Positions 1 to 64,000 of a stretch of 64,000 nucleotides of DNA are shown piece after piece (within the stretch, counting starts at the first letter, position 1; the number at the start of each line of letters is the position of its first letter). This DNA comes from the human T2T-CHM13v2.0 reference genome, Homo sapiens. The stretch lies in NCBI RefSeq assembly GCF_009914755.1, contig NC_060930.1. One strand, written 5' to 3'. The notes under the pieces are model-generated. The model was not told the origin of the DNA. It did not search any database and was given only the letters and a program-made list of their open reading frames with translations. Made by a program: the position numbers and the translations under genes.

Positions 1-309
<309 letters not shown>

Positions 310-1056
310 GAATGAAAAGAAATGAACAAAACCTCCAAGAAATATGGGATCATGTAAAGAGACTGAATCTATGACTGATTGGAGTACCTAAAAGAGACAG
401 GAAGAATGGAACCAAGTTGTAAAACATACTTCAGGATATCATCCAGGATAACTTCCCCAACCTGGCAAAACAGGCCAACATTCAAATTTACGAAATGCAG
501 AGAACCCCAGTAAGATGCTCTACAAGATCATTCCCAAGACACATAATCACCACATTCTCCAAGGTCAAAATGAAAGAAAAACTGTTAAGGGCAGCCACAG
601 AGAAAGGCCAGGTCACCCTCAAAGGGAAGCCCATCAGACTAACAGTGGACCTCTCAGCAGAAACCCTACAAGCCAGAAGAGATTGAGGGCCAATATTCAA
701 CATTCTTAAAGAAAACAATTTCCAACCTAGAATTTCATATCTGGACAACCTAAGCTTCATAAGCAAAGGAGAAACAAGATCCTTTTCAGACAAGCAAATG
801 CTGAGGGAATTCATTACCACTAGACCTGCCTTACAAGAGCTCCTGAAGGAAGCACTAAATATGGAAGGGAAAAATCATTCCCAACCACTACAAAAACACA
901 ATGAAGTACACAGACCAGTGACACTATGAAGCAACCACATAAACAAGTTTGCAAAATAACCAGCTAGCATCGTGATGACAGGATCAAAACCACACATAAC
1001 AATTCTAATCTTAAATCTAAATGGGTTTAATCCCCCAATTAAAAGACACAGAATGG

Positions 1057-4000
1057 AAGGAATCATAGCCAGAAAAATGGCAGATAGGAGACAGGACTAA
1101 CCTGCAGCTCCCGCTTGGACAGACAGAACTGTGGAGGGGCATGTGGAGACTCACATTGTGAACTTTTGCTCCAAGAACCACTGCAGGAACATACCAGAGA
1201 AACTGAAAAAATTCACAGCCCCTTTGAAAGCAGTGGCTTGCTGCTGCAAACTCCGTTAGCCAAAAAACTGTGAGTTCCCAAAGTAGAAGAGGGGAAATGG
1301 CTGCCTCCAAATATAATCCCCACTGGGGAACCTAAAAATCCAGATCACGAGAGAAGAATTTAACCTTACCTAGAGCTGACATGGATTTAGGGAGCCAAGC
1401 GAAATATAAAAGTAGAAGAAGCAGTGGAAAGAGGCCTGCAGGCAGTCTTGGTCCCCAGCTCGAACCCAGTGAAGCCATCCCTTGCCTTATCTCACAGGGA
1501 CCCTCAGGAAAGGCCACCAGTAGAATTGGGGAGGGGCCACAGGGTGAAGGAAGCTCCTAGCTGAACTTTGCAATAATTTCAACTAAGCATGAATTTTTCT
1601 GAGCAGGACCCAGGAGGCAAACTGGAAGTGCAGATATGAGCACAGAAGCCACAGCCAAAGGTGCAGGCAGGTGGAGAAGGGTGGGGCCTAAGAGCCCTGC
1701 TTCCTTTCTCAGCCGGAAGGCTTATAATCTAGGGCAAGATCTCAGCCATGCTGACCAGCTGCCCAGGTATGAACTTGGTGCTGTTCGTAGGGCATGGTGT
1801 GACTGAGACTGGCCTTGCTGGCTTCATGGCAGCTGAGAAAGGCCTCTCACTGCCAGCTTTCCCCTACTTCCCTGGTGACCTGCATGACATAGCAGAGCCA
1901 GCCATAATCCCGTGGAAACATAACTCTACTGGCCTGAAAACCACCTCCCATCCCCCACAGTGGCCACAGCAAGCCCTACCTAAGGAGAGTCAGAGCTCAG
2001 ACCTGCCTAACTCTGATCCCACTATGGTTTTTTTGCTACCAATCCTGGTAGCCAAAGACAAAAGACATAAACTCTTGGGAGCTCTATGGCCCCACCCATC
2101 ACCTGAGAAACCCAGGTACTTAACCTGGTTAATGAAGGACAAGAAGATATCCCCCTTCTACTACTGCAGCTGGTGTTGTCCTGAAAGCACCAACTCCTGG
2201 CTGGAGGTCAACAAACTCAGGCCATTACAGCAACTCATAACAGAACAACCCTGCTCCAAAGGAGAAAACAAGAGCTAATTCCACCACCTGCAACACCCTG
2301 ACTAACCAGACGTCCTGAATCTGTCCATGTGACAACTTCACTGCTAGCATAACCAGCATTTGAGAAAACCAGGGCACTAAACAAAACTACAACCAAGGAC
2401 TCCCACAGAGTCCACTTCACTCCCCTACCACCCCCACTGGAGCAGGTGCTGGTATCCATGGCTGAATGACCTGAAGACAGATCACATCACAGGATTCTTT
2501 GCATACATTCCCTGGCACCAGCCTGGAGCCCAGTAGCCCCGATGAATGGCTAGACCCAGAAGGGCAAAAGCAAACTCCCTCACTGAAGTCTGGCTCTCAG
2601 GAAGCCTTATCTCTGGGGGAAGGGGGAGAGCACCCCATCAAAGGATCACTCTGTGGGACAAAAGAATCTGAACAGCAGCCCTTGAGTTCCATATCTTTCC
2701 CCTGAAACAGTCTACCCAAGTGAGATGGAACCAGAAAAGTAATTCTGGTAATATGAGAAAACAAGGTTCTATGACACCCGCAAAAGATCATACTAGCTCT
2801 CCAGCAATGGATCTAAACCAAGAAGAAATCTCTGAATTGCCAGATAAAAAATTCAGAAGGTTGACTATTAAGCTATTCAAGGAGGTACCAGAGAAAGATG
2901 AAAAACAACTTAAAGAAATTTTTAAAACAATACAAGATATGCATTAAAAAGTCTCCAGAGAAATAAATGTCATAAAGAAGACAACCACAAGTTCTAGAAA
3001 TGAAAGACAAACTTAGAGAAATGCAAAATACACTGGAAAGTTAACAGAATCAAATAAGTAGAAGAAAGAACTTCCTAGCTGAAACACAAGGCTTTCGAAT
3101 TAACCCAACCTGACAAAGACAAAGAAAAAATAATTTAAAAAATGAACAAAGCCTCCAAGAAATTTGGGATTATGTTAAATTACCAAACATAAGAATAATT
3201 GGTGTTCCTGAGGAAGAAGAGAAATATAAACGTTTGGAAAAATTATTTGAGGGACTACTCAAGGAAAAATTTTCTGGTCTGGCTAGAGATCTAGACATCC
3301 AAACACAAGATGCTCAAAGAACACCCAGGAAATTCATTGCAAAAAGATCATCACCTAGGCACATAATCGTTAGGTTATCTAAAGTCAAGATGAAGGAAAG
3401 AATCTTAAGAGCTATGGGGCAAATGCAACAGGTAACCTATAAAGGAAAACCTATCAGATTAACAGCAGATTTCTCAGCAAAACCCTACAAGCCAGAAGGG
3501 ATTGGGGTCCTATCTTTAGCCTCCTGAAACAAAATAATTACCAGCCAAGAATTTTCTATCCAATGTAACTAAGCTTCATAAATGAAGGAGAGATAAAAAT
3601 ACTTTTCAGACAAACAAATGCTGACAGAATTCTTGACTACCAAGCCAGCACTACAAGAAATGCCAAAAGGGGTTTTAAATATTGAAACAAAACCTTGAAA
3701 TACACCAAATTCGAACCTCCTCAAAGCATAAATCTCACAGAGCCTATAAAACAACAACACAAGATTAAAAAACAACAACAACAAGGTATTCAACTAGCAT
3801 GATGAATAGAACAGTACATCACACCTCAATACTAATATTGAATGTAAATGACCTAATTGCTCCACTTAAAAGATGCAGAATGGCAGAATGGATAAAAACC
3901 CACCAACCAAGTATCTGCGTTCTTCAAGAGACTCACCTAACACATAAGGACACACATAAATTTAAGGTAAAGGGGTTAAAAAAAGATAGAAAATACAGTA

Positions 4001-7000
4001 TATGCAAATAGAAACCAAAAGTGAGCAGATGTAGCTATTCTTATATCAGACAAAACAGACTTCAAAGCAACAACAGTTTAAAAAGACAAAGAGGGATGTT
4101 GTATAATGATAAAAGGATTAGTCCAACAGGAAAATATCACAATCCTAAATATACGTATAACTAATACTGGAGCTCCCAAATTCATAAAACAATTACTGCT
4201 AGAACTAAGAAATAAGATAGACAGCACCACAATAATATTGGTGGACCTCAATACTTCACTGACAACATTGAGAGGTCATCAAAACAGAAAGTCAACAAAG
4301 AAACTATGAACTTAAACTATACCCTAGAACAAATGGACTTAACAGATATTTATAGAACATTCTATCCAGCAAGTGCAGAATATATGTTCTTTTCATCAGC
4401 ACATGGGATACTCGCCAAGACAGACCATATGATAGGCCACAAAACAAGGCAATAAATTTTAAAAAATTGAAATTATATCAAGTACTCTCTCAGATCATAG
4501 TGGAATAAAATTGGAAATTAACTCCAAAAGGAATCCTCAAAACTATACAAATACATGGGAATTAAATAATCTGCTCCTGAATGAACTTTGGGTCAACAAT
4601 GAAATCAAGATGGCAATTTAAAAATTATTTGAGATGAATGATAATAGTGACACAACCTACCAAAACCACTGGGATACAGTAAAAGCAATACTAAAAGGAA
4701 AGTTCATAGCATTAAATGCCTATATCAAAAAGTCTTAAAGAGCACAAACAGACAATCTAAGTTCCAACCTCAAGGAACTAGAGAAACAAGAACAAATAAA
4801 ATCCAAACCCAGCAGAAGAAAAGAAATAACCAAGGCCAGAGCAGAATTAAATGAAATTGAAAAAAGTATATAAAAGATAAATGAAACAAAAAGCTGATTC
4901 TTTGAAAAGATAAATCAATAGACCAAAAGAAGAGAAAAGGTCCAATTAACCTCAATTAGAAATGAAACAGAAGATATTACAGCCAATACCACAGAAATAC
5001 AAAAGATCATTCAAAGCTACTACAAACACCTTTATGTGCACAAATGAGAAAACCTAGAGGAGATGGATAAATTCATGGAAATATACAACCCTTCTAGATT
5101 AAACCAGGAAGAAATAGAAACCCTGAACAGGCCAATGACAAGTAGCAAGATTGAAACAGTAATTTTAAAATTGCCAACAAAAAATATCCAGGACCAGATG
5201 GATTCAAAGCTGAATTCTACCAGACATTCAAAGAAGAATTGGTTCCAATCCTACTGATACTATTCCAAAAGATATAGAAATAAGGAATCCTCCTAAATCA
5301 TTCTATGAAGCCCGTATTACCATAAATCAAAAACAAGAAAGGACATAACAAATAAAAGAAAACTATAGGCCAATTTCCCTGATAAACATAGATGCAAAAA
5401 TCCTTAGCAAAACACTAGCTAACTGAATCCAAAATCATATCAAAAAGATAATACACCATGATCAAATAGATTTCCTATCAAGGATTCAGGGTCGGTTTAA
5501 CATATCCAAGTCAATAAATATGATACATCACATAAACAGAATTAAAAACAAAAATTACATTATCATCTTAATATATGTAGGAAAAGCATTTGACAAAATC
5601 CAACATCTTTATGATTAAAAGCCTCAGCTAAATTGGCATAGAAGGGACATACCTTGAGGTAATAAAAGCTATCTATGACAAACACACAGCCAACATTATA
5701 CTGAAAGGGGAAAAGTTGAAAGCATTCCCCCTGAGAACTGGACCAAGCCAAGGATGCCCACTTTCACCATTTCTATTCGACATAGTACTGGAAGTCCTAG
5801 CCAGAGCAATCAGACAAGAGAAAGAAACAAAGGGCATTAAATCAGTAAAAAGGAAGTCAAACTGTCGCTGCTCACTGATAATATGATTGTATACCTAGAA
5901 AACACTAAAGCTCCTAGATCTGAAAAATAAATTCAGTAAAGTTTGAGGATACAAAGTCAATGTACACGAACCAGTAGTATTGCTACACTCTAACAGTGAC
6001 CAAGCTGAGAATCAAATCAAGAACTCAACCCCTTTTACAACAGCTGCAAAAAATAATAATAATAAAATACTTAGGAATATAGCTAACCAAGGAGGTGAAA
6101 GACCTCTACAAGAACTACAAAACACTGCTGAAATAAATCATAGAAGACACAAACAAATGGAAACACAACCCATGCTCATGCTCATGGATGGGTAGAATCA
6201 ATTGGGAAAATGACCATATTGCCAAAAGCGATCTATAATTTCAATGCAATTTTCAACAAAATAACATCATCATTCTTCACAGAACTAGAAAAATCAATCC
6301 TAAAATTCATATGGAACAAAAAAAGAGCCCACATATCCAAAACAAGACTGAGAAAAAAAGTACAAATCTGGAGGCATCACATTACCAGACTTCAAACTAT
6401 ACTACAAGGTTATAGTTATCAAAACAGCATGGTGCTTGTATGAAAACAGGCATGTAGACCAGTGGACCAGATTAGAGAACACAGAAATAGAGCCAAATAC
6501 AGTTAACTGATCTTTGACAAAGCAAATAAAAACCATAAAGTGGGGAAAGGGCACCCTACTCAACAAATGGTGCTAAGATAATTGGCAAGGCACATAGAGA
6601 AGCATGAAACTGGATTCTCATCTCTCACCTTATAAAAACATCAACTCAAGATGGATCAAAAACTTACATCTAACCTGAAACCATAAAAATTCTAGAAGAT
6701 AACATCAGAAAAACTCTTGTAGACATTGATTTAGGCAAAGAGTTTATGACCAAGAACCCAAAAGCAAATGCCACAAAAACAAAGATAAATATTAATAGAT
6801 GGGACTTAATTAATCTAAAAAGCTTCTGCACAGCAAAAGAAATAATCAGTGGAGTAAACAGACAACCCAAAGAGAGGGAGAAAATATTCACAAACTATGC
6901 ATCCAAACAAGGACTATATCTAGAATCTCAAGGAACTCAAACAAATCAGCAAGGAAAAAAAACAGAAAATCCCATCAAAAAGTGGACTAAGACATGAATA

Positions 7001-7818
7001 GACAATTCTCAAAAGAAGATATACAAATGGCAAACAAACATGAAAAAATACACAACATCACTAATTATCAGGGAAATGCAAATCAAAACCACAATGTAAA
7101 ACCACCTTACTCTTACAAGAACGGCCATAATTAGAAAATCAAAAAATAATAGCTGTTGGTGTGAATGTGGTGAAAAGAGAACACTTTTACACTGCTGCTG
7201 GTAATGTAAACTAGTACAACCACTATGGAAAACAGTATGGAAATTCCTTAAAGAATTAAAAGTAGGACTATCATTTGATCCAGCAGTCCCACTACTGGGT
7301 ATCTACCCAGAGGAAAAGAAGTCATTATATGAAAAAGCAACTTGTACATGCATATTTATAGCAGCACAATTTGCCATTACAAAACTATGGAACCAGCTTT
7401 AATACCTGTCAACCAAGGAGTGGATAAAGAACGTGGCATATATACACCATGGAATACTACTCAGACACTAAAAAAGCAATGAAATAATGGCATTAGCAGC
7501 AACCTGGATGGGGGTGGAGACCATTATTCTAAGTGAAGTGACTCAAAAATGGAAAACCAAACATCCTATGTTCTCACTTATAAGTGGGAGCTAAGCTATG
7601 AGAACACAAAGGCATAAGAATAATATAATGGACTCTGGGGACTCGGGGGGAAGTGTGGGAGGGGGAGAGGAATAAAAGACTACACGTTAAGTGCAATGTA
7701 CCATGCTCAAGTGATAAGCACACCAAAATCTCAAAAATCACCACTAAAAAACTTATCCATGTAAAACAAACACCACCTCTTCCCGAAAAACTATTGAAAT
7801 AATAAGATAAAAAATTTA
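1057..7818 (+). mobile_element. Near full-length L1PB-type LINE-1 (5'UTR, ORF1 from ~2753, ORF2 from 3799, 3'UTR), degenerate, nested in the older L1
   Basis: ORF1 and endonuclease fragments (ILNVN..LQETHL); L1PB-type 3' end CACCAAAATCTCA..CACCACTAAA; TSD AAAAGACACAGAATGG at 1041-1056 and 7819-7834. Confidence 0.9.
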
Positions 7819-10299
7819 AAAAGACACAGAATGGCAAGCTGGATAAAGAGCCAAGGCCCATTGTTATGTTGTCTTCAAGTGACCCATCTCACATGCAAAG
7901 GCACACATAGGTTCAAAATAAAGAAAAGGAGGAAAATATACCAAGCAAACTAAAAACAAAAAAAGCAGGGGTTGCAATCCTAGTTTCTGACAAAACAGAC
8001 TTTAAACCAACAAAGATCAAAAAAGACAAAGGGCATTACATAATGACAAAGGGTTCAATTCAATAAGAAGAGCTAACTATAATAAATATGTATTAACCCA
8101 ACACAGGAGCACCCAAATTCATAAAGCAAGTGCTTAGAGACCTACAAAGAGACTTAGACTCCCACACAATAATAGTGGGAGACTTTAACACCCCACTGAC
8201 AATATTAGACAGATCATTGAGACAGAAAATTAACAAAGATATTCTAGACCTGAACTCAGTGCTGGATCAAGTGGACCTGATAGATATCTACCGAACTCTC
8301 TACTCAAATTCAACAGAATATATATTCTTCTCATCACTAAATGGCATTTATTCTAAAATTGATCACATAATCGGAAGTAAAACACTCCTCAGCAAATGCA
8401 AAAGAACTGAAATCATAACAGTTCTCAGACCACAGCAAGCAAATTAGAACTCAAGATTAAGAAATTCACTCAAAACCATACAACCACATGGAAATTGAAC
8501 AACCTGCTCCTGAATGACTTTTAGGTAAGTAATAAAATTAAGGCAGAAATCAATAAGTTATTTTAAACTAATGAGAACAAAGATACAATGTATCAGAATC
8601 TGGGACACAGGCAAAGCAGCATTAAGAGGGAAATTTATAGTATTAAATGCCCACATCAAAAAGTTAGAATGACCTCAAATGAACAACCTAACATCATAAT
8701 TAAAAGAACCAGAGAACCAAGAGCAAACAAACCCCAAAGCTAACAGAAGACAAGAAATAGCCAAGATCAGAGCTGAACTGAAGGAGGTGAGGACATGAAA
8801 AACCCACTGAAAAATCAACAAATCCAAGAGCTGGACTTTTGAAAAAAATAATAAAATAGATAGACTGCTAGCTAGACCAATATAGAAGAACAAAGAGAAG
8901 ATTCAAACAAACACAATCAAAAATGATAAGGGGGTTATCACCACTGACCCCACAGAAATACAAACAACCATCAGAGAATACTATAAGCAACTCTATGCAC
9001 ATAAAGTAGAAAATCTAGAAGAAATGAATAAATTCCTGGACACATACACCATCTCAAGACTGAATCAGGAAGAAATCATATCCCTCAATAGGCCAACAAC
9101 AGTTCTGAAATGAGGCAGTAATAAATAGCCTACCAACCAAAAAAAGCCCAGGACCAGATGAATTCACAGCTGAATTCTACCAGAGGTACAAAGAAAAGCT
9201 GCTACCATTTCTACTGAAACTATTCCAAAAAATCAAGGAGGAGGGTCTCCTCCTTCACTCAATCTATGAGGCCAGCATCACCCTGATTCTGAAACCTGGC
9301 AGAGATACAACAAAAAAAAAGAAAACTTCAGGCCAATATCCTTGATTGTACATTGACACAAAAATCCTCAACAAAATACTGGCGAACTGAATCCAGCAGC
9401 ACATCAAAAAGCTTATCCACCACGATCAAGTAGGCTTCATCCCTGGAATGCAAGTCTGATTCAACATATGCAAATCAATAAATGTGATTCATCACATAAA
9501 CAGAACTAAAGACAAAAACCACATGATTATCTCAATACACACAGAAAAGCCCTTTGATAAAATTCAACATCCCTTCATGTTAACAACTCTCAATAAACTA
9601 GGTATTGAAGGAACATACTTCAAAATTATAAGAGCCATCTGTGACAAACCCATAGCCAATATCATACTGAATGGGCAAAAGCTGGAAGCACTCCCCTTGA
9701 AAACCAGCACAAGACAAGGATCCCCTCTCTCACCACTCCTATCCAACATAGTATTGGAAGTTCTAGCCAGGGCAATTAGACAAGAGAAAGAAATAAAGGG
9801 TATTCAAATAGGAAGAGAGGAAGTCAAAATATCTTTGTTTGCAGATGACATGATGTTATATCTGGAAAACCCCATCAACTCAGCCCAAAAGCTTCTTAAA
9901 TTGATAAGCAACTTCAGCAAAGTCTCAGCAACTTCAATAAAGTCTCAGGGTACAAAATCAATGTGCAAAAATCACTAGCATTCCCAAACACCAACAACAG
10001 GCAAATCAAGAGTCAAATGACAAATGAACTCCCATTCACAAAAAGAATAAGATATGTAGGAATTCAGCTAACAAGGGAAGTGAAGGACCTCTTCAAGAAG
10101 AACGACAAACCCCTGCTCAAAGAAATCAGAGAGGACACAAACAAACAGAAAAGCATTCCATGCACATGGATAGGAAGAATCAATATCAATGAAAATGGCC
10201 ATAATGCTCAAAGCAGTTTATAGACTCAATGCTGTTCCCATTAAAGTACCATTGACATTCTTCACAGAATTAGAAAAAAACTATTTTAAAATTTATATG

Positions 10300-10961
10300 T
10301 GTGATGGTTAATATTGAATGTCAACTTTATTGGATTGAAGGATGCAAAGTATTGTCCCTGGGTGTGTCTGTGAGGGTGTTGCCAAAGGAGATTAACATTT
10401 GAGTCAGTGCACTAGGAGAGGCAGACTCACCCTCAATCTGGGTGGGCACCATCTAATCAGCTGCCAGTGCAGATAGGATCAAAGCAAGCAGAGGAACATG
10501 GAAGGGCTAGACTGGCTAAGTCTTCTGGCCTCCATCTTTCTCCATTACTGGATGCTACCTGCCCTCGAACATCAGACTCCAAGTCTTCAGCTTTTGGACT
10601 CTTGGACCTACACCAGGGGCTCTCAGACCTTCAGCCACAGACTAAAGGCTGCACTGTCGGCTTCCCTATTTTTGAGGTTTTGGGACTCAAACTGGCTTCC
10701 TTGCTCATTAGCTTGCAGACAGCTTACTGTGGAACTTCATCTTCTGATCATGTGAGTCAATATTCCTTAATAAACTCCATTTCATATATATATATAATTA
10801 CATATATAATATATATTATATATTATATATAATATATATTATATATTATATATAATATATATTATATATTATATATAATATATAATATATATTATATATA
10901 ATATATAATATATATTATATATAATATATAATATATATTTTATATATAATATATATATGAA

Positions 10962-10997
<36 letters not shown>

Positions 10998-11035
10998 TAT
11001 TAGTCCTATCCCTCTAGAGAACCCTGACTAATACA
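10300..11035 (+). mobile_element. MLT2A (ERVL) solo LTR
   Basis: Starts TGTGATGGTTAATATTGA, ends GAACCCTGACTAATACA; 5-bp TSD ATATG (10295-10299, 11036-11040). Confidence 0.92.
10785..10995. repeat. AT-rich (TA)n/TAATA microsatellite expansion inside MLT2A
   Basis: About 210 bp of nearly pure A/T. Confidence 0.95.
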
Positions 11036-12990
11036 ATATGGAACCAAAAAAGAGCTTGAATATCCAAGGCAACCCTAAGCAAAAAGAACAAAGCTGGAAA
11101 CATCACGCTACCCGACTTTGAACTATACTACAGGGCTACAGTCACCAAAACTCCATGGTCCACATACAAAAACAGACATATAGGCCAATTGAACAGAATA
11201 GAGAACCCAGAAATATGACTGCACACCTACAACCATCTGATCTTCAACAAACCTGACAAAAACAAGCAATGGGGAAAGGATTCCCTATCTAATAAATGGT
11301 GCTGGGAGAACTGGCTAGGCATATACAGAAAATTGAAACTGGACTCCTTCCTTATACCATATACAAAAATTAACTTAAGATGGATTAAAGAATTAAATGT
11401 AAAACCCAAAACTATAAAAACCCTAGAGGAAAACCTAGGCAATAACATTCAGGACATAGGCATGGGCAAAGATTTCATGACAAAGACACCAAAAGCAATT
11501 GCAACAAAAGCAAAACTTGACAAATGAGATCTAAGTAAACTAAAGAGCTTCTGCACAGCAAAAGAAACTATCAACAGAGTAAATAAACCTACAGAATGGG
11601 AGAAAACCCTAGAGAATGGGAGAAAAATTTTGCAATCTCTCCATCTGACAAAGGTCTAATAGCCAGCATTTATAAGGAACTTAAACAAATTTACAAGAAA
11701 AAAACAAATGACTCCATTAAAAAGTGGGCAAAGGACAAGAATAGACACTTCTCAAAAGAAGACATATACATACCTAACAAACATATGAAAAAAAGCTCAA
11801 GATCACTGATCATTCAAGAAATGCAAATCAAAATCACAATGAGATACCATCTCACATCAGTCAGAATGGGTATTATTAAAAAGTCAAAAAACAACAGGTG
11901 CTGGCAAGGCTGTGGAGAAAAAGGAATGCTTTTACACGTTGGTATGAGTGTAAATCTGTTTAACCATTGAGGACGTCAGCGTGGCGATTCCTCAAAGATT
12001 TAGAACAAGAAATACCATTTGACCCAACAATTCCATTGCTGGGTATACATCCAAAGGAATAAAAATCATTCTATTATAAAGATATATGCACACATATGTT
12101 CATTGCTGCATTAGTCACAATAGCAAAGACATGGAATGAACCTAAATGCCTATCGATATTAGACTGGATAATGAAAACGCAGTACATGTACTCTACGGAA
12201 TACTATGCAGCCATAAAAAGGAATGAGATCATGTCCTTTGCAGAGACATGGATGGAGCTAGAGGCCATTATCCTTAGCAAATGAATGCAGGAACAGAAAA
12301 CCAAATACCATGTGTTCTCCCTTATACCATGTGTTCTCCCTTACAAATGATGAGAACACATGGACACGTGGCGGGGAACAACACACAGTGGGGCTTGTCA
12401 GAGGGTTGTGTGTGGGAGGGAGAGCATCAGTATGAATAGCTAATGAATGCTGGGCTTAATACCTGGGTAATGGGATGATCTGTGCAGCAAACCACCACAG
12501 CACACATTTACCTATATAACAAATCTGCACATCCTGCACAGGTACCCCTGAACTTCAAAGTTGGACTTTTAAGAAAAAAAAAAGAGACAGAAAGAGAGAG
12601 AGAAAATTTCTAGCTAAAAAAAAAATTACTATTTTGACATGAGAAATCAATTCAATTACCTAAAAAAAAAAAATTTATTTTCTCAACAGGGTCATAGTAT
12701 AGTTAAAATGGTTACTGTGCTGGAAAAAAAGCTTCTGCAAGTGGTCAGTGGCCTCAATTCTCTTCTTGGTTCTCCATAGTCTTTAAAGATATCAATAAAT
12801 AGATATATTTTTATTTTCATATAGCTGAGTTCCACGTAAAATAAATATTTAAAAATCCCATGGAGATAAGCCTGAGTTTGGTTATTTGAAATCTTATTTA
12901 ATACATTGCTCTTTTACTTGGTAGTTTATCAATTCCTGTCAAATTACTGCATAACATTTCAACACCTGTGATTCCTTAAAAATGATTACA

Positions 12991-13293
12991 GACTGGAGCA
13001 GTGACTCTTGCCTGTAATTCTAACACTTCAGGAGGCCGAGGTGGGCAGATCACTTGAGCCTGGGAGTTCAAGACCAGCCTGGCAACATGGTGAGACCCTA
13101 TCTCTGTGAAAAAAAAAAAATTGCTAGGTATAGTGGTATGACCTGTAGTCCCAGCTTCCCAGGAGGCTGAGGTAGGAGGATCACCACCTGAGCCTGAAAA
13201 CTTGAGGCTGCAATGAGCCATGATTGTGCCACTGCACTTCAGCCTGGGCAAAGGAATGAGATTCTGTCTAAATAAATAAACAAATAAATAAAT
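12991..13293 (+). mobile_element. AluJ
   Basis: Dimeric Alu with CACTTGAGCC and GAGGCTGCA, (AAAT)n tail. Confidence 0.88.
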
Positions 13294-19745
<6,452 letters not shown>

Positions 19746-19765
19746 TAAATAAAATAAATCACAAA

Positions 19766-20064
19766 AGCTACCACAGTGGCTCCTGCCTGTAATCCCAACA
19801 CTCTGGGAGGCTGAGGTGGGAGTTTTGCTTGAGGCCAGGAGTTTGAGATCAGCCTAGGCAAATATAGCCAGACCTGGTCTCTACAAAACATTTTTTTATA
19901 TTAGCCAGGCATGGTGATCCATGTCTGTAGTCCCAACTACTTGTGAGTCTAAGGAAGGAGGATTCCTTGGGCCCAGGAGTTTGAGGTTGCAGTGAGCTCC
20001 TATCAAACCATTGCACTTCAGAGCAACAGAGCAAGCCTCTGTCTCTAACAAATAAATAAATAAA
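19766..20064 (+). mobile_element. AluJ
   Basis: Diverged dimeric Alu flanked by AAATCACAA repeats. Confidence 0.85.
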
Positions 20065-20249
20065 ATCACAACCTTATAGAACTAAAATGGCCTATAATTA
20101 TAGACTCATAGACTCTCAGAGCTCAAAATGACACTAGAGATCATCCTATACTACCAGGAATGTGAAATGACTTACATAAGGCTACACAGCACAACCAACA
20201 TATCATACCACCCAACACATCACACCACACAACACAACACACTTGCCAA

Positions 20250-20580
20250 CTGCAATGTGGGAATTTAGGACGGATTACAAAAAAAGATATTATTGTAACA
20301 ATTGAAAAAAATTAAATATGGAATGTCTACTACATGATATTACATCGTTATGATTAATTTCTTAGGTATAGTAAAGTATTTCCATCATATTTATTCTTAG
20401 ATGATGCATGTTCAATTATATGGGACTTTACAACTCATTACTAATTTTCACATGGCACAGCACATGTGTATGTATGTATTAATATATGCAAGGGAGACAT
20501 GAAAATATGACAGGACATTAACAATTTTTTTTAGATGGAAGACACATGGATATTCAAATTTTCTATATGTTTGAATATAC
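20250..20580 (+). mobile_element. L1MC/L1ME-like 3' fragment
   Basis: TGCAATGTG..ATTATTG..AATATGG pattern of old L1M 3' ends. Confidence 0.45.
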
Positions 20581-22030
20581 ACAGTAGCACTGTACTTCTC
20601 TAAAAGCCACAATAGCTCTCACAAAGATTGTACGAGGGGCTTTGTTTTGAACCTAATTGACTCTTTGTAAACATACAGTTCTTAATGAAGTTTTTCTGTT
20701 TTTCTAGAGTACAACAGATTAGAAGCAGAAAAATAAGAAAAGATAAATGGATGTTGGAGACAATCACAGTTCATTCAACGAACAAGTATAAAGTGTCTGC
20801 TGGACTGGGGAAGCATCAACAGCCAAAATACAATCCCAGCCTTGAAGGAGTCCACAGTGCAGATGGTGGCAGAGACACCCAAACAACCATAATGATAACT
20901 AAACACCTAATTGAGAGATAGAAGAATAAGCAGTTGATACAACTGTATTAACATCCAATACAATAAAGCTTACAGGGATGGTCTTAAGTCATAAGGAAAA
21001 GGTCAAGTTTTGTTTCATAAACTTTTGGAAAGTTAAGGAAATTAACATATTTTATAAGTATTAGCTAAAATATTGTTATATTTAAAGGTTTAAAGCTTAC
21101 AGAGAAATATTTTTACACATTAAGAAACTTATCTGAATAGGAATACTCAATATTGTTAAAATGTTAGTTCTTCCTAACATACATTCAGCACAATCCCAAT
21201 CAAAATCCCAACAACTTATTTTGTGTATCAACAAACATGTAAACTAAAGTTTAAATGAAAAGACAAAAGACTACAAAAACCAATACTGAAAAAGAACAAA
21301 GTTGGAGGACTGACACTACCTGACTCTGAGACTTACTATAAAGCTACAATAATCAAAACAGTGTGGTATTTGTACAAGAACAGACAAATAGATCATGGGA
21401 ACAGAACACAGACCCCAAAAATAGACCCACACAAATAGAGTCAACTGATATTAAACTAAATAGCAAAAGATAATTCAATGGAGAAAGGATAGTCTTTTCA
21501 ATAAATGGTGCTGTAACAACTGGACATCCACATGCATAAAAAAAATGAAGCCAGACACAGACCTTACAACCTCACAAAAATTAACTTAGAATGGATCATA
21601 GAGCTAAATGTAAAATTCAAAACTATAAAACTCTTAGAAATAAAAATTGGAGAAACTCTAGATGACATTTTGTATGGTAATAATTTTTTAGATAAACGCC
21701 AAAAGCATAATCAATGAAACAAAAAATTGGTAAGTTGGGCTTCATGAAAATTAAAAACTCTGCTCTACAAAAGAAACTATTGAGAGAATGAAAAACAAGC
21801 CACAGATTGAGAGAAAATATTTGCAAAACATATCCAATAAGAGACTTGTATCAAAATCTACAAAGAACTCAATACTCAACAAGAAAACAAACAACTTTAT
21901 TACAAAATGGCCAATATATCTGAACAGAGCACCTCACTAAAAAAGATATACATATGGTAAATAAATATATGCAAAGATGTTCAACATGATATGTTACTAG
22001 GGAATTGTAAATTAAAATAACAGTGGGATA

Positions 22031-22369
<339 letters not shown>

Positions 22370-22860
22370 CTATTAGAATGGTGAAAATCCAAAAAAACTA
22401 ACAGTATCAAATGCTGGCAGGGATGTGGAACAATATCTCATTCATTGATGGTGGGAATGCAAAATGGTACAGCCACTTTGGAAGATAGCTTGGCAGTTTC
22501 TTAACAAAGCTGAAACCTCATCTTACCAATACAATTCACCAATTGCACAACTAGGTATTTACCCAAGTAAGTTGAAAACTCAAGTCCACACAAAAACCTG
22601 CCCACAAATGTTTATAGTAGCTTTACTCATAATTGCAAAAAAACTGAAAGCAACTAAGATGTCCTTCAAAAGGCAAATGGATAAATAAACTGTGGTATAT
22701 CCATATAACGGAGTATTATTCAGCAATAAAAAGAAATGAGCTATCAAGCCACTTAAAGACATAAAGTAATCTTAAACTCATGTTCCCTAGTGAAAAGAAA
22801 CCATCTGAAAAGGCTACCAAACTATACATATACTATACTATATGATTCATCTATAGAAGG

Positions 22861-23045
22861 TGTTGGGGTTCAATCAGGCTGGTGGGAAAAATATTAAATA
22901 TAGTTATAGTAGTAGTCAAAAACTCTCAGGCCTTTAAAGATAGTTATAGTAATAGTCAAAAACTCTCAGGCCTTCCAAGAGAGTTTTTGACTATTACTAT
23001 AACTATCTTTAATATTTTTCCCACCAACCTAATTGAACCCCAACA
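22861..23045. mobile_element. Fold-back palindrome of LTR22 (HERV-K HML5)-like 5' ends
   Basis: 67-bp inverted arms (63/67 identical) beginning TGTTGGGGTTCAATCAGGCTGGTGGGAAAAATATTA; internal 40-bp tandem duplication; flanks AGAAGG/AGAAGA. Confidence 0.75.
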
Positions 23046-23632
23046 AGAAGACACTCTGAAATAGCCAAAAGGATAGTGACAATGAAAAGATCGATGGTTG
23101 CCAAAACTTTGGAACAGGGGAGTGGGTAACAGATGAATAGGTGGAGCACAGGGGATTCTTAGAGCACTGGAACTATTCTGCAGGGCACTGTAATGGTGGA
23201 TACAGAACAGTGTACACTTGTCAAAACCCATAGAATGTACAGCACAAAGAGTAAACCCTAAACTCTGAACTTCATTTAATAACAAGGTATCAGTATCAGT
23301 TTGATACTAACAAGTGTTAGTGTACAACAGTAACAAGTGTACCCAGGGAAACTGAAACGTAGGTGAGAGGAAATATGTGGGAACTCTCTGTACTATCTGC
23401 TCAAATTCCTGTAAACCTAAAACTGCTCTAAAAAAATAAAGTATTAATTTAAAGAAATTATCTTATGTATAATGCTCATTTTCCCCAAATGCCAAACAAC
23501 AAGGCTCTACTGGAATAAGCAGCTGTTGCTCACTGTTAAGTCTTTATCTACACTAAACTGGCTTTTTATAAATTGTCAGTCACTTTCAGATACGCTCAAA
23601 TAATGACCACATAAATTACGGGTAGGCTCTGG

Positions 23633-23797
23633 GCAGGGTTTTTAAAAGTGTGGTCCTCAAACCACCTACACCAAAATCATTTGGATGCTTGTTAAAAATC
23701 ATATCCCTACTAAATCAAAACCTCAAAAGGCAACCAATCTGCATTTTTAACAAGTTCACTGGGGATCATGATGCACAATGCATGTGAGAAGCACTGC
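23633..23797. mobile_element. MER5B/MER5-like hAT-Charlie MITE
   Basis: CAGGG..AAAGTGTGGTCC, GCTTGTTAAAAAT, TGCATTTTTAACAAG, GAGAAGCACTG. Confidence 0.7.
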
Positions 23798-24652
23798 ATT
23801 AATAACATATAAGGATACTTAAGGAATACTCCTTTTATCTTACTGCTTATAAAAAGCAAACAATTAAAACATACCAGCTGCTCAGTAATTGAGAACAGGT
23901 TTTTCTTCATCTCCTTCACACAAAATGACAGTCAGTGACTTATTTGGCAATTTCAGGAATCTCAGCCATAAGGACTAAATTCTCCAGAAGCCCTTTATTA
24001 TCTCACACTATGTTAAAGAAATGCTGTTTTTTCAAGAAAGAAATAACTGGATGGTGAAGACGAGAATGATGCTTATGGCCCTTTTGTATCTTTTTTCATT
24101 GAAGTCTTATGAATCACACTTTTAATAAAAGATTAAAGAAGACATTTCTGATGCTTTATCATTTACTATTACCTAAATTGAATAAACATTTTTCAATAAA
24201 ATTTTCACATGACATTGTCAATTCCTTTTTCCCTCTAAGAAAATTACTTTCTATGAAATCGTTTTGGTCTTGACCTTTTCAAGAAGATATAATTTTCCTG
24301 CATTTCTATCAAAGAAGGTCACAGTGTCAGAACACAGGGCAGCCTCACAGCAATGCCCTAGAACAATCACAGAATGGACCTGAACAATCCCAGTTATCAT
24401 CATTTCTTTCAGGCTCTCTACCTTGTCCTTTTGTGATCATGGCAATTTAACTTTAAGCTGTATGGTATTGTTATTAGCTCAATTTATCTCACAGTCAAAC
24501 TTCAAGCAATCTTTACTATTCAGTACATAGCAGACATGTGTCTTTCAAATTGTTGCCTCATATTCCTGCCTCCTTTCCCTCCAACCATCACATTTATAGG
24601 CCTTCCTTAGTGAAAATGCTCTAGTATTCATCATTTATACTATAATCTAAGG

Positions 24653-24840
24653 CAGTGCTGCTCACATTTGAGTGTGCATCAGAATCACCTGGAGGGCTTG
24701 TTAAACTGTAGATTGCCGGGCCCACCTCCAGAGTTTCTGATTCAATGGGTCTGGGATGGGGCCTGAGAATTTGCATTTCTAATGTGTTCCCAGATGATGA
24801 TTATGATGGTGGTCCAGGGACCACACTTTAAGAACCACTG
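24653..24840. mobile_element. MER5A hAT-Charlie MITE
   Basis: CAGTG..TGCATCAGAATCACCTGGAGGGCTTGTTAAA..GAACCACTG. Confidence 0.9.
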
Positions 24841-25043
24841 ATATAGGTAATTTGCCATCTTTCTTCTGATGCTTTTTCCAGATAATGTTGTGTGTTTTAA
24901 TTTATATAAATTGCTCCGTGACTCATCAGAGTGAAAATCCTAATTATTAATAACAACTTCTAGACGGTGTATTAGAAACTATGCAAACTGACAACTGATG
25001 CAAATTGACAACTGCTTTTGACAGCAGCAGGGCCGCCACACAA

Positions 25044-25049
25044 TTTATT
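25044..25049 (-). terminator. Candidate poly(A) signal AATAAA of the decayed minus-strand gene
   Basis: AATAAA about 250 nt downstream of the terminal stop at 25302; hexamer is common by chance. Confidence 0.25.
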
Positions 25050-25301
25050 TTCTATTTTCCCACAGAAGACTATGAAACAAAAATTTCAAGTGAGCACCTG
25101 AGAACCCTAGCCTTTTACTAACCAAATCTTAACCAGTTGAGTCACTCATCTGTCTCTAGCTTAAGCATTTCCACTCAATTTCTACTTGCCTGCCTTGTCG
25201 TCTCAGCTGATCTGTTGGACTTGGTCCCAGTCCATGAAGACCTGCCTCTTTCCACCAGGAGCCCGTGCTCCCTACCACTCTGCAGAAGCTGACCCGCCTT
25301 T

Positions 25302-25518
25302 TTAGGGTCGAGTCATGGGTCGTCTCCATCTTGGCTCCCTGAGGATGAGGCGCTTCTGCCTAACTTCTTCCAGGGCTCCCAGACTTCTCTTCCTCTTGGC
25401 TGCCTCCCCTGGTGTGTTCTGGAGAAGAATATTCACTCTCTTGACAAAGGAATTTAAAGAGTGCCAGAGCTGAGGGGGGCCAGGGCCACATTGGGAACTG
25501 AGTACTTGAAAGTGCCCC
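25302..25518 (-). pseudogene. Candidate terminal exon (R)GHFQVLSSQCG...RRPMTRP*
   Basis: Pyrimidine tract then a non-canonical GAG acceptor; phase 2 matches the preceding exon; open to TAA. Confidence 0.5.
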
Positions 25519-25649
25519 CTCGGCGGATGGCAGGAAAAGGGGAGCATTCACACACAGGGGTATACTGTTGAAGAAATGCCAAGTCCTGCTTTCTTTGATT
25601 CTCTTTGAGTGTTTCTTCAAATAAGGTGCCCAGCAGAATGGCTTCTTAC

Positions 25650-25711
25650 CTTCGTATAAGAATGGCACATTCTGCTGAAAGATGTTGCGCCAGGAAGATG
25701 GAGATAAAATC
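25650..25711 (-). pseudogene. Candidate 62-bp exon DFISIFLAQHLSAECAILIR
   Basis: Acceptor ttgcttggtttcctcag|G, donor AAG|gtaag; phase 0 to 2; open. Confidence 0.65.
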
Positions 25712-25749
25712 CTGAGGAAACCAAGCAACGAGAAAGCCAGGCAACTTTA

Positions 25750-25765
25750 CCAGCAGAGGGCGCCA
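25750..25765 (+). promoter_or_regulatory. CTCF-binding motif
   Basis: CCAGCAGAGGGCGCCA matches the CTCF core consensus; ETS-like CAGGAAGT at 25785-25792. Confidence 0.7.
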
Positions 25766-25899
25766 GACCACCAGCGGCGCCTCACAGGAAGTCCGGGTCT
25801 GTAACCACTGGTAACTCTGGGGACAATGAAGGGAGGGGACACTGGATTATTATTATTGTTCCCATGTTATTTATTAAACCTCATGGCCAGAACACTAAC

Positions 25900-26130
25900 A
25901 AGCATTGTATAAAAAAAGAGCACAGGACTTGGAGTCTGAAAAGCCAGATTCTAGCATTTTGTAGCTTTTTGGCTTGGCCAAACACCCAGAGCCTCCATTT
26001 ATTTTCTTACCTATGAAATCGAAGGAAAAAATAATAATCGTAGCAATGGTGTGTGGCTTATCAACTTCACAGGTTTGCTATGAAGGCTGATAAATAAAAG
26101 GGAAAAAAAGATCTATAAGCACAAACCTTA
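25900..26130 (+). mobile_element. MIR
   Basis: AAGAGCACAGGACTTGGAGTC..GAGCCTC..CTATGAAAT core. Confidence 0.6.
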
Positions 26131-26187
26131 GTTATTTCTGGGGTTGTGAACTCAAAAGAAGTATATTAATCTTAAAGGGCAACTCAC

Positions 26188-26414
26188 TCCTCATGCCACA
26201 GAATCCGGATGCCTTATCACGTACTTCGGAAAGATACTTATGTTCCAGCCTGCACAGATAGTAGGGATTTGTGGAGTAGGGAGTCCATTCAGAGAGGCAC
26301 CAAATCCCACTGGGTAATTAATGGTACACGCCATTCCACCCCAATCTCGGGTACTTAAGTGAGGCCGGCAACAGAGAAGATTCTTCACAGTGTGAAGAAT
26401 CCAGGGGGAAAGAT
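26188..26414 (-). pseudogene. Candidate 227-bp exon (D)LSPWILHTVKNLL...IRHPDSVA*G
   Basis: Acceptor tggtttttctattag|A, donor GA|gtgagt; phase 1 to 0; single TGA at 26191-26193. Confidence 0.62.
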
Positions 26415-27184
26415 CTAATAGAAAAACCAAATCCAGGGCTGTCCTTCTAAAACAATTACTGGAAAATTGCAGAACCAGTCTGCCCCAGGGAACCTCAGGA
26501 AAAATATTACTTCGATTGTGTGATTGCATCTTTCACAGAGCATGCAAGAGCACTGCCGGGCACTGCAAGGCAGAAGCTAAGAGCTCCAGTAGTTATATTA
26601 TGCCTTTGTGGGATTGCTATGCTTAGCTTATATTGAAAGCAGCACAAAATTAAAATGCCAAAGTTAAAAATCACAAATTCTGAACTCAACTACAGGACAG
26701 AGTTCCAGGTGATTTCATTCTATTTTCATGTGATGGGCTATTAATTGCAATCACTGCACAGAATTTTTATTTAGGACAGCTAAGGTTTCTCTTGCCTCCA
26801 AGCCCCAACCAACGTAGTCCTCTCTGCTGGAGAAATTTCTCTAACCAATCTTCCTGTCATTTGCCTCGTGGGCTCGTTCAAATTGACACCTGAGAGTTAA
26901 TTTACACCTTCCTGTTTTACAAAAACAATCTAGAAGGTACCTAGCGATCTATCTCATTTGAATTAAAACACTAAATTTCAGTTTTCAGTCTTATATGGAT
27001 TATATAAATGGGAACCCTTGGGGAGAAGCCCAGATGAACTAGGAAAATTTTTCTGTCCTTTCAATTATTTTTTCAACACATCTGTGCTGGTTACTTTTAA
27101 ATCTACCTCTATCTCTTCTTTAAAATCCAGCTAACAAACAAGTCATTATAAATAGTGCCTTTTTAGAGAAGGAAAACATGTCAC

Positions 27185-27279
27185 CTCTCAATTCTGCTAC
27201 AAGGAAGTCGTTAATGTAGGTTACTGAATTAGAACAATCTCTGGAGTAGTCATGTCTTTTCTGGTCCTTAGGAATGGGT
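27185..27279 (-). pseudogene. Candidate 95-bp exon PIPKDQKRHDYSRDCSNSVTYINDFLVAELR
   Basis: ccctag| ... GAG|gtgaca; phase 2 to 1; open; splice sites weak. Confidence 0.5.
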
Positions 27280-27374
27280 CTAGGGAACTCTTTAAATTGT
27301 AACTATTATGTATTGCAATTTTTTAAAGCTAACATGTATTTATTTTAAGATCAACATAGCTTTATTTTGGATCT

Positions 27375-27768
27375 ACATAGTAGTGTGCCAAGTAGTGTGA
27401 CATTGCTTGTTCCCTCCCTTCTGGGGATATGGCAGTACCATGCCTGCTCCTGTGAAGTTGGGCAGGGCCAAGTGAAATGCTTTAGACAAGGACATGAGAG
27501 AGGAAGTCCATGTGTCACTTCCCATCAGAAGCCTTGGAAAGCCCATGCCTGATTGACCCTGTTCCCTCACCCTGTCAGAGGGTCCGGCAATGTACCATAT
27601 GTTGGAGGCTCCAACAGCCTGATCCTAGGGAAATCCTGAATCAGAGACACCTCCAAGTTGGACACGCAGTTTAGACAAATGACAAGCAATAAGTCTTTGC
27701 TATCTCAAGCCACTGAGATATTAGGGTTGCTTATACCACAGCATAATCCAGCCTACCCTACTGATGCC
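27375..27768 (+). mobile_element. MLT1 (MLT1I/J-like) MaLR LTR
   Basis: GTGTCACTTCC..AAGCCACTGAGAT..CACAGCATAA..AGCCTA end. Confidence 0.7.
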
Positions 27769-27914
27769 ACATCAGAAATTCTTGCCTCAACAATGTTCCA
27801 TGACCCAGACCTCTGTAACTGGTAGAGGTCAGGGAAGGGGTCAAGGGGCAGAGCTGTAAAGGGATATATGACCCAGATCATAGGTCAGAAGGGATATAGT
27901 TTTTGAAATATGGT

Positions 27915-28120
27915 GGGAAATTGTAGAAAGAGCCAGGCTTTCAGAGCGAACACAGCTCAGCATTCAAAATTTGGCTCTGAAACCACCCTTAATTACACAG
28001 ACAAGTTCCTTAAACTCTCTCAATCTCAGTTTCCTCCACCATAAAATAGGAATAATAATACCTTTCTTAAATGAGCACCTACAAGCAAAATACCTTTCAC
28101 ATAATTTCTCAAACTGTAGC
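27915..28120 (+). mobile_element. MIR
   Basis: ACAAGTTCCTTAAACTCTCT..CTCAGTTTCCTC..TAAAATAGGAATAATAATACCT. Confidence 0.75.
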
Positions 28121-28203
28121 TGCTATTTTTATCATCCATTCTTATAGAAGAGAATCTGACAATGGGCAGCACAAAAGCAGAATAAACATTTTCACTTGTT
28201 CAC

Positions 28204-28261
28204 CTTGGAAAAAGGTTATGCTAAGCCTTGCCACTTATATTTTTTGGTTAAACAACAAGCC
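28204..28261 (-). pseudogene. Candidate 58-bp exon (G)LVV*PKNISGKA*HNLFP(R)
   Basis: Acceptor tttgtatttcctgtaccag|, donor AAG|gtgaac; phase 1 to 2 fits both neighbours; two stops. Confidence 0.45.
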
Positions 28262-29067
28262 CTGGTACAGGAAATACAAATTTTTTTAATAGCAGTACTG
28301 GCATCTTACGAATGCAGAAAGTAATAAACATATAGATGTTAAGTATACAGAAAGTCAATGATAGAGAGGGATTTATTTATTTACTCAATTTATGAAATCG
28401 TGACCTTGAAACTCTTATGCAAAAAAAAGCCGTTAATCCCAATTTGTAAAGTATATGAAACTAGCAACAGGAGTTGTAATATAGATAAAAGACAACACAA
28501 GAAGAATTAGAATCGCTTTTAAAGCAACATTTGTCTGCTCCTTTCTCATTAAGCCTGTTTTAAAAGGTGAGGCATATTCCCGACCCTAAGAATTAAAATT
28601 CCTCACCCCAATCAGTCTGGTTTTGTACATTGAGATATATTGCCTTTCTCACAAGCTCTAAAAGATTTTATAAACCCTGAGGTAAGCAGAGATGAATTTC
28701 TTAATAAAAATTCAATTTGTAGGGTTTAGATATTATTTACTTCTTGATTGTAGAGTAATTTGTGAGCCTTACCCAACGTGGCTACATAACTTCTTCCTCT
28801 GGCAATGGGAGTGAAATTGATTGAATCTTTTCACAGAATAACATGAGTTGACCCAAATTTTTTTCTCTCAAGTCACATATATTACCCTGCTATTTACTTT
28901 CTGTCAAAATAATCCTAGCATGCCAGCCACCAGGCAAAACATCGATGTTATCTAAGAATTTTCATCTTTGCTTAGTAAATGATTCTGTTGGGTGACAGAT
29001 TCCTCTGCTCACCAAATCTATTAAAAAAAAAAAAAAAAAGTAACTCAGGCTTGTCCATTTGTTTCAC

Positions 29068-29552
29068 CTTTGTCAAAAATTTCCTGAAACAAGTCCTTGC
29101 TTTTCATTTGTGCTAAAGACTCCTTTCTTATTTGCGCTTCCAGAGCTATTAGTTTTCTGTAGTCATCACTCAGGACTTAATTATACCCTTAAAGCCATAA
29201 AACTTCCATACACCAGCCACACCACGTGCCTGCCTCCTGGTACACAGGCCAGTTGGAGGCCCCAGCTCTTTGGACTCAGCTGCATTTCATGGAGCACTGG
29301 CAAGGCAAGATGGTCCATATGGACACTGCAGTGCAGGACTTTCAGACCCCAGAGAAAAATAAATCCCATTATGTTCTCCCTGACTTGATCCGTTGAGATC
29401 ATAAATACATGGACAGAGCCCCTCTTTCCAGGGAGGAAGTCATTGCTGGAATGGGAAGCTGAACACGTGAGGATCGGCAATGGAATTCCCAGTGAGTTGT
29501 GCCTCCTGAATGACCTCTCTAACCAACTGTTAATCATTCAGCCAAACTTCAA
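29068..29552 (-). pseudogene. Candidate 485-bp exon with frameshifts, ending LSDDYRKLIALEAQIRKESLAQMKSKDLFQEIFDK
   Basis: Strong acceptor ttattactactttttccccag|, donor AAG|gtgaaa; overlaps ORF 29181-29537. Confidence 0.55.
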
Positions 29553-29629
29553 CTGGGGAAAAAGTAGTAATAAAATTAAATCACTCAAATCACATAGCAC
29601 ATTTTAGGATAATTTCAAGCAGAACCCAC

Positions 29630-30410
29630 AAGCCCAATAACATGCAGAGGATATTTCAAAGTCGAAAACCATATTTAATTCTCTCTGGGGCCAAGGCAGG
29701 GACACAGTAAAGGAGACATCTAACCGAAACTGCACAGAAGCCTCCAGTGCTTCAGGCTGGAAGTCACCAAACACTATATGGAAGCTGGCTGGGGAGTCTG
29801 CATTTCCTGAGGGCCACATGCTGGGAGTCTGGTTGTAATCATCATTATTATTGATCAGAACTGAACCTTGGTTGATGGTGTATGAAGTAGTATAATGATG
29901 TGAGCTTTTGGTGTGCAAACATACACAGTTCATTGACTTTACTCGCAAATCTCCACAGAGTGCTCATCAAACGGTATAGGAGCTGCCCCAGAAAGGAGTA
30001 TCCATCCAAAATAGTCAGTTACAAGATAAACCAAAAAGATAGTGGCCAGAGAAAGGAATTCCAAAATGACAGATATGTGTTACAAGTTCAGAAAAGCAGA
30101 GAAAATAAGAAACAGAAGCATAAAGCTGAGGTTAAAAAGGCTTCTCTCTCGAAGGCCTTTCCCACAAAGCAGTTGCTCAGAAAGCACAAATTGCCATAAA
30201 GGCAGCTTCTAAGAAGACAGTCAATAAGAAGGCTTTACTCAAAATGCTGAAGACCAGAGCTGCAGGCATTTTGGGACCCAGCCTAGATTATAGGTCAGAA
30301 AGACCAGGCTGAGAAGCCTCTGGTAAGAAATAATAAAAGTTTTTGATAACATGCCATCCAGATAAAATTGTGCCTCCTCCTGCTTGAGGACCAGCTGCAC
30401 TCCAGAGCTA
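29630..30410 (-). pseudogene. Candidate 781-bp exon with hydrophobic segments and frameshifts
   Basis: Acceptor tttgtttatttttaaaag|, donor CTT|gtgggt; overlaps ORFs 30239-30427 and 29604-29948. Confidence 0.5.
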
Positions 30411-30874
30411 CTTTTAAAAATAAACAAAAGCCTAACCCTGGATCGTTATTAAAGATTTCCATGAAGGGGGGCTGGTTGGGCAGCAGCAGAGGTATAGATT
30501 ATAATACAAAACACACAGTAAAACTTTCTAAAATCCTCCTGACTTCTCTCTGCCCCCACCCTGCCCCTCCCACCCCAGAGTCCTCCCTCTTGGCACAGCT
30601 GCACCTATTCTCATTCTCTGTCTCTGAAAATATTCTGGCATCACCTGGCTGGATGTCTCACTAACCTGTCAGCATCTTCCTTTAGGCCTCAGATAGTTTC
30701 AGGCTGTTTCTTAAGTGCAATCACCAGTCCTCCGTGGCTTCTTCAGTTTTTGTCTTCAACCATTTCCCTAACTGAATACAGGCATCCTGCGAGGAAGAAT
30801 CCCCACTCCTGATAAGACAGAAGAGAGGAAAAGTTTATACCAATTGCCCTTTGAATATTACTTTTCCTTTGTAA

Positions 30875-30900
30875 ACACACACACACACACACACACACAC
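30875..30900. repeat. (CA)n microsatellite
   Basis: Direct. Confidence 0.95.
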
Positions 30901-31041
30901 GTGTACACCTACAGACACATACATCACAATAGGCTATATGAAGAAGACAAAGTCATTAAAGTATTCAGTATGAACTGACACTCCTCATGACAAGACTCAT
31001 TCACTCCTGTGCTCTCATCAGAACTTTGGTCACTGTTTGAC

Positions 31042-31534
31042 AGTATTAGTTTCATATTGTTGCTGAGACAAACTAGACAAACTTAGTGGCCTAAGGCAAC
31101 GCAAATTTATTATCTTACAGTTCTGAAGGTCAGAAGTCTGAAAAGAATTCTAGGGCTAAGATTAAGGTATTGGCAGAGTTTGTTCTTTCTGAAAGTTCCA
31201 GGAGAGAAATCTGTTCCTTGTTTCTTCTAACTTCTAGAGGCTGTGGGCTTTTCCCGGCTGATGGGAAATTCCAGTCTCTTCTGATCTCTCATTTCAATCT
31301 CTTGCTTTTATGAACACATCTCCTACTACTCATTCTGATCTCCTGTCCCCCTCTTCTAAGAATCTTTGTGTTACATCAGACCCATCTGGATAATCCAGGA
31401 TAAGATCCTTAAGATCTCAAGATCATTAATTTAATCATATCTGCAAAGTCCCCTTTGTCTATAAGGTAACATTCACCAGTTCCAGGAACTAGAACATGGA
31501 CATGATTGGGGGACAATTATTTCAGTTTACTACA
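31042..31534 (-). mobile_element. MLT1 (MLT1D-like) MaLR LTR
   Basis: GTATTAGTTTC..AAATTTATTATCTTACAGTTCTG..ATAATCCAGGATAA..TGCAAAGTCCCTTTG. Confidence 0.8.
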
Positions 31535-31539
31535 CTGGC

Positions 31540-31870
31540 TCTCACATGCCACAAACTTCATTTGAAAAAATCAGTACAAATTCATGCAACAAAATTGCAA
31601 TGTGAAATTGCCAAACTTGCAAAAGATGAATGAATTCATAAAGTTGACCAAAGTTATGGTTGAGAGCTGCTGGAATTATGAGCAAAGCCATTGACAAATG
31701 AGGCTCCTGCAGAGACAGAACTCTTCAATCCAGCAAAGCAAGTGTTACTGAAATTCCTCCAGATGAAGACAGACCCTTAGGAAAACTAATGAAGTGCTCA
31801 ACTTTTTCCTTATGATGCAAAAATGTGAAATAAATAATCATACAATTATCTTTGAAACATTTTTTACCAA
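31540..31870 (+). mobile_element. Possible Tigger-type DNA transposon remnant
   Basis: Resemblance by eye only (GAGCTGCTGGAA..CCATTGACAAATGAGG). Confidence 0.3.
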
Positions 31871-34183
31871 AAATGAATCAATCATGATTCATTCTCTGTT
31901 CACTCTAAACTTATAATTATTGTGTTAATTTTATCCCCAAAACAGAACTTATTTTTATAAATTTTAGTTTTATTTTCCAAGATAACCAATAACCAATTAA
32001 GACATTTTTCACTATTTACTATAAAGTTTTAGTCCCTATTCTAAGTGGATTCATTTTAAATGGCTGTTTTCTAATAAAAATTAGCCCTAGAGAAAGGGTG
32101 GGGGAGCAGGGGAAAGCCTCCAATGAAGACCCCCAAAAAGCATCCTAAAGGGGCAGACAGGATGCCTTAGCACAGCTGAGTGGGGAAGCTGTGGAGAGCA
32201 AGGCCACGTGCTACCTTAAGCATAGCTTAGGTGGCCTAAAGATTATTTCCCTCTGTGGCCTAAAGATTATCCCCTTATTATGTAGCCTGAAACTTCATCT
32301 GTGAGGGAAAATCACCAGCATGGTAAGCTTAACATCACAAAGATATCACTAAGATCAGTGTCACATGGGAAAAGAATTTAACGCCTTTCTGAAGGGGTCT
32401 GGGGAACATACCATTGATTGAGTGCTTCCAAGTGCCAAGTATTAGGTAGGGCATAGTCTCTTAATCCTCTGTAAATTAAATACTGTCTAAGAAACAGTTT
32501 CTGGAAGGTCTCACAGATAGGAAATAGCAAAGTCATGAAGGAAACTGGGATCTTGCTAGGCACAAAGCCCACGCTATTTTGCCACCCCATGCTGGTTTGC
32601 CTGACTGCATGCCACAACAGATGTGTCACTGGTTTCCAGGAGCTGCCTCTCCCTGTCATAAGGGCATAGATGAGACTGAGTAGATGGAAGATCAAGTATA
32701 TAAGGGAGACCATCTGGGCCTAGGCCCTCTCCAAGGCTTGTCAGTTTTGTGAACTTGAGGAATAAGAAATGTTTTGAACCTCTCAGAAGATTTCTGCTGC
32801 CTCTGTAAAATGAGAATATTATTAATGCTTGTCCTCATATAGTTGTTGACTTCAAGAAAACTCATCTTAAAATTCAGAGGAATAACTAGTAAGACTCAAT
32901 ATTAAATTAAACATGTCCATTCAAAGCTATCTCAATAAAGGCACCAACAGGAATATTTAGAATGAAACCAGCTGATTCTAAGATTAATATGGAAAAATGA
33001 ACTCTAAGGTTAATATGGAAAAATGAACAGTCAAGAATATTCTGAGAAAAGTGAGTAATGAAGAGGTAAGTCCAAGTAGAGAGCAAAAGATATTATAAAG
33101 CTATGCTAATTAAAACAATATGGTATTATGCCTGGAAGAACAGAACAATAGAGCACAACAGGGAGTCCTGGAATGGACTCAAATACATGCAGGAATTTAA
33201 GATATGATCAAAGTGTCATTTCAAATCAGTAGGTAAAAGATGGATTGTCCAATAACTGTCAGAACAACTGAACAGCCATCTGAGGGAAATATATTTTGAC
33301 TTTTGGCCTTTCACAAAAAATAAATTATTGATGGATAGATTTCAACATACAAAATGAAGCCATTAAAATTGCTAAAAGGAAATATGGGATAAATTTTTAC
33401 AACTTCAGAATCAGTTGGTCTTGAAACTATGTAGAATCTGCTGTAATATTAAAAAAATGAATTTGACTATACAATATTTTTAATTTCTACATGTAAAGAA
33501 ACCACAACATGGAGAAAAATCGCCCCATGGTTCTTTCTTTTCTTCTTGTATGCCTCAAGATATTTTCATTTGCTATTCCTTCTGCCTGAAAATGCTCTTT
33601 CTCCAGCTTACATATAACAAAAAGAAAAAATTATTTGCAATATATAAAATATTCCAACAAATCATTAAGAAAATATCAACAATACAAAAGAAAAAAATGG
33701 GTAAAAATAGTAACTCACAAAAATGAAATACAAATGGCTTTCCAGCATATTAGAAAGTAGTCAATCTTACTCAAAATAAGTGAAATTCAAATAACACTAT
33801 AAGATCCCATTTTTAACTATCACATTGGTGAAAAACAAAAATGTGATGACACATTAGAAAAGTGAAACAAGGGCTCTTATACAGTGTTGTTGGGAAGGTG
33901 ATTAGAACAATCTTTATACAAGGAAATTTGGGAATATCTGTCAAAAATATAAATGTACATATTTTTGACCCACAAATTCTACTTACATCAAAATTAAATA
34001 TCTGTGAAACCTTTACATATACATATTCTGATCCTAGTATATCTAATAAAAATATTTTCCTAGTATACAAAAAAGGGAAATTAATGCAATATTTTTTGGT
34101 AATAGAAAATAATGCAAATCAAGTGTCTTTCAGTTGGAGACTGATTAAATAAGTGATAGCACTTACATGCAATGAAATATTCT

Positions 34184-34440
34184 TGGCCAGGCATGGTGGC
34201 CTGTAATCCCAGAACTTTGGGAGCTCAATGCGTAGTTCAAGACCAGCATGGGCAAAAAAGTAAGACCCCATGTCTACAAAATATTTAAAGAGTTGCCAGG
34301 TGGGGTGGTGCATGCTTGTAGTCCCAGCACTTTAGGAGGCCAAGGCAGGAGGATCTCTTGAGCACAGGAGTTTGAGGGGGCAGTGAGCTATAATCACACC
34401 TAGCACTCCAACCTAGGTGACAGAACAAGACCCTGTCTTA
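34184..34440 (+). mobile_element. AluJ (internally deleted)
   Basis: GGAGGATCTCTTGAGCACAGGAGTTTGAG. Confidence 0.85.
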
Positions 34441-34705
34441 GAGAAGAGAAGAGAAGAGAGGAAGGGAAAAAAGGGAAGGGAGGGAGGAAGGAAGGAAGGG
34501 AGGGAGGGAGGGAAGGAGGAAGAGCAGGAGTGGAAGGAAGGGAGGAAGGGAGGAAGGGGAAGGGAAGGGAAGGGGGGAAGGGGTAGAAGGAGGGTAAGGA
34601 AGGGAAGGAAAGAAAGGAGGAAGCTAGGAAGGGAGGGAGAAAAGGAAGGAAGGGGGGAGGGAGGAAAGGAGGGAGGAAGGAGGGAGGGAAGAAAGAAAGA
34701 AAAAG
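34441..34705. repeat. GA-rich (GGAA/GGGA)n polypurine tract grown from the Alu tail
   Basis: About 265 bp almost entirely purine. Confidence 0.95.
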
Positions 34706-35084
34706 ATTCTACAGTTGTTAATAGGAGTGAGATAGCTCTAGGTGCGCTGAATGAGCTCCAAGTTATACTGTTATGTGAAACAAATCAAGGTGTAGAACAG
34801 AACATACAGTATTCTACCATTTGTGTATGTATTAGATGTATATGTATACAGCTATATATGTACATTTTAGGATCAAGGATGGAGGAAAACTTGTATTTTT
34901 TTAAATTTTTTATCATGTTCACATATTATCTATCAAAAAATAAAGAAAGAAAAAATGTTAAGCAAGGCCTTGAAATATTCGGGCAGATTATCCATTGTCA
35001 GCACCACTGAGCCTTGTTGACACAAGTAATGAAGAATTTTGCGCTGAAATTCAGTAGGCACTAGCATGATACACTGCATATGCA

Positions 35085-35290
35085 CAGCAGGTATTTGGAG
35101 TGAGAAGATGTGCTTTAGTTCCCAGTTCCATGTCTTAAAAGCTGTGTGATCTTGAAAAGGGCACTTACACTTTTGAACCTCGAGTTTCTCAACTATCAAT
35201 AGGGACAAATAAGACAGGGGTTTCTTTTGAGGTTGCAACTGGGTAATATAGCTGAAAGTATTATATAAACTTAAAGTGACATAAACGTGC
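35085..35290 (+). mobile_element. MIR
   Basis: GCTGTGTGATCTTG..CACTTA..GAACCTC.AGTTTCTC core. Confidence 0.6.
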
Positions 35291-35388
35291 TAGTTAACAT
35301 CTAATTAATTTCTAAGAATTTAATGCCATGTAAACTTAAAGTGACATAAACAAGCTAGTTCATATCTAATTAATTTTTAGGAAGTTAG
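35266..35388. repeat. 65-bp-period tandem duplication
   Basis: TAAACTTAAAGTGACATAAAC.. at 35266 and 35331. Confidence 0.85.
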
Positions 35389-35540
35389 AAACTCAGTGGC
35401 CTGGGTGGAAGAAAATAATCTGGAAAATCTTAGTGAAGGCCATATGACAATGAAGATTAAATAGACCCCTCAGCTGCAGCAGACAAAGATGCTCAATGTG
35501 TCCAAGTAGAGGGCACTGTTCACACATCTGTCCAAAGAGT

Positions 35541-35541
<1 letters not shown>

Positions 35542-35575
<34 letters not shown>

Positions 35576-35589
35576 ACGCGCGCGCGCGC
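35542..35589. repeat. (TG)n-(CG)n alternating purine/pyrimidine tract
   Basis: Direct. Confidence 0.95.
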
Positions 35590-35926
35590 TGGGGTGGGGG
35601 TAGAACGCATACATTTTTTCTTTTCAGTTTTAACCCCGATAAAGAAGTTATTCTTTCTCTTTGAGTAATTCAATGAATTCAACCCCTCCCTCTATACTGG
35701 CAGATGTTAAACACAAAGGGACACAGCCCAGAGGCAGCTGGCCATGGAGCAGAGAACTCAGTGAAAGGCAGAAAACTGTGACAAGCGTTTTCCAGGTAGG
35801 TGGGAAGCATTTTGTCAAGGAAATTAGAAAGTCATATTCCCATAAAGTTCTTAAAGGCTTGCTATTTAACGAATTTCATATGAAAACTAAAAAAAAATTC
35901 TGCAGATTAGTACTAAGGACCCTAAT

Positions 35927-36249
35927 AAAGTCATCCCTCTGTCTTCTCGAGGGATTGGATCCAGGAACTGCCAAGGATATTGAAATCCACAGATGCTCAA
36001 ATCCCTGGTATAAAATGGCATAGTGTTTGCATATAATCTATGCACATTCTCTAAATTAGGTATAATACCTGGAACAATGTAAAGGCCATGTAAATGGTTG
36101 TTATATTGTATTGTTTTTGATTTGTATTATTTTTATTGTTATATCAGTTTTTTTTTCTTTCCCAAATACTTTCCATCAGTAGTTGTTTGTATCAGAGGAT
36201 GTGGAATCTGAGGATATAGAACCCGCAGATACAGAAGACGCTGGCTGTA
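35927..36249 (+). mobile_element. MER2 (Tigger-family) DNA element
   Basis: GGGATTGG.TCCAGGA..AAATCCACAGATGCTCAA.TCCCT..TATAAAATGGC. Confidence 0.85.
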
Positions 36250-36414
36250 TGAGGAAATGATAAGCCACAGGCAGCAAGAATTAATGTAAAACAGAGAATG
36301 ATCAGCAGAACACAGAAAAGTAAAAGAGAGGCGGCGTCACAGGAAACTGGATGTGAAGACTGTAATACATCTCTGCAAAATATTCAATACTCCTGTCTGC
36401 AAAAGGCAAGTTCT

Positions 36415-37180
36415 CTTCATACTCTGTTGGTGAGACTGTAAATTAGCACAAGGACTATAGAGAACAATTTGGAGGTTCCACAAACTAAAGATAGAGCTAC
36501 CATCTAATCCAGCAATCCCACTGCTAGCTATATACCCCAAAGAAAGGAAATCAGTATATCGAAGAGATATCTGCATGCCCATGTTTGTAGCAGCTCTGTT
36601 TACAATAGCCAAGATTTGGAAGCAACCTAAGTGTCCATCAACAAATGAATGGATGGAGAGAATGTGGTACATATACACAATGGAGTACTATTCAGCCACA
36701 CACAAAAAAAAAGATTCTGTCATTTGCAACAACATGAATGGAACTGGAGGTCATTATGTTGAGTGGAGTAAGACAGACACAGAGAGATGAACTTCACATT
36801 TTCTCATTTATTTGTGGGAGCTAGAAAGTAAAATAATTCAATGCATGGAGATAGGGAGTAGAATGATGGTTACCAGAGGCTGGGAAGGGTAATAGGGTAG
36901 TGGGAAGTGGGGATGGTTAACAGATTCAAAAAAATAGAAAGAATAAAAAAGATCTAGTATTTGATAGCACAACAGGGTGACAATAGTCAATAATAACTTA
37001 ATTTCACACTTTAAATAACTAAACAATTGAATTGTTTGTAATACAAAGGATAAATGCTTGAGGTGATGGATGCCCCATTTACCCTGAGGTGATTATTACA
37101 CATTGTATACCTGTCTCAAAATATCTCATGTACCCTATAAATGTATATACCTACTATGTATCCACAAAAATTAAATTTTT
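36415..37180 (+). mobile_element. L1MA (L1MA4/5-like) 3' end
   Basis: CCCATGTTT..GCAGC..; TTGATAGCACAACAGGGTGAC; GATAAATGCTTGAGGTGATGGA. Confidence 0.85.
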
Positions 37181-37189
37181 TTAAATGTA

Positions 37190-37720
37190 GGTTCTACATC
37201 CCTTCCCCCTTGAATCTGACTTAACTTTAGTGACCAATAAAGTATGGTTAGAGTGACACCATATGACTTTCATAGGCATGAGACCTATGAAATCATAGAG
37301 GGCCGCATGCTCAAAGAGCCCTGCACTTGGTATAATGCTCTGCTGTTGCAGTCTTGAGCTTCTTGATAATTTGTGAACAAGGGGCCCACATTTTCACCTT
37401 GCCTTGGGCCCACGAAGTATAGAATCAGTTCTGCTTCTGAGGCTAGGTCATAAACGGTGATGCAGCTTCCTCCTTGTTCTCTGGAACACTCATGTCGGAG
37501 AGTTAAAGCCACCCTAGGAGCACTGGCATTCCAAGAGCCCAGATGGAGAAGTGCTGAGACTCCAGCCATAGTTTGACTGCAAGCACCTGAGAAACCCAGA
37601 GCCAGACCTACCCACCTGAACCCTTCCCAAGTCCTGATCAGCAGGATAATAAAACGGTTGCCATGTTCTAAGCCTTAAAGTTTTAGGCTGATTTTTTACA
37701 AAACAATAGTGATTTGGAAC
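37190..37720 (+). mobile_element. MLT1 MaLR LTR with MER91A insertion (~37272-37432)
   Basis: CCCCTTGAATCTG..GGCTAGGTCATAA; MER91A AATGCTCTGCTGT..AACAAGGGGCCC.CATTTTCA. Confidence 0.7.
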
Positions 37721-38109
37721 ATGGGATTATGTCAGACCAGATTTGATTTTTTAAACCATGAGTTCTTAATCTTTTGCGTGCAATAAACAAGAGAGGCGCA
37801 AGTAAGGACAGGTGGAAACACTTCTTTAGTCCATTTTCTCCAGCTATTAGCTGTTAAGCAAGAAAGGGAGATAGTTTAGGAGAGCACATAGCCCTGGGAC
37901 CCAGGAAAGGAGCACATCTTGACAAGTCACTTCCTAGGGTGGAGCCTGAACCTGAAGCCAGATGAACCAATGGTGCATCAATGTGAAGAGCCTAATTGAA
38001 TGAGGCACAGAGTGAAGAGAAACAGAAACTTATTCACCTAATTCATCTTCATTCGGTTTGTATGTGTCCTGGGATCAACCTTCAGACTGCTGAATCCTTT
38101 TGCATTTCT

Positions 38110-38543
38110 TTTTTTGAGATGGAGTCTCGCTCTGTTGCTCAGGCTGGAGTGCAGTGGTGCAATCTTGGCTCACTGCAACCTCTGCCTCTCAAGTAGCTGG
38201 GATTACAGGTGCCCACCACCATACCTGGCTAATTTTTGTATTTTTAGTAGAGATGGTGTTTCACCATCTCTAACATGGTCTCTAAATACTGACTTCAAGT
38301 GATCCACCCACCTTGGCCTCCCAAAGTGCTGGGATTACAGGCATGCCATTCTCCTGCCTCAGCCTCCCGAGTAGCTGGGACTACAGGCGCCCGCCACCAC
38401 ACCCGGGTAATTTTTTTGTATTTTTAGTAGAGACGGGGTTCCACCATGTTAGCAAGGATGGTCTCGATCTCCTGACCTCGTGATCCGACCACCTCAGCCT
38501 CCCAAAGCACCGGGATTACAGGCGTGAGCCACCGTGCCTGGCC
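38110..38543 (-). mobile_element. Chimeric AluY/AluS composite inside one TSD pair
   Basis: AluS-like body 38110-38345 fused to AluY-like 5' part 38342-38543; TSD TCCTTTTGCATTTCT. Confidence 0.85.
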
Positions 38544-38589
38544 CTCCTTTTGCATTTCTAACCTCTGATAGAGTTTGCAGGGCTAAGGA

Positions 38590-38960
38590 ATAATGGTCAC
38601 CATTCATCAAGGGCTCATCGTGAGCCAGACTCCTCACCTACACTAGCTTGAATCTCACATACAGCCCCATGGTGGGGGCGGGGGGGGGGGTTGTATTATG
38701 CCCAGTTTAAAAGTTAGGAAGGGAAGCTTAGAATAATGAAGTAGCTTTATAAAGGTAACATCTATTGAGTGCTGACTGTGTGCAAGCTCTGCTGCGTGTT
38801 CCATATGCATTACCCCACTGAATGCTCACAGTCATGCTCTGAAGGAGGGGATCACACCATCCCCATTGACAACAGATTATACTCTCCTTCAGAGAGGTTA
38901 GGTAATTTGCCCAAGGTCACAGAATAGCAGAGCAGGGATGCTGATCCAAAACTATACACA
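38590..38960 (-). mobile_element. MIR fragments
   Basis: TATTGAGTGCT.ACTGTGTG; CAGAGAGGTTAGGTAATTTGCCCAAGGTCACA. Confidence 0.7.
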
Positions 38961-39428
38961 GAGTCTGTCTCCTAGGGCAACTCCAAAGCCCAGGCTCAGC
39001 CCAAGGGATACTCTATTGCCTCCTTGAAAAGCTCCTTCTGCAGAAGAGGAAAGGGGAAGGATTTACCCCAATGTCAGGAGTTTGGTCTTTGGAGGGCATA
39101 GGGGGACATCTCCCTCAACTCCCATCACTGTTATTAGATTATTGAAATACATGGACTTTACAGTTTGGGGGATACATGAGGCCTATTTTATAAGAGATGT
39201 CATTAAAAAAAAACTTCAGTGAGTTTATTTTGTGCCCCATAAGGCCTCCCATCAGAGGACTGTGCCATTCTGATTAGCTACTAGCCTAAGATTTGGCAGT
39301 GACATGGCAAAAGCTCTCTGGAAACATATAGGGTCCGCTTGCCCCTACTTGCACAAAATGTCTTTATTTGTCTCTAGACCTGGCTGTCATTTGGTTCCAC
39401 TTCTATCAGGCAAGAAAGGTAGACTCAC

Positions 39429-39837
39429 TTAAAACAAATGCAGTCAACTGCACGTTCCAGGCTGGGCCATATCTTTTATGAGGGTGATGTGGATCAACAC
39501 ACAATCTGAACTTTTCTGTTTCTCTGGCTTATATTCACAGGGTTTTGTGTGTGTTTGTCTTTTTGATAACTTTCAGAGCTGATTTTGCTGGCGGTTTCTA
39601 AGGTTAGCAACATCACCCCATCAGACACTTCTTTTCCTTCTCCTAGATGAGATCTTACACCATCTATTCCCAATCATGTTTTCTTGCTTATTGCGTAAAT
39701 TGCATTCATCACTCTAAAAGGACTTGAAACACCTTGACTGCTTTCTCTTATGTAGAACTTGAAATGCATCGATTTCCGTTGCTACAGCCCTAGCTATATA
39801 TTTATTATCTGTCAGTTCTAGTTTACTTAGAAGTTGC
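39429..39837 (-). pseudogene. Candidate 409-bp exon QLLSKLELTDNKYIARAVATEIDAFQVLH.../VMNAIYAISKK...
   Basis: ttctgtacag|G ... AA|gtgagt; phase 2 at both ends with a net +1 frameshift; phase matches exon starting at 30410. Confidence 0.5.
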
Positions 39838-40235
39838 CTGTACAGAACCCAGCAGTCTGAAACTAGCTCACCAAAAAAGGGAATCAAAAGCCATAGTTCA
39901 TCCACATGTTGACACTTGCCATCCACCCTTGCAGTTCAACTCAGTATCTTTCTCTACTGGGAAGGCCCCTGACATCTGAGGGCTCCCTCTCCTTCAGTGG
40001 CCATCAGAAAAGCCCTCTAAATGCCTCCAGCTGCTAGAAGAGAACAAAGTTGTCACTTCTAGTGATCAAATTCAGAACATCCTGTTATTGCTGCCACCAT
40101 CATGAATGTATGTCACACAGCAAAGTTATGTGAGCCTCAGTTCCCAGGAATACCATAAAAGGAATATTCCTAAGTTAGGTCCTAGGGAACTACCTCAGAG
40201 GAATGACTGGTCTAGAGGACAGAGAGTGAGCTTTA

Positions 40236-40524
40236 TTTATTTATTTTATTTTTTATGTTTATTTTTTCTTTGAGGCGGAGTTTCACTCTTGTCGTCCAGG
40301 CTGGAGCACAACGGCATGATCTCGGCTCAGTGCAACCTCCATCTCCCGAGTTAAAGCGATTCTCCTGCCTCAGCCTCCAGAGTGGCTGAGATTACAAGCA
40401 CCTGCCACCACCCCCTAGTAGAGACAGGGTTCCACCATGTTGACCAGGCTGGTCTTGAACTCCTGACCTCAGGTGATCCCTCCCAAAGTGCTGAGATTAC
40501 AGGCGTGATCCACCACACCTGGCC
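40236..40524 (-). mobile_element. AluS with internal deletions
   Basis: TSD AGAGAGTGAGCTTTA. Confidence 0.9.
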
Positions 40525-41174
40525 AGAGAGTGAGCTTTACAGCAAGATAGATGTAGTATTAGAAAAGTAATTTAACTTCTCTTAGGGGTAGTTTTTGTCT
40601 CTGTAAATGTTGATGATAATAATTCACTTCCAGGGTCATATAAAACTTACAAATAATGTCTGAAAAAAGTTTGTCTCCATGCCTGACAGAATGTCTTCAG
40701 TAAAGAGTAATTATTATTATGAAAAGCAAGAAACTATTAATAGCATTCTTGAAAATAATCTATTGTTAATGAAGTTATACATGCATATAGTTTAAATGGT
40801 CAAATTAGGCTGTCGGTCTTGTTATGATAGCACCATTCCTTATGTTATGCCTACTTTCCACTCCACAGGCAATGAAAAACTGTTTTCCAAATTAGTTGGA
40901 GTCCCTTAACACTCCCATGGGTCCGTGAGCTCTTGGATTCTGGAAATGCATAACCTTAAATTTAGGGTATTTTAAATTATATTTAAATTATTTTTGGTTT
41001 ACATTCTGGCTGATTTCTTTAATTTTATCCTCCTTTCTTTGTTGAAACTAAACCTGGATCTTAATCATGTTATAAGCTAACAATAAACTTGGATTCTCCC
41101 CCAAGCTGGCAAAAGACTCATGAATTTGTATTGTATTTGGAGAAAATAATAAAAGGAAAAAATATATGTGAATG

Positions 41175-41355
41175 TCACAAACAAGTTTCCTAAGTAATGA
41201 AATCAGAATGACTGGATCAGATCAAGGGCTTCCCCAGCTTAGAACTGCATCTGATGATGACATCAAGAACCGTGTTGAAGAAGGGAGCAGTTACGCCCTT
41301 GACATCCGTTTCAAAGTTAGAAATTTAACATGCCTCAGCACTACTCTCCCATAGC
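41175..41355 (-). pseudogene. Candidate exon; frame and donor unresolved
   Basis: Acceptor ttgtttttctgtaatag|G followed by CpG-containing coding-like sequence; stops in all frames. Confidence 0.35.
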
Positions 41356-41401
41356 CTATTACAGAAAAACAATTAATGGACTTACCTAAAGTGTTTTTAT
41401 A

Positions 41402-41531
41402 TGTTTGTTTTTGTAGAGATGGAGTCTTGCTATTTTGTCCAGGCTAGTCTCGAACTCCTGGCCTCAAGCAATTCTCCCACCTCGGCCTCCCAAAGTACTA
41501 GGATTACAGGTGTGAGCCACTGCCCCTAGCC
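41402..41531 (-). mobile_element. FLAM/AluJ left monomer
   Basis: GAACTCCTGGCCTCAAGCAATTCTCCCACCTCGGCC. Confidence 0.85.
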
Positions 41532-42682
41532 TTAACATGTTTTTTTTAATATTGTTATCTTTTTTCAGTAGATATGAACTCTTGGAAGATATAACCTCCA
41601 AAAGTTTGAATTTGAAGCATATCTTATTTATTTGTCCATAACTACATGTCTTGAATATCAGGAAATGCCCCTAGTGGTATTATTTAGACTTAGTTCAACA
41701 AACCCTTATCATTCATTTCCTAGACACATAATACTATGTTAATGTTCTTGGGGGGAATACAAAATTTATTTTAATATTTATGGTCTAGAATATAATAAAA
41801 TACAGATAACTCTAAAGTCTTTTTTCAGTGATTCGGAGGGCACCTTAGGATTTTGCAATATCCCAGAGTTACCATTGTGGAGATCAGTTACTATTCTATA
41901 TGGACATGTTTGTTACAGAAATGCTGAATGAAGTCTATAAGATACAAAATGTTGGCCAAATAGTGAGTTGCTGTCTTCTCTGTGCTCTTACAGCACTCTG
42001 TTTTGTATGGAACTTGGAGATTGGCAGTACAGTAATCCACATGCGGAGAGGTTGCCCTGCTGATTCTGAAGCATTCAGTGGTCAGGTCTGCATTCTGTCC
42101 ATTTTTTCATCCTCAGTCCCTACACTCAGGTGAGGCACGCAATGTACCCTCAGTAACGGGAGAGTTGAATGGTTGGATGAAGGGATAGATGGCTAGATCT
42201 CTATCTCAGCCTTTTCCTTTCTATTTATTGCCCTAGAAAATAGACAGTGGTAAAGTTGATATTAAAGACATTCTACTAGCACATGGAAGCTGAGCATTAG
42301 CATTGTACATAGTGATGCTACCATTTCTACAGCAGTAGGCGTGAGTATGAATAAAGGGTTAACATCAGGCCTCCCTCGGCTGAGGCAGGCCTGCTTGAGA
42401 ATGACCTCAGCTTGCATGGCCCTGTTTCCTTGGAAACAGTAGAGCTGAGATAAATGAGGGTCTCTCCCTCCTTATTGTGTGGAAAAAAAAAACAACAAAA
42501 AAAACCCAGGTCGAGGGATCTGCGAGCTGGCATGCAGACCTCGGTCTTGATGAAAACCATACACAACACTGGTGAGGCAAAGGGACTGGCCTCTCTGTGA
42601 CAAGGTTACCCCACACACCTTGGCTGTCACACCTTGGCCATGTGTGGGAGAAAAGACAGAAAAAAAAAAAGAAAGCTGTCAC

Positions 42683-42894
42683 TGGTGTAGCTGGTGGGCC
42701 TCCCCATGATGACGATCCTGAATCTTTTTGCTGTGTCTCCTGCCTTGTTTCCTTCCAGAAAGCTGAATAAAAATGGTGTTAGATTAAAGCCTATTGTGTC
42801 TCCTGGGCCTGATTTGCCAACTCAAACTCATAACCACTACTGAACTGTCGCAGTTGGTAATCTTCATACCTGTTTCTCGTGTTCCCAAATGTCA
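42683..42894 (-). pseudogene. Candidate exon (L)TFGNTRNRYEDYQLRQFSSGYEFELANQAQETQ*ALI*HHFYSAFWKE..., donor unresolved
   Basis: Long pyrimidine tract and GAG acceptor; phase 1 matches exon 45725-45968; two stops. Confidence 0.35.
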
Positions 42895-45724
42895 CTCAGC
42901 ACAGAGAAGAGGGAGTTAAAAAAGAAAAAAAAAAAAAAAAAAGAGAGAAACTAAAATCTTCCATACTGCATTCCCAAGGATGGAAAACGAAATGTTTGTA
43001 AATATTTTGGGTTGCTGTGAACCTCAGGCAAAACCCAGACTGGCTCCCAAGAGGGCAGTGCCCTTGATGGTCAGGTCCCAGCCAAGTCAGAGTGGAGGAT
43101 TAAAGTTAATCCAGGTGGCCATGTCTGAAGTAGGCGCTGCACAATTTAAACCACACCACCAAAGAAAGGCTATTTGGGAAAGGAAGTGCAAAAGAGAAAA
43201 AGCAGGATGAGGGTAATTGCATGACTAGGAAAAGGTCAAAGGGGCATATTCGCTGAGGGTCCCTCTGGATCAGTGAAACAAGAGGAAAGAAAAGCATATG
43301 CATGTTCATTGAAATTAAAAACATTTTTAGGTCGTCCTCTGCTGAATTCTAAGACTTAGAAATGATTTTAAATTCCTGAAAGCAACTCCTTCCCCTCTGA
43401 GTGAATGTTTAGCCACTTTAATGTGCTTTACCTGGGAGTTTGGTATGTGCCTGCAAGCCAGGAAAATAGTTTTAACAGGGCCTAATGTTCCCTGCAGGCT
43501 TATGTGTTTTCTCAAGCACCAAACGAAGTGGACAAGCTAATGAAGCCTAAAAAGGTCACACAGCTGACATCAGACAGGGCAGCACCCAAAGAATCTGGCC
43601 TGGAGTCCTTAGAACTCATGTCCACCAGGCTGTTCATTTTCACTATTATTCAGTCATACCATTCCTGCTTTCCATGTATTGAGAGCTCACAGTGAGCAAA
43701 TGAAATGAACCCCACATTTCTCTTATTTCAATTATTCCACATGTTTGGTTCCAAGAACAAATGCACTACAGGTTAGTTATTCTCCAGATATTTTTTAAAA
43801 AGTAAACAACCTTCAGTGGATCAATTCCAATAACTACTAATGGTTTCAGTCACATCATCATAAAATTAAGGTAGATGTCTGTGAAATTACGCATCTTCCC
43901 CTAAGAAAATCCTAAATGCAATATATTTAAAGTAGTTTATACATACTAATAATATTTTAAGTAACACTGTTTATATTCCTATAGCCCTTTCTGTGTCTAA
44001 ATATTTTGCAGAAATCATTTCATTTGATATTTTCAGTAACTGTGTGATGTGGTAAGATAGGTATTATTATTACCCTTCAGCTCTCTTGGAAATAGAAAGT
44101 GGTTTAAAAATTACCATAAGAACCCAGAAAGTTGTTAACTGACCTAGTACTACAATCTAGATATTCTGACTTCCGGCAAAATACTCTATTACAGAACTTA
44201 AATTAATGAAAAACATTTTCAGTTCATTTCTACAAAATTTCAAAGTCAGTAAAAACAAACAGAAGTTGTTAAACATTTCTCTTTCCCTCAGTAATAAGGT
44301 AACTAAGCTATTAACTTAAAATTTCTAGCTTTTGAAAAACATATGGCCGTTATTGTGAAGCCACTGGGTGAGGAACTCATTCGATTTCTTTTTTATTTTC
44401 CAGACAAATATCAAGTTAAAAAATTCACATAGCTCAAGAGCAAGTTTAAAAATTTAATTCCAGCAATATAAATGCGTTCATTTCCTGGGAATCAAACTCA
44501 AAATTTGGACCCACTTCCTTTAGCACTTATTTCTAACAGTTCACTAAGCTCCAAATTTTGTTTCAGAACATATACAGTGAGCGTTTCAATCTATTAAGGT
44601 AATCTTTAGATTTACTTGAGGTTGTTCTGGAAGATTCGTACTTTTCTAGTTGGAAAAGGAAATTAATGACTTCTGTCAAGGATAGAAAAAAAATATTTAT
44701 AATGGGACTTAGGGGCAGGAGCTTTGCAATTAAAAATACCATTTAAACATTTTACTTAAATCCAACCAAACTGAAGTGTCAGCACAATTCTATTCATTAA
44801 TTTTGACATTATTTACTGAATATAATCCCCTTAAGTCAGAGGCTGACCTCCACAGCATCCAAGCTTCCTGTGGGATCAAAAGGAATAATAAGAAACATGT
44901 TACTACTGTAAAATAAGCAAGACTGGTGTTGTGAGCAGGTTTGTTCCTATGTTGTCAAATAGACAAGCTTGCAGCAAATACTCAGCAATAACAAAATAGA
45001 TGTCCAGGGACCTTTTTCCAACCGACAAGCAGACAACTCAGCAACTTCAAACAGATTTTTTTTCTTTAGGAGCCAATTCACTTGCAGTGTAGGCTGATAA
45101 AGCAGTATTAATCTCCTGCCTTAAATCAAGTTTCTGTCACTGGGCTCCATTAATCTCCCCCCTGTTATCAAGTGTCTCCATGGCAGGAAATTATATTTCT
45201 AAATTGAATTTTGTTCTGTTTCGATGTAGTAAGAAATATTTTCCAGACTACTAATAGGACACATAAAGACTGTGACTCTGACAATACCGTTAGATAAATA
45301 AAAGCTATAAGTGAAAACCACCTTCATTCACTAGCTAGCATAATAGCAAAATAGAAAGCATTGATTACCTGGAAAGAGTAATCAAATAAAAGATTTTAAA
45401 TGAAAAGTGAGGTAGCAGATGGTTAACTTTTTAATTTACCTTTTTATAGCAATTGCCCATAAAGGTAAAAAGAAAAAAAAGCAATCCAATGAGTCTCTTG
45501 GTGCTAATAAAACACATATTGATTCTTAGTGCATATGCTTACTCTACAAAATGGTCAAACTTGGGTCTACCACAGGTAATGGAGGCAGATACTGTTTATG
45601 AGCACTTCTGTGGAGGCAAATTTACAGTAAAGAAATGTCTTTGGGCTAGATTTATTATGAAAGAATGAAAACTTATAACCACACTAAGGAAGAGATTTCA
45701 TTTTAGGGGCAGAGATTCACTCAC

Positions 45725-45968
45725 AGTAAAGCCACGGCAATTCAGCCAAGTGGCAGCGCAGTCTCTAGTAGAAGCCTTCAAAATACAGTCTACCTTTTTG
45801 TTGGTGAACAATACAGTGATTGCAATAAAGTTTAGAAATTTTTTTCATTGATATAAATTGCTCTGTCCCCTCTTTTTTAACATAGGGTTCTCTTTGACAG
45901 TAGCAATTTGGGGAAAGTCTCTTCAAAGTGTAATTGAAAGCATGGCCCCAAATGTCCATTAAAACTTC
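45725..45968 (-). pseudogene. Candidate 244-bp exon EVLMDIWGHAF...FEGFY*RLRCHLAELPWLY
   Basis: tttctttaaatatag|G ... ACT|gtgagt; phase 0 to 1; one TAG at 45765-45767. Confidence 0.65.
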
Positions 45969-46326
45969 CTATATTTAAAGAAACATTGCATGAAAGAAGC
46001 TTTTCATAGTGCATCAGTGTAAGGAGTTGTATAATACATGATTAATGCTACCAGTGTATCAAGATGCTTGAAGGACAAGTAGGATTTGACAAATGTACAA
46101 CAGGATAGGGTTAGTTTTCCAGACAGAAGAGAGACGAAAAAACACCTCTACTCCTTTCCCATTCTAACTTCTAACCTACAGCCCTTGGACTGAAGAGGTG
46201 AGATATATGGATCAAATCATTACATTCTACTTAACTTCACTTTCAGAACATCTCAAAGTTAGAATTCATGGTAAACAAGCCATACTAGCTTCATCAATTT
46301 AAGTATTTTGATACTCCAGTAAATTA

Positions 46327-46638
<312 letters not shown>

Positions 46639-46732
46639 GATATTTATAATGGGTAAATGAATAATAATTTGAAGTCACAGATCTCAACGTTTACGAAAAT
46701 AAAACTAAGACTTCAAAATAATAAATATTAAC

Positions 46733-46868
46733 CAGAACTGGAAAGCAAAATGAAGTGGAGTAAGTGACTTTCAGAAAAGGAGGAAATACAACATGTTCTT
46801 TGATATAAATACAAGCAGGTAATAAAAGAAAGTCGGCATTGGAAAAACATACATCCTCCTCCTTTACC
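46733..46868 (-). pseudogene. Candidate 136-bp exon VKEEDVCFSNADFLLLPACIYIKEHVVFPPFLKVTYSTSFCFPVL
   Basis: ctgctcacag|G ... CTG|gttaat; phase 2 to 0; fully open. Confidence 0.58.
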
Positions 46869-47165
46869 CTGTGAGCAGACCTTACTTATATGCGTGAGAA
46901 AGAAAGAAACTGCAGCATCCAAAAGTAGAGGTCATAAGTCACATTCCTTAAGAGCAACCAACTGAGAAAGATAAGTTTGGAAAACTATGAAGCATATTTT
47001 TTATTTTTACTGTTTAACATAATTTTGACAGGAGAGCAGACAAAAACACACTCCTGGGAGGAATGGCGGCAAAAGAGAATGACAATTATTATTTTTCTAT
47101 ATGCTGCAATGTGACAATGTATTTTGCAAAAACAACCACACCAGATGTCTAGCCTCTGGACTCAC

Positions 47166-47241
47166 TTTTTACTAGGATGGCCAGCCATCTCATCAAGTGC
47201 AATGTACACATCGAGGATTTACACCATGCTCCGTTTAATGC
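47166..47241 (-). pseudogene. Candidate 76-bp exon (G)IKRSMV*ILDVYIALDEMAGHPSK(K)
   Basis: cctttag|G ... AAA|gtgagt; phase 1 to 2; one TAA. Confidence 0.6.
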
Positions 47242-48137
47242 CTAAAGGTTTGGTGGGGTTCCACATGGAATTAACTTGATTCTGAAATTGGGACTATTCA
47301 CGGCAGTCCCAATTTTAAGCTGAGTCCATCTGCCAAAATGTTGCTTCAGATGTGAAATGTACTTGCTGGTGGCTAATTTTCAAAAGCATCTCGTAGTCAC
47401 TTACTGGTATGTAAAATGTACAGCTCAATTGCTATTCATTAAGAGAGAAAAAATCAACATTGCCTAAATGGATTAAAAACAGAAGTCACAGACAAGGATG
47501 TAAAAGCACTTTGATTTTTCAATAGAGAGATTTTTATACATTTATTGGCATTCTCCAGCATCAGTCATCTCCCAGGCTGAATGCTCAAGATTTTCATTTT
47601 CACCATTAAATGGTCCCTGTTTAAATGGATCTCCTTACTTGGCAAAACATATTTACACATCCAGTTGTGCCAGCTCTAAGGCTTCTAGTTCTAAACGTCT
47701 ATAGGGAAAAAAGAGAAGTGTTAGGAGGTGACTTCACCTTGCCTTTCCCTGAGATCTGATAAAAACTGCTCAACCACACACAAGAACAGCAGGATGTGGT
47801 CAGAGGCGTCGTTCCTCCTCTGTGAGACACAGTTTCCTCAGGAAGGAAATCTTAAGAAAGGTATCAGGAAACTATGGACTATGCCAGTCAGCTGTTAAGG
47901 GCTCAGAAACTCTTAAGGGAGCAAAATGTTCAACCACGCTCTTTTTCTGAATAGAGAAATCAAATCCCGAGATCAGCCAGGGAGAAAAAGAAAAAGATCA
48001 AAAGGGGTATTCTATCTCTAGCTCCAAAACAAATAGCACTCGTTTTCAGTTTTTAAAATGTGCGTGTCTTTAGTCATTTCCCAGGATGGCTTTAAACATG
48101 TTGACAGTTTTGCCTCGAACAATGGTGCTGGACTCAC

Positions 48138-48240
48138 CATGGGCATGTTTTCCAAGCCATTTTCTTTGAATGTCAAATTGCCCAGGATGCTTCTTTATGG
48201 ACACCTCACTTCCAGAAGACACCAATCCTTAAAGCTTGAG
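48138..48240 (-). pseudogene. Candidate 103-bp exon LKL*GLVSSGSEVSIKKHPGQFDIQRKWLGKHAH(G)
   Basis: tctgttctcctattcag|C ... ATG|gtgagt; phase 0 to 1; one TAA. Confidence 0.65.
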
Positions 48241-48619
48241 CTGAATAGGAGAACAGACGCTTAATTTTAAAGTATCACTTCAATTTCTAGCTGAGTAGAA
48301 GGGACAACTCCCAGGGCTAATATAAAGTGTCTTTGAAGATCCAACTTCATAAATGACTAGTTAATCAAGTGTAAAAGTTTAAGGAGGGAAGAAAGTTCAC
48401 TCACATAGCTTCTTAATACCCATCTGGTTCCAAATAGCCTATATTTATATTAAAGGGTGGAAGATAATAACTTTTTTTTGTTTATGTCGTTCTTAAGATA
48501 CAGCAAGACCTATAATCTCCTAGAATTCCTTAAACTAAACTCTTCAAGAACATTACCAATCCATTGCGTGCTGAGGACAAAACAGGATACAAATAAACTA
48601 AAAGAACAGGGTCCTTGAC

Positions 48620-48790
48620 GTTAGCACAGTTTTAAGAGTTTTTAATTCATTGCTTTCATTTAAAAATTTGGAGGTTTCCCACGAATATCCAGATTTATGT
48701 TTGTTTGTTTGTTTTAATGAGAAGATCCAGCCACAGTAGGTTCTCATTCTCATCTGGCAACAACTGACTGGTACTGAGTGGCTGCTGCTT
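48620..48790 (+). mobile_element. MER102-like hAT fragment
   Basis: ATCCAGATTT..GAAGATCCAGCCACA..TGGCAACAA..CTGAGTGGCTGC. Confidence 0.55.
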
Positions 48791-49052
48791 AATCCTGGAT
48801 AATCTCTAAAATCCTTCCAGAAACAAAATCCTGGGTGTCTAAATATGATGCAGCAAGTTTGTTGTTAAACTTTGAATTCAAATGGCATGAACAAAATAGA
48901 CTTCCCAAGCATGAAACTTAGAATACGTCTATGAAGTAAAGTGAATTTCTGAATTGTGATAATTTAAAATAAAAAGGCTGGAGTCAGTAGTGCTACACGA
49001 GATTGGGCAAAGACACCAAAGAAACACACACAGACATTGAAATGTACTTCAC

Positions 49053-49102
49053 TGGACCCCTTGATTTGATTAGATGTTGGAATATGAGATCAAAATTGTG
49101 TC
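49053..49102 (-). pseudogene. Candidate 50-bp exon (G)HNFDLIFQHLIKSRGP
   Basis: Strong acceptor cctcttctttgtccttcag|G; degenerate donor CCA|gtgaagt; phase 1 to 0; open. Confidence 0.5.
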
Positions 49103-50045
49103 CTGAAGGACAAAGAAGAGGATGGCATAACTGGGGGATAAAAGGAAGGAGTAAGCAATCCTTATGAGCATGGTAGAGAGAAAACGGGGAGGTTACATCC
49201 TGGGAAGACCAAGAAATGAGAAGAAATGCCTTCAGGAATTTTTGTTTAATTCCTGTATTAAAGCAAACTCTACACATAAAAGTCCTATAGATAAATTACT
49301 ACTGTAATTTTGTGTAGACTGACAAAGAAAAAGACTCAAATTACCAAAATCAGGAAAAAAAGAAAGATCACTATCAATCTTACAGAAATAAAAAGCATTA
49401 CAAAGGAATACTATGAAAAACCATATACCAATAAATTAGATAACTTAGATGAAATGGAAAAACTCCTAGAAAATGCAAACACAAAACAAGACTCAAGAAG
49501 AAATAGAAAATCTCAGTAAATCTATAACAGATAAAAAGCGTAAGTTACTAATTTTAAATTTACCATGAAGAAAATCTCAGGACCAGACAGCTTCTCTGAG
49601 TGAATTCTACCACTCATTGAAACAATACCAATTCTTTGCAGTTTTCTAAAAAAAAAAATAGAACAAGAGGGAACACTTCCCAACTCATTCTATGAGGCCA
49701 GTATTATTGTGATACCAGAACCAGGCAAAAGCATCACAAAAAAGAAAACTATAAGCCAAGGTTCCTTGTAAATATAAGTTAGAAAATCTTCTATAAAATA
49801 CTAGCAAACTTACCCAGCAACATATAAAAAGGATTATACACCATGACCAAGTGGGATTTATCCAAGTAATGCAAGTTAACAAAGTTTGTTTACAAACAAA
49901 AATCAGTGTAATAAACCATATAAACAGAATAAATGACAAAGACCTCGTGATCATTTCAATAGACACAGTAAAAGTATTGTATCTAACAAAGTCCAACAAC
50001 CCTTCTGGATAAAACCACTTACCAAACTGGGAATGGAATAGAAGA

Positions 50046-50410
50046 TGCCTTAGTCTATTTGTGCTGCTATAATAAAATACCATAGACTGGGTAATTTATA
50101 AACAATAAAAATTTATTTCTCACAGGTCTGGAGGCTGGGAAGGCCTCATTCTGTGTCTGTGAAGCCCTCCTTGCTGCATCCTGACATGGCAGAAGAGGTG
50201 AACGCTGTATCCTCAAATGGTAGAAGGTAGAAGGGCAAAAAGGTCTGCTGAGCTAGATCCCGCCAATCCTTCTATAAGGCACTAATCCACTGATGAGGGC
50301 AAGGCCCTCATGACCTAACCACTTTCCAAAAGGCTTCATCTCTTAATACCATTACAATGGAAATTAAGTTTCAACATGAATTTGGGAGGGGACGCATTCA
50401 ACCCATGGCA
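50046..50410 (-). mobile_element. MST/MLT1A-like MaLR LTR
   Basis: CTTAGTC..TGCTGCTATAA.AAAATACC..ACTGGGTAATTTATA; TSD GAAGA/GAAGG. Confidence 0.85.
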
Positions 50411-51841
50411 GAAGGTATCTCCCTCAACTTGAAAAACAGCATTTATGAAAACCTACAGTTAATATTACACTTAATGATGAAAGACTGAATGCTTTCCCCA
50501 TAAGAGCAAGAATGGATGAGGATGTCCATCCAAGAATAGGATGTCCACTCTCACCACTTCTATTCAACATCATAATGGAGGTTCTAGCCAGGGCAATTAG
50601 GCAAGAAAAATAAATAAGACATTCATATTGGAAAAGAAGAAGTAAACTATCTCTCTTCACAGATAATACGAACTTGTGCATATAAAATCCTAAGGAATTC
50701 ACAAAAAGCTATTGGAAATAACAAATGAGTTCAACAAGTTTGCAAGACTTGAGATGAATATACAAAAATTGGTTGTATTTATTTCTATGTACTAGCAGTA
50801 AGCATTCTGAAAGTAAAATTAAGGAAAAATTCCATTTAAAATAGAACCAAAAAGAATAAAGTACTTAAGAATAAACTTAACAAAAGAAATGCAACACTTG
50901 TACACTGAAAACTACAAAACATTGTTAAAATAAAGAAGACCTAAATAAATGGAAAGACATCCTGTATTTGTGGGTCTCTAGAAGATTTGTTATTGTTAAG
51001 ATGGCAAAAGTCCTCAAATTTATCTACAAATTCAATGCAATCCGTGTCAAATCTCAACTATATTTTTGACAAAAATTGACAAGATAATACTAAAATTTAT
51101 ATAAAAATGCAAGGGACCTAGAATAGCCAAAACAAACTTCACAAAGAAAAGCAATTTTGATGAACTCACACTTCCTGATTTCAAAATTTTCCACAAGGCT
51201 ACAGTAATCAAGACAATACAAGACTGGAATAGGATAAGAATATAGATCAATGGAATAGAATTGAGAGTCCAGAAATAAACTCATACATCTATGGCCAATT
51301 GATTTTTCAACAAAGGTGTCAAGATGATTCTATGGGGAAAGAATAGTCTGTTCAACAAATGGTCCTGGGACAAGTGGATATCCACATGAAAAGCAAAAGA
51401 AGTTGTACTCCTTCCTTAAACCACACACAAAAATTAACTCAAAGTGAATTATAGGCCTAGATGTAAGAGCTAAAACTATAAAATTCAGAAGAATACTTAG
51501 ATATAAATCTCTGTCCTTGGTTGACTATGTTTTCTTAGATACAATGCCAAAAGCATAAGTAACAGAAAAAGATATAGATAAATTGGACTACACCAAATTT
51601 TAAAACTTTTATGCTGAAACCAATATCTTCAAGATAGTGAAAAGACAACCACAGAATGATAGAAAATACTTGCAAATCATGTATCTGATAAAAGGACTGG
51701 TATTGAAGATATATAAAGAGCTCTTTCAACTCAATAATAAAAACGACTCAGCTTTAAAATGGGTAAAGGATTTGAATAGAAATTTCTCCAAAAGAAGAGA
51801 TATAAAATGGCCACTAAGTACATGAAAAGATGTTCATCCAA

Positions 51842-52262
51842 TGATATAGTTTGAATGTTTGTCCCCTCCAAATCTCGTGTTGAAATGTGATCCCCAGTGT
51901 TGAAGGTGGGGCCTGATGTGTGGTATTGGGTCATGAGGGTGGATTTGTCATGAATGGCTTGGTACCCTCCCTGCAGTAATGAGTGGTGATGAGTTCATAT
52001 GAGATCTTGTTGCTTAAAAGAGCATGGCACCTTCCCACCCCAACTCCAACCCCCTGCTTGCTCTGTCTCTTGCCACGTGACATGCTGGCTCTCCTTTGCT
52101 TTCTGCCATGATTGTTAAGCTTCATGAGGCCCTCACCAGAAGTAGATGCCAGCACTATGCTTCAGGTACAGCCTGCAGAACCTTGAGCCAAATAAACCTC
52201 TTTTCTTTGTAAATTATCCAGTCTCAGTTATTCCTTTATAGCGATGCAAATGGACTAACACA
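51842..52262 (+). mobile_element. MSTB-like MaLR LTR
   Basis: TGATATAGTTTG..TGTCCCCTCCAAATCTC..GGACTAACACA; TSD TCCAA/ACCAA. Confidence 0.88.
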
Positions 52263-53521
52263 ACCAACCTCATCGGCCACGAGAGAAATGCAAATCAAAA
52301 CCACTGTGAGATAACATTTCATGCCCACTAGGATGGCTATAATCAAAAAGACAGATAATAATAAGTTAGCAAAAAATGTGAAGAAATTGGAACTCTCATA
52401 CATGTAAAATGCTCTAGCCCTTTGGAAAACAGTTGGTCATTGCTCAAAAAAGTTAAATATAGGATTACTACTAATATATGACCAGCAGTTACATTCTTAG
52501 GGATATACCCAAGAGAAATGAAAACAAACTTCTACAAAAAAAAATGTATATGAGTGTTCATTGCACCATTATCCGTAGTAGCCAAATAATACAAATTTTT
52601 ATTAGCTGATAAGTAGATAAAATGTTCTCTAATTCATACAATTAATATATAATTATTCAGCAACAGAAATGAAGTACTGCTACATTGCTAAACATGGATG
52701 AGTTATCAGAACATTATGCTAAGTAAAAGAAACTTGTATCAAAAGGGCACATCTTATATTATATTATTCCACTCAAATGAAATGTACACAATAAGCAAAT
52801 CTATGGAGGCAGAAAGTAGATTAGTCGTTGCCTAGGACTGGGGAAAGGGGGATGGGAGTGACTACTAATGGATACCTGGGTTTCTTCTGGATGATTAAAA
52901 TGTTCTAAACTTAGATAATCGTGATGGTTGCATAACTCCATGAATATACTAACAGATGGAAAGGGTAGCAATGCTCTTTGTTGTGAGGATAATGGACACC
53001 AAATTTACTACAGTTAAAATTCCGTATAACCAATGCTTTCTGTAGCCTTGGTCCATGTAAGGATTACACCCTTAGGGGATCTTATACTAAGGGGAGAGGA
53101 GCCCAACAAACCCGGCTTCTCATCTTCTCCACTTTGAGCATCCCAGTTAGCCTCTACAGTCACAGAGACCAAGAAACATAAACATAAAAGAAGGCTGTGA
53201 TGAAAGTGAGGCTATGTATGAAATCTTGCTCATACTAGTTTCAAAACTCTATTTATTTGCTGATCCACCACAGATAAGTTGGATGTCAGCTTAATGTCAT
53301 CTCAGCTTCCATTTCATCTACAGCTCATGCAGGCTGGGAATGTAATTTCAGGCATTAGGCTTAAATTTCACTTAAAGTGGATGTTCCACTCAGCTTTTTA
53401 AAACAGGAATTGGATTTTAGCATACTACTATTTCATTCCCCTTGATGCTATTGTTTCTTCTGTTAAATTCCCGAGTCCATTCAGAAAGAGGAAAGAGAGA
53501 GATGCCTAGATTCCAAAATAC

Positions 53522-53657
53522 CTTTCATTGTTCTTCCCAGAAGACAAATCTTTTCTATCCAGATTCTACTGGTGGTCAATGTTACATGAACGCAGAGCAG
53601 AGTGGTACCTCAAACATTGTTATTGACTTAGCAGTACATTGGGCACAGATCAAGTTG
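53522..53657 (-). pseudogene. Candidate 136-bp exon; frame ambiguous
   Basis: ttgcttttaatag| ... AAG|gtattt; could end in phase 1 matching exon 49053-49102. Confidence 0.3.
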
Positions 53658-53751
53658 CTATTAAAAGCAATGTACTCCTGCCTCCTTCACATATGCCTGG
53701 GGTCACTTGTGTTTGGCACCTATGTGTCCTTATGTTATTACAAAACCATAC

Positions 53752-53875
53752 CCTGGAGTCTTGCTAACTCAGTTTTTTTCTTCACTACATTCGATGTAAT
53801 TTTCACATCAAGGTGTTTCTATAGACTAGACAGAGTTAGAGTTCAGCTTCTTCCACCCAAAGTGTTTAAATTTGA
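53752..53875 (-). pseudogene. Candidate 124-bp exon (..KHLDVKITSNVVKKKTELARLQ); frame ambiguous
   Basis: ctgctgtctag| ... AGG|gtatgg; 94-bp intron to the next candidate. Confidence 0.3.
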
Positions 53876-54297
53876 CTAGACAGCAGCAATTGCTTTTTAA
53901 TCTAAGCAAACTGATCTGTCAAAGACAATCAACTCAGGGAAGTTATTCCAGGAGGATCCTAATAATCCCGATGAGTCACGCTGCCCTATGTGAAACTCAG
54001 CCACTGAACTCTTGACATAGCGTGTCACAAGTACTTAGTGGAATAAGTACATACAGCTGAACTCTGTGTTGACACACACACTCTAGCCTCTCGTGCATAA
54101 GTTAATGATCACTGCATTTAGTCTGGTAGAGGAGCACACTCTTGTGTGTGGTGATGTCAATTCATGTTTAATGATGTTACAGCAACTGGGCTTCAAGTTG
54201 CATAACCCACTGTCCTCACAAGCACTGATCAACAGTATGCTTGATTCTCCTAGATGAAAATAAAGGGTTGTGGTTGTTGTTTATAATGACCTCCTAG

Positions 54298-54604
54298 CTT
54301 TTTATTTATGTATTTATTTTGAGGCAGGGTCTCGCTCTGTTGCCCAGGCTGGAGTGCTGTGGTGCGAGCATAGTCTACTCCAGCCTCAAACTCCTGGGTT
54401 CAAGCAATCCTCCTGCCTCAGCTTCTTGTGTAGGTAAGATCACTGACATGGGCCACCACCCCTGGCTAATTTACTTATTTTTTTATAGAGACTGGGGTCT
54501 TGCTATGTTGCTGAGGCTAGTCTCAAACTCCTGGCCTCAAGTGATCCTCCTGCCTCATCCTCCCAAAATGCTGAGATTATAGATGTGAACTACCAAGCCC
54601 AGCC
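54298..54604 (-). mobile_element. AluJ
   Basis: AAACTCCTGGCCTCAAGTGATCCTCC. Confidence 0.88.
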
Positions 54605-54872
54605 TCACCTCCTATCTTTTAAACAGGGTCTCCAACCTCTTAATAATACCTGTACCAATGTAGGGCTTTGCAGTTACCAAGAACTTTAAGAACTCTACCT
54701 TGTTTAATTATCACAACAACACTGAGAGGTGAGTAGATGGTTACATCATTTACATTATTAGTAAGTGACAGAACTAAGACGCAAACTTCGATCTGATGGT
54801 TTCAGGTTTTAAGGTCTTTCCAATGCTTTAAATCATATTATTAGAGTTTTTGTTCTATTGTTAGGGTTATTG

Positions 54873-55569
<697 letters not shown>

Positions 55570-55909
55570 ATGAGGTAGGGAACAAGTAAGGGGATAGAGT
55601 GGGATAGCAGTGTTGAGAGTCCTGTGCCTGACTGGGGTCTGGTTGCTGGGGTCCCTCTGCTCCCACAGACAACCCTATCAAACATTAGATAAGGAAACGA
55701 AGACAGCAAATGGGGAAGCAGCTTGCTGAGTGGTGTCTGGTTGGGGGCAGGGTTGAAAATTCTCCCTAAGAGATGGGCTAGGTGTTATTTGAGAATGACC
55801 TCCTCTTATTAACAGTTAGAGGATTGTTTTAAGAGAAATAATAATATACACTTAGTTCAATCAAAGGGCAATGAAAGAGTAGATTGGCTCAAAGGTAACC
55901 TTGAAAGAA

Positions 55910-56140
55910 TAATAATAATTATGCTAGCTAATATATATTGAGCACTTAATATTTTCCATAAATCTGGATGCTTTATATATATTAATTTATTAAATGCTTA
56001 TCACAAGCCTATGCAGTAGGTACTATTGTTCTGCTGAGAAAACCAAGACAATTGGAGGTTGATTAACTTACCTGTGACCGCACAGCTAGTAAATATTAGA
56101 GCCAAGTTTCCGTCCTAGGCAAACTGATTAGCCAACCTGT
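55910..56140 (-). mobile_element. MIR
   Basis: TATTGAGCACTTA..GTAGGTACTATT..TGAGAAAAC..CACAGCTAGTAA. Confidence 0.7.
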
Positions 56141-56713
56141 GCTCTGATAATGATGTGATGCTAATAATGAATTTGAGATGGCTTTCTGAATTACGGGAAA
56201 TTTCATTCGTTTTCTGACGATACAATAATGAATATTTTCATTTCAGGCAGTATTACAACCTAGTCCGATTGACCCTTCCACTAAAAACACCCAAAACTGA
56301 TGCATAAAATTAAAAGAAAAAAACTTTTTAAGATGTGCTGATAAGCTGGCAGGAGGTAAGGAACACTGAGATGCCTAAAATTACATGAAAATGTGGACCT
56401 AGAGAGGCATGCTCAACACCAAAGTCAGTTTTCACTCTAATGATATGCACTGATCCTTGATGACCCTGGCTTTTGTTTTTTATAAGGTCATAGGATACGG
56501 GGATACAAGGCAAAGTCCAGGGCCTGCCCAAGCCGGGGAGTCTAATAAGAGACCTCAATGTAAAGAATTCATAACAACAAAACAGACTTTCATTTGGGTT
56601 TCTAATCCAAATTCCACCCAAAATTTCAGGTTAAGAATGTGGTTTAAAATCGTTCTTTGTTGGAAATGCACTCAGATGTGTGAAAGTTGTCAATATCAAG
56701 ATGGAATCACTTG

Positions 56714-57158
56714 TGTCAAACCCAAATAAGATAGGAGGTTAAGAAAAGAGAGCCTCACATACACAAGCCTATGATAAGACTGAGTGAGGGCCCTCATGCA
56801 CATATGCCTGTAACAAAAACTTTTGCCAAGGACTTTCAAAATTGCAGCTTGCTATATGTGTCACAAGGACAGAGAGCAGGATGCAAAAGAACACTTACCT
56901 GACACACTATCTCCACTAAAGAACTGACTTCGACTCCTGAAATAAGCCCCAGTAACCAATGTTCTCTTTGTTTCAAAACAAAAACAAATTACCTGTACTT
57001 CTCTCTTTTACCTTTAAAACCTTCCCCTTGCCTTAACCACTTTGGATATGACTCTGGTCCCCACAGTCCACATACCCCACATTTGCAAATCCCCTGTACA
57101 TTCCCAAATAAACTGATTGTCTTTGGAGAATCTCTCTCTGCCTATTATTAGGTTGACA
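56714..57158 (+). mobile_element. ERV1 MER4-group solo LTR (MER90/MER89-like)
   Basis: Inverted termini TGTCAAACC..GGTTGACA, CCAAT box, AATAAA near 3' end. Confidence 0.7.
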
Positions 57159-57384
57159 GACACTTGGCAGAATCAAAAAGCAAATCCACTGGAAAGGAGT
57201 CAAACTTAAAATCAGTCATCAAACAATTCCCACAGATAAACCAGCAAAGAATAAAAGCTTAGAGCAGAATAAGCTCCAATAAAACACAAATAAACAAAGC
57301 ACCATGAGTGTAGAGCCAATAGAAATTATAATCATAAGAATCAAACCCCAAAAGACATCAAGTAGTGCAATTATACTATAGAGA

Positions 57385-57759
57385 ATGAGGGGCATAACCT
57401 GGTAGTGCTTTGCACTTATTTCTTGCTCTGTCCCTGCACTTCTCTGATATCAGTTAGGAAGCCTTCAGAAATAATTTGGCACTCATACCTGTATTATCTG
57501 GAAGCACAGGGACGTTGTCATCCCTGGGGCAATCTTTGATTGATGGGATATGAAAGCTAATACGTAAGTCCCATCTTTCACTCTTGGTGGACAATTCTGA
57601 GATGTCAGCTCTTCAAAAGGTCCTGATGAAATTAAGCCCCACTTGCCCATAGTGGACAATATCTAAGGCACTCTTGTGTTGGCTTTCTCTTCTTCCTTGT
57701 TTCACTTTCTCCAGTCCCCTACTCCTGTCCCCTGGGATTACTTCAAGAAGCTACCTGCT

Positions 57760-57760
<1 letters not shown>
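57385..57760 (+). mobile_element. LTR16-like (ERVL) LTR
   Basis: GGACAATTCTGAG..TTAAGCCCC..TTGCCCATAGTGG..CCTGGGATTAC. Confidence 0.65.
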
Positions 57761-59640
<1,880 letters not shown>

Positions 59641-59649
59641 CAATATTGG

Positions 59650-59975
<326 letters not shown>

Positions 59976-60049
59976 TAATAGTAAAAACTGGAGGCAATCT
60001 AAATGTTTACCATAAATAAGGCCACAAATAAACAAATAATAGTGTCCCC

Positions 60050-61440
60050 CTATGAACATGTGTAAAATTCCTCTGGGAAATATGAAGCATGAGATGTTGG
60101 GTCATAGGTACATACATATTGAATTTCACTAAACTTTTTCAGAATTCTTTCCAGAATGGCCCTACCAGTTAACACTCTAGACAGCCTGGTTCAAGAGTTC
60201 TCATTGTGCTATATCCTCACTAAAATTTGGTATTTTCTATTTTCTAATACTGTATTTGCTATTCTGATATGGAATCTAATTTTTATTTTAAACTTGCCTT
60301 TTTTGATTTGCATCTTTTCATATACTTGTTAGCTAGTCAGACTTACCTTTCTATAAAGTGCATAGCCATATCCTTTGTCCATTTGCCTATCGAGTTTCCT
60401 GTCTTTCTTATCACTATGCAAGATTTGTTTATATATTCTGTATGTTAACCCCTCATTGGACTTAGACATTATGGATATCTTTCCCGATCTGCCATCTTCT
60501 GTTAACTTTGTGATATCCTTCAAGTGAGAACAAAAAAAACCCTTAATTTTGTAGTAATCAATTTTCATCCTAAGGTTTGTGCTTTTGGAGTCTTATTTAT
60601 GTTTTTCCCCACTCTCAGGCCATAATTCCTTTAAGTAGTTTCAAGGTTTTATCTGTAGATTTTTTTGTGTGTGTTCTTTGAAAAGTTATTTCTTAGAAAC
60701 TTTACAGCTTTAGCCCCTATTATAGGTAGCATCTAATTTCCAATTACATTTTCTGCTTGGTTACTGCTGATAAAGATGAATGCTATCATTCTTATCTCCC
60801 AACAGTTCCAACAGTCTGCTCATTCCACTTATTTCTTATATATATAAAATCATAACATCTGCAAAGAATTTCAATTTCATCTCTTCATTTCCAATCCTGA
60901 TAACTCTTAATTCTTTTTCTCACATCATAGCATTGGTCAAACCTTCAGTATCATGTCAATTAGTAACAATCTTAAAGAGATCTTAATGAGAAGGGCAGTT
61001 TCCCCATTAACAAGATATTTGCTGAAGAATTTGTGATATATTGTCTTTATAAAATCAAGGAAATGCCTTTATATTTTGAATTTTATTATAGTTTTTATTA
61101 ACAAGAGGGGCTGAAGTTTTATCAAGTGTTTATTTCTACAGCAATTGATGTAATCATAGGATTTCTCCCTATTCCAAATATGTATCAATAACAGACTACA
61201 CTGATTCTCCATTGCTGAACCATCACATACTTCTGAACTCAAACCTAATTCATCATTGTTGGATTCAATTAGCCAATATTTCACTAGAATTTTCATAAGC
61301 ATATCTGTAAGTCTAATAAGCATGTAGTTTTTAAAAATTATCCTATTGGAATTTGAATCAGAATTGCCCTAGCCTCATAAAATGAGTCACCACTTTTCCA
61401 CATCCCCTCTTTTATGGAATAACTTGAATTGGCTGTTCAT
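60050..61440 (-). mobile_element. L1M fragments, reverse orientation
   Basis: T-rich L1 ORF2 antisense (CCTTTGTCCATTT, ATCATAACATCTGCAAA). Confidence 0.65.
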
Positions 61441-61479
61441 TCAATGTTTTGTAAGTCTCACTGTAAAACAGGATCATTT

Positions 61480-62100
61480 GTGCAATTTTGCAAGCTGACT
61501 CTAAAATTTCTATGGAAACGCAAAAAGTCAAGAAGATCCCAAAAAGAAAAAGAAGACAAGAGTATTTGCACTACTAGATATCTAGACTTACTTATGGAGC
61601 TATAGTAATTAAGAGACTATACAAGGACAGTAGACCAAGGCAGCACAATAGAAACAGACCCATGCACAGATGGACACTAAATAGATGACAGGTCAATTAA
61701 TCAATAGACAGGAAACATGCTCCTACCTCACAAAAGATATAAAAATACCTATTCCAGGTGGATTATAGATCTAAATGGGAAAACCAAAAATGTTTGAGAA
61801 GATAATATTGGAAAACATTTTCATGACTAAATGTTTTAAAAAAGATTTCTGCCATAGGACAAAAAAAGCACTAACACGGGTGAGGGGTATGTGGAAATCA
61901 TGGTCAAATGGTATAAAGTTTCAGTTATGCAAGATAAATAAGTTCTGGAGATCTACCAGACAATGTAGTGTCTATAGCTAACAGTATCCTATGTATACTT
62001 ATATTTAGTAAGAGGGTAGAACTTAGGATAAGTGTTCTTACCACAAAAAATAAAAATAATAATAAAGAGACAGCAGGAAACTTTGGGAGGTAATGAACAT
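61480..62100 (+). mobile_element. L1ME and L1MB-like 3' fragments
   Basis: GCTGACTCTAAAATT; GTTTCAGTTATGCAAGATAAATAAGTTCTGGAGATCT. Confidence 0.65.
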
Positions 62101-62375
62101 GTTTAAAATCAATTGATTATATGTGTGTAGGTCTCATTTCTTAAAGAGATTGCTTTACTTAATAATTTTATTAACAAGGTGTTAATATTTTATGCACAGA
62201 AATCCTGTCAGACAGATGTAACAAACTTCCTTTTCTAGCTTATGGCTCATGTTTTCCCTCTGTATACCTCTGAAACTTCCAGGCCTTTTCTGTGAATTGA
62301 GTAGATAGATTTTTCTTTTCTTTTTCTTTTTTTTTTTTTTTTTCCTGAAGTGTAATTTATAGAAATCAACTTTAC

Positions 62376-62667
<292 letters not shown>

Positions 62668-62954
62668 AGAAATAAACTTTACCTTTTTAAAGTTTAGTTT
62701 GATGTCTTTTTACAAATGCACACAGCCATGTGACCAGTACTACGATCCAGATACAGAACATTTTAATCATTCTAGAAAGTCCCCTGTGTCCTTTTGTAAA
62801 GTACTCCCTTAATCTTGAGCCCCTGATGACAACTGATCTGGTTTTTGTTCCAGTAATTTGGCCTTTTCTAAAATGTCATACAGTATGCTGTCTTTTGTGT
62901 CTTGCTTTTGAGGTTCTTTTATGTTGTTGCCTGTATCTTTATATTGCTGAATAG

Positions 62955-63458
<504 letters not shown>

Positions 63459-63583
63459 CAGCGACGCTCTTATACAAACATATTTGCATTACTAGCCCAG
63501 GCACCTTCATTCCTAAGTCTCTTTACCTGAGGCCTTGGGCAAAGATCTTCTTGTCAAAGCCTCCCTAAGAAGGGGAAACCTTG

Positions 63584-63986
<403 letters not shown>

Positions 63987-64000
63987 TCATTCACTGTACT

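What the first reader, a model, noticed from the sequence alone, without database searches (positions are those of the whole stretch)
22855..23051. MITE-like fold-back element made of two inverted retroviral U3 ends
Seen: a 185-bp insert in an L1MC. Its arms 22861-22927 and 22979-23045 are reverse complements (63/67), the loop is AGGCCTTCCAA, there is a 40-bp internal tandem duplication (22894-22933/22934-22973), the termini are TG...CA, and the flanks are AGAAGG/AGAAGA. Knowledge (recalled): TGTTGGGGTTCAATCAGGCTGGTGGGAAAA is the 5' end of LTR22 (HERV-K HML5), and HERV-K integration gives about 6-bp TSDs. Inference: a short native hairpin (AACTCTC-loop-GAGAGTT) self-primed snap-back synthesis. 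That produced a mini DNA with two U3 att ends, which was integrated by integrase. This would be an aberrant reverse-transcription product rather than a solo LTR, and possibly a small undescribed family.
Basis: partly seen in the sequence, partly recalled or inferred. Interest (0 to 1): 0.75.

Follow-up and report, generated by a model that had tools for sequence, protein, structure and literature searches.

The report
Retroviral mini-insert with two left ends
This 185-base palindrome in human DNA is made of two inverted copies of the left end of an ancient retrovirus, and it was likely pasted in by the virus's own integrase as a copying accident; five similar one-off inserts from other retroelement families suggest a recurring, likely undescribed by-product of retroviral replication.

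Summary
Observation confirmed. On the minus strand the element reads LTR nt 1-86 of a betaretroviral family (tRNA-Met primer site, so very likely HML-5/LTR22), turns at a native 8-bp hairpin and runs back to nt 1; a 40-bp unit is duplicated. Both ends stop exactly at the LTR's first base, the flanks are a 6-bp direct repeat (5 of 6; chance about 0.8%), the family's solo LTRs have 6-bp duplications, and the host L1 has gained about 7 bases and lost none. It is single-copy, so not a family or a MITE. Flank-blind genome searches found four more two-U3-end minis in an LTR5-like family (three of three readable with 5-6-bp duplications; one holds a piece of integrase gene) and one MaLR candidate. 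Three MaLR fold-backs made in place look different: the inversion runs 10-28 bases into the flank and there is no duplication. Best reading: plus-strand snap-back during reverse transcription, then concerted integration of two U3 ends (0.72). How the second end arose, and primate orthologues, are untested. I found no description in 10 paper searches, but key papers were not held. New variant of a known kind; probably inert.

The parts
22855..22860 (+). left copy of the 6-bp target-site duplication; its last base is probably the changed one
   Evidence: 5 of 6 match to 23046-23051; most L1 relatives carry the right copy's last base at that position
22861..22927 (+). left arm = LTR nt 1-67 (U3 start, TG terminus)
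   Evidence: 94% to solo LTR L003 nt 1-67; two changes (LTR nt 39, 52) each shared by only 1 of 15 relatives
22894..22933 (+). first copy of the 40-bp tandem unit (LTR nt 34-67 plus half of the loop)
   Evidence: one breakpoint falls at about loop nt 5|6 of 11, 1 nt of overlap (sequence)
22934..22973 (+). second copy of the 40-bp unit; 22934-22967 is the inner arm, 34 of 34 complementary to 22979-23012
22960..22986 (-). native LTR hairpin at the turn: 8-bp stem (LTR nt 60-67 with 79-86) and 11-nt loop 22968-22978; the 8 nt at 22960-22967 can be read as either arm
   Evidence: present in the solo-LTR relatives; sense 1-86 and antisense 67-34 overlap by 8 nt
22960..23045 (-). right arm = LTR nt 1-86, read through the native hairpin (second U3 end, TG terminus at 23045)
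   Evidence: up to 97% to dispersed LTR 5' ends; two changes (LTR nt 15, 19) each shared by 1 of 15 relatives
23046..23051 (+). right copy of the 6-bp target-site duplication
   Evidence: no inverted copy of the opposite flank (run of 0 nt)
22740..23300 (+). host L1-type repeat interrupted by the element (it extends further; only this stretch was tested; subfamily label recalled)
   Evidence: 40 scored relatives at 71-85% besides self for 23046-23300 (39 of 40 rows); both flanks align to the same relatives; 19 host bases between two anchors against 12 in 13 of 20 relatives

Best explanation
The element is two inverted copies of the left (U3) end of a betaretroviral LTR, turned at a hairpin native to that LTR and flanked by a 6-bp direct repeat; it likely arose when plus-strand viral DNA stopped near nt 86 and primed on itself during reverse transcription, and the viral integrase then likely inserted two such U3 ends together. 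Shown: the anatomy, the native hairpin, exact ends, the duplication, single copy. Inferred: (1) snap-back, which works within one molecule only on the plus (LTR-sense) strand, the strand that starts at U3; (2) concerted integration, from the family-length duplication; (3) the source of the second end. For (3) I lean 60:40 to two separate hairpin DNAs paired in one intasome, after which host repair opened and joined the hairpin caps, over one hairpin re-copied by RT into a 145-bp duplex with a later 40-bp duplication. It has no function that I can show and has not multiplied.
For: Arms are LTR nt 1-86 and 1-67 and nothing else of the LTR or provirus lies in the window. Turn with 8-nt overlap at a hairpin found in relatives. 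Inversion stops at the terminal base, 0 nt into the flank, whereas 3 of 3 in-place MaLR fold-backs run 10, 23 and 28 nt into the flank with no duplication. Flanks 5 of 6, chance 0.7-0.8%; 17 of 24 relatives show a 6-bp duplication with 0-1 mismatch at a CA end (some are segmental copies). Host gained 7 nt over the modal L1 spacing. No base is private to both arms, as expected if they separated at insertion. Three further two-U3-end minis found blind to flanks all have 5-6-bp duplications (per-locus chance 1.2%); a fourth holds a piece of integrase coding sequence between its arms, which a solo LTR cannot supply in place. Self-priming of strong-stop DNA is described for the HIV-1 minus strand in vitro (PMC6088434, passages). 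One-ended integrations usually leave much larger duplications or deletions (PMC5041404, passages). For two molecules: the 40-bp unit breaks at the loop centre; L084 reads as two joined L076-like units; L072's arms are only 99 of 133 identical; L076 is 95 bp, short for one duplex to bring both ends together (DNA stiffness, my knowledge).
Against: No orthologue or empty site from another primate could be seen. The element carries 4 private changes in 185 nt where about 10 are expected (P about 0.02), and the inner arms are perfect; this hints at a younger middle copy or self-correction, which favours a later in-place origin of the 40-bp unit. Absence of shared private bases is weak evidence (about 3.7 expected only if the fold-back were very late). 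Self-primed products were not seen in endogenous HIV-1 reactions and are described as dead ends (PMC6088434, passages); plus-strand snap-back was not found in my paper searches. In-place fold-backs at LTR 5' ends do occur (3 cases). No two-U3-end insert turned up with four other family patterns.
Confidence: 0.72

Rival explanations
1. Integrase joined the U3 ends of two longer viral DNAs (an inverted dimer); the long palindrome later collapsed by central deletion to the native hairpin.
For: Explains exact ends and the duplication equally well; arm lengths vary from about 20 to 213 nt among the class; L072's unlike arms.
Against: Needs a second, large event at every locus; all six survivors are under 400 bp, though the searches only looked up to 300-400 bp; L076 and L084 share one turn near LTR nt 76 to 22-24, which suits a preferred priming site.
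Confidence: 0.1
2. One U3 end was inserted by integrase; the other side was finished by host repair that folded back at the hairpin and copied to the end of the viral DNA.
For: One-ended integration with the aberrant end joined to viral sequence in either orientation is described (PMC5041404, passages); copying would stop at the end of the viral DNA.
Against: Those events usually give duplications of hundreds or thousands of bases, or deletions (same paper), not a family-length repeat; four of four readable betaretroviral cases have 5-6 bp.
Confidence: 0.08
3. An ordinary solo LTR was rearranged in place by replication template switching (four-point model): out at nt 86, back along the arm, and in again at the LTR's 3' end, so the old duplication survived.
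For: Such switches are common in human DNA (PMC5453318, passages) and occur at LTR 5' ends (L070, L071, L073); the low mutation count would suit a later event; the 40-bp unit may well be such an event.
Against: Both the end of the inverted copy and the return point, about 500 nt away, would have to hit LTR termini to the base with only CA in common; the three controls overshoot by 10-28 nt, and two of them visibly return into LTR-like sequence (family reading recalled); no shared private bases; cannot make L077's integrase piece.
Confidence: 0.07
4. It is a DNA-transposon MITE (MADE1/miR-548-like) or a copy of a mobile palindromic family.
For: Palindromic, and it scores 48 bits against the mir-548 model with some letter identity in the outer stem.
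Against: 48 bits is far under the 90-bit gathering score and many unrelated hairpin models score alike; the arm is collinear with LTR starts that continue as 490-600-bp LTRs; single copy.
Confidence: 0.02

Closest known systems
HERV-K(HML-5) solo LTR (LTR22; pairing of names from PMC4724089, passage)
   Same: Same U3 start (up to 97% over 86 nt), TG...CA ends, 6-bp duplication, single insertion site.
   Different: Holds only nt 1-86; no rest of U3, R or U5; the right end is a second U3 end in inverted orientation; cannot arise by LTR-LTR recombination.
Self-primed strong-stop DNA (HIV-1 minus strand, cTAR hairpin; PMC6088434, passages)
   Same: A nascent DNA end folds on a native hairpin and is extended on its own strand.
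   Different: Here it would be the plus strand and U3, and the product reached the germ-line chromosome; the HIV product is described as an in vitro dead end.
Aberrant one-ended retroviral integrations (ASLV, HIV-1; PMC5041404, passages)
   Same: Truncated viral DNA with viral sequence in inverted orientation.
   Different: Those have one normal junction and usually large host duplications or deletions; this has two normal-looking U3 junctions and a 6-bp duplication.
Short-range template-switch inversions (four-point model; PMC5453318, passages)
   Same: Makes a perfect inverted repeat from a short native one.
   Different: Those need not respect element ends and make no new target duplication; the three controls found here overshoot the LTR end.
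MITEs such as MADE1 (miR-548 source)
   Same: Short palindrome with inverted termini and a target duplication.
   Different: Termini are retroviral, copy number is one, no transposase family fits, Rfam score is below threshold.

Membership tests
HERV-K(HML-5)/LTR22-derived sequence | Arm is the 5' end of a dispersed LTR family | tested here: met
   80 scored matches; relatives continue as 490-600-bp LTRs ending in CA; one fetched provirus of a related subfamily has a purine tract directly before its 3' LTR start
HERV-K(HML-5)/LTR22-derived sequence | Primer-binding site complementary to tRNA-Met | tested here: met
   L042 has a primer-site-like stretch 2 nt after its LTR; a pattern built on it found two genes that ARAGORN calls tRNA-Met(CAT), 13 of 14 nt matching L042; other tRNAs were not compared; HML-5 site is Met per PMC3778440 (passage)
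HERV-K(HML-5)/LTR22-derived sequence | Betaretroviral pol behind the LTR | tested here: met
   RNase H (L042) and integrase zinc finger (L040) in 2 of 10 stretches scanned; the only PDB match of the RNase H piece is 7SR6, E 1.6e-13 (that this is HERV-K polymerase is recalled)
HERV-K(HML-5)/LTR22-derived sequence | Match to the Dfam/Repbase LTR22 models and subfamily | not testable with these tools
   No such library; the LTR22 label rests on recall plus the primer site
Solo LTR | Complete U3-R-U5 between target duplications | tested here: not met
   Only nt 1-86 present; no other piece in the window
Concerted integrase product | TG...CA ends at the exact viral terminus on both sides | tested here: met
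Concerted integrase product | Target duplication of the family's length, no host loss | tested here: met
   5 of 6; family 6 bp; host excess 7 nt over the mode
Concerted integrase product | Empty orthologous site with one copy of the 6-mer | not testable with these tools
   No other primate genome is held; L1 paralogues used as a stand-in
MITE / MADE1 | Many copies of the same palindromic unit | tested here: not met
   Junction found only here at up to 3 mismatches
MITE / MADE1 | mir-548 model at gathering score | tested here: not met
   48.3 against 90 bits
In-place template-switch inversion | Inverted copy independent of element ends, return near the exit point | tested here: not met
   0 nt overshoot here against 10, 23, 28 nt in L070, L071, L073

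The most novel reading that the evidence does not exclude
Betaretrovirus-like ERVs and MaLRs repeatedly put tiny two-U3-end DNAs into the germ line: short plus-strand by-products of reverse transcription, snapped back or annealed to each other, were paired by integrase without any U5 end. This would be an undescribed class of insertion, in vivo evidence that an intasome accepts two U3 ends from separate or very short DNAs, and a route by which LTR elements make MITE-like hairpins.
Probability: 0.55. Interest if true: 0.75.

Novelty: new variant of a known kind. Interest (0 to 1): 0.62.

Why it matters
If right, the genome keeps fossils of a reaction known mainly from test tubes: self-primed strong-stop-type DNA and same-end pairing by integrase. 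It would show that such products are not always dead ends, give natural substrates for asking how intasomes choose their two ends (U3-U3 found in 6 cases, U5-U5 with a duplication in none of those examined), explain a kind of near-perfect hairpin that repeat annotation splits into two unrelated LTR fragments, and flag a small insert type that integration-site assays of retroviral vectors might miss. No function for this locus is implied.

Tried and rejected
Rfam scan: only generic hairpin matches, all under gathering. Same-turn family: none; the pattern would have caught 14 of 21 fetched relatives had they turned the same way. Tail-to-tail searches in this family: 8 and 4 matches, of which only this locus is LTR-derived on the printed sequence; the second would catch about 93% of pairs of fetched relatives, an upper bound because they are the closest ones. 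The 5'-end list showed 100 of 191 matches, with this locus the only close opposite-strand pair among those shown. Two-template origin of this element's arms: L008 shares both right-arm changes, but L018, 11.6 kb away and probably its partner LTR, lacks them, so I treat it as coincidence. U3-U3 patterns for four other families (labels recalled: LTR12, LTR7, MER9, MER11) gave 4, 2, 2 and 6 matches, none with an LTR start at both ends on the printed 80 nt (not fetched); one search was a badly built joint pattern and says nothing. U5-U5: 0 matches for this family; 9 matches for MaLR, 6 of them fetched in 5 loci, none with a duplication; not tested for the LTR5-like family. The first spacer estimate was spoiled by a small repeat in the left flank and was redone with anchors. 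Papers not held: Lavie 2004, Oh 2006, Oh 2008, Varadarajan 2013. PMC4255032 was read in passages and is not relevant.

Full report
1. Observation. The structure is as described. Arms 22861-22927 and 22979-23045 are 67 nt and 94% complementary, and a 40-nt unit is repeated at 22894-22933 and 22934-22973. The inner pair 22934-22967 / 22979-23012 is 34 of 34 complementary around an 11-nt loop. The fold is far beyond chance (z = -15.3). The termini are TG and CA and the 6-bp flanks match at 5 of 6; such a match occurs at 0.7-0.8% of positions.

2. What the arms are. A DNA search of the genome gave 80 scored matches. Read on the minus strand, the element is nt 1-86 of those relatives, then nt 67-34 antisense, then half of the loop and nt 67-1 antisense. 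The relatives continue as LTRs of 490-600 bp; 17 of 24 examined have a 6-bp duplication with at most one mismatch at a CA end (four of the 24 are segmental copies of one insertion, and the search window allows some chance hits). One relative is followed by a primer site that matches tRNA-Met at 13 of 14 nt and by an RNase H piece whose only PDB match is 7SR6. HML-5 is the HERV-K group with a Met primer site, about 55 million years old (PMC3778440, passages), and is paired with LTR22 (PMC4724089, passages). The label LTR22 was not checked against a repeat library. No other piece of the LTR or provirus lies in the window.

3. The turn. The relatives carry an 8-bp stem (nt 60-67 with 79-86) around the same 11-nt loop. 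The element leaves the LTR exactly at the end of that stem, so 8 nt can be read as either arm. Within one molecule this works only on the LTR-sense strand, which in reverse transcription is the plus strand that starts at U3 (established retrovirology). Self-priming of this kind is described for the HIV-1 minus strong-stop DNA, as an in vitro dead end that nucleocapsid suppresses (PMC6088434, passages).

4. The site. Both flanks align to the same L1 relatives. Between two anchors the window has 19 host bases against 12 in 13 of 20 relatives: a gain of 7, of which a 6-bp duplication explains 6, and no loss. The inversion ends at the terminal base and does not enter the flank.

5. Age signals. 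The arms differ at 4 of 67 positions, two private changes on each, and share no private base. Relatives differ from each other at 7.3 of 67, so 4 is lowish but not unusual (P 0.12). Over all 185 nt there are 4 private changes where about 10 are expected (P about 0.02), and the inner arms are perfect. I cannot explain this fully; a younger middle copy or hairpin self-correction would do it.

6. Not a family. The junction is found only here at up to 3 mismatches, and two tail-to-tail patterns return no other LTR-derived locus of this family (sensitivity). Rfam gives only generic hairpin matches under gathering, mir-548 at 48 of 90 bits.

7. But a class. I repeated the tail-to-tail search with short end motifs of other families (family names recalled); these searches are blind to the flanks. 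For an LTR5-like family, searches gave 3 and 16 matches (controls 0 and 3); I fetched 9 loci, chosen from the printed sequence, and 4 are built from U3 pieces with an LTR start at both ends. L076 (95 bp) has 5 of 6 flank match, L085 (361 bp; LTR nt 1-213 plus antisense 155-1) 5 of 6, L084 (146 bp) 5 of 5; three solo relatives of L085 have duplications of 6, 6 and 5 bp. The chance per locus is 1.2%, about 2 in a million for three. L077 (214 bp) lies in a microsatellite, so its flanks cannot be read, but between its arms is about 100 nt of integrase coding sequence that starts just after an internal purine tract of the provirus. None overshoots the LTR end by more than 1 nt. The other five fetched loci are not recognisably LTR-derived and have no duplication; two of them overshoot. 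For MaLRs, one search gave 17 matches (control 1); 6 were fetched, 4 have an LTR start at both ends. Three of these (L070, L071, L073) run 10, 23 and 28 nt into the flank and have no duplication: in-place template switches of the kind modelled in PMC5453318 (passages), and a useful control. The fourth, L072 (283 bp), stops at both ends, has a 4-of-5 flank match (chance 2%) and arms only 99 of 133 identical; it is a weaker candidate, since two separate insertions with a deletion between them could mimic it. Four other family patterns gave nothing. U5-U5 searches gave 0 matches in this family and no duplication in 5 MaLR loci fetched; the LTR5-like family was not tested, so the U3 bias is only partly shown.

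8. Mechanism. Shown: anatomy, native hairpin, exact ends, duplication, single copy, and the contrast with in-place events. Inferred: plus-strand DNA stopped near nt 86 and primed on itself; integrase inserted two U3 ends in concert. A snap-back product has one end only, so a further step is needed. Either two hairpins were paired in one intasome and host repair opened and joined their caps, which would give the 40-bp unit in the same event (one break at the loop centre, one in the arm), or RT re-primed at the purine tract and copied one hairpin into a 145-bp duplex, with the 40-bp unit added later. I lean 60:40 to the first because of the loop-centred break, the dimer-like build of L084, the unlike arms of L072 and the shortness of L076; the low mutation count of the middle copy pulls the other way. 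Overall confidence 0.72. Rivals: collapse of a long inverted dimer (0.10), one-ended integration with host repair (0.08; such events usually leave large duplications or deletions, PMC5041404, passages), in-place switch on a solo LTR (0.07), MITE (0.02).

9. Novelty. Aberrant integration, self-priming and template-switch inversions are each known. Ten full-text searches (listings and abstract starts, with passages read from six papers) showed no description of short germ-line inserts with two U3 ends and a canonical duplication. The library lacks most subscription papers, four directly relevant ones were not held, and I read no supplements, where individual proviruses of this shape could be listed. 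I score it a new variant of a known kind, interest 0.62: a clear mechanistic fossil with a testable class behind it, but with no sign of function.

Noticed in passing
L085 = G000:C1:230097460-230097820: 361-bp two-U3-end insert of an LTR5-like family (label recalled): about 150-bp near-perfect arms, 6-bp flanks 5 of 6; the cleanest other member, 98% to its closest solo LTRs, so young enough for ape orthologue tests.
   Followed up: partly
L076 = G000:C1:30752203-30752297 and L084 = G000:C3:182297620-182297765: 95-bp and 146-bp two-U3-end inserts that share a turn near LTR nt 76 to 22-24; L084 reads as two such units joined; flanks 5 of 6 and 5 of 5.
   Followed up: partly
L077 = G000:C1:82060944-82061157; L083: Two U3 arms around about 100 nt of integrase coding sequence that begins just after an internal purine tract resembling a central plus-strand primer site; sits in a microsatellite at an Alu tail.
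   Followed up: partly
L072 = G000:C23:120465397-120465679: 283-bp MaLR insert with LTR starts at both ends, arms only 74% identical, 5-bp flanks 4 of 5; possible two-template product.
   Followed up: partly
L070 (C1:103003004), L071 (C16:9255989), L073 (C18:79849043), L086 (C7:154517183), L087 (C12:25965006): In-place fold-back inversions that continue into the flanks; the first three are at MaLR 5' ends.
   Followed up: partly
L002-L023, L042:694-761: The subfamily closest to the arms has LTRs of about 575-605 bp against about 490 bp in others; the extra 3' part resembles the primer-site and leader region, and a 43-nt piece recurs just downstream in L042.
   Followed up: no
window 23010-23034 (minus): The arm shows some letter similarity to the mir-548/MADE1 stem in the Rfam alignment, and the right arm's two private changes increase it; probably coincidence.
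   Followed up: partly
window 22821-22842: Small tandem expansion in the host L1 just left of the insert, absent from most L1 relatives.
   Followed up: no
L040 = G000:C4:88452000-88460000: Internally deleted provirus of a related LTR subfamily (LTR starts 3.6 kb apart) with an integrase zinc-finger remnant; its 3' LTR is cut short by other repeat sequence.
   Followed up: no
L088 = G000:C20:41737110-41737171: 62-bp near-perfect palindrome with TG...CA ends and no duplication; origin not determined.
   Followed up: no
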